Shown piece by piece: positions 1-64,000 of a DNA stretch of 64,000 nt. Under the pieces are notes generated by a model. It was not told the origin of the DNA and searched no databases. It saw only the letters and a list, made by a program, of their open reading frames with translations. The stretch is taken from sequence record PQ850617.1. One strand, written 5' to 3'. This stretch comes from Escherichia phage ManiMatter_Bas94. Position 1 is the first letter of the stretch, and the number at the start of each line of letters is the position of its first letter. The position numbers and the translations under genes were made by a program.

Positions 1-1542
1 ATGTCATTAGATAAACAAATTTATGAAGCTCTAACTGGTAACAACCTTAGTGTAGACGAAAAGAAAGCACTATTGAATATGTTGAAAGAGCGTGACCAAT
101 GGAGGAAGTATAATAAGATTTTGTCTTTCAAGGCGTATGACTTCCAAAAGAAATTTTATGCAGCAGGATTGAAGCATCGCTTCAGATTCTTGTGTGCAGC
201 GAACCGTGTTGGTAAATCTTATAGCGAGGCATACGAGTTTGCTTGTCATGTCACAGGTCGCTACCCAACTTGGTGGACAGGGTATAAATTTAAAAGACCT
301 ATCTTAGCATGGGCAGTTGGTATTACAGGGGATTCAACAAGGAAGGTATTGCAAAAGGAGTTGTTTGGTACACCTATCGGAAAGGATACAAATTTATTAG
401 GGACAGGTGTCATTCCTCGTGATGCTATCGTCATTGATACGATAGAACGAGATGGTAACAAACTTCAAATCGTACAAATCAAACATCAAAATGAGAGAGG
501 AGAATTTGACGGTTTAAGTACATTAGAATTCCGTTCAACCCAACAGGGTGAACACACATTGATGGGTGCAACAGTTGACTACATTTGGTTAGACGAGGAA
601 GACCCATACGAGTCTATGGCTATATTCGCACAGTGCGTCACACGTACACTCACAACTAAAGGTCTAGTTACAATTACAGCTACACCAGAGAATGGTTTAA
701 CTGAACTGGTAGATAAATTTATGAAAGGTGAAGGGGATGAGAGCACAGGTTCTCTATATTTCCAGAATGCTTCTTGGTGGGATGCTCATGTAGACCTAGG
801 TGGACACATCACTGACCAAGATATAAAAGATATGACTGAAGGTATTCCAGCGTGGCAGTTAGAGATGCGTTCAAAAGGTATGCCATTGTTAGGAAGTGGT
901 TTGATTTATGATATATCGGATGACATAATTAAATGTGAACCATTCGAAATTCCTGATACGTGGAAACGTGTCTGTGCAATTGATATTGGTATTGATCACC
1001 CAACTGCTGCTGTTTGGACAGCTTACGACGCAAACACGGATACTATCTATGTCTACGACTCATATAAAGAAGGTGGCTTTACTCCAGTGTATCATGCTCC
1101 AGCTATTAATGGTCGTGGTCAGTGGATTCCTGTCATCCTGCCGCATGATGCGGACAATATTGAGAAAGGTAGTGGTTCATCTGTTGCTCAATTCTATAAG
1201 AATGCAGGGGTTAATGTACAGAGTGAGACCTTCTACAACAAAATTGGAATGGATGGTAAAAAGAACTTCTTTGTAGAACCGGGAATCACAGATATCCGAG
1301 AAAGAATGATGAGTGGACGCTTTAAAATCTTTAACACAGCCGCTAACGCTAAGCTATTCGAAGAGAAAGCTAGATATCACCGTAAGGTTGGTAAGATTAT
1401 TAAAGAACACGATGACTTAATGGATGCAATGCGCTATTCAGCGTGTTCCGTTACACATCGTGGTCGCTCTAAGCATGATGCTAGCTACGGAAGCGCTTCT
1501 TTGTATGAGGCAAACGTAAGCAGATGGAATCAGAGCTACTAA
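1..1542 (+). CDS. terL: Terminase large subunit
   Basis: 513-aa ORF starting at window position 1 (may be N-terminally incomplete); Walker A-like RVGKSYS; first gene of late block, followed by portal-sized gene. Confidence 0.85.
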   Translation: MSLDKQIYEALTGNNLSVDEKKALLNMLKERDQWRKYNKILSFKAYDFQKKFYAAGLKHRFRFLCAANRVGKSYSEAYEFACHVTGRYPTWWTGYKFKRPILAWAVGITGDSTRKVLQKELFGTPIGKDTNLLGTGVIPRDAIVIDTIERDGNKLQIVQIKHQNERGEFDGLSTLEFRSTQQGEHTLMGATVDYIWLDEEDPYESMAIFAQCVTRTLTTKGLVTITATPENGLTELVDKFMKGEGDESTGSLYFQNASWWDAHVDLGGHITDQDIKDMTEGIPAWQLEMRSKGMPLLGSGLIYDISDDIIKCEPFEIPDTWKRVCAIDIGIDHPTAAVWTAYDANTDTIYVYDSYKEGGFTPVYHAPAINGRGQWIPVILPHDADNIEKGSGSSVAQFYKNAGVNVQSETFYNKIGMDGKKNFFVEPGITDIRERMMSGRFKIFNTAANAKLFEEKARYHRKVGKIIKEHDDLMDAMRYSACSVTHRGRSKHDASYGSASLYEANVSRWNQSY

Positions 1543-1545
1543 AGT

Positions 1546-1575
1546 AAGGGGAGGTTTGTCCTCCCTTCTTTTATT
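1546..1575 (+). terminator. Stem-loop plus T-run between terL and portal (possible attenuator)
   Basis: GGGGAGG-TTTGT-CCTCCC hairpin followed by TTCTTTTATTT. Confidence 0.4.
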
Positions 1576-1602
1576 TAAGCTATCAACCGAGGGAGAGAAT
1601 AG

Positions 1603-3846
1603 ATGGCTAAGCAAAAATATAGTGAAGAGGTGTTGGACGAGTTACGTGTTGACCTTCAACGTCGTTTTAATTACGCTCAAGGTTACGTTGACATGGCTGT
1701 TAAGGGCTATGCTCGTGAAGCTTGGGAATATTTCTATGGTAACTTACCTGCACCAGTAACTGCTGGCAGCTCTAGTTGGGTAGATCGTACTGTTTGGGAG
1801 TCTGTTAACGGTACACTGCAAGATATTATTAACGTATTCTGTTCTGGTGATGAAGCAGTTATTTTCGTAGCTGATAACCAACAGGATTCTGATGCTGCTG
1901 ACGTAGCAACTAAATTAGTTAATCAAATTCTTCTGCGTGATAATCCGGGATACAACATTATCTCTTCTGCTGCACAAGAATGTCTGGTTACTCGTAACTC
2001 TTTTATCAAATATTATTGGGATGAGCACACTTCTACTCAAACTGAAGAAGCTGAAGGTGTACCACCGGAGGCATTGGCTGCATATGTTCAGGGATTAGAA
2101 GCTGGTGGACTCAAGAATCTGGAAATCTTCACTGAAGAAAATGAAGATGGTACAGTTGATGTTAAAGTTACTTATGAACAAACTGTTAAACGTGTGAAAG
2201 TTGAATATGTTCCTTCAGAGCAAATCTTTGTTGACGAACATGCTACCTCTTTTGCAGATGCACAATACTTCTGTCATCGTGTACGTCGTTCTAAAGAAGA
2301 TCTGGTTGCTATGGGCTTCCCTAAAGATGAGATTGAAGCATTCAACGACTGGACAGATACGATGGATACTACTCAATCTACAGTTGCTTGGTCTCGTACT
2401 GACTGGCGTCAGGATATTGATGCTGACATTGGTACAGATACCGAAGATATCGCTTCTATGGTTTGGGTTTATGAGCACTACATCCGTACTGGTGTTCTAG
2501 ATAAGAATAAAGAGTCTAAACTCTATCAGGTTATTCAAGCTGGTGAGCATATTCTTCACACTGAAGAAGTAACTCATATTCCGTTTGTAACCTTCTGCCC
2601 ATATCCGATTCCGGGTTCCTTCTATGGTCAGTCAGTCTATGACATTACGAAAGATATTCAGGATTTACGTACCGCGTTAGTTCGTGGTTATATTGATAAC
2701 GTCAACAATGCTAACTATGGTCGATACAAAGCACTCGTTGGTGCATACGATCGTCGCTCTCTGCTTGATAATCGTCCCGGTGGAGTGGTTGAAATGGAAC
2801 GTCAGGACGCTATTGACCTGTTCCCATACCATAACCTACCTCAAGGTATTGATGGCCTCCTAGGTATGTCTGAGGAGCTTAAAGAGACACGTACTGGTGT
2901 AACTAAACTTGGCATGGGTATTAACCCTGATGTGTTTAAGAATGATAACGCTTATGCAACCGTAGGCTTGATGATGAATGCTGCACAGAACCGTCTCCGT
3001 ATGGTATGTCGTAATATTGCTCACAACGGCATGGTTGAATTGATGCGTGGTATTTACAACCTTGTCAGAGAAAACGGTGAAGTTCCTATTGAGGTACAAA
3101 CCCCTCGCGGTATGGTTCAGGTAAATCCGAAACAATTACCAGCTCGTCACAATCTTCAAGTTGTTGTAGCTATCTCTCCTAATGAGAAAGCAGAACGTGC
3201 ACAGAAACTGATTAGCTTGAAACAGCTGATTGCAGCAGATGCACAGTTAGCACCTCTCTTTGGTTTGGAGCAAGACCGTTACATGACTGCACAGATCTTT
3301 GAGTTGATGGGTATTAAGGACACTCATAAGTACTTACTGCCTCTGGAACAGTATCAGCCTCCTGAGCCGTCTCCGATGGAAATCCTCCAGCTCGAGATGA
3401 CTAAAGCACAGGTTGAGAATGTACAGGCTTCCTCTCAGAAAATGATTGCTGATGCATTCGACCAACGTGAACGTACTACATTTGAACAGCAGAGAGCTGC
3501 GGATGAGTTAAGTCTGCGTCAGGAAGAGTTGCAGTTCAAGCAAGAAAATGCAGCAGATGCTATGACTCTGGAAAACCGTAAAGAAGATAACAATGCAACT
3601 CTGGAACAAGCTAAGCACAAGTTAGCTCTTATGCAACAGCAGGTCCGTCAGTATGAGTCTGTACTGAAAGAATTGCAGATGGTTATGGAGCATCAGGTAG
3701 ACCAAGAGAAGATTGTTCAGCAATTTCGTGTTCAGGATAAAACTCTGGAACTCCAAAAGAAAGAAGCTAATGTAACTAAGAAAGAGCAACAAGCCTCTCT
3801 CAAAGATTCACGGATTCCAGGCAAACGTCTTGGAAGTAAAAAGTAA
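1603..3846 (+). CDS. Portal protein (putative)
   Basis: 747 aa, directly downstream of terL, RBS GAGGGAGAG; long coiled-coil-like C-terminus; call by size and synteny. Confidence 0.7.
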   Translation: MAKQKYSEEVLDELRVDLQRRFNYAQGYVDMAVKGYAREAWEYFYGNLPAPVTAGSSSWVDRTVWESVNGTLQDIINVFCSGDEAVIFVADNQQDSDAADVATKLVNQILLRDNPGYNIISSAAQECLVTRNSFIKYYWDEHTSTQTEEAEGVPPEALAAYVQGLEAGGLKNLEIFTEENEDGTVDVKVTYEQTVKRVKVEYVPSEQIFVDEHATSFADAQYFCHRVRRSKEDLVAMGFPKDEIEAFNDWTDTMDTTQSTVAWSRTDWRQDIDADIGTDTEDIASMVWVYEHYIRTGVLDKNKESKLYQVIQAGEHILHTEEVTHIPFVTFCPYPIPGSFYGQSVYDITKDIQDLRTALVRGYIDNVNNANYGRYKALVGAYDRRSLLDNRPGGVVEMERQDAIDLFPYHNLPQGIDGLLGMSEELKETRTGVTKLGMGINPDVFKNDNAYATVGLMMNAAQNRLRMVCRNIAHNGMVELMRGIYNLVRENGEVPIEVQTPRGMVQVNPKQLPARHNLQVVVAISPNEKAERAQKLISLKQLIAADAQLAPLFGLEQDRYMTAQIFELMGIKDTHKYLLPLEQYQPPEPSPMEILQLEMTKAQVENVQASSQKMIADAFDQRERTTFEQQRAADELSLRQEELQFKQENAADAMTLENRKEDNNATLEQAKHKLALMQQQVRQYESVLKELQMVMEHQVDQEKIVQQFRVQDKTLELQKKEANVTKKEQQASLKDSRIPGKRLGSKK

Positions 3847-3855
3847 GGACGTCGA

Positions 3856-4092
3856 ATGAACATTAGGCATCAATTCAATAAAGAGCACGCCGCCGCTTTG
3901 GCGGCTCTCAACCTTAACGGCAGTCTTGACGCAGCATTAGAGGCATTGAAAGAGAGACTCATGACAGAAATAGTTCAAACTGAACCTCATGAGAATAAGA
4001 AACGCGAAGATTGTTATCAAAAGTATAAAATGGTGGGTAGCTTAAAAGAGGTCATAAAAGCTGCTATCAATAGTGCAGGAGATGTTTCATAA
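3856..4092 (+). CDS. Hypothetical protein
   Basis: 78-aa ORF in operon between portal and scaffold; stop overlaps next start. Confidence 0.4.
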   Translation: MNIRHQFNKEHAAALAALNLNGSLDAALEALKERLMTEIVQTEPHENKKREDCYQKYKMVGSLKEVIKAAINSAGDVS

Positions 4093-5177
4093 TGCCACAA
4101 GATAATTATATTGACCCGAACGATTTTAAATCTTTCCTCCAACTGGATGACCTGAAGGGTTCTTTCAAAGAAGAACTTGGTCGATTAGAATCTGAACAAG
4201 AACCAGAAGTGGACATTGACGATGAGTTCCCGGAAAAAGACGGTGACGATTTCGACTTTGATACCGACCTTCTCGGTGAAAGCAATGAGCTTAAGTTCGA
4301 AGATGAAGATGGTTGGGAAGATCGTGATGAGGAAGGCGAAGTCGAAGAAGATGGGGACAACTCTGACGAAGGTGATGAAAACACTGAAGTAGAAGAGGAA
4401 GACTCAAGCGATGCAGGATATGAAGATGATTCTGCTGACGGTGAAGGTGAAGTCTTTGATGTAGACTATGAAACCGTTATCACCCTTCCTGATGGACGTG
4501 AGATGACTATTGAAGAACTCTCCAATGGCTATCTTACTGGTGCTGATATGGCTGAACGTGAAACTACTCTTCAGCGTCACATGGAAGCATTTGAGGAACG
4601 TGTAGTAGGTTTGAAGGATGTATTAGAATTAGCGTCTTTAGAAGCAGACCGAGTAATTGAAGATTACAACGGTTTTGATTGGGACAAGCTTGCAGTAGAA
4701 GATCCTCAAGCATATGTTGAAAACAAACGTTTCCTAGAGAAGTATACAGCTCGTCGTAACCAGCTTGAACAGGCTCAGATCCGTATTAAGCAGGAAGCAG
4801 CAGCTAAAGAGCAGGAAGCTTTCCAAGCCAAGAGCATTGAATGTGTTAATATTCTGAAACGTGAGATTCCAAATTGGGATGAAAACTTATATCAAAACTT
4901 AATGCAATACGCAATTGACTTAGGTGCTACTGAAGAAGAAGTATTGAAGGAAAACCGTCCGTCTATTTTCCTAGCCCTTCACAAAGCATACCAATTTGAT
5001 AAAGGTAAGCAGCAGGTGATGGCTAAGATTAAACGTCCCGGTGCTCCACGCAAGGTTGTGAAGTCTGATGCTGCAAAGTCTCGCACTTCCAATAAGCCAG
5101 ACAACGCTAAGGTTGCCAAGGCATTCGCAGAGGGTCGCGTTAGTCACGAAGACGCATTCAAATTCCTCGTAGATTAA
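4092..5177 (+). CDS. Scaffolding protein (putative)
   Basis: 361 aa, extremely acidic D/E-rich N-terminal half, helical C-terminal half, immediately upstream of capsid gene. Confidence 0.55.
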   Translation: MPQDNYIDPNDFKSFLQLDDLKGSFKEELGRLESEQEPEVDIDDEFPEKDGDDFDFDTDLLGESNELKFEDEDGWEDRDEEGEVEEDGDNSDEGDENTEVEEEDSSDAGYEDDSADGEGEVFDVDYETVITLPDGREMTIEELSNGYLTGADMAERETTLQRHMEAFEERVVGLKDVLELASLEADRVIEDYNGFDWDKLAVEDPQAYVENKRFLEKYTARRNQLEQAQIRIKQEAAAKEQEAFQAKSIECVNILKREIPNWDENLYQNLMQYAIDLGATEEEVLKENRPSIFLALHKAYQFDKGKQQVMAKIKRPGAPRKVVKSDAAKSRTSNKPDNAKVAKAFAEGRVSHEDAFKFLVD

Positions 5178-5218
5178 TCGACAAATTAATTATTTAATAG
5201 TATAGGAGCTAACATAAC

Positions 5219-6280
5219 ATGGCTAATCCAACTTTATTTGTATCGTATGACCAGAATGGTAAAAAACTTTCTTTTGCTAACTGGATTTCTGTTCTGTCCC
5301 CTCAGGATACCCCGTTCGTATCTATGACCGGTAAAGAGTCTATCAACCAGACTATCTTTAGCTGGCAGACCGATGCATTGGCAAGCGTTGACGCTAATAA
5401 CGCACACGTTGAAGGTTCTCGTGCGGTTGATGGTGAAATGCAACCTACCGTAATTAAATCCAACGTTACTCAGATTCTGCGTAAGGTTGTTAAAGTTTCT
5501 GATACCGCTAACACCACCGCTAACTACGGTCGTGGTCGTGAACTGATGTATCAGCTGGAGAAGAAAGGTAAAGAGATCAAGCGTGACCTCGAGAAAATCC
5601 TTCTGTCCGGTCAGGCTCGTACCGACGTGCTGGCTGACCAGTACTTGACTAACTCTGCAACTGATCCTACAGCTGTTGGTCTGAACGACACCCACGCAGC
5701 TCGTAAGACTGGTGCATTCCAGTTCCTGTGTGCACACAACGGTGTTTCTGCTGGTGTTGTTAAGAAAGAAAATGGCCCTGCTGATCCGGATACTGGTGCA
5801 GTAACTGTTAAAGTTGCACAGAACGCTTCTAACCCGACCACTAACGTTGGTTTTGATGAAGCTGATATCTTTGATATGACTCTGCAACTGTACACCGCTG
5901 GTTCTGAAGCAGACATCATCATGATTAACCCGGCTCATGCTAAGATCTTCGCTGGTCTGCAAGAAAACACTCAGGGTTCACGTAAGCGTATCTTTGAGAA
6001 CACCAAGCAGTTCATCTACGAAGTTAACAGCATCACTGACCCGCTGGGCCAGAACTACAAAATCATCGTTAACCGTTGGATGCCTACCGATGCAGTTTAC
6101 TTCTTCCGTAGCGCTGACTGGACTCAGATGGTCCTGCGTGCTCCGAAACGTACTGAACTGGCAAAAGATGGTTCTTATGAGAAGTGGATGATTGAAATGG
6201 AAGTTGGTCTGCGTCACCGCAACCCTTATGCTTCCGGAGTTCTGTTCACTGCTGCGGGAAAGTTGGATCCGCAACAGTAG
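5219..6280 (+). CDS. Major capsid protein
   Basis: 353 aa, AGGAG RBS, canonical position after scaffold; followed by frameshift-linked Ig-like ORF. Confidence 0.7.
   Translation: MANPTLFVSYDQNGKKLSFANWISVLSPQDTPFVSMTGKESINQTIFSWQTDALASVDANNAHVEGSRAVDGEMQPTVIKSNVTQILRKVVKVSDTANTTANYGRGRELMYQLEKKGKEIKRDLEKILLSGQARTDVLADQYLTNSATDPTAVGLNDTHAARKTGAFQFLCAHNGVSAGVVKKENGPADPDTGAVTVKVAQNASNPTTNVGFDEADIFDMTLQLYTAGSEADIIMINPAHAKIFAGLQENTQGSRKRIFENTKQFIYEVNSITDPLGQNYKIIVNRWMPTDAVYFFRSADWTQMVLRAPKRTELAKDGSYEKWMIEMEVGLRHRNPYASGVLFTAAGKLDPQQ
6256..6262 (+). promoter_or_regulatory. Candidate -1 ribosomal frameshift slippery heptamer G_GGA_AAG
   Basis: Heptamer read as GGA AAG in capsid frame, 19 nt before capsid stop; the -1 frame is open from here through the Ig-like ORF. 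Confidence 0.5.
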
Positions 6281-6285
6281 ACAGT

Positions 6286-6798
6286 GTGACTGTTAGCCCT
6301 GCGTCTGTAGAAAGTCTAGAGACAGGGGCTACTCAGCAGTTTACTGCAAGCGCTGAGAAGAGTGACGGCTCTACCGAAACAACTGGCTTTACTTGGTCAG
6401 TAACAGGAGGCGGTTCTATCACTCAGTCTGGTTTGTATACTGCTCCGAGTGCGGCTCAATCCACTGATGTATCCATTACTGCGACTTTAGAGGGTGTTTC
6501 TGGTACAGCAACCATTTCTGAAATTGTTGATCCTGCCCCTACTATTGTAGCTAAGGGTCCAATTACAGGTAAAACTGGTGGTTCTTCCACTAACTTCACT
6601 ACCATGTTTACTGTAACTAATTCTACTGCTGCGGATTACACGTTTGTTGTAACCCCTACAGAAGCTGGTACAGTAAGCGCCGCTGGTGCGTTAACCTTAG
6701 ATGATGCTGCAAGTGGCGAAGTTACTGTTCAAGCAAGTTTGACAGCTGACCCGTCCATCAATGCAACATGCACTTTTACTGGTGTAACACCTGCTTAA
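6286..6798 (+). CDS. Ig-like (Big_2-type) domain; probable C-terminal extension of capsid protein
   Basis: 170-aa ORF in -1 frame relative to capsid gene, GTG as first possible start with no SD; Thr/Ser-rich beta-sandwich-like sequence (TGATQQFTASAEKSDGS...GLYTA). Confidence 0.6.
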   Translation: MTVSPASVESLETGATQQFTASAEKSDGSTETTGFTWSVTGGGSITQSGLYTAPSAAQSTDVSITATLEGVSGTATISEIVDPAPTIVAKGPITGKTGGSSTNFTTMFTVTNSTAADYTFVVTPTEAGTVSAAGALTLDDAASGEVTVQASLTADPSINATCTFTGVTPA

Positions 6799-6805
6799 AA
6801 TTAGA

Positions 6806-6835
6806 CCCTGCCTTCGGGCGGGGTTTTTTCGTTTT
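6806..6835 (+). terminator. Rho-independent terminator after capsid/Ig unit
   Basis: CCCTGCC-TTCG-GGCGGGG hairpin followed by TTTTTTCGTTTT. Confidence 0.7.
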
Positions 6836-6857
6836 AAGACCTATACAAGCCAGCGTG

Positions 6858-6866
6858 TAATGTATA
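6858..6866 (+). promoter_or_regulatory. TAATGTATA promoter motif (phage sigma-dependent, putative)
   Basis: Exact TAATGTATA 34 nt upstream of ATG at 6900; same motif recurs at similar spacing before other genes. Confidence 0.55.
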
Positions 6867-6899
6867 TTCTTTGTCTACATATAACAAGGAGGACAACCT

Positions 6900-7652
6900 A
6901 TGGCAATGCCAGATGTTCAATACCCCATCAATACCTATGGGTGGCTAAAGAAGGCCGTGGCCCTCTGGGCAGATAGGGACGATGATGAATTTGTTAATCA
7001 AATTCCAAACTTTATTAACTTTGCAGAGAAAGAGATTTATCGTAACTTACGTATCCCTCCTCTGGAAAAAGAAGTGTATTTAGATATTAAAGATGGAGTA
7101 GCTTACATTCCTCCTGATTACTTAGAAGCTCAATGGATGATGAGAGCCAAAGATGGTACAATCTTCCAAGTAACATCTCCTGAAGAGATTAGCTATCGTA
7201 GACAGCACGGAACAATTAATCCATCTCATTGGAATAACCAACCTGTTAACTTTGCTCGTTTCGGTAGTCGTTTCATTTTCTACCCTAGCATCGAAGCAGA
7301 TACTCCGTACTACCCTGATGATGGAAGCCCTTTGATTCCAGCAGAAAACTCAGTGATTCTTAGTTATTATGCAGACCCACCGGAGTTCCATGAAGATACA
7401 GACACTAGTGCTATTCTTACTATCGCACCAGAGCTTCTTCTGTATTTCACCCTACGTCATGCTTGTCTGTTTGTTCAAGATGATAACGGTGTTCAGAAAT
7501 GGTCAGCATTAGGAAAAGCTATCCTTGATGAAATGGTAGAACAGAATAAGAAACAAGAGTACTCAGGTTCACCTATCGCAATTCCGAATAACATGACCCG
7601 ACTTCAGAGCAGCTTGCCTGATATTTATGGTATTCGTACTTCTCGTGTATAA
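6900..7652 (+). CDS. Virion structural protein (head-tail adaptor candidate)
   Basis: 250-aa ORF, GGAGG RBS, first gene after capsid terminator/promoter. Confidence 0.4.
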   Translation: MAMPDVQYPINTYGWLKKAVALWADRDDDEFVNQIPNFINFAEKEIYRNLRIPPLEKEVYLDIKDGVAYIPPDYLEAQWMMRAKDGTIFQVTSPEEISYRRQHGTINPSHWNNQPVNFARFGSRFIFYPSIEADTPYYPDDGSPLIPAENSVILSYYADPPEFHEDTDTSAILTIAPELLLYFTLRHACLFVQDDNGVQKWSALGKAILDEMVEQNKKQEYSGSPIAIPNNMTRLQSSLPDIYGIRTSRV

Positions 7653-7661
7653 GGAGATAAT

Positions 7662-10310
7662 ATGATCGTTTATAATAACCAAGCACCTGATGCAGTGAAT
7701 AACGTTGGGCAGTTTGGTGCTACTGAAGGCTCTATCGGAGCTTACAAGCAAGCGGCAGAATATGCAGCTGATTCTAAGTATTGGTCACTGTTGGCAGAGG
7801 CTAAGTTTGGTACAGTTGATGACTTGATTGCTCAGGTTGAGATTCTATACAAACAAGGTGTTCTATTAAGAGAAGATATTGAAGACTTAAAACAAGACTT
7901 CATTGCACAAGATGCTCGTTTGATGAACCTCATTGCTCAAACTAACGCAGCTGTAGCTGATGCAAATAATGCAGTTGCTCTGATTAATCAGAAACTTGTA
8001 GAAGTTCAGAATCAACTCGACGTTCTGTTGGGAATGTCTGTTGACGTAACTACACTTCCTCCGGGAACTCCGGCTACTGGCTCTTTTAATCCGAACACTG
8101 GTGTAATCTCTCTGGGTATCCCAGAAGGTGATCCCGGAAAGGATGGTTCTGTTACTGACCTATCTGCTGCTCCTACCGGTACACCGGAGCTGGGGGACAT
8201 CGGTTTCTATGTTGACAAAGATGATAACATTGTTCACAAAACAACTCTCGAAGATATTGCAAACCTGATCCCATCTGTTCGTTCTGTTTCAGTTAACGAT
8301 GGCCCTGCGCTTGACGGAGAAGTTGCTCTAACGCTTAACAAAGAGACGGTAGGTTTAGGGAATGTTCTGAACGTGGCTCAGTACAGCCGCCAAGAGATTA
8401 ATGATAAGTTTGACAAAACAACTAAAACCTACCAATCGAAAGCCGAAGCTGATGCGGATGCTCAATACCGACAGGTAGGAGAAAAGGTTTTGGTGTGGGA
8501 CTCAACGAAGTATGAATTCTATACTGTTGCAGCGAATAAAACCCTTACTCCGGTTAAAACAGAAGGTCGTATCCTAACTGTTAACTCCCGTTCTCCTGAT
8601 TCAACTGGTAACATCGATATCGTAATCCCAACAGGAAACCCATCTTTGTATTTAGGGGAGATGGTAATGTTCCCTTATGACCCAGCTAAAGCTGTCTCCT
8701 ATCCGGGCATTCTTCCTGCGGACGGTCGTTTGGTGTCAAAAGAATCTGCTTTGGATTTAGGCCCATCCCTTATCAGTGGACAACTCCCTGTTGTTTCTGA
8801 AACAGAGTGGCAAGCTGGTGCTAAGCAATATTTCTCTTGGGGTAAATTAGCCGATGGCATCACTGATGCAGATTCTACTAACTATATCAATATCCGTCTT
8901 CCTGATTGGACAGGCGGTGAGGCTATTCGATCCCCTGATTCTGTAAAAGATAGTGCATATAAAGGTAATGTTCAAAGTCAGGTCCCTTATGTAGTCACTG
9001 TAAATAACCAAGCTCCTGATGAGATTACAGGTAACGTCAATATCTCCAGATCTATCTTAGGTGCTGCTGCTGCTGGTGCAAACTCTGATATAACATCTCT
9101 CGCAGGGCTTACAACAGCGCTTTCTGTCACTCAGGGTGGAACAGGTGCAAAGAATTCCAATGATGCTAAGGTAAATTTAGATTTAGACAGAATAGAGCAA
9201 GGTTCTGGAGAGACTAAGATCCTATCTCCAAATAAAGAAACCTACATGTTTGTTGATAATGACGGGTGGGGTTGTTACCGTACCACGGCTGGGTTGGTCG
9301 GTACTGTAGCTTTGTCAGTTGAGAGAGGGGGCACTGGAGCAACAGATGTTGCTAGTGCAAGAGATAATCTAGGACTTAAATCTCTTTCTACATTAGATAC
9401 TGTTCCAGTAACAAAAGGTGGGACAGGTGCTATCACTGCTGCGGAGGCTAGGTCTAATTTAGGTCTTGGTTCTGTTGCTACTCTTAGTAACGTACCAATC
9501 GCTAGTGGTGGTACAGGTGCTAGTGATGCTGCCGGTGCAAGGTTTAATTTGGGGTTGGGAAATGTTTCTACTCTGGACAACGTACCAGTTGCTAGTGGTG
9601 GTACAGGTGCTAGTGATGCTGCCGGTGCCCGAAGCAACCTCGGAGCGCTGAGTAACACTCCAGCAAACACAGGTGCAGGTAATACTGGTGCGCGAGTCCA
9701 ACATGCCACCGGAAGAGGTCTGTTTACTTTAGACATGTTTAACTGCTACTGGTATATGCAGCCAGAGGATACTAACTTCTGGGTTGCCCACGGTGTGTCA
9801 TATGCAGGGCCTAATGGCGAAGCCTCAGAGTATGGTCGTATATCTTACGCAATAAAGATTGCAGATGGAACAACAAAATATGTCCATTGTCTTACAAACA
9901 AAAACACCATCATTGATACAGGCGGATTTATCAAAGCGGCATCTCCGGTAGTTAACATTTATGCCAACGGTCGGTATGAAACGAACGATGAGTCTGAGGG
10001 GGTTAGTGTCATCCGGCAGGGTATTGGTGAATATCTGATTACCGGTTGCCTCGGTCTTAACTCTGATGCAAGATGGGGTGGGGTGGATGGGGGGTTTGAA
10101 ATCCCAACAGATCGCAACAAGCAACCTAGGATTTGGCTGGACTATGAGGTTAAAGAAGATGGTTCTATTTTAGTTAAAACCTATCACAGAACTCACCCAA
10201 CCTCTCCAGTTTTTGCTAGAAACGAGATAGAAGGTTTTTCTGATGGGGACCCTATTGATATTCCAAGTGATGCTTTTATCTCAGTTCGTGTAGAGATGCC
10301 AGCTGAGTAA
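7662..10310 (+). CDS. Tail fibre-like protein with tandem Gly-rich repeats
   Basis: 882 aa; repeated units ...VP(V/I)(A/T)(S/K)GGTGA(S/I)(D/T)AA(G/E)AR(S/F)NLGLG...; typical fibre repeat architecture. Confidence 0.6.
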   Translation: MIVYNNQAPDAVNNVGQFGATEGSIGAYKQAAEYAADSKYWSLLAEAKFGTVDDLIAQVEILYKQGVLLREDIEDLKQDFIAQDARLMNLIAQTNAAVADANNAVALINQKLVEVQNQLDVLLGMSVDVTTLPPGTPATGSFNPNTGVISLGIPEGDPGKDGSVTDLSAAPTGTPELGDIGFYVDKDDNIVHKTTLEDIANLIPSVRSVSVNDGPALDGEVALTLNKETVGLGNVLNVAQYSRQEINDKFDKTTKTYQSKAEADADAQYRQVGEKVLVWDSTKYEFYTVAANKTLTPVKTEGRILTVNSRSPDSTGNIDIVIPTGNPSLYLGEMVMFPYDPAKAVSYPGILPADGRLVSKESALDLGPSLISGQLPVVSETEWQAGAKQYFSWGKLADGITDADSTNYINIRLPDWTGGEAIRSPDSVKDSAYKGNVQSQVPYVVTVNNQAPDEITGNVNISRSILGAAAAGANSDITSLAGLTTALSVTQGGTGAKNSNDAKVNLDLDRIEQGSGETKILSPNKETYMFVDNDGWGCYRTTAGLVGTVALSVERGGTGATDVASARDNLGLKSLSTLDTVPVTKGGTGAITAAEARSNLGLGSVATLSNVPIASGGTGASDAAGARFNLGLGNVSTLDNVPVASGGTGASDAAGARSNLGALSNTPANTGAGNTGARVQHATGRGLFTLDMFNCYWYMQPEDTNFWVAHGVSYAGPNGEASEYGRISYAIKIADGTTKYVHCLTNKNTIIDTGGFIKAASPVVNIYANGRYETNDESEGVSVIRQGIGEYLITGCLGLNSDARWGGVDGGFEIPTDRNKQPRIWLDYEVKEDGSILVKTYHRTHPTSPVFARNEIEGFSDGDPIDIPSDAFISVRVEMPAE
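9491..9628 (+). repeat. Direct repeat (about 48 bp, period 90 bp) inside tail fibre gene
   Basis: cgtacca..gctagtggtggtacaggtgctagtgatgctgccggtgc occurs at 9491-9538 and 9581-9628, 38 bp identical. Confidence 0.6.
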
Positions 10311-10319
10311 ATAAAACAT

Positions 10320-10340
10320 GCTCCCTTCGGGGAGCTTTAT
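10320..10340 (+). terminator. Stem-loop (weak terminator/attenuator)
   Basis: GCTCCC-TTCG-GGGAGC followed by TTTAT, just upstream of RBS of next gene. Confidence 0.4.
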
Positions 10341-10352
10341 GGAGGATTATAA

Positions 10353-12497
10353 ATGTCTAGAGAATTAATGCCCAAATCTGGGATAATGATGCCTCATGTG
10401 GTAGTTACTAGAGATGCCGCAGTTGTGGGTGTGTCTACAGTTGATGGCGTGGCAGGTGCTGTTAATTTAACAGATAAATATCTACAAAAGTCTGATGCTG
10501 AAGCAACATATCAAACGAAAGCAGAAGGGGCTACTAAGCAATATGTAACCGATGCTATTAACCCTATTATGACAAATGCTCTGTTTAAAGATGACCCTTT
10601 TGTCAATAATGATACACCTATCCGCTCTGGTGGTGGTAATGGTGTTGAATCAGTGGATATGATTAAAGTTACCCCCGAGAACTCTATCAAACTAGGGAGT
10701 TATGCTTCTTCTGTTCAGGGGGTTGAGATTCACTCTGCTGGTCGTGTTCAGGTTGTTGATCAGAATGATGGTGGGGTAGAAACTAAATACCCTATCTATT
10801 CTAAGCGTTTCCGTCCTGAGATTGAAGATTTACCTTTTGCTGCAATCGGTTCTTATGTTAAGGATTCTCAAGGTCGTACTGTTGGTGTAACCCGTACTGG
10901 TATTAACTCTGATATCAAACAACTCACACAGAAGGTGACTTTCACTCAACCAGTTACTGTTCCTGATGCGGTTGGTGACTATGATGCAGTTACTTTGAGA
11001 CAGCTTCGTAACAGTGGTGGCTCTGGCGGTCCTACCATGAGTGGTATCTCTAACTTTGGTATTGGTGATTTCCACTTACGTGATAGTCGAGCTTTCATCC
11101 CAGCTTTTGAAGTTCCCTCAGATGGTCAGCTTTTAAATCGTGCTGATTATCCTGACCTGTGGGCTTATGCTCAACTATTAACCCCTATTAGTGATTCTCT
11201 TTGGGTAGGAGATATTACCCAAAGAGGTAGATACTCCACAGGCGATGGCACCACCACTTTCCGTGTCCCTGACCGAAATGGTATTCAGCTTAACTCCCTT
11301 GCAGCTCTTTATGGACGAGGTGATGGGGGTGCTTCCGCAGCTAATGGTATGGTTTTTGACTCTGCCGCTCCTAACATCTACGGTGACATTGGTGGTGTTG
11401 TAGCCTATGGTCAGACTGGTGCTATTATGCGAGGTCAGGAAGAAACTGCACTAGCTCCACAACCAGTTACAGGAAACGGTGTATTAAGGGTAAGCTTGGA
11501 TGCTTCCAAATCAAGTCCGATATACGGTCGCAGTAACTCAGAAATCATGGGTCGTAACTTTGTAGGTGTTTGGACTATTCGTGCTCATGGTGGTTTTACT
11601 GCTGCTAACACATCTTGGTCAGTTATTAATAGTGATGCAAACCGTCCTGCTGGTGGAACTCGAGCAACTAGTGGTTCTGTTGTTGCTGAATATAAAATAG
11701 GTTCAGAAGTAGAAGCCTCTACTACGCTCCAAACTGATGCTTATATCGACGGAGCTTATTATGGGATTATCAATGTTTATAATAAAACCAAAGGAGTTAC
11801 CAAGCAATTAGCTTTTGATGATTCTGGAACCCTGAACTCTGATAGGTATGCTGCTCGGTTTGGGACAATGATGGCTTGGAGCCAAACAGGAAGTCGCAGA
11901 GGGACGTTTTCTACAGACAACCAAGGGATCGGTGCTAACTACTCTTTTAACTCTATACTGAGTGCTTCCCAAGCATCCCAAGGTGGATACAAAACTACTA
12001 CCCATGTAGGGATGATTCACAACGATGCTGGAACTTTTGCTGATTCTTGTTGGCACGTAGCTGGGGATGAAGACAACAAATATGGTTGTCGTTTAACTCT
12101 TCGACCAAACAGAAATGAGCTTTTCTATTACACTTGGCAGCCTGGCGCATCAGGAGTTTACACTCTTGCTATGAATCCTGTGTCAGATGAAAGGTTGAAA
12201 CACAACATTCAAGATCTCTCGCCTGATGAAGCAATTCGTGCGATTAAAGGTTTGGATTTCAAATCGTTTGTATATAACAACGACGAACAAGGAAGAACTC
12301 GTCGTGGTGTTATCGCACAGCAAGCAGAAAAGGTAGAACCTCTTTATGTTAAGACTCGTAGGTTCCATGACAACGACGGCGTAGAGCAAGAACAGAAAGA
12401 GCTGGACTCAGCTCCTATGCTCCTCGATACTATGCAAGTTGTTCAAGACCTGTTGAAACGTATTGAAGTTCTAGAAGCGAAGTTAGCAGAGAAGTGA
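10353..12497 (+). CDS. Tail fibre/spike with C-terminal intramolecular chaperone (peptidase S74-like) domain
   Basis: 714 aa; fibre motif DAVTLRQL; C-terminal ...SDERLKHNIQDL...coiled coil, resembling self-cleaving chaperone domains of fibres/endosialidases. Confidence 0.65.
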   Translation: MSRELMPKSGIMMPHVVVTRDAAVVGVSTVDGVAGAVNLTDKYLQKSDAEATYQTKAEGATKQYVTDAINPIMTNALFKDDPFVNNDTPIRSGGGNGVESVDMIKVTPENSIKLGSYASSVQGVEIHSAGRVQVVDQNDGGVETKYPIYSKRFRPEIEDLPFAAIGSYVKDSQGRTVGVTRTGINSDIKQLTQKVTFTQPVTVPDAVGDYDAVTLRQLRNSGGSGGPTMSGISNFGIGDFHLRDSRAFIPAFEVPSDGQLLNRADYPDLWAYAQLLTPISDSLWVGDITQRGRYSTGDGTTTFRVPDRNGIQLNSLAALYGRGDGGASAANGMVFDSAAPNIYGDIGGVVAYGQTGAIMRGQEETALAPQPVTGNGVLRVSLDASKSSPIYGRSNSEIMGRNFVGVWTIRAHGGFTAANTSWSVINSDANRPAGGTRATSGSVVAEYKIGSEVEASTTLQTDAYIDGAYYGIINVYNKTKGVTKQLAFDDSGTLNSDRYAARFGTMMAWSQTGSRRGTFSTDNQGIGANYSFNSILSASQASQGGYKTTTHVGMIHNDAGTFADSCWHVAGDEDNKYGCRLTLRPNRNELFYYTWQPGASGVYTLAMNPVSDERLKHNIQDLSPDEAIRAIKGLDFKSFVYNNDEQGRTRRGVIAQQAEKVEPLYVKTRRFHDNDGVEQEQKELDSAPMLLDTMQVVQDLLKRIEVLEAKLAEK

Positions 12498-12500
12498 GAT

Positions 12501-12520
12501 AAGCCCCTTCGGGGGCTTTA
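12501..12520 (+). terminator. Stem-loop after tail fibre gene
   Basis: AAGCCCC-TTCG-GGGGCTT hairpin; weak U-tract. Confidence 0.4.
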
Positions 12521-12589
12521 GTAGTAAGTACCCTTAGTAAGTAATGAAACTAATATATCCCAAGAGGTTAATATATAGGAGACACTCAA

Positions 12590-12808
12590 ATGAAAATGAT
12601 GAAACAAGCTGCATATGGTTTAGTTTGTTTAGGTGCAGGTGTTGTGGTGTCAACCGCAGTTCCTGTAGGCGCAGTTCTTCCATTAGTAACTGTCCCTGCT
12701 CCAGTAGAGAAACTTAGTTCTCAATGTAAGCAGCGAACCATTCAAAATAATCTAGTTGTTATTTGTCCTGATGCTGAATCTAACGCTCTGAGAAAGATAC
12801 TACCTTAA
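12590..12808 (+). CDS. Small membrane/secreted protein (holin candidate)
   Basis: 72 aa, basic N-terminus then about 30 hydrophobic residues; directly upstream of endolysin. Confidence 0.3.
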   Translation: MKMMKQAAYGLVCLGAGVVVSTAVPVGAVLPLVTVPAPVEKLSSQCKQRTIQNNLVVICPDAESNALRKILP

Positions 12809-12837
12809 TTTAAAGGGACCACAAAAGGAGGTTAGAA

Positions 12838-13329
12838 ATGGATAACGCCGCATTGCCACCTGTACAACTAAACTTAAGTCCAGCTGGAATGGAATTCATC
12901 ATGAAGCATGAGGGTATGAGAACCAAGGCTTATAAAGATTCCGCAGGTATCTGGACGATATGTGTAGGGGCTACGCGCGATATGAATGGTTATCCGGTTA
13001 GACAAGGATTAACGTATTCTATAGAGGATTGTCTAGCTCTGCTAGATAGAGACACACAAGACTCTGTTCGTGCTACTCAGAAGAACATAAAGGTTCCTTT
13101 ACTAGTTCATGAGTTTGATGCACTCACTTCTTTCAGCTTCAATGTTGGCAGTGGTGCTTTGAGCACATCTAAGTTAAGGAAGGTTATCAATGGAGAGGTC
13201 AAAGGTGATGTATACTCAGAGTTTCTTCGTTGGGATAAAATTACGGTGAATGGAGAGAAGCAGAGGAGTCAGGGTCTTCATAACAGAAGGGTTGCAGAAG
13301 CTGATCTTTACACCGAAGGTAAATATTAA
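12838..13329 (+). CDS. Endolysin, T4-type lysozyme (GH24)
   Basis: 163 aa; MKHEGMRTKAYKDSAGIWTICVGAT matches the E...D...T lysozyme N-terminal signature. Confidence 0.8.
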   Translation: MDNAALPPVQLNLSPAGMEFIMKHEGMRTKAYKDSAGIWTICVGATRDMNGYPVRQGLTYSIEDCLALLDRDTQDSVRATQKNIKVPLLVHEFDALTSFSFNVGSGALSTSKLRKVINGEVKGDVYSEFLRWDKITVNGEKQRSQGLHNRRVAEADLYTEGKY

Positions 13330-13341
13330 TGGAGGTGCCTT

Positions 13342-14145
13342 TTGGCTATCGAAACTAATGCGGTAGTTGTTACCGATTTAAACCCGCTCTATCCTAGAGA
13401 CAGGGATTACATCTACGAAGGGGCGGCTCAAATCCGCCTCATTAAACAAACATTACAGAACACATTCCCAAATGTTACAGAGCCAGTTCAGTTGGACTCA
13501 GATTCTCTCAATATTCTGGCTAGCAAAGTTACCTTTACTGGTGACTCTATGGATGTTGGTGGGTTGATGATCAAGAATGCCACTCCGGGTACAGGTGATA
13601 GCGATGTTGTCACTAAAGGCCAGATGGAAGCTTTCATGCAGAACTGGATGGCTAATAAACTTTACAGGATTGGCTCTTACTATATCACTGAAGAAGATAT
13701 TAACCCCGGTGATAGTTCTTCTCTTGGTTTTGGCTCTTGGGCTAAAGTGACTGGTGTTATCATGGGTACTGGTGTAGTAAACCCTGATGGCTCTGTTCCT
13801 AATGCTCAGAGGGTTGAATTCCAAGCAGGTGGTACTGGTGGTCGTGTATTCAATACCATTCGTACAGAGAACATACCTTTGATGACAGTTAATGGCTCCA
13901 GCTTCTCTTTATCCAGCAACACCCACAGTCACAACATGGTATTTGGTCGTGGAGATGCTAGCGGTCATAACAGCTCACCTAATTGGTATAGTCCGGGTGG
14001 TGGTTACAGTCAGAGAACGGAGAATGATACACACTCTCATACAATCTCTGGTAGTGTGAGTCTTGGTCGTGACGATATCTCTCGTCAACCTATCAACACT
14101 TTGCCACCATTCAGAGCGGCTCACATTTGGAGACGTATTAGCTAA
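13342..14145 (+). CDS. Tail fibre protein (TTG start)
   Basis: 267 aa; GGAGGTG RBS 5 nt before TTG; fibre-like motif DSDVVTKGQM. Confidence 0.5.
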   Translation: MAIETNAVVVTDLNPLYPRDRDYIYEGAAQIRLIKQTLQNTFPNVTEPVQLDSDSLNILASKVTFTGDSMDVGGLMIKNATPGTGDSDVVTKGQMEAFMQNWMANKLYRIGSYYITEEDINPGDSSSLGFGSWAKVTGVIMGTGVVNPDGSVPNAQRVEFQAGGTGGRVFNTIRTENIPLMTVNGSSFSLSSNTHSHNMVFGRGDASGHNSSPNWYSPGGGYSQRTENDTHSHTISGSVSLGRDDISRQPINTLPPFRAAHIWRRIS

Positions 14146-14154
14146 GGAGGAATT

Positions 14155-17100
14155 ATGGCGCTGTATCCAATAAAGTCACTAGGTGCTGTAGGCGTTATCG
14201 CTGATCAGGCTCCGACAGACTTAGCTCCTAATGCTTTCACTAATGCTATAAATGCTCGATTTGTTGAGCAGAGAGTGTTTAAGACGGGGGGCAATGCCCC
14301 TCTTTCTTATGTAGATGAAGATAAGGATTTAACCCCTCTGTCTTTCGTGTCTATGCCTTTCGATTATTATAGCGCAGGTAATAGCTTTCTTGTTGTAGGT
14401 ACGAATAAGAAGTTATATAAACTGACAGATGAAAGCTTGACTGACATTAGCCGTAAGGTTGCTACAGTCACTAAGAAGGCTTCTGCCTCAATTAAGATCT
14501 ATCCAGTTGTTTCTCAAATCGTTCCTAAAGAATCAACTATTTCAATGAACTTCAATCAGACTAAGAATCTAGAAGTTTCTCTTCTTCCTGCTGATGCTAA
14601 CAATACCGACCTTGTTTGGGAGGTTAGTAATTCAACCTATGGAAGTATTGCAGTAGACCCTAATGATTCTAAACTTGCTACTCTAACATCTTTTGAGAGA
14701 GAGGGGAATCTTGTAGTAACCATCTCTACTGCTGATGATTCTGTAGTGGCTCAGATTGCTGTGAACATTATAGATGGTGATTCGGGAATCTTCTTGAGTC
14801 AGGACACTGTTACTATCCGTAAAGGAGGGACTACCACTCTTACGGCTGTTACTGGTAAAACCCCTGTTACTTGGTCTAGCAGTAATGCTTCTATTGTATC
14901 CGTAACCCCTAACGCTAATTCTCTAACTGCTGTTATTACTGCTAATGGTGAGGGCAACGTAACAATCACTGCCGATAATGGAACGAAGACTGCTTCTTGT
15001 GAGGTTGTTTCTATACCTCAGATTGATAGCATCTCTTTAAGCCAGTCGGATGTTATTGTAAGCAGAGGTTCTCAGTACATCTTAACTGCTACCCTTTCTC
15101 CTGCTGATGCCCCTAATCAAAACATTACTTGGACCTCTTCTAATCCAAATATTGCAACAGTATCAGGGACTAGTACACAAGGGACGATCAATGCCTTACT
15201 TGCTGGATTTACTGAGATTACGGCTACCACTGAAGAAGGTAACAGAGTTGCTGTCTGTACTGTACGAGTAGATTTAGCTGGAAGGGCGATGAGAACAAGT
15301 GCTATGGCATTTGCTGCACCTGCATCAGAACCAATTGAATCACAAGAGGAAGAAGTAGTAACTTCTCCTGAAAGTGAAGAGACGGTTTATTTTGCTGATC
15401 CTGTGTCTGGTATCGATACGTCAGGGATGTATGAAGGTAATAACTTCTACGACTACTCTAACGTGAACGACATTGAAGGTTTTGCAAGAGCTTCTTTACT
15501 AGAAACCCCTTTGTCATCCGTAACCTTGGATGTTGTCAGTGCTTCTCTTGATGTTGGTGAGGAAATAGTTATTACAGCTACAGCTTCTCCAGAAGGTGAG
15601 TATTCCTATCAGTGGTCTGTCGATAAGACTGGTTATGTTTCTACAACTTCAGTTACTGGTAAATCTATCAAACTGGTTGCTCTTCGTAAAGGAGAGATTA
15701 ACGTAACATGTACTGTCAGTCAGATGACTCAGAAAGATTACGATGCTTTTGATGATTACCCTTGGTATCACGCTGTTATCTCTAACTGTGCAGTTGCTAC
15801 AACTCACTATGAAACTCCTCAGGTAAAAGAGTTCGAATCAGAATACTTTGTAGACCTTCCGGGGTGGGGTGAGCAAACAGTTGTTGATAGTGATGGAAAC
15901 CCTTCAGTCAAAAAGTTTAACTGGAAATGTGAGAGAGTAAGATCTTTTAACAACCGTCTTTTTGCTCTGAATATGAGAGAGGCTAATGCTTCTGGTGTTA
16001 CCACTAACTACCCTCTTCGTCTTCGTTGGTCTAATTTTGCCAACGAGAACAAAGCTCCTACTTTATGGGATGACTTTGCCTATGATCGAGTTGTGTCTTC
16101 GGACTTGGCTTCTAACATCGTAGGACAGACTCAGGCTTTAGAAAATGGATATGCTGGTTACATCGACTTAGCTGACTCTAACGGCAGCTTGATTGATATC
16201 CTACCTCTTAAAGATTACTTGTTCGTTTATACAGAGTTTGAAACGTACATTGGTTCTCCAACTAATAACACGTACCAACCTCTGATGTTCAAGAAACTCT
16301 TTAACGATTCCGGTATCCTTGCTCCTGAGTGTGTAGTAGAAGTTGAAGGTAGTCATTTCGTAGTTACTCAGAACGATGTAATCTTACACAATGGTGCAAC
16401 TAAGAAGTCAATCGCTTCTAACCGTGTTAAGAATATGCTAATTAATGAAATATGTCTGGTTAACCCTTTAGCTACTCGAGTACATTTGCATCAGGATAAG
16501 AAAGAAGTTTGGATTCTGTACGTAGGTCCGGGAGAACCAAAAGAAAGCTTCGCTTGTACTAAAGCTGCTGTATGGAACTACGAGTTTGATACTTGGTCCT
16601 TCCGTACTATTCCTTATGCTCAGTGTATCGGTCTAGTTGACCCTCCTGTTTTAGAGAGAGGTCCAATCTGGTCTGACTTCCAAGAGATCACTTGGGATGA
16701 CCAATCTATCAAAGAACTCGTTTGGAGAAAGGATGCAACAAACTTTAGACAGAGGGTTACGATAGTAGGTTCGTTCTTGAGGGGGTTCTATCAAGTGGAT
16801 GTAGGTGCTCTTGATTATTTCTATGATAGGCTTAATGATAAGATTATAGAAAAACCACTGGAGATGAGGTTAGAGAGAACTGGCATTGATTTTGATAACA
16901 TCACTAATGAGTGGAATCAAAAGCATATCAATAGGTTCAGACCTCAGACGACAGGTTCTGGTACGTATACTTTTGAGGCGGGTGGTAGTCAATTCTCTAA
17001 CGAGTATGGTCATCCACATACATCCAAGACGTATACGATTGGTGTTGATAGGCATGTCTCGGTGAGACTGAACCATCCATACCTTTTCTATAATGTTATA

Positions 17101-17172
17101 GATAATGATGTTAACAGCAATGCTGCTATCAATGGATTAACGATAGAGTTTGCTGTTGGCGGGCGGAGATAA
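14155..17172 (+). CDS. Large tail protein with Ig-like (Big_2) repeats
   Basis: 1005 aa; several Thr/Ser-rich Ig-like segments (VTWSSSNASIVSVTP..., ITWTSSNPNIATVSG...) and a large C-terminal domain. Confidence 0.55.
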   Translation: MALYPIKSLGAVGVIADQAPTDLAPNAFTNAINARFVEQRVFKTGGNAPLSYVDEDKDLTPLSFVSMPFDYYSAGNSFLVVGTNKKLYKLTDESLTDISRKVATVTKKASASIKIYPVVSQIVPKESTISMNFNQTKNLEVSLLPADANNTDLVWEVSNSTYGSIAVDPNDSKLATLTSFEREGNLVVTISTADDSVVAQIAVNIIDGDSGIFLSQDTVTIRKGGTTTLTAVTGKTPVTWSSSNASIVSVTPNANSLTAVITANGEGNVTITADNGTKTASCEVVSIPQIDSISLSQSDVIVSRGSQYILTATLSPADAPNQNITWTSSNPNIATVSGTSTQGTINALLAGFTEITATTEEGNRVAVCTVRVDLAGRAMRTSAMAFAAPASEPIESQEEEVVTSPESEETVYFADPVSGIDTSGMYEGNNFYDYSNVNDIEGFARASLLETPLSSVTLDVVSASLDVGEEIVITATASPEGEYSYQWSVDKTGYVSTTSVTGKSIKLVALRKGEINVTCTVSQMTQKDYDAFDDYPWYHAVISNCAVATTHYETPQVKEFESEYFVDLPGWGEQTVVDSDGNPSVKKFNWKCERVRSFNNRLFALNMREANASGVTTNYPLRLRWSNFANENKAPTLWDDFAYDRVVSSDLASNIVGQTQALENGYAGYIDLADSNGSLIDILPLKDYLFVYTEFETYIGSPTNNTYQPLMFKKLFNDSGILAPECVVEVEGSHFVVTQNDVILHNGATKKSIASNRVKNMLINEICLVNPLATRVHLHQDKKEVWILYVGPGEPKESFACTKAAVWNYEFDTWSFRTIPYAQCIGLVDPPVLERGPIWSDFQEITWDDQSIKELVWRKDATNFRQRVTIVGSFLRGFYQVDVGALDYFYDRLNDKIIEKPLEMRLERTGIDFDNITNEWNQKHINRFRPQTTGSGTYTFEAGGSQFSNEYGHPHTSKTYTIGVDRHVSVRLNHPYLFYNVIDNDVNSNAAINGLTIEFAVGGRR

Positions 17173-17176
17173 CAAC

Positions 17177-17206
17177 AAGGGGCTTCGTGCCCCTTTTATT
17201 GTTTTT
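17177..17206 (+). terminator. Rho-independent terminator
   Basis: GGGGC-TTCGT-GCCCC hairpin followed by TTTTATTGTTTTT. Confidence 0.6.
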
Positions 17207-17216
17207 GGAGGAACTT

Positions 17217-18185
17217 ATGGGTGCAGGTGGTTTTCGTAAGAACACTGGTCGCAATAACACCACACTCCCGTACAACGTTGGGTTTCTCAATAATGTACAG
17301 GACACAGAAACTTATAACGTAGCTGTTTATGATGAACTACAGAAAGTCAGCACAGCTACTAACCAAATGTTCCAAGCTATAGATGAAATTCACGAAGAGA
17401 TTGACGTTCGTATCAAAGCTCTTCATGCGATGAATCTACAATTTGATGAGCTTGAGAATAGAATTACTACAGAGATAGAGACAGCTATTGCCGATATCCA
17501 AACACAGATGGGGAATCTCTCCACTGAAGATATTTGGGATAATTCTGTTCAACCTCCTGTAAAATTAGAAAGCACTGTATCTGGCTTTAAGACGAGTATT
17601 GAAGGTAACACGACTAAGATTCAAACGGTAGAAGGTATTGTCAACGACCAAGGTCAAGAGATTGCTTTAGTTCAGACAGAGATTCAAAACATTAATGGAA
17701 GCCTATCTCAGTATATGAAGCTCTCTGAGTATGAAGCTACGTGGGGTGTTAACTCTTCTGTTAATGGTCAGTACGCTGGAGTTAAGCTAACTAACAATGG
17801 AACAAACAGTCAATTCCAAGTAACCGCTAACAAGTTTGTTGTCGGTGATGGTACGACAGGGAATACACCATTTGTGTTTGAGAATGGAAGAGCTAGGATG
17901 GAGTTCGCTGATATAAAGAACGTCAACATCACAACAGCTCAGGTTGCCAACGCTAGGATTCAGTGGGCACAGATTGATAACGTATCCATCTCCAACGCCC
18001 AAATTCAGAACTTGTCAGCGGATAAAATCACTGCTGGTTCTATGTGGGGTTCTAACTGGAGACTTACTGTTGGGGGTGACTTTGTTATGGGCGGCACAGG
18101 TGGGGCACAATTGTGGATGAATGGGAACAGGATAGACTTCTATGATGGAAGTGGTGCTCTGAGAATTAGGATAGGGAGTTGGTGA
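17217..18185 (+). CDS. Tail fibre-like protein
   Basis: Start moved to ATG 17217 (GGAGG RBS, downstream of terminator) instead of track start 17187; repeats of NxxIxNAQI type. Confidence 0.45.
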   Translation: MGAGGFRKNTGRNNTTLPYNVGFLNNVQDTETYNVAVYDELQKVSTATNQMFQAIDEIHEEIDVRIKALHAMNLQFDELENRITTEIETAIADIQTQMGNLSTEDIWDNSVQPPVKLESTVSGFKTSIEGNTTKIQTVEGIVNDQGQEIALVQTEIQNINGSLSQYMKLSEYEATWGVNSSVNGQYAGVKLTNNGTNSQFQVTANKFVVGDGTTGNTPFVFENGRARMEFADIKNVNITTAQVANARIQWAQIDNVSISNAQIQNLSADKITAGSMWGSNWRLTVGGDFVMGGTGGAQLWMNGNRIDFYDGSGALRIRIGSW

Positions 18186-18186
18186 T

Positions 18187-19206
18187 ATGGCATATGGAAT
18201 ATGGTGTCAACCGGTAGGTCCGGGGCCAGCCGCCCCTGCCTCTCTTTTTATAGATAGTAATTTAACATTTCCACAATATCTAGGAGCATACAATATATCT
18301 CCTTCGTGGAGTGCTAGAAATGCTTCTTTTAACGTAGGCTCTTTTGATGGTCAAGGTGAGTTATTAATTGTCCCGACTAGTAGACTTATTCAAGATTATT
18401 ATGTAGGGACAGATTTAATGCCTAGTTTTAGTTATGTAACAGGTATAGGGACTTCTGGACAAACAGTAAATATTAACATAGAGCCTGCTGGAGCTAGTGG
18501 TAACAATAACAGAAACTTCCCAATGTCTTTCCAAGCATATAAACTCTGGCCTAGAGGTAATAGAAGCTACGGAATAACTTTCTCAAACTCAGCAGATTTC
18601 TTTTCTATCTCTGATAGTGGGGTTGTTGGTCAGTGTGTTTGGGCGTACAGAGGGGCTGTAGGAGACGGTTTTACTGTCCCTAATGCTGGCCCCAACGCTC
18701 TAGTATTTGCCAACTGGAATCAGGGTGGGGTGTGTGCTTCTTACAACGCAAGCAACGGTCAAATGATCATAACCCACGATAGATCAAACCAGTCTGGCAG
18801 TAACAGAGGTGCAGTAATATATGATATGAGAATTGCTGTTTTTGCTAGTGGTGTGGGTGTACCAGAACATAATGGAGGTCTGAATATATACTCTCCCGGA
18901 ACTACAACTTGTGTATTCTCTACTTACAGGACTCCGTTTGCTATCAGCAGGTTCTTCCCATCTAGTGGGGGTTATACAGGTCTAGGCATTCCTATGATGT
19001 GTATGAATGTCACTAATGGAGCCATAACAGCGCAAGGTGGTGGATGGATGTGGGTTCATGAAAGATCTCATACAATGAGTGGTACGTCAGTAGGAACAGG
19101 CTTTGGCCCACTCGTGGCTAACTGGACTGACCGATACCCAATCAACGTTAACATAAACCTAGGATTCAATTACCCAATGTTGGAAGGTTCTTTAATTTAT
19201 GCATAA
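18187..19206 (+). CDS. Virion protein (hypothetical)
   Basis: 339-aa ORF translationally coupled to previous gene. Confidence 0.35.
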   Translation: MAYGIWCQPVGPGPAAPASLFIDSNLTFPQYLGAYNISPSWSARNASFNVGSFDGQGELLIVPTSRLIQDYYVGTDLMPSFSYVTGIGTSGQTVNINIEPAGASGNNNRNFPMSFQAYKLWPRGNRSYGITFSNSADFFSISDSGVVGQCVWAYRGAVGDGFTVPNAGPNALVFANWNQGGVCASYNASNGQMIITHDRSNQSGSNRGAVIYDMRIAVFASGVGVPEHNGGLNIYSPGTTTCVFSTYRTPFAISRFFPSSGGYTGLGIPMMCMNVTNGAITAQGGGWMWVHERSHTMSGTSVGTGFGPLVANWTDRYPINVNINLGFNYPMLEGSLIYA

Positions 19207-19215
19207 GGAGATATT

Positions 19216-19998
19216 ATGGCAATTAGAATGGGTATCGAAGAACTAGACCCAATGGTGCAACAGGCTTCAAAGAAGTATGGAATACCAGCTGCTTTGATTC
19301 ATGCTGTAATCCAAAGGGAGTCTAGCGGTCGTCCTACGGTGGCCTCCGGAACTGGTCCTGTAGGTTTAATGCAGATCAGTAAAGGAGTAGCCAAAGATTA
19401 TGGTTACAAACTAGAAGATAGACTTGACCCGGCAAAGAACATTGATATGGGTGCTCGTTACATCAGAGACAATCTGAAAGCTTTTAATGGTGATGTTAAG
19501 AAAGCGATGGTTGGTTATTCAGAAGGTATTAGTGGTGCTAAGCAGATGTTCGCTGGTAAAAGAGGTTTTACTTCTCAGGCTCTTGACTCAATGAATAACA
19601 AACACTTTCTCCCTTTCTATGGTGACGCATCTTCTCAGATTGCTAACCCTATTGGAGCTTTACAAGCTGTTCAGCCCGTCAACCAGTTCAGTTCGGACTA
19701 TTTAGACAGAGAGAAGGCTGCACAAGCTCCAACTCAGGCAGAGATTGCTGTTTCTAAGACAGGTGCTTTAGGTGGTAATCCTGTAGAGTTTTACTCTGAT
19801 GAAGTGCAGGAAGGTGAAGACCAGAAGCCCCAACAGAACTTTGGTAATGCAGTATTAGGGGTGGCTGCTATGCTTGCTGGTAAACCTCCTACCTCTCAAA
19901 CAGTTCAGAGGGCAAGTGCACCTCATGCAGCAGGTTCTCAGTACAGCCCACAAACACAAGCAGTGCTTAGACGTCTGGCTAGCATTGGTGTTAAGTAA
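19216..19998 (+). CDS. Lytic transglycosylase (SLT domain) virion protein
   Basis: 260 aa; QRESSGRPTVASGTGPVGLMQI matches the SLT catalytic-Glu motif. Confidence 0.75.
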   Translation: MAIRMGIEELDPMVQQASKKYGIPAALIHAVIQRESSGRPTVASGTGPVGLMQISKGVAKDYGYKLEDRLDPAKNIDMGARYIRDNLKAFNGDVKKAMVGYSEGISGAKQMFAGKRGFTSQALDSMNNKHFLPFYGDASSQIANPIGALQAVQPVNQFSSDYLDREKAAQAPTQAEIAVSKTGALGGNPVEFYSDEVQEGEDQKPQQNFGNAVLGVAAMLAGKPPTSQTVQRASAPHAAGSQYSPQTQAVLRRLASIGVK

Positions 19999-20017
19999 TA
20001 ATCGTTAAGGAGGACTT

Positions 20018-21070
20018 ATGTCTTTATTTGGAAAATCAGCTTCTAGCAAAACCACAGTGGCTCCTTCCTCTCAGGTTGATGCCCTGCTGAAGCAGATTGT
20101 TGCTAATGCTCAGAATATGCAGAACAACGATCAGGGATTCATTTCCCAACAGCTGGCTGGGTTTAATGGCAACCAACAAGGTGCTCTGAACAACTTAGCA
20201 GCTTCTACTACTCAAAAGCAATTGGCTGATATGTACACACCTCGTACACAGCAAGGGCTAGACCAACTGAATTCTCTTGCCCAGCAGTATCAGAATATTG
20301 TTAATGGTGGTGGCCTGACTGCTGACGGTGTTAATAACTTTAGTAGAGGTTTAAACAACTCAGCTCTTGCTCAAGCTACCAGTAAAGCAGCTTCCAATGT
20401 ATCTCTTGGAAATGGTTCTGACTCAGGCTCTCTTCGTAGAGCTGCTGCTCAGGGTGCTGCTCTTAATGGTGCTAATACAAACCTCTCTCGTACCATCAAT
20501 GGTAAGAACATGGGAATTAGTGCTCTTCAACAAGATCAAAACTTCCAGAGGGGTTTGCTTGGTGCTCAGTCTGGTTTAGCTGGACAGAACCTCAATCTCG
20601 GTGCACAAGGTGTTCAGGCAACTCAGCAAGCTATCCAGAATCAACTCATGGCTGGTAATTTACAACAGCAACAAGCTCAAGCTCAAGCAGATATCAATTG
20701 GCAGAATGCTATTGGTTCTCGGCAGTATGGGTGGAATCAGCTTAACAATCAGCTTAATGTACTAAACAGTGTAAGCCCGATGGCTGGATATACGATTAAG
20801 AATGCTGCTCCGGGTATTAGTACAGGACAACAGCTCCTAGGTGCTGGTATTACTGGTTTAGGTATTGCAGGTCGTTTGGGTGCTTTCTCTCCTGACCAAC
20901 AGACTCAGAATGCTTGGAGTTCCTATAACAATTCAGGCGGGCAATCTGGAATGGCTGGTCCTATGATTGGGGGTTCTAATCTTTCTCAACAGAAAGGTCA
21001 GTCTAACTGGTTATCCACAATGGGTAATAATATCTTAGGTGGTGTCTTAGGGGCATTCGGAGCAAACTAA
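20018..21070 (+). CDS. Gln/Asn/Gly-rich internal virion protein
   Basis: 350 aa, low complexity Q/N-rich with C-terminal Gly-zipper-like hydrophobic tail. Confidence 0.45.
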   Translation: MSLFGKSASSKTTVAPSSQVDALLKQIVANAQNMQNNDQGFISQQLAGFNGNQQGALNNLAASTTQKQLADMYTPRTQQGLDQLNSLAQQYQNIVNGGGLTADGVNNFSRGLNNSALAQATSKAASNVSLGNGSDSGSLRRAAAQGAALNGANTNLSRTINGKNMGISALQQDQNFQRGLLGAQSGLAGQNLNLGAQGVQATQQAIQNQLMAGNLQQQQAQAQADINWQNAIGSRQYGWNQLNNQLNVLNSVSPMAGYTIKNAAPGISTGQQLLGAGITGLGIAGRLGAFSPDQQTQNAWSSYNNSGGQSGMAGPMIGGSNLSQQKGQSNWLSTMGNNILGGVLGAFGAN

Positions 21071-21082
21071 AGGAGATTTGAT

Positions 21083-22051
21083 ATGGCTTTATTTGGAGGA
21101 GGGAATAGTAAAACTACTTCCCAAATGATTCGCCCTGAATACATTCAACAGTATATTGACCAGCTTAGCCAACAGATTGGTAATACTAGTTCAGGGGATT
21201 ATGTTTATCGTGACAACGTAGGGTTTAATAATAACCAGATAGAAGCTCTTAACAACTTAGCACAATCTGGTGCTCTAGGGACTCTCTCGCAGCAATATAT
21301 GGATGCAGCAGGTCAAGGGTTAGGTTATCTAGATAATGCCTATAAAGGTTATCAGAGCCTTTCTGGACAGGGTGGGATTACTGGGGAGCAGATTGGTGCT
21401 CTTGCTGGTCAACTATATGATAACGATGCTGTGCAAGCAGCTATTACAGCTAATAATGAACAAGTTCAACAAAACCTAGCACGTAATGCTCTTCCTCAGC
21501 TAGCTCAACAGTATGCTGGTCAGCAGGGTTCAGGTGCTCGTATGGCTAAATCTTTTGCTCAAGGCGATGCTCTGAATCAGATGCAAGGACAAGCAACAGA
21601 TATTACCAACAGTGCCTATAATTCGGCTATCAGTCAAGCTGAAAGCATTCTCTCTGGTAATAGACAGAATCAGGCAGCTGCTCTCTCAGGTCTTTCCAAT
21701 ATTGGTTCTAACCTTTCTAACTTAGGTCAGCAAGGTGCTAATTTGTCTCAACAGCAAATGTTGAATCAATGGAATGCAGGGTTGCAGCAACAACAGCAAC
21801 AACAGAATGAATATGATAATGCCTACCAGAATGCCCAGAATGCAGCTAACTGGGGATGGCAGGATATCAATAACCAACTCGGTGCAGCAGGTGTACTTAA
21901 CGGTGCTCTTGGACAAACTACAACTACCAAAACATCTGGTGGTGGCGGTGGCTTCTTAGGTGGAGCTATGAGTGGTGCAGCGGCAGGTTCTTCCTTTGGA
22001 CCTTGGGGTGCATTGGCAGGGGGCGTAATCGGTGGGTTGGCTAGTAATTAA
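21083..22051 (+). CDS. Gln/Asn/Gly-rich internal virion protein (paralogue of previous gene)
   Basis: 322 aa; similar N-terminus (MALFGGGNSKTTSQ vs MSLFGKSASSKTTVAPSSQ) and composition. Confidence 0.45.
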   Translation: MALFGGGNSKTTSQMIRPEYIQQYIDQLSQQIGNTSSGDYVYRDNVGFNNNQIEALNNLAQSGALGTLSQQYMDAAGQGLGYLDNAYKGYQSLSGQGGITGEQIGALAGQLYDNDAVQAAITANNEQVQQNLARNALPQLAQQYAGQQGSGARMAKSFAQGDALNQMQGQATDITNSAYNSAISQAESILSGNRQNQAAALSGLSNIGSNLSNLGQQGANLSQQQMLNQWNAGLQQQQQQQNEYDNAYQNAQNAANWGWQDINNQLGAAGVLNGALGQTTTTKTSGGGGGFLGGAMSGAAAGSSFGPWGALAGGVIGGLASN

Positions 22052-22064
22052 TTAGGAGACAAAT

Positions 22065-23720
22065 ATGCAACAGACAACTTACGCTCAGGTCAGAAGTCGT
22101 GACCCGAGAAATACTTTCTATGGTGTTAATCCGGGAGCGGCTTCGGCCTCTCCTTATATGGCTAGACCTATTCAGACAGCAGATGTTTCTATGTACCGAC
22201 GTCCTTCTGTACCTCCATCTCTCGCAGGTCTTATCTCTCAGGCAGAAGAAGATCAGAATGCTATGGTGAATCCGGGATTTCAGCAACGTCTTATGGAACA
22301 ACAGAATCGAGGAACCCCAACAAGTCTTCAGGGTATTGATATTGGAGCACCAGCCCCTGTAGCAGCTAATCCTGATTTATCCACTGATCAGGGTTTACAA
22401 GATGCTGGACTTATGCCTAGCGACCCTCTTCCGGTAACGCCTCCTACTAAACCGCTAGAAGATGGCCCTATGGAGTTTACTCCTTCTCAAGTGGAACAGG
22501 CACAAGGTGTTGTTACTACTCTTGCTCAAGGTCAGGACACTGGAGACGGAATGGCTGGGGCTACTCGTATTAAAGATCAGGAACGTGTTAATAATGATAT
22601 CATGCAAATTGCTAAAGCTAAAGACCCTTCCGAAGCTTGGAATAAACTACAGAAAGAACCTTTCTATCAGAATTCCAGTTTCTATACAGGTTTGATGGGT
22701 GTAGGTCTTTCTATCATGTCAGGTAAATCTCCTATCGAAGCATTCCAAATTGGTCAGGGAATGGCTAATCAAGATGAGACTAAGAAGCAACTAGAAGCTA
22801 ACCGTGATGCTCTGATTGAACAAGGTTTCTCTCAAGACTCAATTGCAGCTGCTATTGCTAACGGAGATCCATCTCTTCTGAAGATGAAAACTATAGACCC
22901 TGCTCAAAAAGAAGCATGGTATGAGGAGCGTGAAAGACGTCAGAATGCGGAGTGGGATAGACGTCAACAGATTCAAGAGAAATCTATGCGTGAGCGTGCT
23001 GAGGAAACTCGTCGTGCTGCTGAAGAGAGGACTAACATGAACCTTGAACGTCAGAAAAAGTTGATTGACTATCGTGATAAGGTTAAGGCTGAACGTGCCG
23101 AACAAGCTGCTCAGAGTTTTAACTTCTCCCCTAAAGAGACTCGTAACGCTCAGAATACAGCTGAAGGTAAAGTTGCCACTCAGTGGGCAGAGAAAGGTGG
23201 CCTGTTTAACCAATCCAATAAAGACTTGGACTTGGCTGATAAAGCTATTAAGGACAAGGATTACCAGACGGCCCGTTCTGCTTACATGCAGGCTATCATG
23301 AACTCCGCAAGGGCTGAAATCGGTTCTACTCGTTCTCTTACTGAAGAAGACTTGGGACATTTTGCAGAAGATCCATCAATCTTCATCCGTGTAGGTAACA
23401 AGTTCGCTCTGAAGTCGGGATGGCGTCCTACTGATTCTGCTCTTGCTTATGCTCGTAAACAAGCGAACGTCGGTTACACCTCTGCTATGAAGGGTGTTGC
23501 TGATGCTAAGAAAGCTGTTATCGAAGCGTACATCGGCTCTAAGATGGATAAGAAGAGAGCTACTGCATTGGTTAACCGTGCAATCCCTTCTGGCGGTTTC
23601 TATGATCCTCTCGGTGTTTTCTCTGAGGAAGCAGAAGAGTCAGTTGGTGGTGCAGCAACCAATCCTAAACTGAATGGTGCTTTATCTGGTTCTTCAGATA
23701 CTAGCTGGTTCACTGAGTAA
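22065..23720 (+). CDS. Internal virion protein (hypothetical)
   Basis: 551-aa ORF in the internal-protein operon. Confidence 0.4.
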   Translation: MQQTTYAQVRSRDPRNTFYGVNPGAASASPYMARPIQTADVSMYRRPSVPPSLAGLISQAEEDQNAMVNPGFQQRLMEQQNRGTPTSLQGIDIGAPAPVAANPDLSTDQGLQDAGLMPSDPLPVTPPTKPLEDGPMEFTPSQVEQAQGVVTTLAQGQDTGDGMAGATRIKDQERVNNDIMQIAKAKDPSEAWNKLQKEPFYQNSSFYTGLMGVGLSIMSGKSPIEAFQIGQGMANQDETKKQLEANRDALIEQGFSQDSIAAAIANGDPSLLKMKTIDPAQKEAWYEERERRQNAEWDRRQQIQEKSMRERAEETRRAAEERTNMNLERQKKLIDYRDKVKAERAEQAAQSFNFSPKETRNAQNTAEGKVATQWAEKGGLFNQSNKDLDLADKAIKDKDYQTARSAYMQAIMNSARAEIGSTRSLTEEDLGHFAEDPSIFIRVGNKFALKSGWRPTDSALAYARKQANVGYTSAMKGVADAKKAVIEAYIGSKMDKKRATALVNRAIPSGGFYDPLGVFSEEAEESVGGAATNPKLNGALSGSSDTSWFTE

Positions 23721-23740
23721 GACCTAAGTCCTGCCTTCCA

Positions 23741-23749
23741 TAATGTATA
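23741..23749 (+). promoter_or_regulatory. TAATGTATA promoter motif
   Basis: Exact motif 38 nt upstream of ATG 23787. Confidence 0.5.
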
Positions 23750-23786
23750 TAGGAGGTAGGACATTTTATTTATAAAAGGAGACGTT

Positions 23787-26700
23787 ATGGCTAACATTAA
23801 ACCGTGGGAAGAAGCTTCCAAAGCTCCTGCGTATCTGAATGCCTCTCCGGAGCAACAGGCTCAAATGAGAGAACAATATAAGGCAGCAGGTGGCTTTATT
23901 CCTGAGGAACAACCAGTAGCACAACCACAACAAGAAGAACGTGGTGTTATAGGTGAGGTTGCTCAAGGTGTGTCAAATGCTCTTCAATCTGGTGGTGCAA
24001 ACATTGCAGCTAGTGCTGCTAAAGGTATTGGTGGTTTAGTTGAGATTGGTGAAGATCTAATTGGAGCACAAACTAGTTATGGTAAGCGTATCCAAGAGAA
24101 CTCTCAGAACCTTCTGAAAGAACGTATGGATAAGATTGAGGATGGGATTGGTAAAACTGCTGGTCAGTATGCTGGCGTTGTTGGTGATATTGGTTTGACA
24201 GTTACTAACCCGTTAGCTGCCGCTGCTATCATCGCAGGTCGTGAGACAGGTCGTGCATATGCAGACCAAACCCCTAAAGAGGGAGAAGACAAGTCTGTTC
24301 TGGATGCAGCCTTAGTTGGTGGTGCTAACTATGCAGCTCAGAGAATTCTTCCGGGTGCTGTTGGTACAGCTGAATCTACACTTGGTCGTATCGGTCAGAA
24401 CGTTGTTACTAACGCAGTGGCTGGTGCTAAAGGCGGTGCTCTTGTAGGTGCTGCTGAAGCTCAGAACAAATATGGTGATGACACAACCTTTGCTAATGTC
24501 TTAGAAGGCGCTATTGAAGAAGGTGCTATTGGTGCTGCATTCGGTGGTGCAGTTGGTGGTGTTCATGGCTTAATTAGCCGTCCAGATTCTGCTGTCTTCA
24601 AGAATACTCCAGAATATGCAAAGACTGACATTGCTGCTGACGATGAGCTGATTCGTAGTGCTAAGACTGTTGATGAACTGAAAGAAGCCTACTCTAAAGC
24701 TGAAACTGCTAACGCCGCTTCCGCTCTTAATCTTCTGGATGAGAATGGATTCCGTATTACTGATGCTGTTGCTTTAGATTCTCCTGCTGCTCAGCGTATT
24801 CTTAATACAGACCAAGCCAGTGCTGAGAAAGCTGCTTCTGCTCAGAAAGAGCATTCTAACATTCCGGGCCTCAATCCTTTGGCTCCTCCTGCTAAGACTC
24901 GTGGTAAAGCATTCGCTGATAACGAGCACAACCAGAAGAAAGCTGTCGCTATGAAAGATGCAATGGCTGACTACACCAAGGATAACACGAAAGTTCTTAC
25001 AGATGTTCTAGATAACCTAGACCGTGAATTAACTGCTTACCGAGCTGCTGATGATTTTACTGGCAATCCACTTGATGTCAAGAATCGCACACAAGCTGAC
25101 CGTGACTTCGTTGATGCTTATAAGACTTTCTATAATGAAGCAAATCGATTCAAAGCTCGTGATGGTGAAGACTTTAACAACTTTGTAGAGAAAGCTACTG
25201 AGCTACGGAAGATGGCTGATAACGTTTCTCCAGAGATGAAGAAAGCTATTAGTGGGTTGAAGAAACTGAAAGGTATGCCTGAAGGTTTTAACCCTATTCA
25301 AGATGCTTATACTCTGAACAATGCAGCTAAGTTCATGAGCAACCAAGACCGTGGTTGGACTTCCCTGACCGATGATGGATTCCGTGAGGCTTCTTCTCCT
25401 AGTCTGGTTATGAACACACTCGGTGCTGCTAAGTATGCTCTGAATCGCTTCTCTTCTCAGCGTGCTCGCTCTCAACGTGTTAAGCAACAAGAAGCTAACA
25501 GCGAAGCTATCCGCTCTCTGGCTCGTGGTGATTTGGAAGTTGCTCGTGCTAAATCTACTGCTGATGAAGCTCGTGCTAAAATGGAAGAAGAACCAGTTGT
25601 TGATGACATTAAATTTAAGACGCAAAATGACGTGGAAACCGAACCGGTTCGGGAGCCTTCTTCTAGTACTGTGACGGAAGAAAATCTTCCTTCTTCCACT
25701 CCTCAAGAAGCCCCTCTTACAGCTCGCGATTTAGTTGCTCAAAGACGTGCAGTTAAACAGGCAGAACAGCGTCGCGCTCAAGAAGAGGCCGCACAGGCTC
25801 CAGAACCCACTGTAGAGGAACCAACGGTTAAAGCTGAGCCATTACCTGCCCGTGCTCCTAAAGCTCCTAAGGAGTCTATACAGGACGTTAAACCGGCAAG
25901 TGGTGTAGAACGTTTAGCTGCCATGTCTAGTGCTGCTCGTCAGGCTACTATAGATCGTGCAGAACGTTTTGCTCGTTCTCTGTACTCTCAGACTGCTAAG
26001 GCTAAGGCCACTGCTGAAAACTTCTTGGCTTACAAGGGAAGTTATAGGGAGTTGATGCGTCGGATTCGTCAGGAAGATAATGCTATCAACACTGAGCGTC
26101 ATGAAGAGATGGCTCGTAATCAGCTAGCTTCTCAGCAAGGTATTGCTACTGCTAAGAACAACACTGTACGAACTAACTTTGCTGAATGGGTTAAGGAACG
26201 TGGTCTGCCAGAAGACATTGCTACTAAGGCATTACGTGCTGAAGAGAAGGGTTTAGGTGGGAACGTGACTAACTTAGATAGTCTGAAACGTCGTGCTGAA
26301 AGGTTGTATCAGAAGCAGCGTGAGGACGAGTTTGATAGACTGTATCAACAGGCTCTGGAAGAGAATAAAGCTTTTGATAAGAAGAATGCTCCTAAACTGG
26401 CTGACCAGAAGAAAGAACTTCAATCTGAGATTGATACTTTGATTGATTCAGAACCTTTACGTCCTGCTCAGAAAGATGCTATGCGTAAACTGATGAATGA
26501 CTTTGTAGATGAGAAGTTTAAATCTTCAGAGAAGGCTGGTAGGGAAGAAGCTTTGGAAGTAGGTCAGATGAAGGATATTTGGGATGGGTTTATTAACACC
26601 TATAACAGAGAAGTGAATGCCTTCAACAAAGCTAACAAGAACTCTCAGTACGAAGCTTTTGCTAAACACATACAGGCTCGTGAAGAACGTCTTGCTACTC

Positions 26701-28094
26701 TGAAAAATAAAGCTCAGGCTCGTGCTCAAGCGAAAGCTACAGCAGAAGCTGAACGTCAGTTACTCGAAGCTATTGCAGCTCAGAAGAGTGAGATTGAGAA
26801 GATGTTTGATGAGTTACCTAAACCTGTCCGCGAGGCTCAGGAAAGCCGTACTCTGAAACAGCTTGCAGCTCACCATGATAAGAACTCCCCTGTTCCTCCA
26901 GAACGTTTCCGTAGTATTATCGAACGTATCCACAACGCCGAGTCAGATTACCTTGATCGTCAGCGTCGTTTAACTGATGCAGAAGAAGATGCTCGTCAGG
27001 CTAAGTGGAACAAAATGTATGAGCAAGCGGAAGAGATGGACCGTAAGTTTGAGATAGACAAAAGGGTTAAGCGCAGTGAAGAGCTTAAAGCGGCTCAGAA
27101 GCGTGAGAATGACCTTATGGCGGTACAACGTCAACGTGACGACATCCATCGTCGCCTGATGCATACTTTGGAGGATAGGGGCATATCTAAAGAGGATGCT
27201 GAAGCATTTGCTGGTTCCTACATGGATAACCGTTATGCACTTCTTGATAAGCCTATGACTCCTACTGAACATCAGAATGCTCGTTCTCGTATTGAGGCTG
27301 ATGTTGAGAAGTTTGCTAAGAAGTACGAATCAATGACTCCTATTGAGAAAGAGATTGTTAAGGTTACTGGAGATACTGAAGGTAAGCTTGATAACTTGGA
27401 TTCGGATACTAGGAAGGCTATTGAAGAGGCTCGGAAGGTAGACTCTGATATTAAGAAACTGCAAGAGGAAGAGATGGAGATGGAGAAGATTCGTTCTGCT
27501 CTGCCTGATGATGAAAGATCTCAAGCAAATTCTGATATCTTGGAAAGCATTAAACAGCAGGAAGAAGCCTTTGCTGATAAAGCAGAGAAAGCTTTCTTGA
27601 ATGGGAAGAGCTTGGATGAGTTGGCTAGTGTGGCTGAAGTTTTAGACAGGGTTCATGGTGCAGACAAGGCTGGTAACAACCGTCGCTTTGTACGTGCATT
27701 GCAGACTGCTGCTGAAAACAAGAAGAAGTATGGTGATAATCCGGTAGCTTGGTTTAGTGCTGATGATTATTCTGCTATTGCTAAACTTGGTGCTTCTTCC
27801 GCAGGTGGTAACAAATCTAGAGCACTGGAGAAAATCTTTGGTTCTACAGCTGAACAAGCTAAGAGTAAGTTGCTTGGCAGGGATGATGTAGCGAAGATGA
27901 GACGTGTAATTGAAGAGAACCCTGATATTAAGATTCCTTCTTACAAGACAACGAATCGTACTGAGTACTTGCAGTTCTTGGAGAAGTTTAATGACGAAGG
28001 GAAGCCGAAGATTAAACGTGGCTCATTGTCAGAGAAGCTTGAACGCAGTAAGCGTCAATCGAGACTCCGTGTAAGAGTTCGATCTAAGGAGTGA
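23787..28094 (+). CDS. Large internal virion / DNA-ejection protein (putative)
   Basis: 1435 aa; N-terminal Gly/Ala-rich glycine-zipper segments followed by long charged coiled-coil region. Confidence 0.5.
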   Translation: MANIKPWEEASKAPAYLNASPEQQAQMREQYKAAGGFIPEEQPVAQPQQEERGVIGEVAQGVSNALQSGGANIAASAAKGIGGLVEIGEDLIGAQTSYGKRIQENSQNLLKERMDKIEDGIGKTAGQYAGVVGDIGLTVTNPLAAAAIIAGRETGRAYADQTPKEGEDKSVLDAALVGGANYAAQRILPGAVGTAESTLGRIGQNVVTNAVAGAKGGALVGAAEAQNKYGDDTTFANVLEGAIEEGAIGAAFGGAVGGVHGLISRPDSAVFKNTPEYAKTDIAADDELIRSAKTVDELKEAYSKAETANAASALNLLDENGFRITDAVALDSPAAQRILNTDQASAEKAASAQKEHSNIPGLNPLAPPAKTRGKAFADNEHNQKKAVAMKDAMADYTKDNTKVLTDVLDNLDRELTAYRAADDFTGNPLDVKNRTQADRDFVDAYKTFYNEANRFKARDGEDFNNFVEKATELRKMADNVSPEMKKAISGLKKLKGMPEGFNPIQDAYTLNNAAKFMSNQDRGWTSLTDDGFREASSPSLVMNTLGAAKYALNRFSSQRARSQRVKQQEANSEAIRSLARGDLEVARAKSTADEARAKMEEEPVVDDIKFKTQNDVETEPVREPSSSTVTEENLPSSTPQEAPLTARDLVAQRRAVKQAEQRRAQEEAAQAPEPTVEEPTVKAEPLPARAPKAPKESIQDVKPASGVERLAAMSSAARQATIDRAERFARSLYSQTAKAKATAENFLAYKGSYRELMRRIRQEDNAINTERHEEMARNQLASQQGIATAKNNTVRTNFAEWVKERGLPEDIATKALRAEEKGLGGNVTNLDSLKRRAERLYQKQREDEFDRLYQQALEENKAFDKKNAPKLADQKKELQSEIDTLIDSEPLRPAQKDAMRKLMNDFVDEKFKSSEKAGREEALEVGQMKDIWDGFINTYNREVNAFNKANKNSQYEAFAKHIQAREERLATLKNKAQARAQAKATAEAERQLLEAIAAQKSEIEKMFDELPKPVREAQESRTLKQLAAHHDKNSPVPPERFRSIIERIHNAESDYLDRQRRLTDAEEDARQAKWNKMYEQAEEMDRKFEIDKRVKRSEELKAAQKRENDLMAVQRQRDDIHRRLMHTLEDRGISKEDAEAFAGSYMDNRYALLDKPMTPTEHQNARSRIEADVEKFAKKYESMTPIEKEIVKVTGDTEGKLDNLDSDTRKAIEEARKVDSDIKKLQEEEMEMEKIRSALPDDERSQANSDILESIKQQEEAFADKAEKAFLNGKSLDELASVAEVLDRVHGADKAGNNRRFVRALQTAAENKKKYGDNPVAWFSADDYSAIAKLGASSAGGNKSRALEKIFGSTAEQAKSKLLGRDDVAKMRRVIEENPDIKIPSYKTTNRTEYLQFLEKFNDEGKPKIKRGSLSEKLERSKRQSRLRVRVRSKE

Positions 28095-28105
28095 TAAAAG
28101 AAAAG

Positions 28106-28145
28106 CCCTCAAGGAGAAAACCTCTTTGAGGGCTTTATTTGTTTT
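28106..28145. terminator. Terminator at convergence of late (+) and early/middle (-) blocks
   Basis: 12-bp stem GCCCTCAAGGAG/CTCTTTGAGGGC followed by TTTATTTGTTTTT on + strand; A-run on the other side. Confidence 0.7.
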
Positions 28146-28314
28146 TAGAGGTTATTGATGAAATTAATCAGACGTTCTTCACTATCATCAAAAGCTTTTC
28201 CAGCTGCTTCCATGTCCCAAGTATTGGCATTGTCAATAAAGCTCTGAGCTTCTAATAGATCGTGGATTAAGTCGAAGAGTTTATTTTTATCTGATTGTGT
28301 GATCATGTAAGTTC

Positions 28315-28542
28315 CTAGATTAAATCGTAATATTGAATAATGTCAGAGAGTTTGAACTCTCGAATCTCGTCTTTCTCTACATCTATCGCTGTCATAATCC
28401 AACAAGGTTTGCCACAGTTATGAAAACGGGAGCTAGCAACGGAGGTTCGGAGTGGAATAACGGACCGGTCAGCAACCTCGCCTCTCCAATTGCGATAGCG
28501 AAAGCGAAGCACTTGTTGCGTAGATTTTTGATCATCACTCAT
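28315..28542 (-). CDS. Hypothetical protein
   Basis: 75 aa from ATG 28542 (AAAGGAA RBS), immediately after HNH stop; track ORF 28315..28683 trimmed. Confidence 0.35.
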   Translation of the reverse strand: MSDDQKSTQQVLRFRYRNWRGEVADRSVIPLRTSVASSRFHNCGKPCWIMTAIDVEKDEIREFKLSDIIQYYDLI

Positions 28543-28936
28543 TTCCTTTTTTGAATTGTTTTCTTGCATCATTCTCTTCTTTTGTTTTAATCTTATGACA
28601 AGGATCTTTACACAGAACCTGAAAACCTTCTTTCTCACACAGAGCACGAGAGATGATTTCATCCCAAGTAGCTTCATGGTCAAGAGGTACTATAGGCTCT
28701 ATGTGGTCAATAGCCATATCTTTTACAGGGTGGTCAGAACCACACATGGCACACTTAAAGTGCATTGCCAGTCTACCTGTCTTTGGATTAATCTTCTGTT
28801 CTGTCTTGGCTTCTGCTAGTGCATCGAACATGGGCTTCCACTTTCTAGTCAGAGAACGAATCCCTGACTTGATGAAAGAGTTGTAACGAGCTTCAGTCCA
28901 AGTTCCACTACATCGTGTCTTCTCAGACTTCGCCAT
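28535..28936 (-). CDS. HNH endonuclease
   Basis: 133 aa; CAMCG...AIDHIEPIV...CKDPCHKIK matches HNH Cys/His motif. Confidence 0.7.
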   Translation of the reverse strand: MAKSEKTRCSGTWTEARYNSFIKSGIRSLTRKWKPMFDALAEAKTEQKINPKTGRLAMHFKCAMCGSDHPVKDMAIDHIEPIVPLDHEATWDEIISRALCEKEGFQVLCKDPCHKIKTKEENDARKQFKKGNE

Positions 28937-29102
28937 AATCAGCTTCTTCCCAAACTCGTTTGTTTACACGATGACTCACTTTGCCCTCACGAGGAATACG
29001 ACCTGTCCGCTGATCAAACAGTTGATGTTTAATCTTTTGATCTTTACGAGATTCACGATTGGAAGAGTTTTCATCATATGAACGATAATCAAATTTACCC
29101 AT
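28923..29102 (-). CDS. Small basic protein (hypothetical)
   Basis: 59 aa from ATG 29102 with AAGGA RBS; track ORF trimmed. Confidence 0.3.
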   Translation of the reverse strand: MGKFDYRSYDENSSNRESRKDQKIKHQLFDQRTGRIPREGKVSHRVNKRVWEEADYGEV

Positions 29103-29115
29103 TATAATATCCTTA

Positions 29116-29934
29116 TCACCAAATTTTTTCGAGCCACGACCAATCAAATAGGTCTTCCGGAGCCTGACCAACAAAGAGCAGCCGAGCATTCTCAAGCATT
29201 TTCTCTTCATCTTCAGTATCGAACTTCTTATAATATTCCATTCGTACTATATGATACATGGTCCACTTATCTGTAACCCCAGCCAACAACTTAGCTGCTG
29301 CTTTCTTCCCTATTCCTTGACGTCGAAGCTGGAGCTTACCGCCCCACATCACTTCTTTACGTTCACCACATCCGGGAATATTATCTGTTCCATCTCCAAT
29401 CAGCATCTGATAGAAGAAATTTTGCCATGAAACTAAATCAGATACGTAGTGAGGAGGAACCTCTTTTTGTCTTTCTCCACAAGCCCAACGGTAATGCCAT
29501 CCGGGAGTTATTAACAAATCTTTGTCTCTAGTACAGATGATAGTGTTCTTATCTCTACGTTGCCTTTCAGCTAGTGCATCATCAGCCTCTCTCCCAAATA
29601 CATCTATGTATTCATACTTACCTTTAATATAATCACCGACATTTTGCCAGTGAAAAGGTCTTTCTCCGGGAGGTCTGTTTGCTTTGTAGTCTTGCTGCTT
29701 AGCAACATCGAAACGGAAGTTACCGCCTTCGCTGAAGTAGAACACAACCTTGCTGCAACCTGAGCGAGCAATGATAGTATCTATCTTGTACTGAAGTCGT
29801 TCAATCATGAAATTATAATCAACTGGAACACGTCCTGTGTCAAGAAAGGGATGCTCCTGAGTAAGAGCACCCACTTCATATCGAAGAACGTCAGCATCCA
29901 CTATAGCTACTTCAGGGAGCTTAACGTCTTCCAT
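29116..29934 (-). CDS. 5'-3' exonuclease / flap endonuclease (T7 gp6-like)
   Basis: 272 aa; ...DYKANRPPGE... resembles T7 gene 6 PNYKANR region; PIN-like acidic motifs. Confidence 0.7.
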   Translation of the reverse strand: MEDVKLPEVAIVDADVLRYEVGALTQEHPFLDTGRVPVDYNFMIERLQYKIDTIIARSGCSKVVFYFSEGGNFRFDVAKQQDYKANRPPGERPFHWQNVGDYIKGKYEYIDVFGREADDALAERQRRDKNTIICTRDKDLLITPGWHYRWACGERQKEVPPHYVSDLVSWQNFFYQMLIGDGTDNIPGCGERKEVMWGGKLQLRRQGIGKKAAAKLLAGVTDKWTMYHIVRMEYYKKFDTEDEEKMLENARLLFVGQAPEDLFDWSWLEKIW

Positions 29935-29935
29935 A

Positions 29936-31106
<1,171 letters not shown>

Positions 31107-31353
31107 AATGCATCTCTTTATAAATAGTTTCCGTGTTCTTCTTCCAGTTAGATAAACCGGTAAGAACTCTCTGAGCAACTTCATCAGCTGCCTTGCTTCT
31201 TTCAATCTCTAACTCTTGTTGATGCTTTTCTTTATCCAGATTGTTACTATCTGTTCTGTACTCATTAAACTTCATTCCGCCAAAGAACACCAGAGCAGAG
31301 AAGATAACAAATCCTAGATTATCACTTAAAGTGCTTTGCATATTGACCCCAAC

Positions 31354-31378
31354 GAAAAAAGCCACCCGAAGGTGGCTA
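31354..31378 (-). terminator. Rho-independent terminator after SSB gene
   Basis: On - strand AGCCACC-TTCG-GGTGGCT followed by TTTTTTCG. Confidence 0.75.
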
Positions 31379-31398
31379 AGCTATAACAAGGAGAGTTA

Positions 31399-32145
31399 TT
31401 AGAATGGGCTGTCGTTGTCGTCTTCGTAGGTAGAAGCAGGCTCTTTATCAATCGTAGGGATTGAAGGAGTAGCTTCTTTCTGTTCTGTTTCAGAAGCACG
31501 AGTAATTTCACGACCAGCCAGAGGTATGTTCTTAGCGTCATTAGCTTGAGTAAGCAGGTTGCGCTGGAACGGGAACATCAGTTGATAAGATGCTACGTTC
31601 TCATCGGTTTCAGCATACGGTTCGAAGAATACCAGAGGACTACGAGCTTCACCAACTGCTGCACGATATTTGGTTGGGATTGGAGAAATGGTTTTGATGG
31701 AGTTTTTAACTTCACCAGCTTTGTTAGTGTAGGAGTTAACCAGAATGTTAACAGGCTGACCTAACAGCACATCCTTAAACCAAGACAGATCACCTTTCAG
31801 TGCTTGAATGCTTGGGTCAATCATCTTGCAAAGATCAAGGATACCAGAGTTCTTAGCTCGTGGGTTTACATCATAACTCTTGAACTGGCAAGCAGGACGT
31901 GGTTCTAATGCCTTACCATCGGAATCTTTACCCGTAGCATCAACACCAATCAGCTCGAAAGCCAAATCCATACGGAAAGCTGGATTCTTAGGAGTTACTG
32001 CTTTGGTCTTCGGGTCAATCCAAGGGTCACGATTGTGAACACCCAAACCTACTACACGAACAATACGTGCTTCGTATTCACCATCAGGGATTACATCGTA
32101 GTTGGATTTACGAGAAGAAGTTGCGATAGTTGGAATCATAGACAT
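31399..32145 (-). CDS. Single-stranded DNA-binding protein (T7 gp2.5-like)
   Basis: 248 aa; acidic C-terminal tail ending ...YEDDNDSPF (terminal Phe as in gp2.5). Confidence 0.6.
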   Translation of the reverse strand: MSMIPTIATSSRKSNYDVIPDGEYEARIVRVVGLGVHNRDPWIDPKTKAVTPKNPAFRMDLAFELIGVDATGKDSDGKALEPRPACQFKSYDVNPRAKNSGILDLCKMIDPSIQALKGDLSWFKDVLLGQPVNILVNSYTNKAGEVKNSIKTISPIPTKYRAAVGEARSPLVFFEPYAETDENVASYQLMFPFQRNLLTQANDAKNIPLAGREITRASETEQKEATPSIPTIDKEPASTYEDDNDSPF

Positions 32146-32204
32146 ATTTTAATTTCCTTATTTAATTTGAAAGATTGTTGCTCTCTTTGAGCGGTTATGT
32201 ATAA

Positions 32205-32213
32205 TATACATTA
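32205..32213 (-). promoter_or_regulatory. TAATGTATA promoter motif upstream of SSB gene
   Basis: rc of tatacatta; CGTAATGTATATT closely matches the 6855 copy. Confidence 0.5.
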
Positions 32214-32276
32214 CGCTTATACCGATAAGAGTACTATATAATATAAGTGTCTTTGGTAGTAGATATAACACACTAG

Positions 32277-32285
32277 TAATGTATA
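32277..32285 (+). promoter_or_regulatory. Orphan + strand TAATGTATA motif in 420-bp intergenic region
   Basis: Exact motif on + strand with no + strand ORF downstream. Confidence 0.35.
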
Positions 32286-32384
32286 TATTGTATAGCTGAT
32301 AAAGTTATTGCAGGCTTGTATATTGGGCAATTCATAGAATCCCTTGCAAGTACCGAAGGGCAGGAGCCACCTGCGAGATAAAAA

Positions 32385-32445
32385 TAGAGAATTAAGGAAT
32401 CCTTGATTTAGGTTGTAGGGACTCCTAGGGACTTTGATTCTCTAT
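32385..32445. repeat. Inverted repeat ATAGAGAAT/ATTCTCTAT flanking direct repeats TAGGGACT
   Basis: 9-bp perfect inverted repeat separated by about 44 bp containing TAGGGACTCCTAGGGACTTT. Confidence 0.45.
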
Positions 32446-32566
32446 TTAAAAGAATAAATAATTACTATATCTAATACTAAACAGACTGAAACAAAGATAA
32501 GAAACTTCTTATAAATACTCATTACTTATCATCTAAATAGTTAACTAATCTCTGATATAAAGAAGT

Positions 32567-32755
32567 TTAAATCAAGCATCCATCACAAACATAGTCTCCA
32601 CTAAGAGACTCTTGTAACAAACGATTTTGTTCCTCTGAATATAGAGAATTTACTAATTCTTTTAACTCTGAAAGAGTGATGAAATCAATAGTATTTCCAT
32701 TATCTAAAATAGAAGAGTTAAGTAAATATTCATTGTCTTTAATTTTATTAATCAT
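32567..32755 (-). CDS. Hypothetical protein
   Basis: 62-aa ORF; start overlaps stop of upstream small ORF (ATGA). Confidence 0.4.
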   Translation of the reverse strand: MINKIKDNEYLLNSSILDNGNTIDFITLSELKELVNSLYSEEQNRLLQESLSGDYVCDGCLI

Positions 32756-32892
32756 TCTTCATTTCCTTTTACTTCAGCGTAGACTTTGATAATGCCCTTA
32801 AGAACTTCCTTAGAAGCAATAGCACTTTCTTCAGAGGTGTGAATAGTAGAAAACTCTTTCTTTCCAATCTTGTAAGTGTGAACCCAAATCAT
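32752..32892 (-). CDS. Small hypothetical protein (46 aa)
   Basis: Found by manual translation; stop overlaps next start. Confidence 0.3.
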   Translation of the reverse strand: MIWVHTYKIGKKEFSTIHTSEESAIASKEVLKGIIKVYAEVKGNEE

Positions 32893-32894
32893 AC

Positions 32895-33056
32895 TTATTC
32901 CTCGTATTCCCAATTTCTTTCATAATATCCAGAGTTATAATTTAGAGCGCATCTCTCAGCCTCTTCTATGTCATCAGTGTTTAGGATATTTACCCACCCA
33001 CCAACTTCATCAAAACCTTCTTCCTCTTCGTTAAACCATACACTATACTTTTTCAT
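32895..33056 (-). CDS. Small acidic hypothetical protein (53 aa)
   Basis: Found by manual translation; ATG overlaps stop of HAD-like gene. Confidence 0.3.
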   Translation of the reverse strand: MKKYSVWFNEEEEGFDEVGGWVNILNTDDIEEAERCALNYNSGYYERNWEYEE

Positions 33057-33445
33057 CGAATCACCAAAGGCTCTTCAGAGTACACAGGAGCGGCTATTTC
33101 TACAGGAGGTGCTGCCCTAAGGTCATTAAGTCTTACACCCTTCAGCATCCCATCTAGGTGGTCCTTTTTGGGTATTCCAACAGGGAAGTCGTCAATCCAG
33201 ATATCTACAAAGAAACCTAACTGGCGACATACGTCATCTTTCTGAACACCATTGCAAAAGATGATAGGAATCTGCAAACGCTCTGCATCAATCTTAATGT
33301 CGTGATTATCATACCCATTAGGCTCTGCAAAGCGGTAAGTTACAAAACGTACATCATAACCTTTGGCTTGCATTAATGCCACCACAGATCGCCACAGCTC
33401 TTTATCTGAGGTGTAAGTATCATCGTAATCTAAACCAATATTCAT
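33053..33445 (-). CDS. HAD-superfamily phosphatase (possible nucleotidase)
   Basis: 130 aa; N-terminal LDYDDT (DxD motif) and C-terminal VDIWIDD. Confidence 0.5.
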   Translation of the reverse strand: MNIGLDYDDTYTSDKELWRSVVALMQAKGYDVRFVTYRFAEPNGYDNHDIKIDAERLQIPIIFCNGVQKDDVCRQLGFFVDIWIDDFPVGIPKKDHLDGMLKGVRLNDLRAAPPVEIAAPVYSEEPLVIR

Positions 33446-33492
33446 GTTGAATCCTTTTAGACAAGAAAAGCCGCCCTAAGGCAGCTTCTTAT

Positions 33493-33669
33493 TTAACTAT
33501 TCACTTTAGCTTCAAGTGTTTCATTTTCAATACTCAAGTCAATCACTACGCCAGTAAGCTCAACGACTGCTTGGCGAAGGGCGTCTTTACCCATAGAATG
33601 TACTTGAGATAAGAAGAAAGCTTTACCTTCTTCCGTGGATAGGGTTTCTTTTAATTCAGAAGCAGTCAT
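33493..33669 (-). CDS. Small hypothetical protein (58 aa)
   Basis: Manual translation, helical. Confidence 0.3.
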   Translation of the reverse strand: MTASELKETLSTEEGKAFFLSQVHSMGKDALRQAVVELTGVVIDLSIENETLEAKVNS

Positions 33670-33683
33670 TGATATTCCTTATT

Positions 33684-33875
33684 TTACATTGTATAAATTC
33701 GCATGATTGTACCACCATCAGCTTCAATAGCAGAAACAACTTCATCTCGTTCTTCATCCGTGTACACTAGTACGCTTTTAAACGAGCCAGTCACATCTGT
33801 GTACAAAATGTTGTACTTGGGAGGTGGTTTACGGTAAATACCTTCCATCATTCTTTCTCCTCTCGTTCTTTCCAC
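33684..33875 (-). CDS. Hypothetical protein
   Basis: 63-aa ORF. Confidence 0.35.
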   Translation of the reverse strand: MERTRGERMMEGIYRKPPPKYNILYTDVTGSFKSVLVYTDEERDEVVSAIEADGGTIMRIYTM

Positions 33876-34045
33876 AGTTCAGCAAGCTCTAGGTAGAACT
33901 CAGCTTCATCAGGACGTCCTTGTTCATTACAGATGGCGCTTTGACGATAACACCAATCTGATGGCATCTCTTCCACTTCAATCTCCTTATTATGAACTAA
34001 TCAATAAGACTAGTTCATTTGTATTTCAATCTTTCAGTTCTGAAT

Positions 34046-34540
34046 TTAGTGTGTATGCATCCAGTTTAACCCAATCTGACAATCAGAAGCCAGAGGACAC
34101 TCCATGTTCAAGTACTCACCAGCCTTCTTAACACAAAGCTCGGTGTACTCTTTGAGTTTCTGTACATCATTACGGTTCACTGAGAACTGGCCCTCATCGT
34201 GCATATCAATTACCTTAGCACAACGAACTCCATCTTTCTCAATCCACTTGTTAAGGAACATCATAGCATATTTCATAACAACAGCACCAGCACATTGCAG
34301 GAGTGTGTTAAGGGCTTTATGAACCATAACCTTACCAGTGGCATCCCGTCTCATTGTAATCTTACGACCATCAACGCCAATCAAATACCCTTGAGCAGCT
34401 TTCTCTGTCATACGATCAATGAGGATTGCAATACATGGGTTCTCTGCCAAGAAGCGTGCTCGCATCACTGAACCTTCGTCAGCTCCACCACCTACGATTG
34501 AACCAAGCTTAGCATCACCAGCACCATAGTTAAACGCATC
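34046..34540 (-). CDS. DNA polymerase (family A, T7 gp5-like), C-terminal exon
   Basis: Frame open from 34540: ...FNYGAGDAKLGSIVGG...VDGRKITMRR...ALNTLLQCAGA...IDMHDEGQF... (motif B remainder and motif C HDE); close to T7 gp5 C-terminus. Confidence 0.75.
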   Translation of the reverse strand, partial: DAFNYGAGDAKLGSIVGGGADEGSVMRARFLAENPCIAILIDRMTEKAAQGYLIGVDGRKITMRRDATGKVMVHKALNTLLQCAGAVVMKYAMMFLNKWIEKDGVRCAKVIDMHDEGQFSVNRNDVQKLKEYTELCVKKAGEYLNMECPLASDCQIGLNWMHTH

Positions 34541-35243
34541 TCATATATTCGACAAGAGCCGCAACACTCTCGCCCGTTCTCTTATGAACTGCTACATGTC
34601 GCCATGTAGGATAGACTATATCATCACCCTCTGTCGAGGGGTTGGGCGCTTCCACCGGCATTAGCTTCCGGTGTACTCCTTTCGGATAGTCGTTGCACCT
34701 TCAAGTATTCTATAGCTGTTTCTAATCGGCTAACATCATCTTTCAATAGCCCTAAAGCTCTGTTGCAGTTGTGACACAACAGACCGCGTATTACTCCGGA
34801 TTCATGGCAATGATCAACCACAAGTTTAATTCTGTGATGTGTTGCCATTGCAAACCCTTCGCCCTTACAGATAGCACACTTCCCATCCTGATCAGCGTAC
34901 ATCTTTTCGTAATCGCTGGCTGTGATTCCATAAATTCGTTTGAAGTAGGAATTTCTCCAGCCCCTATCTTTGCATTCATCAGAGCAATAATGTTCAGATG
35001 GTGCATTTGGTTGAAAATCTTTTGAGCAATTACGACAAGGTTTTGGATTGAACCGACCTTGAGGGTATTTACTTGCCTCAGCAGTCTGTTCTTCTTTAGT
35101 TTTAGTTACAGTTGTATATTCCATAAGCACCTCCATGTTGAGTTGCTATAGAATACTTGCTTGGCTCAGGATTGTCTACTAGAGAGTTTCCCTGAGTTCA
35201 CCCAATTTAATCGACGAGATTACTCTCGAAGTATCCATTTACG
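34541..35243 (-). mobile_element. Intervening sequence in polymerase gene (probable group I intron carrying an HNH homing endonuclease)
   Basis: About 700 nt between polymerase motif B halves (exon 1 ends ...PTRDNAKTFI-stop); contains free-standing HNH ORF with own start; exon 2 has no in-frame AUG before conserved residues. Confidence 0.55.
34624..35136 (-). CDS. HNH homing endonuclease (intron-encoded, putative)
   Basis: 170 aa; DHCHESGVIRGLLCHNCNRALG HNH motif plus Cys-rich zinc-binding segments. Confidence 0.75.
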   Translation of the reverse strand: MEVLMEYTTVTKTKEEQTAEASKYPQGRFNPKPCRNCSKDFQPNAPSEHYCSDECKDRGWRNSYFKRIYGITASDYEKMYADQDGKCAICKGEGFAMATHHRIKLVVDHCHESGVIRGLLCHNCNRALGLLKDDVSRLETAIEYLKVQRLSERSTPEANAGGSAQPLDRG

Positions 35244-36596
35244 TCAGATAAACGTTTTAGCGTTGTCACGAGTAGGAAGACCAGCAAGTTTCTGGTTGTG
35301 GGAGTGGATATCACCTTCAAGAAGGATATCACGATACATAATAGCAGAAGCTAAACCACGTTCTGCCAGAGCTTTCTTAGCTGGATTATTCTCTTCGATT
35401 GCTTCAGCAAGCATATCCCTACATTCTTTAATGAGGTAGTGAGCGAGCATACGAAGTTCAAGTCCAGAACCATCATACCCTAAGAATACTTCTTTACCAG
35501 CGGGTATGTAATATTTGTAAGCACCTACAGGCTTATCTTTCTTCCCCGGCTTACCTTTCTCGTAAATTACGTTAGTACCTTTTCGTATATAACAACCATC
35601 AGGAACAACGTTAGTAATAACGAAAGGACGAGAGTGATCACTGTCTGAATTATAGTCAGACTCAAACAAACTGCGACACTCATGACCAAACAAACCACGG
35701 GAGGGAATATTAACCACGATACGATGTTTGAATCGAAAAGTTGGCGTAGCGCAGCTGTTAGCTTCTGCCGAAAGTTTACCATCTTCGCGTTCCTTTGCTA
35801 TGAGTCCACTGATAAGACCTAGCCTGTGAGCCGCTACAACGCGCCTCTTAAGCAAACTTCCAACACTCCCTAGCTCGCCCCCTAACCCTTCTTCAAGAGT
35901 CTCCTCGAGGTTTGTAGGAGCTGTAGGCCACTTGTTTGAGGTAGCTAGTGCTATCTTAATCTCATCAAACGTGATAGGTCTACGTCGGTTAGGGTTTAAA
36001 CCTAAACCAAACACATAAGCCTTCATATAGTTCTTAGTCTTAAACCTAAAATGCTTCTCTAAGAACCTCCTAATATCTGCGTCAACCATCTCGGCTGTCT
36101 GCTTCTGTTTAGCATTACCTCGAATCCAAGCTGAATACCACGCTTGGTATGTTCCATACTTTCGTATATCTTTCTTGATTTCAAAAGTATTCCAAGGTTT
36201 CTTTGATACGTTAAACTCTGGAGGAAGAAAACCCTCATCCATAAGGGCTTCTTTAACTCGTGCATCTTTCGATGGGTCAAAGTCCACGTATTCAACACAG
36301 GTGAATGCTCCACCAATGTCTTCTCTCTTAAGGCCAACTCTATCACAATAGGCTTGAGGCCACTTCTGTAAAGCTCCAGACTTCTTAAATGGCTTCATAT
36401 AAGTAGAGCCATCTAATCTCATCTTAGGTAAGAGAGGGATCAGTTCTTTGTCGATATTAACAATAATCTCTTTAAGGAGGTGAACATACCACCGAGCATT
36501 TCTTCGGTTGAAACTCACTCCGTGCTTCGCTTGCTTAGAGATTATATCAGCGACAGTCATCTCTGTCAAAAATGGGAGAGCGTCCGGGTTGCTCAC
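35244..36596 (-). CDS. DNA polymerase (family A, T7 gp5-like), exon 1 (polymerase domain, N-terminal part)
   Basis: 450 aa; motif A GYDGSGLELRMLAHY; ends in motif B ...GDIHSHNQKLAGLPTRDNAKTFI, nearly identical to T7 ...GDIHTKNQIAAELPTRDNAKTFI. Confidence 0.8.
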   Translation of the reverse strand: MSNPDALPFLTEMTVADIISKQAKHGVSFNRRNARWYVHLLKEIIVNIDKELIPLLPKMRLDGSTYMKPFKKSGALQKWPQAYCDRVGLKREDIGGAFTCVEYVDFDPSKDARVKEALMDEGFLPPEFNVSKKPWNTFEIKKDIRKYGTYQAWYSAWIRGNAKQKQTAEMVDADIRRFLEKHFRFKTKNYMKAYVFGLGLNPNRRRPITFDEIKIALATSNKWPTAPTNLEETLEEGLGGELGSVGSLLKRRVVAAHRLGLISGLIAKEREDGKLSAEANSCATPTFRFKHRIVVNIPSRGLFGHECRSLFESDYNSDSDHSRPFVITNVVPDGCYIRKGTNVIYEKGKPGKKDKPVGAYKYYIPAGKEVFLGYDGSGLELRMLAHYLIKECRDMLAEAIEENNPAKKALAERGLASAIMYRDILLEGDIHSHNQKLAGLPTRDNAKTFI

Positions 36597-36612
36597 TTTA
36601 TACTCCTTTAAA

Positions 36613-37035
36613 TTATTGGTAAAGTAAATCTGTAAATGCTTGGTTGTCTTCTACTACATCTAGCAAGGTTGCTTCGTTACTATAAGACCTAACCGTCCCG
36701 TTGACAACTGTCCGAGTAGGAGAGGGAGGTGGTGTATGGTTAGCTCTAGCTTCGCGAGGTTGCTCTCGTACTAAATGAGCCATAGCCATTTGGTTAGCGA
36801 CTTCTTCTCTTTCTCGAATAGCTCTCTGAATATAAGCTAGCTTCATGCCCCAAGCTTCTTCAAATTCTTGAGGATGTTTGTCACTGATAACCACATATTG
36901 ACGTTCAGGGATACCAGAGCGAATCTCTGATAAGAGTTCACAGAACAAATCCAGTTCGTGTTCAGTGAGATTCATTTCGATATCATCCCACTTGAGAACT
37001 AGGAAACGGTTTTGATATCTAGTCGGTAATGGCAT
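36613..37035 (-). CDS. Hypothetical protein
   Basis: 140-aa ORF upstream of polymerase. Confidence 0.4.
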   Translation of the reverse strand: MPLPTRYQNRFLVLKWDDIEMNLTEHELDLFCELLSEIRSGIPERQYVVISDKHPQEFEEAWGMKLAYIQRAIREREEVANQMAMAHLVREQPREARANHTPPPSPTRTVVNGTVRSYSNEATLLDVVEDNQAFTDLLYQ

Positions 37036-37038
37036 AGC

Positions 37039-37293
37039 TTAACCTTTAGGGAATGGGATGAGGTTTTCTACTGCAACACGGAATTCTTTCTCTACATCTT
37101 TATTCTTATAAGAAATGAATTTCCCATCAGCACCACGGAGGATTACGTTAGTGCGAGCTGTTTTTGGGTTATGACTGATTTGGTTTGCAATGAGACTAAT
37201 GTTGAGTTTAGTGTTGTGGTTATTGGTGAATTTCCACTTAGCCAGACGATTAGTCATTACATCAATGATAGTTACAGTTTTTACAATAGACAT
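37039..37293 (-). CDS. Hypothetical protein
   Basis: 84-aa ORF. Confidence 0.4.
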   Translation of the reverse strand: MSIVKTVTIIDVMTNRLAKWKFTNNHNTKLNISLIANQISHNPKTARTNVILRGADGKFISYKNKDVEKEFRVAVENLIPFPKG

Positions 37294-37326
37294 AGTTATT
37301 ACCTAAGAAGTTTAGTTTGGTTTATA

Positions 37327-37356
37327 TAAAAGAAAAGGCCACCCATTTGGGTAGCC
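37327..37356 (-). terminator. Rho-independent terminator
   Basis: On - strand GGCTACCC-AAAT-GGGTGGCC followed by TTTTCTTTTATATAAA. Confidence 0.6.
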
Positions 37357-37361
37357 TCATA

Positions 37362-37679
37362 TTACGATGAGCTTAAAGCTCCTTTGCGTGCTCCAGCTGC
37401 CTTCCCAGTTCGATCTCCACTTTTGCCGCCAGCTGAACGATTTCCGCTGACTGTTTCAACACGTAAGTTGCTTGACGCATTAGAGCCTCCTGACTTGATA
37501 GCTCGTTTGTGTCCAACGTCTTTACCTCTGACAGCAGCTTTTCCATCGCGCTTTTCAACGATGCGACGTGCACGGTGGCGCTGAGCATCTCCGCTCTTGC
37601 TACCAATTCCCGTTTCACCCCTTGCGATGGCGGTACGTCTTTCTTGTGCATAATCTCTCTTTCCTACATGGTCTGCCAT
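37362..37679 (-). CDS. Gly/Arg/Lys-rich disordered protein (KGG-repeat stress-protein-like)
   Basis: 105 aa; strong AAGGAG RBS 8 nt upstream; composition like YciG/KGG stress proteins; own promoter motif and terminator. Confidence 0.45.
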   Translation of the reverse strand: MADHVGKRDYAQERRTAIARGETGIGSKSGDAQRHRARRIVEKRDGKAAVRGKDVGHKRAIKSGGSNASSNLRVETVSGNRSAGGKSGDRTGKAAGARKGALSSS

Positions 37680-37715
37680 TTAGAACTCCTTAATATATCA
37701 GTGTACACTAAGGAG

Positions 37716-37724
37716 TATACATTA
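37716..37724 (-). promoter_or_regulatory. TAATGTATA promoter motif
   Basis: rc of tatacatta 37 nt upstream of ATG 37679. Confidence 0.5.
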
Positions 37725-37914
37725 TGAATGATGTTAAAACTCTGCTAAGTATTTAATATCAGAGGCATATACCTCATCAAAGGAAATAATTTCTCCATTG
37801 TAAAGAAGTTCTATCTTCAATATACCAGAGCATTTGGTGTCTTTAGAATCAACCCTGATAGAGAGCTTATCAACTATCTAAGCTTTAATCTCTTCTATCA
37901 TTAACTCTTGAGTG

Positions 37915-38100
37915 TTATTCACTCCACCCTCCCGGTGGTACAAAATCATCAGGAACGTCAATGATAGTAGGTTCTCCATTATTCATGCAGGTGTCTTCAT
38001 TGAACTCTTCACACTCAAAGCATGCTCGTTCGATATTTTTGTAGAAGTCGATGGTTGCTGAACCATCACCACAATCTCGGATAACTAGAGCTACTTTCAT
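37915..38100 (-). CDS. Small Cys-containing hypothetical protein
   Basis: 61-aa ORF overlapping phoH start. Confidence 0.35.
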   Translation of the reverse strand: MKVALVIRDCGDGSATIDFYKNIERACFECEEFNEDTCMNNGEPTIIDVPDDFVPPGGWSE

Positions 38101-38840
38101 TTCTCTTGTCCTTTTTCCATTGCTTTAACAATAGCTTTACAGAAACCAGAACGAACAATGTCATCTGATTCACCATCTACAATCTCAGCGAACTCATACA
38201 GATCATGTTCATCAATAAAGTTAGTAGCCCAAGTAAGACCACTCTCACGACCACGCATGTCATGCTGGTTAGTATCACCCATGCAGAACAGTTGAGAGGT
38301 TTCTCCCAATCGAGTCATGATTGAGAAGGCTTCATCTTTAGTGGTGTTCTGGAATTCATCAACAATAACAACAGCATCATTGAAAGAACGACCACGGAGA
38401 TATTCCAGAGGTACAAATTCAATGTTCCCATTACCAAGCTGGCATTCATAAAAACCCTTACCGTATCGCTGAGTGATTACGTCAACAATAGGCATCAGAT
38501 ATGGTTCGAACTTATCACGAAGCCCACCCGGAAGTAATCCGAGAGAATTACCCATGCCAACAGAAGGTCGGCTAATGATAATCTTTTGAATCTTACCACT
38601 CTTCAGTGCATCAATGACAGTAGAGGTGATGACGAACGTCTTACCACAGCCCGCAGGAGCGTCTGTGAACACCACTTGTTTAGTCTTGATAGCATTGAGT
38701 AGCTCAGATTGAAACTGATTCTGAGGGACCACTGGCTTCGCTAAAACAACCTCTTCATACTCACGCTTACCTTTCTTAGTGACCAAGGCTTCACGACGTA
38801 AATCTTTACGAGATTCTCTACGGGACTGTCTACGGCTCAT
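38097..38840 (-). CDS. phoH: PhoH-like ATPase
   Basis: 247 aa; Walker A DAPAGCGKTF, LGLLPGG, VIVDEFQN motifs typical of PhoH. Confidence 0.85.
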   Translation of the reverse strand: MSRRQSRRESRKDLRREALVTKKGKREYEEVVLAKPVVPQNQFQSELLNAIKTKQVVFTDAPAGCGKTFVITSTVIDALKSGKIQKIIISRPSVGMGNSLGLLPGGLRDKFEPYLMPIVDVITQRYGKGFYECQLGNGNIEFVPLEYLRGRSFNDAVVIVDEFQNTTKDEAFSIMTRLGETSQLFCMGDTNQHDMRGRESGLTWATNFIDEHDLYEFAEIVDGESDDIVRSGFCKAIVKAMEKGQEK

Positions 38841-39022
38841 TTGCGCTCTCCTAGCTCTTCGTAATTAAATACAGAGGTTCGACAATCTTTACATGTTGTT
38901 GTATAGACTCGAACATTAATGTACTTCTTGTTCTTCCCTTTGGTGGGTGAGCCTTTAGCAAGCTCACTGATAACTTTAGAACTTAAGTTTAGGTTTGTGC
39001 CTTCGCATTTAGAGCACTTCAC
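38837..39022 (-). CDS. Small zinc-ribbon protein
   Basis: 61 aa; CxxC...CxxC (CSKCEG...CKDCR). Confidence 0.4.
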   Translation of the reverse strand: MKCSKCEGTNLNLSSKVISELAKGSPTKGKNKKYINVRVYTTTCKDCRTSVFNYEELGERK

Positions 39023-39243
39023 TCAGGCTCACCAACAGTAACTTCCCATACAACTTGAGAGATGATATTGTTGATCTGTTTGATTTGCTCGTAAGTCAGT
39101 TGCATACCTTTCATCTTCCGAGAGGCATTGCTTCGTGCTCTTCGCTGACGATAGAAGTTATTCTTTTTAGTAGAGTGTAATCTACTCATTTCACAAGCTC
39201 CACTTCTTCAATACTGTACCCTTCAAAATACTCACCATCTTGA

Positions 39244-39600
39244 TCATACTGGTTGATTGCTCTTGTTAGTACCCACACTTTCATTATTCTTCTCTTTATG
39301 AAGTCTATAAACAGCTGTCGCCATGCAAGCAACAGCTTCATTGTGTGGGAGATGCATCCCTGTAGAACCATCCCAATCTTTGAACTCATTGTCAAAGACT
39401 CCGGTAGGCTCTGGATACAGAGCTTGCAGCTCAACCAAATCATTAGCAACTTGTTGCCATTTATCATCAGACCAGATAGGGTCATCCAACCAGTAATACA
39501 AATAGGAATGGATGATTAATTGCCTTCTGTGCCGATTAATTACTTCAGCGGGACTTATCTCACTTCCATTTGAAGTCCTAAATGTATTACTGTCAATCAT
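39244..39600 (-). CDS. Hypothetical protein
   Basis: 118-aa ORF. Confidence 0.4.
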   Translation of the reverse strand: MIDSNTFRTSNGSEISPAEVINRHRRQLIIHSYLYYWLDDPIWSDDKWQQVANDLVELQALYPEPTGVFDNEFKDWDGSTGMHLPHNEAVACMATAVYRLHKEKNNESVGTNKSNQPV

Positions 39601-39602
39601 GA

Positions 39603-40259
39603 TTAATTATTCCAAGTAGTTGATAAGGCTTTCCAAGAGATAGGATAAAGTTTCTTCATTTCTTCATCAATAGTTTGTGCAAACAGTCGGACCTCATACT
39701 GAGCGTGCTCTGACAGACGTTGACGGCACACATCTGACCAGCCATATAGAGAGCCAGTCCACACCCACTCAGTGATCATCCCCTGAGGAAGAACAAATCG
39801 AGCTTGCTCTGGTGCAACAAATTCAATCAACTTATCATATGCTGCTAGAGAGGATTCATATGCATCGTTAATCAGCATTAATGCTTCAGCTCGTTCTCCA
39901 TCGATGAGTTGAACCCCTGAACCTGCATGGAGGTCCGAAGGTCTCGCAAAAATCTCTTTAGGGATGAAGACTTCAACTGCTCCATCTTTATACCGACGGG
40001 ACATTTCGTTCCACGAGAATCCAACCTGATGCTTGCCCAGCTGTCTCGCAATTGCGATAGGTGCTTTGCATCGGAAACTGACTTGTGGGTGTCGGAATGG
40101 AGTAACATGCTTTTCTCTTGCGAGGAAGTTGATGAGACGTTCATCACGTTCATTTAAATCACCTTCACGGGTTACGCCAAAGGAAACTCGAGCTGCGTTT
40201 ACTACGCTACGATCGCTTCCCATAGCTTCGATTAATGTTGCTTGTAGTTGTTCATTCAT
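39603..40259 (-). CDS. thyX: ThyX-family (flavin-dependent thymidylate synthase-like) protein
   Basis: 218 aa; ERLINFLAREKHVTPFRHPQVSF...MSRRY resembles ThyX core; signature region appears divergent. Confidence 0.6.
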   Translation of the reverse strand: MNEQLQATLIEAMGSDRSVVNAARVSFGVTREGDLNERDERLINFLAREKHVTPFRHPQVSFRCKAPIAIARQLGKHQVGFSWNEMSRRYKDGAVEVFIPKEIFARPSDLHAGSGVQLIDGERAEALMLINDAYESSLAAYDKLIEFVAPEQARFVLPQGMITEWVWTGSLYGWSDVCRQRLSEHAQYEVRLFAQTIDEEMKKLYPISWKALSTTWNN

Positions 40260-40274
40260 CCGTGAATATCCTTA

Positions 40275-40550
40275 TTATTTATTGCTCAGTGCTGTGTCCA
40301 AAAATGCTTTCAGGTTTGCTTCAGTCTGCATACCAGAGAGGCTGTAATGTGCGCCACTATTCCGGTCAGGCACAACGAAAGCAGGAATGCTTCGTACACC
40401 ATACTTAACAGCTTGTTCACGACCGTCACCCTCAAGGATATTAATCTCTTCCACTTCTACATCGAACTCCTTAACAACCTTCTCAAAGATAGGAGCCATT
40501 GCTTTACATGGAGCACACTGATCACTATAAAACTTAATTACTTTAGACAT
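40275..40550 (-). CDS. Thioredoxin
   Basis: 91 aa; active site CAPC in thioredoxin-fold context. Confidence 0.8.
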   Translation of the reverse strand: MSKVIKFYSDQCAPCKAMAPIFEKVVKEFDVEVEEINILEGDGREQAVKYGVRSIPAFVVPDRNSGAHYSLSGMQTEANLKAFLDTALSNK

Positions 40551-40558
40551 GTAAATCC

Positions 40559-40738
40559 TTATGCAGTCAGGAGGTGAAGCAGGAATGGGATAACAACAGC
40601 TACGACAACCATGATAGTTGATGCTGTTTGAATCTCACCTTTCTTGTCAGGGGTTTCTTCGATAAGCTTACCAGAAGCCCAATAGATACCACCACCAATA
40701 AAGATAGCCCAAATACCCCATACGATAGCTGATAACAT
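40559..40738 (-). CDS. Small two-TM membrane protein (59 aa)
   Basis: Manual translation MLSAIVWGIWAIFIGGGIYW...VVVAVVIPFLLHLL; AAGGA RBS. Confidence 0.35.
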   Translation of the reverse strand: MLSAIVWGIWAIFIGGGIYWASGKLIEETPDKKGEIQTASTIMVVVAVVIPFLLHLLTA

Positions 40739-40764
40739 ATATCTATATCCTTATAAAGAGAAAA

Positions 40765-40786
40765 CCCCGTCTATTCCTAGACAGGG
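40765..40786 (-). terminator. Terminator after Dps-like gene
   Basis: On - strand CCCTGTCTA-GGAA-TAGACGGGG followed by TTTTCTCTTT. Confidence 0.5.
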
Positions 40787-40796
40787 CTTGAGTTTT

Positions 40797-41360
40797 TTAG
40801 TAAGACACATCACCACTTGAGTGGGACATGTTGCTCTTGACAAAGTAGCAATACTTGCCAAGACCTTCATTAATTTCTTGAAGCATACTTTGATCGACTG
40901 GATAAGTGGCTAAATCGCCATCAAACTCATCCATCTTCTCAATAATACACAACAAGGTCATGCACATATCAGAGAGCATACCGTCCATGTCTAGATCAGC
41001 GTTACCCTCTGAGAACCAAGCATGAGAGAGGTAGTTAGCTGCTGTAGCATCCACTTTAACACAGTGGTAACGCATACGTTCAGCAATACGATCTCCTACT
41101 TGTCGTGCGTAATCTTCCAGCTCGTCAAACATACCATGAACACCCTGAAATCCTGCACCAGAGACGTTCCAGTGGTAGTTTTTAGCTTTGATGTGCAAGA
41201 GTTCCATATTAGCTTGTAAGCAGCTCAGGATGTGTTCTAGGCTGTTTCCACTAATCATACCCTGCATCGTTTCAAGGCGAGAGATTGATAGGTCGGACCG
41301 GTCTAACATGCTATAACTGTCACGACCAATATCAGGTAAATCAAAGACATTCTTATGCAT
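40797..41360 (-). CDS. Dps/ferritin-like protein
   Basis: 187 aa; HWNVSGAGFQGVHGMFDELEDYARQVGDRIAERM matches Dps ferroxidase-site pattern. Confidence 0.6.
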   Translation of the reverse strand: MHKNVFDLPDIGRDSYSMLDRSDLSISRLETMQGMISGNSLEHILSCLQANMELLHIKAKNYHWNVSGAGFQGVHGMFDELEDYARQVGDRIAERMRYHCVKVDATAANYLSHAWFSEGNADLDMDGMLSDMCMTLLCIIEKMDEFDGDLATYPVDQSMLQEINEGLGKYCYFVKSNMSHSSGDVSY

Positions 41361-50021: not shown

Positions 50022-52052
50022 TTAACCTCTATTCAATGAACATTTAGGAGAATTACAATAAACTTGATTCATAGAACCAAGCGTACAACTTTCAGCATCG
50101 CGCCACGGAATCTGCTTAAAACACCCTGAGCAGTAGCCGAGGGTTGACCACATTGCTTTGGTGAAGTCAGTGCTTCGGTTTCCGTCGAAGCTGACAACAG
50201 TTTTGCGGAGAGCTGTTCGTGATTCAGGAAACACACCTGCTTTCTCAGCAGGTTCCTCCTTTTTTGGCTTAGTTGAGATTGCAAAAATACTGTTGCTACG
50301 TTTCTCAACATAAGCATCAACAACATCCTCCAGAGTAATGCCTGTCTGTTTCGCTGAGGAAGGTAATACAGTCATACGACCAATCATATCTTCAGTTACA
50401 CGTAAAGCAAATTCAGGACGACGGGCGTTTGTTGTATCTGTTGCTTTAATCCAGACATAACCATCTTTGATCGTAGCATTAGATACTTTCTTCTTTATAT
50501 CTACAGCGCAGACTTTACAGATATCTTCACCACGAAGACGACTGAGTTCATCATCAAACTCGTTCTCTGTTTTAACTTCACCACAGATTTCACAAACACC
50601 AATAGGAGTTTCCTCCTCTTCTTCATCTTTAGGCTTAGTCAAACCTTCCAGACATTCAGGGTGCCAGTAGCATTGATATGCGAAGACTGCTTTAGGTGCA
50701 TCCTTCCAATCAATGTGTTTATCACAACCGCCACAATCACCATGAGAATGTGCTTCCCAGAATTTACGAGTGATAGTAACGCCATTCTTGTTGACGAAAC
50801 TATCATTCATATCAAAAGGGATATCATCATCAAAGTCAGCAGTAGTTGACTCAGGCTCCTTTTTCTCCAGAGATGGGTCAACAAAACGACCTGCTGTGAT
50901 CACTAAACGAACCATAGCATTAACTTCGGAGATACAGGATACTGTCCCACGGTAAACAATTTTAGGGTCTTTCAGGGCATCCTGATAAGCCTTAATGTCT
51001 ACGTTATGAACATCACCTTCGATATACTCTTGAGATTTCTCATCGTAGATATAACCAATCATCTTACCACGAGAAGGAACAGCACCAGCAGTTGCATAAG
51101 GGACAAACTCATGTGGTGTGATCTCCACAGTCATGTCGCGGCGAATGTCAATGTTTCGATCGCTTGCGATTTTGTTTTGACTTACCACTGCGTTTCTTCG
51201 ACGAACGTCTGCCGCTGTCACTCCCGGCTTCGTGTCGTAAGGATTGCTTGTACTGCTTTTTGAGGAACTTTGATAGTTGCTTTGGCTGTAGTTGTTCGAG
51301 TAGTAATTGCCCCAACGATTGATTACCGTAAAAACCGGAAGCTCGTGGGCGACCTCTTCAACTAGAGTCATGCTGTTGTTTGACACATCAAAGATGTATT
51401 CTGTACCAACTTTACATTCAAAGTGCTCATCAATGCGATTCTTGTGAGACCTAGAACGCTTCAGAATCCACATCAACATATCTTCTTCAGAAGCACCAAA
51501 CCAATCTCTGTTACAACGTGCAAGATGGAAAGGACGCTCTTCATTACGGATGATATGAAGACGATTATCAGAAGCATCATGCCAGATTAAGGTGAAAGCA
51601 CCATCCAGCTTTTGAATAGTCTCTGCTGCACCAATAGTGTTAATAGAGTGGCAGATGTTTTCACTGTCTACCTCGAAGTTTTTACTGTCAGGTAACAGGT
51701 CTTGGTTCATCAAGGTTCCGTTATGAACCAGAGTGATGTTACCGTGTTGGAAAGGATGGGCGTTCTTGGCGTTAACTGCACCTTTCGTTGCATGACGGCT
51801 GTGACCAACAATCCATGAAGGTGCTACAGTGTAAGCTGTTTCACCAGTGGTGTGCTTCTTGTACTCATCTTGAAGGATGAATGCGAAAGAAGGAAGTGCC
51901 TCTTTATAAGTGAAGACTTCTTTAGTGCTTTTACGCTGACCAAAGATACCAGAGGAGTGCTGTCCTCGGAATACTCCAGCATAAAAGAGTTGGTTAAATA
52001 TATCTAAATCAGTGCTTGACAGATTACCGCCAGCTAATACGATGCCACAAAT
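50022..52052 (-). CDS. Class II (Ntn) glutamine amidotransferase with C-terminal Cys-rich modules; apparent AUU start
   Basis: Conserved N-terminus CGIVLAGG...RGQHSSGIF...HSRHATKG...NAHPF...VHNGTL lies upstream of the first ATG (51713); frame opens at TAG-AAA-ATT-TGT with AGGTGG 8 nt upstream; C-terminus has two CxxC...W...C...C modules. Confidence 0.7.
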   Translation of the reverse strand: MCGIVLAGGNLSSTDLDIFNQLFYAGVFRGQHSSGIFGQRKSTKEVFTYKEALPSFAFILQDEYKKHTTGETAYTVAPSWIVGHSRHATKGAVNAKNAHPFQHGNITLVHNGTLMNQDLLPDSKNFEVDSENICHSINTIGAAETIQKLDGAFTLIWHDASDNRLHIIRNEERPFHLARCNRDWFGASEEDMLMWILKRSRSHKNRIDEHFECKVGTEYIFDVSNNSMTLVEEVAHELPVFTVINRWGNYYSNNYSQSNYQSSSKSSTSNPYDTKPGVTAADVRRRNAVVSQNKIASDRNIDIRRDMTVEITPHEFVPYATAGAVPSRGKMIGYIYDEKSQEYIEGDVHNVDIKAYQDALKDPKIVYRGTVSCISEVNAMVRLVITAGRFVDPSLEKKEPESTTADFDDDIPFDMNDSFVNKNGVTITRKFWEAHSHGDCGGCDKHIDWKDAPKAVFAYQCYWHPECLEGLTKPKDEEEEETPIGVCEICGEVKTENEFDDELSRLRGEDICKVCAVDIKKKVSNATIKDGYVWIKATDTTNARRPEFALRVTEDMIGRMTVLPSSAKQTGITLEDVVDAYVEKRSNSIFAISTKPKKEEPAEKAGVFPESRTALRKTVVSFDGNRSTDFTKAMWSTLGYCSGCFKQIPWRDAESCTLGSMNQVYCNSPKCSLNRG

Positions 52053-52131
52053 TTTCTAATCCACCTGAAGGGTAAACCCTTTCATCTAATTAACCTTTAA
52101 ATTGTGCCCCTTCGTCAGAGGCACCCATTGA

Positions 52132-53235
52132 TTACAGCGCTTGCTCTAACTGATTTTCCAGATGATCTGGAATATATTCTGTGATGTTGTTATCACTGTG
52201 TCCTGACTCACGTAGCAAGTCAAAAATAGCACGGATACGCTGTTCTGATGCAGATCGTACAGTAGATAGGTCAGTTGTACGAAGCATAACCAGAATTTCT
52301 TGGTACAAGTTGTTAGCGTTCCCTCGAATATACCCAAGGAATCCATAGAAGTCTGGAATAAGACGTAAGTCAACAAGAACTTCTCCGTTGGAGTTGGTTC
52401 GACGTAAACGAATACGACCAGACTGCTCTACTTCATGAGAACGACAATACAAAACATCACGGGCCATACAATACCCTGAATGCAAATCCGATTCGTCCAG
52501 ATTGTAATCCAGAGGAAGATAAGGAAGCATTGGGGCAAATCGTACAGTATTTAAATGCTCAATAAACTGGTCATTGCTCATCTCTGCGTTATCTAAAGCC
52601 AGCTTCTTCAACATTAAGAAGCGGTTAACCAGATTGAGAAGTTGACCACGTTTCCACTTAGGCTCGCTGATACGAAACTCAATTGAGCCGTATTGGGCAA
52701 GTGGCAGAAGGTTCAGAGATGTATACTTATCCCATGAACGAACCAGACGGTTGAAGAACTCTTCACCGTCGTAGTTAAATGCGTCAGAGGCGTTCATTAC
52801 CTGTGCTTGTACCACTGCGAAAGCAGGGCAGAAGTTGCTACGGTAACGATGATAGCCTGAACACTTGAACAACATTTTTTCATAGAAGGTCCAAGCGAGG
52901 ATGGTTTTCTTGAGGATATTACTATCAGCATCCCTCATATCCATATGAACGTGAGTAGAGCAACGCCAAGTCCCCTCGGCGTGCGATTCAGCTACTGCTT
53001 CACTCAGGTTGTTGATAGCGTCTAACAACTCCTGTCCATTGTAAGGTCGTGAACATACCATTTCACAACCATTACGCAGGGAACCATCCTCTGTACAATC
53101 CCACATATCTGCTTCAATATGGTCGGAACCTTCGAGTTCTAGTTCGATACCGATACCGCACTGAAGTGCAATTGAACTATGCGCCTCAGTTAAACGACCT
53201 TCTCGGTATCCAAAAGTTTGCGCTACAGTTGTCAT
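52132..53235 (-). CDS. Amidoligase (glutamine synthetase/GCS-like COOH-NH2 ligase family)
   Basis: 367 aa; GIGIELELEG...DGSLRNGCEM pattern recalled for Amidoligase_2-type proteins. Confidence 0.55.
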   Translation of the reverse strand: MTTVAQTFGYREGRLTEAHSSIALQCGIGIELELEGSDHIEADMWDCTEDGSLRNGCEMVCSRPYNGQELLDAINNLSEAVAESHAEGTWRCSTHVHMDMRDADSNILKKTILAWTFYEKMLFKCSGYHRYRSNFCPAFAVVQAQVMNASDAFNYDGEEFFNRLVRSWDKYTSLNLLPLAQYGSIEFRISEPKWKRGQLLNLVNRFLMLKKLALDNAEMSNDQFIEHLNTVRFAPMLPYLPLDYNLDESDLHSGYCMARDVLYCRSHEVEQSGRIRLRRTNSNGEVLVDLRLIPDFYGFLGYIRGNANNLYQEILVMLRTTDLSTVRSASEQRIRAIFDLLRESGHSDNNITEYIPDHLENQLEQAL

Positions 53236-53849
53236 AACGAATCCACCAACGTAATATTATAATTGCTAAGATTTTCAGAGATGTGATGAAAATGTTCCAG
53301 AAGTCGCATCGGTTGCTGACCATAAGAGTCACGAGATGCTTCCAGATCTACTTGCCCTACCAGTGCACCTTTATAATGCACTTTACCATCTGTAGGGTTG
53401 ATGTAAATGTAACGAGTGACCAATCCATCAAACTCTGGATTGAACAAACTGTAAACCATCTCCCCAGAGATAGAACGACCAATCCCAGGAGCATTTCGAA
53501 TCTTATTACCCATTAAACCCTTTGCTCTCTGACGAACAGGGTTAATGTGAGTCCAGCTCACAGTGTTACCGTTATGGAACAGATAACCAACATCAGGTGA
53601 TTCAAGAATCAAGGTTGGGTCGAACACTGGAATATTCATCACAGTGTTTCGAAGATTCCCATGCTCGTTCTTGTACCACTGCTCTACAACAAAATACAGA
53701 GCCTGCTCTGCTTCGTGAGAGAAGTCATCGCTGCGGAAGTTACCGCTCTGCTCAACACCAATCACAAAACATGGAAGGTTGATATTACCTGCTCGTTTAG
53801 CAATCCATGTACCGTTATAGTAATGAGAAAAATCAGATACTAAGCTCAC
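53232..53849 (-). CDS. Hypothetical protein (cluster member)
   Basis: 205-aa ORF translationally coupled within ligase cluster. Confidence 0.4.
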   Translation of the reverse strand: MSLVSDFSHYYNGTWIAKRAGNINLPCFVIGVEQSGNFRSDDFSHEAEQALYFVVEQWYKNEHGNLRNTVMNIPVFDPTLILESPDVGYLFHNGNTVSWTHINPVRQRAKGLMGNKIRNAPGIGRSISGEMVYSLFNPEFDGLVTRYIYINPTDGKVHYKGALVGQVDLEASRDSYGQQPMRLLEHFHHISENLSNYNITLVDSL

Positions 53850-53858
53850 GATAACCTC

Positions 53859-54665
53859 TTATGCTACCTGAAGGCGTTTAATCTGCTGGTCCGCTTCTTT
53901 AACGTTATTACCGTTAATGATTTCATGAAGCTTCTCAATCGGAAGGCGAGAGTGCAATGCCATCAGAGTGGACATGTCACACTGCTGAACAACCTTGTCA
54001 ACCTGATCATAAACAAACTTACGGTTTTCACGATCGCTAATCCAGAAGTTAGACAGGGAACGATATTCAATACCATAGTCCTTGTAGCGGATTGCAGATG
54101 CTTTACCGTAGAGTTCTTTACGGCGAGTGTCTTTATCCATAATAACTGCTGGGAGGGATAGGAAGTAGTCACACAGCACACCCAGCATCATCTGAGTTTG
54201 CAGGGTGATATCCAAAGCACCAACTACGCCAAGATGTACGTGACCACCGGCAGTACGAAGCCCCTTATTTTGAGAAGTCGGGGATGGGTTCTTCTGACCA
54301 GTGAAAGCGTTGAAATCAGGAGTACATCCAAAGATGAACGCTGATTCATTGAAAGTCTTCATCTCTTCTTCAGTGAAGATGTGAGAGCTAACACCCGGAG
54401 CTGTTTCCATGTCCAGTTTGTTCAGGACATTATTGGTGAGATCGATACCACGTTGCATGTTGTCATTAAACGCTTCAAAACCACTCTGTGGGTCAATATC
54501 AAACTCAGCCAGTACGTTGTCCTCTTGAAGACGAACATCCTTAGCCAGAGCGATCTTATCGTCCTTAGAACAACCTAACAGACCAGCTACAGAGGTGATG
54601 ATTCCTTTGCTGGTACGAACGAACATTTCCGGATCCGATCCTATTAAGAATTTGCGCTTAGTCAT
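53859..54665 (-). CDS. Second COOH-NH2 ligase-like protein (putative)
   Basis: 268 aa; N-terminal FLIGSDPEMFV; assignment from memory of phage ligase families, unverified. Confidence 0.4.
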   Translation of the reverse strand: MTKRKFLIGSDPEMFVRTSKGIITSVAGLLGCSKDDKIALAKDVRLQEDNVLAEFDIDPQSGFEAFNDNMQRGIDLTNNVLNKLDMETAPGVSSHIFTEEEMKTFNESAFIFGCTPDFNAFTGQKNPSPTSQNKGLRTAGGHVHLGVVGALDITLQTQMMLGVLCDYFLSLPAVIMDKDTRRKELYGKASAIRYKDYGIEYRSLSNFWISDRENRKFVYDQVDKVVQQCDMSTLMALHSRLPIEKLHEIINGNNVKEADQQIKRLQVA

Positions 54666-55629
54666 TGTAATACTCCACTAGTTCAGAAAAGAGAGATGAG
54701 ATTGTGTTACCGATTTCTTCAGGATTAAGACCAGAATCTATTCCAGTACGCTGAATTATTCGTGCTGTAAAGTTTTGTACTGTAATGTTTTCCAACTTAT
54801 TGTCTATTGCTTCACGTTTGTGACCATAACAGTTGGACCAGAGTTTTAACCACTCTGACATTGTTTCATACTCATCCGGATCTTGATCTTTAGCACGAGC
54901 AAATCTTCGTAAGACATCTGTGTTGTGGTTACGAACATAACCATTCTCGTTGTCACCAACACCGAAGGGGTTTTGAACCCATACTTGCTTCGTGTATTCA
55001 TCAGAGTCAACAACCAAAGGAAGGAATGCTGCTGCTGACATATTGTTGTCAATAACAACAGACGTGCTTTCACTACTCCCATTGGAAGCTCCTCGTTGAG
55101 ACCACCTACCAAAGAAGTCACGACCCAACCCAGCTAACAATAGAGCGATGCCAATGCGTTTACGCTTCAGCCACTCTTCCCTGTCTTCAATTCCTTCTGC
55201 TAGGAAATCCATTCCACGATACTGCCCTTCCAAAATGCTACGGAAGAGCATAAGTCCTGTGAAGATTTGATCTGCTGGATGCTCACGGAGGTTGACAGCT
55301 ACGCTATTCGCTGAAGTGATTGTGAATACATCGCGATAGCAAGACATGGAGTTCATAATATCTGCTGTTTCAACCAAGTTCTTTTCAATATAAGATGCAT
55401 CATGACCGTGAAAAGAGTGAGTCCAGTAATTCAGCATCTCCAGTTGCAAGTTGATATCACGGTTGAAGCGTCTATAACGCCCCTCTTCCATGATAACTTC
55501 GCCATTAATATCGCTTACGCATTGGCCTTGCATGTAGTTGTGAATACCGAAGCACCCACGACCTAAGAACTTCTGTTCCCCTAAATCTTGTTGAAGATTC
55601 AGAGGTACGATCGTTGTGGAGATTGACAT
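54658..55629 (-). CDS. Hypothetical protein (cluster member)
   Basis: 323-aa ORF overlapping neighbours. Confidence 0.4.
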   Translation of the reverse strand: MSISTTIVPLNLQQDLGEQKFLGRGCFGIHNYMQGQCVSDINGEVIMEEGRYRRFNRDINLQLEMLNYWTHSFHGHDASYIEKNLVETADIMNSMSCYRDVFTITSANSVAVNLREHPADQIFTGLMLFRSILEGQYRGMDFLAEGIEDREEWLKRKRIGIALLLAGLGRDFFGRWSQRGASNGSSESTSVVIDNNMSAAAFLPLVVDSDEYTKQVWVQNPFGVGDNENGYVRNHNTDVLRRFARAKDQDPDEYETMSEWLKLWSNCYGHKREAIDNKLENITVQNFTARIIQRTGIDSGLNPEEIGNTISSLFSELVEYYND

Positions 55630-55639
55630 AACTAACCTT

Positions 55640-56836
55640 TTATTTTCCTAAAAATAATCCGCTCATAATACCATCCCACTCAGAGGATGGGATCACTGAA
55701 TACTCCGAACTTTGGTCCAGAGTTCCACTACTAAATCGCTGAACAATGTTATAGATGTTGAACAGGTCTTTAGCCTCAGTACGGATACCGTAGACTAATT
55801 TATCAGATGTTCTTTCATCTTTAGATACCCGACGAGCAAAATTAACCAGAAGGTTGTCACATTTAAGCGTTTCTGACCCACTCTCTACCAAATCAGGGTG
55901 CATCACAGGCAAGAACATCGAGTTATTGACTCGCAACTCTGCTGTTTCGTCATTCTCATAATGAATCCACTTAAAGTCTTCATCACGGAAGTGACCACAA
56001 CCATCTCTGTACGACTGCTGACGCCAAGGCACTTGAAATGCTTCAGCGTATTTATCAGCCATGCCGACTGTAAACAGCGACGCTGGGAAGATACAAGCAT
56101 CCCAATCATTACCAACCAGAGTTGCTTTAGTTTCCCCCAAGAGGTTAGTGTAAGTGCTAACCATTCGGGAGTAAATGTAAGCCTGAAGAATTGTCCAGCC
56201 TTCAATCAACCATTTATGAAGGAAGGTTTCAACTTGACTCTCTTCGTCTTCGCAATAGAAGGTTCGGTCTAGCATTAAATAGAACAGACAACGATCAGCA
56301 GGGATGTTCTCAGTTGCTACACCCATAAAACCTTTCTCGTGCCAGCGTAAACAGGAGGGACGATCTTTGTCCACAAATGCTTCCATAGCTTCCAGTACAG
56401 CACGAGGTGAGGTTTGGTATTCAGGGTTTTTACTATTCCAACGATCAATGTTGTTCTTAGGAGGTGTGTCTTCATCTTCATACGAACACCAACTTAAAGC
56501 TTCGGATACATGCTCTGCGTCATGCCAACGTCTAAAACCTAACATCTTCATGTGAGTTCCGGAGTTCCAGATATGCTTGATTTTACACATATCCATCTCT
56601 CGGCTTAACAGGAACTCTTCCCCATCAGCACTACGAACGTTAGCTTCTTCATGCCACACTCGAACGTGCATATTCCACCCATGAGTTGCCTCATACATAT
56701 TAGGGTCGAAGTATTCATATTCGTCGTCATCTTCATCAACGCCACCATTATAGTTGCGAAGCTGAAGGAATCCATAACAAGGAGGGTTAACCGTTAAAAC
56801 ATTACCTTCAGTATCTTCTAATGTTACTGGAAACAT
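55640..56836 (-). CDS. Hypothetical protein (cluster member)
   Basis: 398-aa ORF, acidic, Trp-rich. Confidence 0.4.
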   Translation of the reverse strand: MFPVTLEDTEGNVLTVNPPCYGFLQLRNYNGGVDEDDDEYEYFDPNMYEATHGWNMHVRVWHEEANVRSADGEEFLLSREMDMCKIKHIWNSGTHMKMLGFRRWHDAEHVSEALSWCSYEDEDTPPKNNIDRWNSKNPEYQTSPRAVLEAMEAFVDKDRPSCLRWHEKGFMGVATENIPADRCLFYLMLDRTFYCEDEESQVETFLHKWLIEGWTILQAYIYSRMVSTYTNLLGETKATLVGNDWDACIFPASLFTVGMADKYAEAFQVPWRQQSYRDGCGHFRDEDFKWIHYENDETAELRVNNSMFLPVMHPDLVESGSETLKCDNLLVNFARRVSKDERTSDKLVYGIRTEAKDLFNIYNIVQRFSSGTLDQSSEYSVIPSSEWDGIMSGLFLGK

Positions 56837-56847
56837 TATACCAACCT

Positions 56848-57210
56848 CTATTGGTTTTTAATCAACTCAATAGACTTACGGATATAAAGAATATCTCGGA
56901 AGTTTCTGTAGTTGTTCATAAATTGATGCTTCTGGAACTCAGCTTCTTCCAGAGCTTTCTTTGCGTCTGCGTAGTTTTTACGGGCAAGACATACAACCCG
57001 CTCTGGTAACATGTTTGCACGATGGATTAGATACTTGTGAGCTTTCATATTGCTTTGCTCACGAGCAATCTTACCTTTAGCAACTTTGATACCATTTGCA
57101 ATCCAAGCAAGTTCTTGCTCAAGCTCATCGTTGGACATTCCACCGAGGTTTGATGCAACCTTGTTCAGAGTTTCAATATTAACGTTGCCCTTAATGGGAC
57201 GTGTATTCAT
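56848..57210 (-). CDS. Hypothetical protein
   Basis: 120-aa ORF. Confidence 0.4.
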   Translation of the reverse strand: MNTRPIKGNVNIETLNKVASNLGGMSNDELEQELAWIANGIKVAKGKIAREQSNMKAHKYLIHRANMLPERVVCLARKNYADAKKALEEAEFQKHQFMNNYRNFRDILYIRKSIELIKNQ

Positions 57211-57212
57211 AC

Positions 57213-57365
57213 TTACTCCTGTTGTTTACACTCGTCAATAACCCACTGATAAGTGGATTGCCCAGAAAAGAAACACTGAATAAATCCAGATGTTCTCTGC
57301 GTTACCAGTGCTAGTGCACATATCACTACCGCTGCTGCTAGCAGTTTCATATCTAATTTAGACAT
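57213..57365 (-). CDS. Small secreted Cys-containing protein (50 aa)
   Basis: Manual translation MSKLDMKLLAAAVVICALALV... signal-like N-terminus. Confidence 0.3.
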   Translation of the reverse strand: MSKLDMKLLAAAVVICALALVTQRTSGFIQCFFSGQSTYQWVIDECKQQE

Positions 57366-57475
57366 ATTTCCTCTCTTTGAATTTAAAAAAGGACTCTCCG
57401 AAAAGAGCCAAACTTTAAATCCAAAAAAAGATATTACCCAATATCTGTGGATAACCTGCTCTTAAAATATCTATC

Positions 57476-57596
57476 CGACGGATGTTTGAGGAACACTCCT
57501 CGCCCTAGCATCGGCCCCATACGGGAAATAAATTAAGATTAGGTTAGTTGAGTCAGAATAACTCACATAGCCTTCTCCGGAAGAAGGCTATAGATG
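57476..57596 (-). repeat. Intergenic cassette, copy A (related to 60371-60485)
   Basis: Shares blocks cggatgtt(t/c)gag, c(g/t)ccctagc, gaggaacac, ctcacatagcc(t/c)tct + hairpin + ggctata with copy B; both immediately 3' of a - strand gene stop. Confidence 0.5.
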
Positions 57597-57830
57597 TTAC
57601 TCGCCTTTCTTAGCACGATCTTTGGCAGTTTTGCCAGTGCGGATGCGGTGTGAAACGTTAACCAGAGTGCCACCATCAACTACGGTAACGCTCTTGTTTT
57701 TAGCCAGATCAAACACAGCCTTCTCTGTGCCACCCAAGCGAATTTGCTTAGGTTCACTGAAGGTTTGGGTTGATTTAGATTGGAACTGGAACGGTTGACG
57801 GATTGCATCAATTGCACTTACTTTAGACAT
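57597..57830 (-). CDS. Hypothetical protein
   Basis: 77-aa ORF, AAGGA RBS. Confidence 0.4.
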   Translation of the reverse strand: MSKVSAIDAIRQPFQFQSKSTQTFSEPKQIRLGGTEKAVFDLAKNKSVTVVDGGTLVNVSHRIRTGKTAKDRAKKGE

Positions 57831-57848
57831 AGGGGAAATTCCTTAAAA

Positions 57849-57880
57849 AATCATGGCTGCGTAGAGGGAATTCCCTACGC
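57849..57880 (-). terminator. Stem-loop terminator
   Basis: GCGTAGGGAATTCCCTCTACGC palindrome followed on - strand by ...GATTTTTTAAGG. Confidence 0.45.
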
Positions 57881-57902
57881 AAATTAGGCCGCCTAAAAAG
57901 AG

Positions 57903-57920
57903 GCGTCATAGTACTAAAAG
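57903..57920. repeat. 18-bp motif GCGTCATAGTACTAAAAG (copy 1 of 2)
   Basis: Identical 18-mer at 63104-63121; both between a - strand stop codon and a terminator hairpin. Confidence 0.5.
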
Positions 57921-58056
57921 GAGGAGAGAAGAGGGCTTATTTAGCTACCTTTTTCTGTCCGTTTACGAACCAGATAATTGTTCCATCAGGTTGTCGTTGA
58001 CCAAAGCCTTTCTGGTTAATCATATCGTCATAAGAATATGCTTTACGTCTCATCTG

Positions 58057-58302
58057 TCACTCCTGAACAACTGACATACGAATCATTTCTACCGGAGTGT
58101 CACCTTTCATAACACCCAGCACACCAGTCAGAAGATTAACTGTAGTAATCCAGTCTTTTTCTACAGAGATTTTGCTGGATACATTGGCAACACGCATATG
58201 ATACTGAGGTGATGCTGTTCCTCTCTGAACTACGAAAGGGTTTCCGGGAATAATTGTAGCCAGCGAAACTGTGTTATCTTTAATCTTTGGGATGATTTTC
58301 AT
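58057..58302 (-). CDS. Hypothetical protein
   Basis: 81-aa ORF. Confidence 0.35.
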   Translation of the reverse strand: MKIIPKIKDNTVSLATIIPGNPFVVQRGTASPQYHMRVANVSSKISVEKDWITTVNLLTGVLGVMKGDTPVEMIRMSVVQE

Positions 58303-58310
58303 CTTGATTC

Positions 58311-58622
58311 CTATTTAAGTTTAAGGCTAACATTAAGGTGCATACACGCCCTGTTCTGTACAGCGGCATAACTTCTACCGAGCATGTCTGCCATTCTCTG
58401 AATAGGCATGAACCCAGCATTACGAATAACAAACTGATCTTCTTCTTCCGTCCACTTGACACGTAGAGAAGCCCTTGATATACCAAACTTGGTACAGGCT
58501 GTGTTAACAGCATTCTCTGTAACATTCATAATCTGAGCAACTTCTTGAACCGAATACTCTTTGATTAGTCTCCGAAGATTTTCAATCTGCATCGGAGTCC
58601 ATATAGTTCTTCGTGCTTTCAT
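58311..58622 (-). CDS. Hypothetical protein (possible DNA-binding, two W/E-rich helical repeats)
   Basis: 103 aa; repeats WTPMQIENLRRL... / WTEEEDQFVIRN... Confidence 0.35.
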   Translation of the reverse strand: MKARRTIWTPMQIENLRRLIKEYSVQEVAQIMNVTENAVNTACTKFGISRASLRVKWTEEEDQFVIRNAGFMPIQRMADMLGRSYAAVQNRACMHLNVSLKLK

Positions 58623-58917
58623 ATACCCTCCAATTAAACATTTATATAAGACTTGCTTAGATAAAGATTCAATAAAATAGGGGGAGGGGACGAATCCTCC
58701 CTTATCCTATTAATTAGTATTGCATGTAAGATCTAACAATCGGTTTCCTTTGTAGGAATAAGCGTTATGCTCATCCAGCACTAAACTCCCGCCCCCTTAG
58801 TGGGCTGGGTTATTAAAGGGTAACGCCCTTATGGGCTAGTTACGTGAATGTTAGTTTGATAGGAGATCTGAAGTCCTATCTCAAAGGACTCTCGTAAGAA
58901 TCCTTCACGATAAGCTC

Positions 58918-59205
58918 TTAATATACTAATCCGTGTAAGAGAAACACTCTATTAGTTAACTCTGCTTTAGCTCTGTAATAAGCCTTAGAACCTAACAGGC
59001 GGCTCTTAACAAAGAACTTGATGTCATTGCTTACGTCTTGTATTAAACGCTCCTGTACAGCTTCTGAGGAGCTATTAATTGAATCAATTAACACCTTTGT
59101 AGATGTGTAATTCACATCACCACTCCTTACCGGTTGTAGTTGTAGAGCCACCACACCACTGTGCATCAGATAAGGTTTTAGTCTCCTCATCCATTGCTGC
59201 ACCAT
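58918..59205 (-). CDS. Hypothetical protein
   Basis: 95-aa ORF; 5' end overlaps previous gene, true start uncertain. Confidence 0.3.
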   Translation of the reverse strand: MVQQWMRRLKPYLMHSGVVALQLQPVRSGDVNYTSTKVLIDSINSSSEAVQERLIQDVSNDIKFFVKSRLLGSKAYYRAKAELTNRVFLLHGLVY

Positions 59206-59398
59206 TCATGCATGAGATACCATTGTAACGCATATCAATTTCGCCAGAAGGAACCTTCTCACCTTTATGCCAGCGAGATACACAAATACCTTCCACTGCT
59301 ACTGCACACCATCCATCAGGACGGCTCTGTACGCAGCCTGTAAGGGCCACACAGACAATGAAGATACAGATTAAGGATATTACACCACTCCAACTCAT
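59117..59398 (-). CDS. Small Cys-rich lipoprotein
   Basis: Start set to ATG 59398 (GGAGGTG RBS); signal MSWSGVISLICIFIVCVALTGC with lipobox LTGC; mature part about 70 aa with 5 Cys. Confidence 0.5.
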   Translation of the reverse strand: MSWSGVISLICIFIVCVALTGCVQSRPDGWCAVAVEGICVSRWHKGEKVPSGEIDMRYNGISCMNGAAMDEETKTLSDAQWCGGSTTTTGKEW

Positions 59399-59421
59399 AA
59401 CACACCTCCAAGAGCTTCTAG

Positions 59422-59500
59422 TGAGGATGACAGGATTTGAACCTGCATACTCCAATTACTTCTTTAACGACCGCTTAGAAGGCGGGGAAGATACATCCTC
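59422..59500 (-). tRNA. tRNA-like element, possibly atypical tRNA-Arg(UCU)
   Basis: Perfect 7-bp acceptor stem GAGGATG/CATCCTC, canonical T-arm GCAGG-TTCAAAT-CCTGT, hairpin CCGC-CUUCUAA-GCGG with anticodon-loop-like UCU; no canonical D-arm found, 23-nt extra segment. Confidence 0.45.
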
Positions 59501-59541
59501 ATTAAGAATTCTCGTTAAAGCTGGTTTAAATCACATCAACC

Positions 59542-59793
59542 TCAAGCACAAGCAGGGAGAGTGATGATTTTATACTTGCCATCAAATTCTCCAAACAAAC
59601 CTAAGAATGTAGGACTATAAGTACCAGTACAAACAAACTCATCAAACAGTTCGTTATAGCTAGGCTTAATCTTCCAAGCCCATACATAACCCATCTTGTC
59701 AATTGCAATGTAACGAGTGTTTAGAGGAACAGTCATCATCACACCATCAACTTCGACCACTTTAGTGATTGGTGCAGCTTGGAAGTTTTTCAT
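59542..59793 (-). CDS. Hypothetical protein
   Basis: 83-aa ORF. Confidence 0.4.
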   Translation of the reverse strand: MKNFQAAPITKVVEVDGVMMTVPLNTRYIAIDKMGYVWAWKIKPSYNELFDEFVCTGTYSPTFLGLFGEFDGKYKIITLPACA

Positions 59794-59845
59794 ACTTTAC
59801 CTTTAATTAAAACAACAAAGGCCACCCAATCGGGCAGCCTTTCTT

Positions 59846-60055
59846 TTATTGACTCACACCACGAATCAAATGATTCTGTAGCATTTCATCTTCTGCATTA
59901 TAAAGGAATGCGAACATCAATTCCTTAGCCACATCTCTTGAGCAGTTAAGACACTTAGAGATTTGAGCTAGTTGCATATTACGTTCGGTGTGCTCCACTA
60001 AGGCAATGCGAATGATCTCTCGCATACCTATTACATGGGCTGTTTTAACCGGCAT
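59846..60055 (-). CDS. Small helical protein (possible regulator)
   Basis: Start at internal ATG 60055 overlapping stop of a 46-aa upstream ORF; track ORF 59846..60097 trimmed. Confidence 0.3.
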   Translation of the reverse strand: MPVKTAHVIGMREIIRIALVEHTERNMQLAQISKCLNCSRDVAKELMFAFLYNAEDEMLQNHLIRGVSQ

Positions 60056-60370
60056 AGGTCCAATTACCTTGCTTGTCACGGATAGTGGACATTGCATGAA
60101 CCCAGAAGCCTTCCAGTTTCAGAGCACCATTAGTTACTGCATCCATACGTTCAGGGCGGTTCATACGTTTGGTTGATACTTTCATACCTATCTCTCTTTG
60201 TTAGTGAAGGCATTATTGCCAGTTGATATAGCAGATAGCCCTATTAAAAAGGACTACCGACTATCTAAACTGGTGAAGACTCCCTACCCCTAGGAAGTCT
60301 CCTGAATCCCAAACCAATATGTACCCCTACATATCGGAAAGTCTACCGAAAATTAACAGGTTTTAGTCTA

Positions 60371-60485
60371 ACACCGGATGTTCGAGCAAGCTCTCCCTAG
60401 CGGTGTGGCATATGCCTGATTTAATAAGTTAATGAGGAACACCCTCACATAGCCCTCTGATAAGCACAAGGGCTATAAGTCGGTG
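60371..60485 (-). repeat. Intergenic cassette, copy B (related to 57476-57596)
   Basis: Same ordered sequence blocks and hairpin ATAGCCCT...AGGGCTAT as copy A, immediately 3' of gene 60486-60782. Confidence 0.5.
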
Positions 60486-60782
60486 TTACTTGTCGGCTTC
60501 AATCTCTTGATGCTTAGCTATAGCTACTCGCAAGTCCTCATTAGCACGAGTAAGGCGTAATACTTCATGGTTGAGATTCTGAAGACGCTTGTTTCTATCT
60601 TCAACTTGCGTAATAAGATCATTAAGAGTTGCTTTAACTTTCTCATTATACATCTCATCCACTCGGACTAGAGATTTGTACATTCTCTCCCAGCTTGCTG
60701 CTTTGTTCCTAAGGATAATAAATCCTATAACGCTGATAGTTAAACAGCTTACAAAAAGGAATTTATATATCTCTAAAGTCAT
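60486..60782 (-). CDS. Membrane-anchored coiled-coil protein
   Basis: 98 aa; N-terminal TM FLFVSCLTISVIGFIIL then heptad-rich helix. Confidence 0.4.
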   Translation of the reverse strand: MTLEIYKFLFVSCLTISVIGFIILRNKAASWERMYKSLVRVDEMYNEKVKATLNDLITQVEDRNKRLQNLNHEVLRLTRANEDLRVAIAKHQEIEADK

Positions 60783-60981
60783 ATTATTTACCCTTTATCA
60801 GAGATTAAAAGTAATATTATTTAAGTAAGTTATATTTAGTAAACTTATTTTCTAAGAAATTTTCAAAGGGTCTATATACAGAGCATTACCCATAGTCCCA
60901 GAACACTACCATCTTTTTCAATAAATTTACTAAGTGGTTGGTTTATAAAGGAATTTAGTTTGTCAAATCTGGCACTAGTGA

Positions 60982-61371
60982 TTATTCCCTAGAGCTATTA
61001 TCGAACACTAAATCACCACAATACATAGGATTGGCATACCATTTTGGCACCCCTTCGCTCTTACTCTGAAAGTAAGTCCCACTGTACAGCGGAACATAAT
61101 TCTTCTTAAGGGCACGTTTAGCAAGTCTCTCGCTTTCTCCAATGGCTTGCTTAGTCATCGGATTTTTATCACGAATCAGCTTTACATAACGTTTATAAGG
61201 TTTCTCCTGTTTTAATAGTACCGGAATCCACTCAAACTGGTTCTTTTGTCTTATCACCTGTTCAGCGGTCAGTTTTCGTTGGGCCATTCTATTTATCACG
61301 GTATCCGCAACCATAGCCTTACATGCGGTTGGCTGATTCCCTGCCTCATAATAAATAGTCAATGTCAACAT
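60982..61371 (-). CDS. Cell-wall hydrolase (SleB/CwlJ-like, putative)
   Basis: 129 aa; LTIYYEAGNQPTACKAMVADTVINRM resembles Hydrolase_2 N-terminal motif. Confidence 0.45.
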   Translation of the reverse strand: MLTLTIYYEAGNQPTACKAMVADTVINRMAQRKLTAEQVIRQKNQFEWIPVLLKQEKPYKRYVKLIRDKNPMTKQAIGESERLAKRALKKNYVPLYSGTYFQSKSEGVPKWYANPMYCGDLVFDNSSRE

Positions 61372-61625
61372 TAGCTGGGCCGTTGTTATCAGAACTTGCT
61401 ACCTCCTCTCAGGATAAAACACCTTTCATGTATGCCTTACTCGAAGCCCTCCTTGTGGCTTTTAGTATGGATTGCTTAGCCTTATTCTTAGCTTCTTCTG
61501 TCATTCCATCAAAAACACCGAGCTTAGTTAGCTCCTTACTAGGAGGCTTATAGGAAGGGTTTAAAGCATTAGATAAATTATGACCATAGGCATGACCACG
61601 GCACAATAAAGAAGAAAGATTAAGC

Positions 61626-61991
61626 CTATGGATTTACACATTGACCGTTACCGGATGCGATTTCATTCATTGACTCATCAAACAAGGTTAGGGATGAGCG
61701 CATCAAGTGATCGACCGTGATTTGTTTACCGGTAGTTTCATTTACCAGTTGAATAGTTTTATCATATGATTGCACATGATCGAAATCATTTACATGCAAA
61801 ATAATAACTTTAGGTGACTTTTTACCAGTCGAATAGTTTTCTATCAAATAGGTGCACTGTAAACCTTCCACCGTATCAGGGGAAAATGTTGCAGCCTTTA
61901 CACTACCCATAGCCGATAGGAGAACGCCCAGCAGTAGAACGACCAGAAAAAAACCTACAACCATTTTAATGATGAATTTAATAAACCACAT
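61626..61991 (-). CDS. Membrane/secreted protein
   Basis: 121 aa; N-terminal hydrophobic MVVGFFLVVLLLGVLLSAMGSVKA. Confidence 0.35.
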   Translation of the reverse strand: MWFIKFIIKMVVGFFLVVLLLGVLLSAMGSVKAATFSPDTVEGLQCTYLIENYSTGKKSPKVIILHVNDFDHVQSYDKTIQLVNETTGKQITVDHLMRSSLTLFDESMNEIASGNGQCVNP

Positions 61992-62093
61992 AACTATAAA
62001 CCTTTTAATCAGAGGATGTAAGAATAAAGCATATCAGCGACGAATAACGCCACTGTAACGACGAATAAGCAACGCCAGAAAAATCATTAAGCA

Positions 62094-62339
62094 TCATTTT
62101 AATCCGTGATTCAGTAGGTTCGCCAGTGATAGCCCACCGTCAAAATAAATTGAACGGAAGTCATCGCGGGTAATTTCAATCCCTACAGCAGATAACCAAT
62201 CTTTGGCCTTTTTAAAATCCATGACGCAGAAAGTAACGGTCGGGATTATTACATCACCAGCTTGCAAGCTAAACGCAATAAAAGTATCACACACAAAACA
62301 AGAAAAGCCGCTAGACAATTTAACTTCTTTGATAGCCAT
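62094..62339 (-). CDS. Hypothetical protein
   Basis: 81-aa ORF. Confidence 0.3.
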   Translation of the reverse strand: MAIKEVKLSSGFSCFVCDTFIAFSLQAGDVIIPTVTFCVMDFKKAKDWLSAVGIEITRDDFRSIYFDGGLSLANLLNHGLK

Positions 62340-62353
62340 AATTCTAACCCTTA

Positions 62354-62842
62354 TTATTTAGCACTGATGCAATTAGCTAGGTTGATGTGTACGGTATAAA
62401 CCGCATTATTCTCACTATTGTAAACCGTGGTGGCAAGCATTGATTCGTTTATCGGGCCATAACTGACTAGATTTGTAACAGCTTTCGCATGTTTGTAACG
62501 TTGTACAGTGCCAAATGTAACTAGTTCGGGATCGTTATCAGTGCGCTTTAATAGCAAATCATCATTGCCCTGATTATCTAGTGTTTTGGTACTAACGACC
62601 AGACCATCACGGGAAACGTTACTAAATTTAACCTTTAAGACGATTTGATTGGTGTCACTATCCGCACCGTTACAGATTAACCATTTGTTAGGTGCATCCT
62701 TCACGAACAAACTAGCGGCATTATTAGCAGAAGCAGAACTAGCGATAGCGTTGTCAGAAAAAGAAGTTACCAGTGCACTGACACCGATGGCTGTAACCAG
62801 TGCATAACTTGCCAGATTAATAGTCTGCATTACTTTCGCCAT
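62354..62842 (-). CDS. Secreted protein with signal peptide
   Basis: 162 aa; signal MAKVMQTINLASYALVTAIGVSALVTSFSDNAIA, two Cys in mature part. Confidence 0.45.
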   Translation of the reverse strand: MAKVMQTINLASYALVTAIGVSALVTSFSDNAIASSASANNAASLFVKDAPNKWLICNGADSDTNQIVLKVKFSNVSRDGLVVSTKTLDNQGNDDLLLKRTDNDPELVTFGTVQRYKHAKAVTNLVSYGPINESMLATTVYNSENNAVYTVHINLANCISAK

Positions 62843-63103
62843 TTTTGCTACCCCTTAGATAGAATCAATTAACTATTGCCACTTCTATAATACAAAGACG
62901 GTATTCAAGGTTACTACTCATACTTATACCTCCTGTTTTACGGGCATAAAAAAGCCCCAGCCGTAGCCGGGGCAAACCTGAAAGCAACGCATGACCGTTG
63001 CTATAAATACACTCGCAAATGCACTTACAGCAACGCAAAAAGCCGCTCAAAGGCGGCTATGTGGAAGCTTCAAATGGGGAGAGGGCACGACGCGGCAGAA
63101 AGA

Positions 63104-63121
63104 GCGTCATAGTACTAAAAG
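63104..63121. repeat. 18-bp motif GCGTCATAGTACTAAAAG (copy 2 of 2)
   Basis: Identical to 57903-57920; followed on - strand by hairpin AGCCGCC-TTTGAG-CGGCT + TTTTTGCG. Confidence 0.5.
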
Positions 63122-63138
63122 AGGGGGCTGCATTCCTA

Positions 63139-63582
63139 CTACTTAACCCTTGCTTCTTTGATGGGGTCAATATATTTTTCAACTCCCCACTTATGTTTGC
63201 TGTCTGCGTAGAATACATCAGGTGCGCATTGGCTTGTTTTAGGGAAGGCTTGCGGATCTTTGGTGCTCCCTTTAAACTTCTGTTTACCACGGGTGCGACC
63301 ATTACAGAAGATTTCTAGTTTCTTCTCCTCTTCTGTTTTAGCTCCCCCGCTCTTTAATAGTGAACGTTTATGATCAGCTAACAGCAACGCATCAGCACGA
63401 TGGGTACGATGGCCTACACGCTTGGGCACACTAGAAGGAATATGAGATTCAGCCTCAGCCCTTGCAGCACGACGCTTTAAACTACGCTTGCTAACATGAT
63501 TAGTTGCCTTTGGTTTCTCTTTCTCCAATTCAGAAATAGAAAAACAACGCCCGCCCTTCATGCTGATTTTAGATTTAGCCAC
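63139..63582 (-). CDS. Basic hypothetical protein
   Basis: 147-aa Lys/Arg-rich ORF. Confidence 0.35.
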   Translation of the reverse strand: MAKSKISMKGGRCFSISELEKEKPKATNHVSKRSLKRRAARAEAESHIPSSVPKRVGHRTHRADALLLADHKRSLLKSGGAKTEEEKKLEIFCNGRTRGKQKFKGSTKDPQAFPKTSQCAPDVFYADSKHKWGVEKYIDPIKEARVK

Positions 63583-63651
63583 TATCTTATTCCTTTCAGT
63601 GATAAGTTATATCGGGCAAGCCCATCAAGGCGATAGGCTTGAACAAATAAC

Positions 63652-63861
63652 TCAACCAAGTAAACCAAATGATTTCCAACTACGCAGTAAGATCGTACCA
63701 TCATCCATAGTTACGCATAATTTTAGTAGTCGCTTACTGGTACTGCTCACCGTTGTGATTCGTCCGGTTGTACATTTACCTTTATTGCTATAAAGATATA
63801 TAACACGATGGCCTAACAAACGAGATGGCGCTTTCTTAAATTCTGAAATGTTAGTGATCAT
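63652..63861 (-). CDS. Hypothetical protein
   Basis: 69-aa ORF. Confidence 0.3.
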   Translation of the reverse strand: MITNISEFKKAPSRLLGHRVIYLYSNKGKCTTGRITTVSSTSKRLLKLCVTMDDGTILLRSWKSFGLLG

Positions 63862-64000
63862 TATCCATATACCTTAACATGATTGATTCGACGTGAATGA
63901 TGATAAGAAGACTCAACAGCCATTGCCTTTAATTCTTCTTTTCGTTGGTTAGTGTGTACAATATCCCAATGATTATGATCGTGTTGGCGCTGTAATATCT

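What the first reader, a model, noticed from the sequence alone, without database searches (positions are those of the whole stretch)
59399..59510. Atypical tRNA-like element immediately upstream of an early lipoprotein gene
On the - strand a 79-nt sequence has a perfect 7-bp acceptor stem, a canonical T-arm (GG-TTCAAAT-CC) and a hairpin with a CUUCUAA loop, which is the anticodon loop of tRNA-Arg(UCU), an AGA/AGG reader. I could not fold a canonical D-arm, and about 23 extra nt sit between the anticodon-like hairpin and the T-arm. It may be a genuine phage tRNA-Arg that I misfolded, a D-arm-lacking tRNA, or a tRNA-like structure with a regulatory or processing role. It ends 24 nt before the lipoprotein start codon.
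Basis: seen in the sequence. Interest (0 to 1): 0.5.

Follow-up and report, generated by a model that had tools for sequence, protein, structure and literature searches.

The report
Phage arginine tRNA with relocated D-arm
The 79-nt element is a real, strongly conserved phage gene for an arginine tRNA (anticodon UCU) whose D-arm is wired differently from the normal cloverleaf, and the same unusual form sits, mostly unannotated, in hundreds of other phage genomes.

Summary
Window 59500..59422 (- strand) has a 7-bp acceptor stem, a T-arm, a CUUCUAA anticodon hairpin, no D hairpin and 23 extra nt. ARAGORN finds nothing, but Rfam's tRNA model passes its threshold (33.4 against 29 bits).

The window is a phiEco32-like Kuravirus. 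Its relatives LAMP and phiEco32 carry a canonical tRNA-Arg(UCU) at this exact spot. The atypical form is not decay. I collected 119 distinct copies from phage genomes and metagenomes, and 253 INPHARED records hold it. It usually lies inside tRNA clusters that lack a canonical tRNA-Arg(UCU).

Covariation supports all three tRNA stems and a fourth 3-bp helix, cols 11-13 with 40-42 (357/357 cells paired, 12 helix variants). This helix encloses the anticodon arm. It is followed by an invariant D-loop-like AANNGGA, which includes the A20-like base that E. coli ArgRS needs. When the anticodon is left free, every alternative found is also an arginine anticodon (CCU, UCG, ACG).

Best reading: a working tRNA-Arg that reads AGA/AGG, which make up 25% of the phage's Arg codons, built on a three-way junction. 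Charging and decoding are inferred, not shown. I found no description of this architecture in nine literature searches. A regulatory role for the lipoprotein gene is not supported.

The parts
59494..59500 (-). Acceptor stem, 5' strand (GAGGAUG; family columns 1-7)
   Evidence: Pairs perfectly with 59423-59429. All 7 pairs show double (compensatory) changes across 37 homologues.
59491..59493 (-). U8 A9 and U ('22-like'), the junction strand (columns 8-10)
   Evidence: U8 and A9 are invariant in 119/119 members; column 10 is U in 112 and C in 7.
59487..59490 (-). 5' strand of the extra helix (CUU, plus C14 in this copy; columns 11-14). Read here as the D-stem 3' strand (nt 23-25) followed by position 26.
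   Evidence: Columns 11-42, 12-41 and 13-40 are paired in 357/357 cells, with 12 helix variants. The window has CUU/AAG where most members have CUC/GAG.
59470..59486 (-). Anticodon arm: stem CCCGC/GCGGU (top pair is C.U in this copy), loop CUUCUAA, anticodon UCU at 59479-59477
   Evidence: All 5 stem pairs covary. The loop is CUUCUA(A/C) in all 119 members, though the search patterns partly fixed it. When the anticodon was left free, only Arg anticodons were found.
59462..59469 (-). Linker CGUUAAAG between the anticodon stem and the 3' strand of the extra helix (columns 32-39)
   Evidence: Members have CGUUAA followed by 2 variable nt. The linker is 3-5 nt in divergent relatives L084, L166, L182 and L187.
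59459..59461 (-). 3' strand of the extra helix (AAG; columns 40-42). Read here as the D-stem 5' strand (nt 10-12).
   Evidence: Same covariation as the 5' strand. Mutual information for 12-41 is 1.28 bits, comparable with the acceptor pairs.
59447..59458 (-). D-loop-like single strand UAAUUGGAGUAU (columns 43-54). Proposed assignment: A14, A15, N16, N17, G18, G19, A20, and a final U as U48.
   Evidence: Invariant except for columns 46-47, also in the scan that did not constrain this segment. The spacing matches the D-loop of the canonical phiEco32 tRNA-Arg, AAUUGGA. A20 is the main E. coli ArgRS determinant (PMC9976931).
59430..59446 (-). T-arm GCAGG-UUCAAAU-CCUGU (columns 55-71)
   Evidence: 3 of 5 pairs show double changes. 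The G-C pair next to the loop is invariant, as G53-C61 is in tRNAs.
59422..59429 (-). Acceptor stem 3' strand CAUCCUC plus discriminator A (59422). The next bases are CUA, not CCA.
   Evidence: The discriminator is G in 76, A in 40 and U in 3 of 119 members. CCA is genomically encoded in most members (column-81 C in 87/119, the upper bound), but not in the window.
59117..59398 (-). Downstream lipoprotein gene (homologue of phiEco32 gp106). It is a neighbour, not part of the RNA.
   Evidence: ORF, with ATG at 59398, an upstream GGAGG and lipobox LTGC. LAMP and phiEco32 annotate 'putative lipoprotein' directly after their canonical tRNA-Arg.
59542..59793 (-). Upstream 83-aa ORF. The tRNA gene lies in the 144-nt gap between this ORF and the lipoprotein gene, on the same strand.
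   Evidence: LAMP gp108 is the same length and sits upstream of the canonical tRNA.

Best explanation
The element is the phage's single tRNA gene: a tRNA-Arg(UCU) in a conserved, non-cloverleaf architecture that is essentially confined to phages.

Shown here. It is a covarying RNA with a 7-bp acceptor stem, a 5-bp T stem with a canonical T-loop, and a 5-bp anticodon stem with a CUUCUAA loop. It also has a 3-bp helix whose two strands flank the anticodon arm. The result is a three-way junction rather than a four-way one.

Inferred. The strand before the anticodon arm (CUC/CUU then A/C) corresponds to D-stem nt 23-25 plus nt 26. The strand after it (GAG/AAG then U, AANNGGA) corresponds to D-stem nt 10-13 plus the D-loop A14-A20. 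In other words, the block 'D-stem 5' strand + D-loop' has moved from before the anticodon arm to inside the variable region. The extra helix can still stack on the anticodon stem (3 bp + 1 + 5 bp, against 4 + 1 + 5 in a normal tRNA). G18 and G19 can still reach the T-loop, and A20 can still be presented to ArgRS, so an L-shape is kept.

Inferred mechanism. The RNA is co-transcribed with the early genes on the - strand and cut out by host RNase P and 3' exonucleases. In the window copy it is given CCA by the host CCA-adding enzyme. It is charged by host ArgRS through A20, C35, U36 and A73, and it decodes AGA (and AGG). These codons are rare in E. coli but make up about a quarter of the phage's arginine codons. 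Why the unusual wiring is kept is unknown. Escape from a host or phage nuclease that recognises normal tRNA bodies is a possibility I did not test.
For: (1) Synteny. LAMP and phiEco32 have a canonical tRNA-Arg(UCU) at this exact position, upstream of the lipoprotein gene. The window, Bas93, 1-6af, 1-6bf and FH3 have the atypical form. TH42 has a second atypical lineage with a different acceptor stem.

(2) Structure. In 37 sequences, 99.1% of cells are paired, 16/20 pairs show double changes, and 0/500 shuffles reach the observed values. In 119 sequences the extra helix is paired in 357/357 cells with 12 variants; slid controls give at most 142/357. Close relatives of the window copy differ from it by compensatory changes.

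(3) tRNA hallmarks kept: U8, A9, AANNGGA, the T-loop UUCRANY, an invariant G-C pair next to the T-loop, G/A discriminator in 116/119, and an encoded CCA in most members (at most 87/119).

(4) Arginine identity. With the anticodon unconstrained, the loops found were UCU (195), CCU (2), UCG (1) and ACG (1). All are Arg anticodons with C35 and U/G36. One contig (L138) has UCU, CCU and ACG paralogues. The determinants match those of E. coli ArgRS: A20, C35, U/G36, A/G73 (PMC9976931).

(5) Context. Of 194 loci holding a member, 150 have at least 1 canonical tRNA nearby and 85 have at least 5. They hold 29 canonical Arg(ACG) genes, but only 4 loci have a real canonical Arg(UCU). Whole genomes give the same picture: phi92-like PD211 has 15 tRNAs and no Arg; Felix-O1-like GE_vB_BS has 22-23 and no Arg; TH42 has none.

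(6) Demand. AGA is 9.5 and AGG 4.2 per 1000 codons in the window, 25% of Arg codons. Kuraviruses use AGA about 5-fold more than E. coli K12 and carry one tRNA-Arg(TCT) (PMC9965538).

(7) Block homology. Re-ordering columns into canonical order raises the score against an HMM of 26 canonical Arg tRNAs to 31.7 bits. The native order scores 19.9 and scrambled blocks score 26.6 +/- 0.12.

(8) Phage-specific. The core motif hit only 2 MAG contigs in 185,579 species genomes. It hit 253 phage records and at least 120 metagenome contigs.
Against: There are no expression, processing, aminoacylation or decoding data; function in translation is inferred only. ARAGORN does not accept the element. Nearest-neighbour energies do not favour the 3-bp helix: the structure with the helix averages -20.3 kcal/mol against -21.5 without it, and the MFE folds contain it in only 4/119 members. 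RNAalifold on 37 sequences preferred a local hairpin instead. The window copy has a C.U mismatch at the top of the anticodon stem and no encoded CCA. The three-dimensional claim (preserved L-shape) rests on sequence analogy alone. The ARAGORN re-permutation test was barely specific: 119/119 re-ordered sequences were called tRNA-Arg, but so were 102/119 with a scrambled block. Members were collected with sequence patterns, so part of the invariance of CGUUAA and GGAGUAUG comes from the search itself, and the sequences are related rather than independent. E. coli EF-Tu and ribosomes are not known to use non-cloverleaf tRNAs.
Confidence: 0.65

Rival explanations
1. It is a tRNA-like decoy or anti-defence RNA. 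It mimics the anticodon arm of tRNA-Arg(UCU) to absorb or evade a tRNA-targeting nuclease, but it is not itself used in translation.
For: The body is atypical while the anticodon loop is strictly conserved. The element is confined to phages. From my own knowledge, phage tRNAs can counter anticodon nucleases. In contig L138 atypical copies coexist with two canonical Arg(UCU) genes, so the atypical form is not always a simple replacement.
Against: A decoy has no need for a G/A discriminator, an encoded CCA, an A20-like base or a full acceptor/T minihelix. All alternative anticodons are arginine anticodons obeying ArgRS rules. It replaces the canonical tRNA-Arg(UCU) at the same locus in Kuraviruses, and it is the only Arg(UCU)-type gene in clusters of 15-23 tRNAs. 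A nuclease-resistant but functional tRNA would fit both this reading and the best explanation.
Confidence: 0.15
2. It is a decayed tRNA-Arg pseudogene, left over from the canonical gene seen in LAMP and phiEco32.
For: ARAGORN rejects it. It has no D hairpin, a 20-nt insertion relative to the Rfam model, a C.U mismatch in the anticodon stem and no CCA in the window copy.
Against: The same 79-nt layout is conserved in 119 distinct sequences from unrelated phage groups and environments. All four helices show compensatory changes, and the single strands are invariant. Relative to LAMP, the acceptor stem is rewritten at most of its seven pairs, and all seven still pair. Close relatives of the window copy differ from it by compensatory pairs. 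A truly truncated copy (L166:6452-6530) scores far lower against the family model, 48 bits against 85-107.
Confidence: 0.03
3. It is a cis-acting leader or processing signal for the early lipoprotein mRNA, for example an RNase P or RNase E entry site that sets the 5' end of the lipoprotein message.
For: It lies 23 nt upstream of the lipoprotein start codon, on the same strand, with no promoter-like site between them. Excising any tRNA embedded in an operon does cut the mRNA.
Against: The element occurs in phi92-like, Felix-O1-like, Vequintavirinae, Klebsiella and jumbo phages, and in environmental phage contigs, within tRNA arrays and without this lipoprotein gene. Its flanks are not conserved. 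A canonical tRNA occupies the same place in relatives, so any processing effect would be a by-product of being a tRNA.
Confidence: 0.05
4. The region is protein-coding: either the + strand ORF 59358..59564, or the TTG-started extension of the lipoprotein ORF at 59455.
For: Mechanical ORFs cover the region. Some phage records annotate 'hypothetical protein' or 'HNH endonuclease' over the homologous site.
Against: Substitutions come as base-pair-preserving doubles in four helices, not with codon periodicity. The element keeps a fixed length of 79 nt with unrelated flanks. The lipoprotein has its own SD and ATG, and its signal peptide starts at 59398.
Confidence: 0.01

Closest known systems
Canonical phage tRNA-Arg(UCU) of phiEco32, LAMP and other Kuraviruses (same locus)
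   Same: Same genomic position and strand, directly upstream of the gp106-type lipoprotein gene. Same anticodon loop (CUUCUAA in LAMP). The T-arm is nearly identical (CAGGUUCAAAUCCUG). A D-loop-type AAUUGGA motif is present and the discriminator is a purine. It presumably does the same job of reading AGA/AGG (PMC9965538).
   Different: The canonical gene has the D hairpin between nt 9 and 26 and a 5-nt variable loop, is 73-77 nt long including CCA, and is found by ARAGORN. The window element has the D-stem strands on either side of the anticodon arm, with the D-loop-like segment just before the T stem. Its acceptor stem is different, and ARAGORN misses it.
D-armless mitochondrial tRNAs of animals, e.g. 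tRNA-Ser(AGY/UCU) (PMC4013460, PMC9427863; titles and abstracts listed)
   Same: These are functional tRNAs without a D hairpin, and some carry a UCU anticodon. They are precedents that translation systems can use non-cloverleaf tRNAs that still approximate an L-shape.
   Different: The mitochondrial forms are reduced. The D-arm is replaced by a short connector and the D-loop/T-loop contacts are lost, and they work with co-evolved mitochondrial factors. The phage element is not reduced (79 nt). It keeps a D-stem-like helix and a G18G19A20-like motif in a new position, and it would have to work with the ordinary bacterial machinery.
Circularly permuted tRNA genes of Cyanidioschyzon merolae (PMC3978253, listed)
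   Same: The order of tRNA segments along the gene differs from the order in the cloverleaf.
   Different: There the whole 3' half precedes the 5' half. Processing through a circular intermediate yields a mature tRNA with the normal chain order. Here the acceptor ends are at the termini of the gene, only an internal block is displaced, and no processing route that would restore the normal order is known in bacteria.
Allo-tRNAs and other 8/4 and 9/3 tRNAs of bacteria and phages (PMC5389517)
   Same: Structurally non-canonical tRNAs found by metagenome mining, some of them in phage tRNA clusters.
   Different: Those change the lengths of the acceptor and T stems but keep a D-arm and the four-way junction. 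Here the 7/5 acceptor/T geometry is canonical and the D region is rewired.
Class II tRNAs (Leu, Ser, Tyr) with a long variable arm
   Same: More than 20 nt lie between the anticodon stem and the T stem.
   Different: Class II tRNAs have a self-contained variable hairpin and also a normal D-arm. Here the hairpin model for the extra nt fails (columns 41-46 paired in only 57/119, no compensatory change). The extra nt instead pair with nt 11-13.

Membership tests
tRNA (Rfam RF00005; canonical cloverleaf) | Score at or above the curated gathering threshold of the tRNA covariance model | tested here: met
   33.4 bits against a gathering score of 29; E=0.0037 for the 64-kb window; full-length model match 1-71.
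tRNA (Rfam RF00005; canonical cloverleaf) | 7-bp acceptor stem, discriminator base and 3' CCA (encoded or added) | tested here: met
   GAGGAUG/CAUCCUC with A73. All 7 pairs covary in the family. CCA is not encoded in the window (CUA), but most members encode it (at most 87/119).
tRNA (Rfam RF00005; canonical cloverleaf) | T-arm: 5-bp stem, 7-nt loop UUCRANY, G53-C61 pair | tested here: met
   GCAGG-UUCAAAU-CCUGU. The loop-closing G-C is invariant in 37/37. The loop columns are conserved.
tRNA (Rfam RF00005; canonical cloverleaf) | Anticodon arm: 5-bp stem, 7-nt loop with U33 and a purine at 37 | tested here: met
   The loop is CUUCUAA. The window has 4 bp plus a C.U at the top; the family stem is 98.9% paired and all 5 pairs covary.
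tRNA (Rfam RF00005; canonical cloverleaf) | D-arm hairpin between nt 9 and nt 26 (four-way junction) | tested here: not met
   Only 5 nt (UCUUC) lie between U8-A9 and the anticodon stem. Rfam aligns 4 nt against 15 model positions. ARAGORN finds no tRNA. The D-stem-like helix encloses the anticodon arm instead.
tRNA (Rfam RF00005; canonical cloverleaf) | Aminoacylation and decoding on the ribosome | not testable with these tools
   Indirect evidence only: the ArgRS determinants are conserved, and the element replaces the canonical gene.
Arginine tRNA recognised by bacterial ArgRS | A20 in the D-loop, C35, U36 or G36, and A/G73 (PMC9976931) | tested here: inconclusive
   C35 and U36 are invariant. 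Alternative anticodons are CCU, UCG and ACG only. The discriminator is A/G in 116/119. An invariant A directly follows the invariant GG, as A20 follows G18G19. Whether this A occupies the A20 pocket of ArgRS cannot be tested by sequence.
The atypical phage tRNA-Arg family defined here (model R1) | 79-nt layout: acceptor, UA, N, 3-bp helix strand, N, anticodon arm, CGUUAANN, 3-bp helix strand, UAANNGGAGUAU, T-arm, acceptor | tested here: met
   The window copy has every element in register with 118 other distinct sequences and no gaps. Members score 85-107 bits with R1, against at most 35 bits for canonical tRNAs. The window sequence was part of the training alignment.
D-armless mitochondrial-type tRNA | D-arm replaced by a short unpaired connector, with no D-loop/T-loop interaction motif | tested here: not met
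   A covarying 3-bp D-stem-like helix and an invariant AANNGGA motif are present.
Circularly permuted tRNA gene (C. merolae type) | The 3' half is encoded upstream of the 5' half, so the acceptor-stem strands are adjacent in the middle of the gene | tested here: not met
   The acceptor strands are at the two ends of the element, 59500-59494 and 59429-59423.
Class II tRNA (long variable arm) | A self-paired variable-arm hairpin together with a normal D-arm | tested here: not met
   In the hairpin model (columns 38-41 with 46-49), the 41-46 pair holds in 57/119 members and there is no compensatory change. There is no D hairpin.

The most novel reading that the evidence does not exclude
Bacterial translation is served, in hundreds of virulent phages including phi92-like and Felix-O1-like phages, by an arginine tRNA with a previously undescribed architecture. 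In it, the D-stem 5' strand and the D-loop have been transposed to the 3' side of the anticodon arm, giving a three-way junction that still forms an L-shape and is still charged by host ArgRS. Standard tRNA finders miss it, so phage tRNA repertoires have been systematically under-counted for Arg(UCU). The same topology may extend to other isoacceptors: ACG-type relatives with a different core, and one UAU-anticodon example in L142.
Probability: 0.45. Interest if true: 0.85.

Novelty: new variant of a known kind. Interest (0 to 1): 0.75.

Why it matters
If the RNA is charged and used, there are four consequences.

1. The four-way cloverleaf would not be obligatory for a tRNA working with ordinary bacterial ArgRS, EF-Tu, RNase P and ribosomes. 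It would be a natural 'rewired' tRNA that keeps the tertiary contacts while changing chain connectivity.

2. It would correct an annotation blind spot. At least 253 deposited phage genomes carry the gene, mostly unannotated, labelled 'tRNA-OTHER', or overlaid with hypothetical proteins. Analyses of phage tRNA content against codon usage therefore miss the tRNA for the codons most under-served by the host.

3. Canonical and atypical genes have been exchanged at one locus in Kuraviruses. That gives a clean natural experiment for asking what the rewiring buys, for example resistance to a tRNA-directed nuclease.

4. The scaffold could be useful for engineering orthogonal tRNAs.

Tried and rejected
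- ARAGORN on the window found 0 tRNAs. This reflects the tool's cloverleaf assumption and is not evidence of absence.
- Single-sequence MFE folding gave a fold that breaks the anticodon hairpin. I rejected it because the anticodon stem covaries.
- Variable-arm hairpin CCGA-GUAA-UUGG with a GNRA loop. RNAalifold favoured it on 37 sequences. I rejected it on 119 sequences: columns 41-46 pair in only 57/119, C40.U47 occurs in 11, and column 41 covaries with column 12 instead.
- Pairing of CUC with the second GAG (in GGAGUA). I rejected it because that GAG is invariant while columns 12 and 13 vary together with 41 and 40.
- The ARAGORN re-permutation test called 119/119 re-ordered sequences tRNA-Arg, but also 102/119 with a scrambled block. 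It is too permissive to count as evidence, so I replaced it with an HMM score test.
- The second HMM, built from all canonical tRNAs, failed because the MAFFT output was empty. It was not used.
- The alignment A4 from the cmsearch run mixes family members with canonical tRNAs. I did not use it for pair counts.
- The promoter and terminator scan found nothing between the upstream ORF and the element.
- Literature: nine full-text searches, including the motif sequence itself, and checks of two papers on non-canonical tRNAs, found no description of this architecture. Subscription-only papers were not searched.
- The snoRNA-type Rfam matches near 59556-59602 are far below threshold and were disregarded.
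Full report
**1. What is in the window**

On the - strand, 59500..59422 reads GAGGAUG UAUCUUC CCCGC CUUCUAA GCGGU CGUUAAAGAAGUAAUUGGAGUAU GCAGG UUCAAAU CCUGU CAUCCUC A, followed by CUA.
- a perfect 7-bp acceptor stem;
- a canonical T-arm;
- a hairpin with the tRNA-Arg(UCU) loop CUUCUAA;
- no D hairpin;
- 23 nt between the anticodon hairpin and the T stem.

The lipoprotein gene (MSWSGVISLICIFIVCVALTGC..., with a lipobox) starts at 59398, 23 nt after the discriminator.

ARAGORN finds no tRNA anywhere in the 64-kb window. Rfam's tRNA model is the only family above its gathering score (33.4 against 29 bits, E=0.0037). Its alignment deletes the D-arm and inserts 20 nt in the variable region.

**2. 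Whose genome, and what relatives have at this spot**

The window is a phiEco32-like podophage (Kuravirus, Gordonclarkvirinae). The best matches are LAMP and AidaStucki_Bas93.

In LAMP and phiEco32, the position directly upstream of the gp106-type lipoprotein gene holds an annotated tRNA-Arg(UCU) of 73-74 nt. ARAGORN confirms it at 76-77 nt including the 3' CCA. Aligned with these, the window shares the anticodon loop and the T-arm. It has a different but still fully paired acceptor stem, no D hairpin, and 18 extra nt.

Bas93, 1-6af, 1-6bf and FH3 share the window's version at 96-97% identity, unannotated. TH42 carries a second atypical lineage with yet another acceptor stem (GGGGGUU/AACCCCC) and has no ARAGORN tRNA in its whole genome. 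So one locus in one phage group holds either the canonical or the atypical gene.

**3. The atypical form is a widespread family**

Copies about 80% identical lie inside the tRNA arrays of unrelated phages: phi92 (between tRNA-Leu and tRNA-Ser), a Vequintavirinae phage (SSBI34) and a Felix-O1-like phage (LPML1). All are unannotated, and their flanks are unrelated.

- In INPHARED, 253 records hold at least 80% of the phi92 copy. They include phi92-like, Ounavirinae, Vequintavirinae, Klebsiella and jumbo phages. The feature underneath is usually 'none', sometimes 'tRNA-OTHER', 'hypothetical protein' or 'HNH endonuclease'.
- Pattern scans brought in dozens of IMG/VR contigs.
- The core motif occurs in only 2 MAG contigs among one genome for each of 185,579 bacterial and archaeal species.

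The family therefore belongs essentially to phages. I extracted 119 distinct 82-nt sequences, all gapless and in register.

**4. Secondary structure**

On 37 sequences, the three classical stems plus one extra helix give:
- 99.1% paired cells;
- 16 of 20 pairs with changes on both sides;
- 0/500 shuffles reaching any observed measure;
- slid controls at 35-48% paired.

The extra helix joins columns 11-13 (just before the anticodon stem) with columns 40-42 (just before UAANNGG). On 119 sequences:
- 11-42 is invariant C-G;
- 12-41 is paired in 119/119 (UA 82, AU 19, GC 16, CG 2);
- 13-40 is paired in 119/119 (CG 96, GC 12, UA 10, UG 1).

That makes 12 helix variants in all. Shuffles reach at most 82 and 100 paired, and slid registers reach at most 142/357 cells. 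The window copy has CUU/AAG, plus a possible C-G fourth pair, where most members have CUC/GAG.

The alternative was a local hairpin with a GUAA loop, which RNAalifold preferred on the smaller set. It fails on the larger set: columns 41-46 pair in only 57/119, with no compensatory change. Nearest-neighbour energies do not favour the 3-bp helix, so the evidence for it is comparative and not thermodynamic.

Close relatives of the window copy (L100, L109, L112, L153) differ from it mainly by compensatory pairs in the acceptor stem and the extra helix. That is the signature of selection on structure.

**5. How I read the anatomy (inference)**

In a normal tRNA the D-stem 3' strand (22-25) runs into nt 26 and then the anticodon stem. 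The D-stem 5' strand (10-13) runs into the D-loop: A14, R15, Y16, Y17, G18, G19 and, in arginine tRNAs, A20.

The family has exactly these two arrangements:
- ...CUC-A-[anticodon stem];
- GAG-U-A-A-N-N-G-G-A...

The second segment sits after the anticodon arm instead of before the first. The D-loop of the canonical phiEco32 tRNA-Arg is AAUUGGA, and the family has AAUUGGA at the corresponding place.

I therefore propose that the block 'D-stem 5' strand + D-loop' has been transposed into the variable region. This converts the four-way junction into a three-way junction while keeping the following:
- stacking of the D-stem on the anticodon stem (3 + 1 + 5 layers);
- U8 and A9;
- an A14/A15-like pair of adenines;
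- G18G19 for the T-loop contact;
- A20;
- a U immediately before the T stem (U48-like).

Three observations are consistent with this.
- Re-ordering the columns into canonical order gives a 76-nt sequence. It scores 31.7 bits against an HMM of 26 canonical Arg tRNAs. The native order scores 19.9, and composition-matched scrambles of the block score 26.6 +/- 0.12.
- The linker between the anticodon stem and the returning strand can be as short as 3-5 nt in divergent relatives. That is expected if nt 43 and nt 10 are close in space.
- The T-loop and the G-C pair that closes it are invariant.

The ARAGORN version of the re-ordering test was not discriminating. No 3D modelling was possible.

**6. 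Is it a working arginine tRNA? (inference, several independent lines)**

(a) It replaces the canonical tRNA-Arg(UCU) at the same locus (section 2).

(b) It usually lies in tRNA arrays. Of 194 member loci, 150 have at least 1 canonical tRNA and 85 have at least 5. Together they hold about 1,300 canonical tRNAs of all common phage isoacceptors, including 29 Arg(ACG). ARAGORN calls a canonical Arg(UCU) in five of them, but one call is a misparse of the atypical element itself, leaving four.

(c) Whole genomes agree: phi92-like PD211 has 15 tRNAs and no Arg; Felix-O1-like GE_vB_BS has 22-23 tRNAs and no Arg.

(d) With the anticodon left free, the family shows UCU 195 times and otherwise only CCU (2), UCG (1) and ACG (1). 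Only two of the nine single-base neighbours of UCU are arginine anticodons, yet all four exceptions are Arg, with C35 and U/G36 kept. One contig (L138) carries UCU, CCU and ACG paralogues.

(e) The determinants of E. coli ArgRS are A20 (the main one), C35, U/G36 and A/G73 (PMC9976931). The family keeps an invariant A after GG, C35, U36, and G/A73 in 116/119. It encodes CCA in most members (column-81 C in 87/119 gives the upper bound).

(f) Demand exists. AGA and AGG are 9.5 and 4.2 per 1000 codons in the window's long ORFs, 25% of arginine codons. A Kuravirus study reports an AGA share of 20.2% in the phage against 3.6% in E. coli K12, and one tRNA-Arg(TCT) per genome (PMC9965538).

None of this shows charging or decoding directly.

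**7. Rivals**

- Decay is excluded by the covariation.
- A role specific to the lipoprotein mRNA is not supported, given the many unrelated contexts.
- Protein coding is excluded by the substitution pattern.
- A non-translating decoy for a tRNA-directed nuclease remains possible. It does not explain the ArgRS-type constraints, the acceptor end or the replacement pattern. A functional tRNA whose odd body also evades a nuclease would reconcile the two ideas, but I have no evidence for any nuclease.

**8. Comparison with known things**

The element works like, and replaces, a canonical tRNA-Arg(UCU). It fails the defining D-hairpin feature of the cloverleaf. It is also not any of the following:
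- a mitochondrial-type D-armless tRNA, because it keeps a D-stem-like helix and a D-loop-like motif;
- a circularly permuted gene of the red-alga type, because its acceptor ends are terminal;
- a class II tRNA, because the variable hairpin is rejected;
- an 8/4 or 9/3 allo-tRNA, because its acceptor/T geometry is 7/5.

A 2020 review of natural non-canonical tRNAs has no phage or D-armless arginine case. The allo-tRNA paper describes different structures. Nine full-text searches, including the motif sequence itself, found nothing. That library lacks most subscription-journal papers, so prior description cannot be excluded.

**9. Verdict**

| Claim | Confidence |
|---|---|
| The element is a member of a large, conserved, phage-specific family with a rewired D region | high |
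| The secondary structure | high |
| Function as a tRNA-Arg | moderate to high |
| The 3D 'transposed block' reading | moderate |

Novelty: a new variant of a known kind. Interest: 0.75.

Noticed in passing
L138 (metagenome contig Ga0255783_10000721): 4102-4183, 8598-8679 and 11201-11282, all - strand; canonical genes at 1915-1989 and 11118-11194: One 37.5-kb contig carries three paralogues of the atypical architecture with anticodons CCU, UCU and ACG. It also has two canonical tRNA-Arg(UCU) genes, so the atypical and canonical forms can coexist.
   Followed up: partly
L142:3368-3451 (+): This is an 84-nt element with the same topology: acceptor, UA, a 5-bp helix ACGGU/ACCGU enclosing the anticodon arm, AAUGG, T-arm and ACCA. 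Its core sequence is different and its anticodon is UAU (Ile AUA-type). It hints that the rewired layout is not restricted to arginine.
   Followed up: partly
L182:3849-3928 (-), L187:2516-2596 (-), L084:2689-2766 (+), L166:7097-7176 (+): These are divergent relatives (42-71 bits with model R1). Three have anticodon ACG and the L166 copy has UCU. Their linkers after the anticodon stem are shorter (3-5 nt) and their linkers before the T stem are longer. They look like a broader superfamily of rewired Arg tRNAs.
   Followed up: partly
L094 (Kuravirus TH42, - strand), about 30-50 nt downstream of its atypical tRNA: The sequence GAGGGTTCGAATCCTTCCGTCCCG looks like a T-arm plus acceptor 3' strand with no matching 5' half. 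It may be a remnant of a replaced tRNA gene.
   Followed up: no
window 59842..59817 (- strand): A strong terminator-like hairpin (11-bp stem, 6 G-C pairs, U-rich tail) lies just upstream of the 83-aa ORF 59793..59542. No sigma-70-like promoter was found between it and the tRNA.
   Followed up: no
window 59117..59455 (- strand): The mechanical ORF listing starts the lipoprotein ORF at a TTG inside the tRNA element. The real start is most likely ATG 59398, preceded by GGAGG, with the lipobox LTGC in the signal peptide.
   Followed up: yes
Bas93 (PQ850593.1) 58946-60391 and Bas92 (PQ850610.1) 57181-58590, compared with window 58900-59850: The closest relatives have about 500 extra bp, annotated as an HNH endonuclease, within the stretch matching the window around the tRNA locus. 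SSBI34 also has an HNH gene directly downstream of its copy (L004:2614-2973). This suggests a link between homing endonucleases and exchange of the tRNA cassette.
   Followed up: no
L092 38.2-43.2 kb and L093 26.9-31.9 kb (Salmonella phage GE_vB_BS, MG969407.1, 'UNVERIFIED'): The record contains two nearly identical copies of a tRNA array of about 22 genes, with small differences (e.g. a tRNA with a 2-nt 'anticodon' in one copy against Ala or Lys in the other). This is probably an assembly artefact. It does not affect the conclusion that no canonical Arg tRNA is present.
   Followed up: no
L003:3133-3208 (phi92): ARAGORN reports the annotated tRNA-Lys(UUU) of phi92 as 'tRNA-??? anticodon (tt)', which means an irregular anticodon loop. 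In the phi92-like phage PD211 (L089), ARAGORN reports a normal tRNA-Lys(ttt) in the tRNA array.
   Followed up: no
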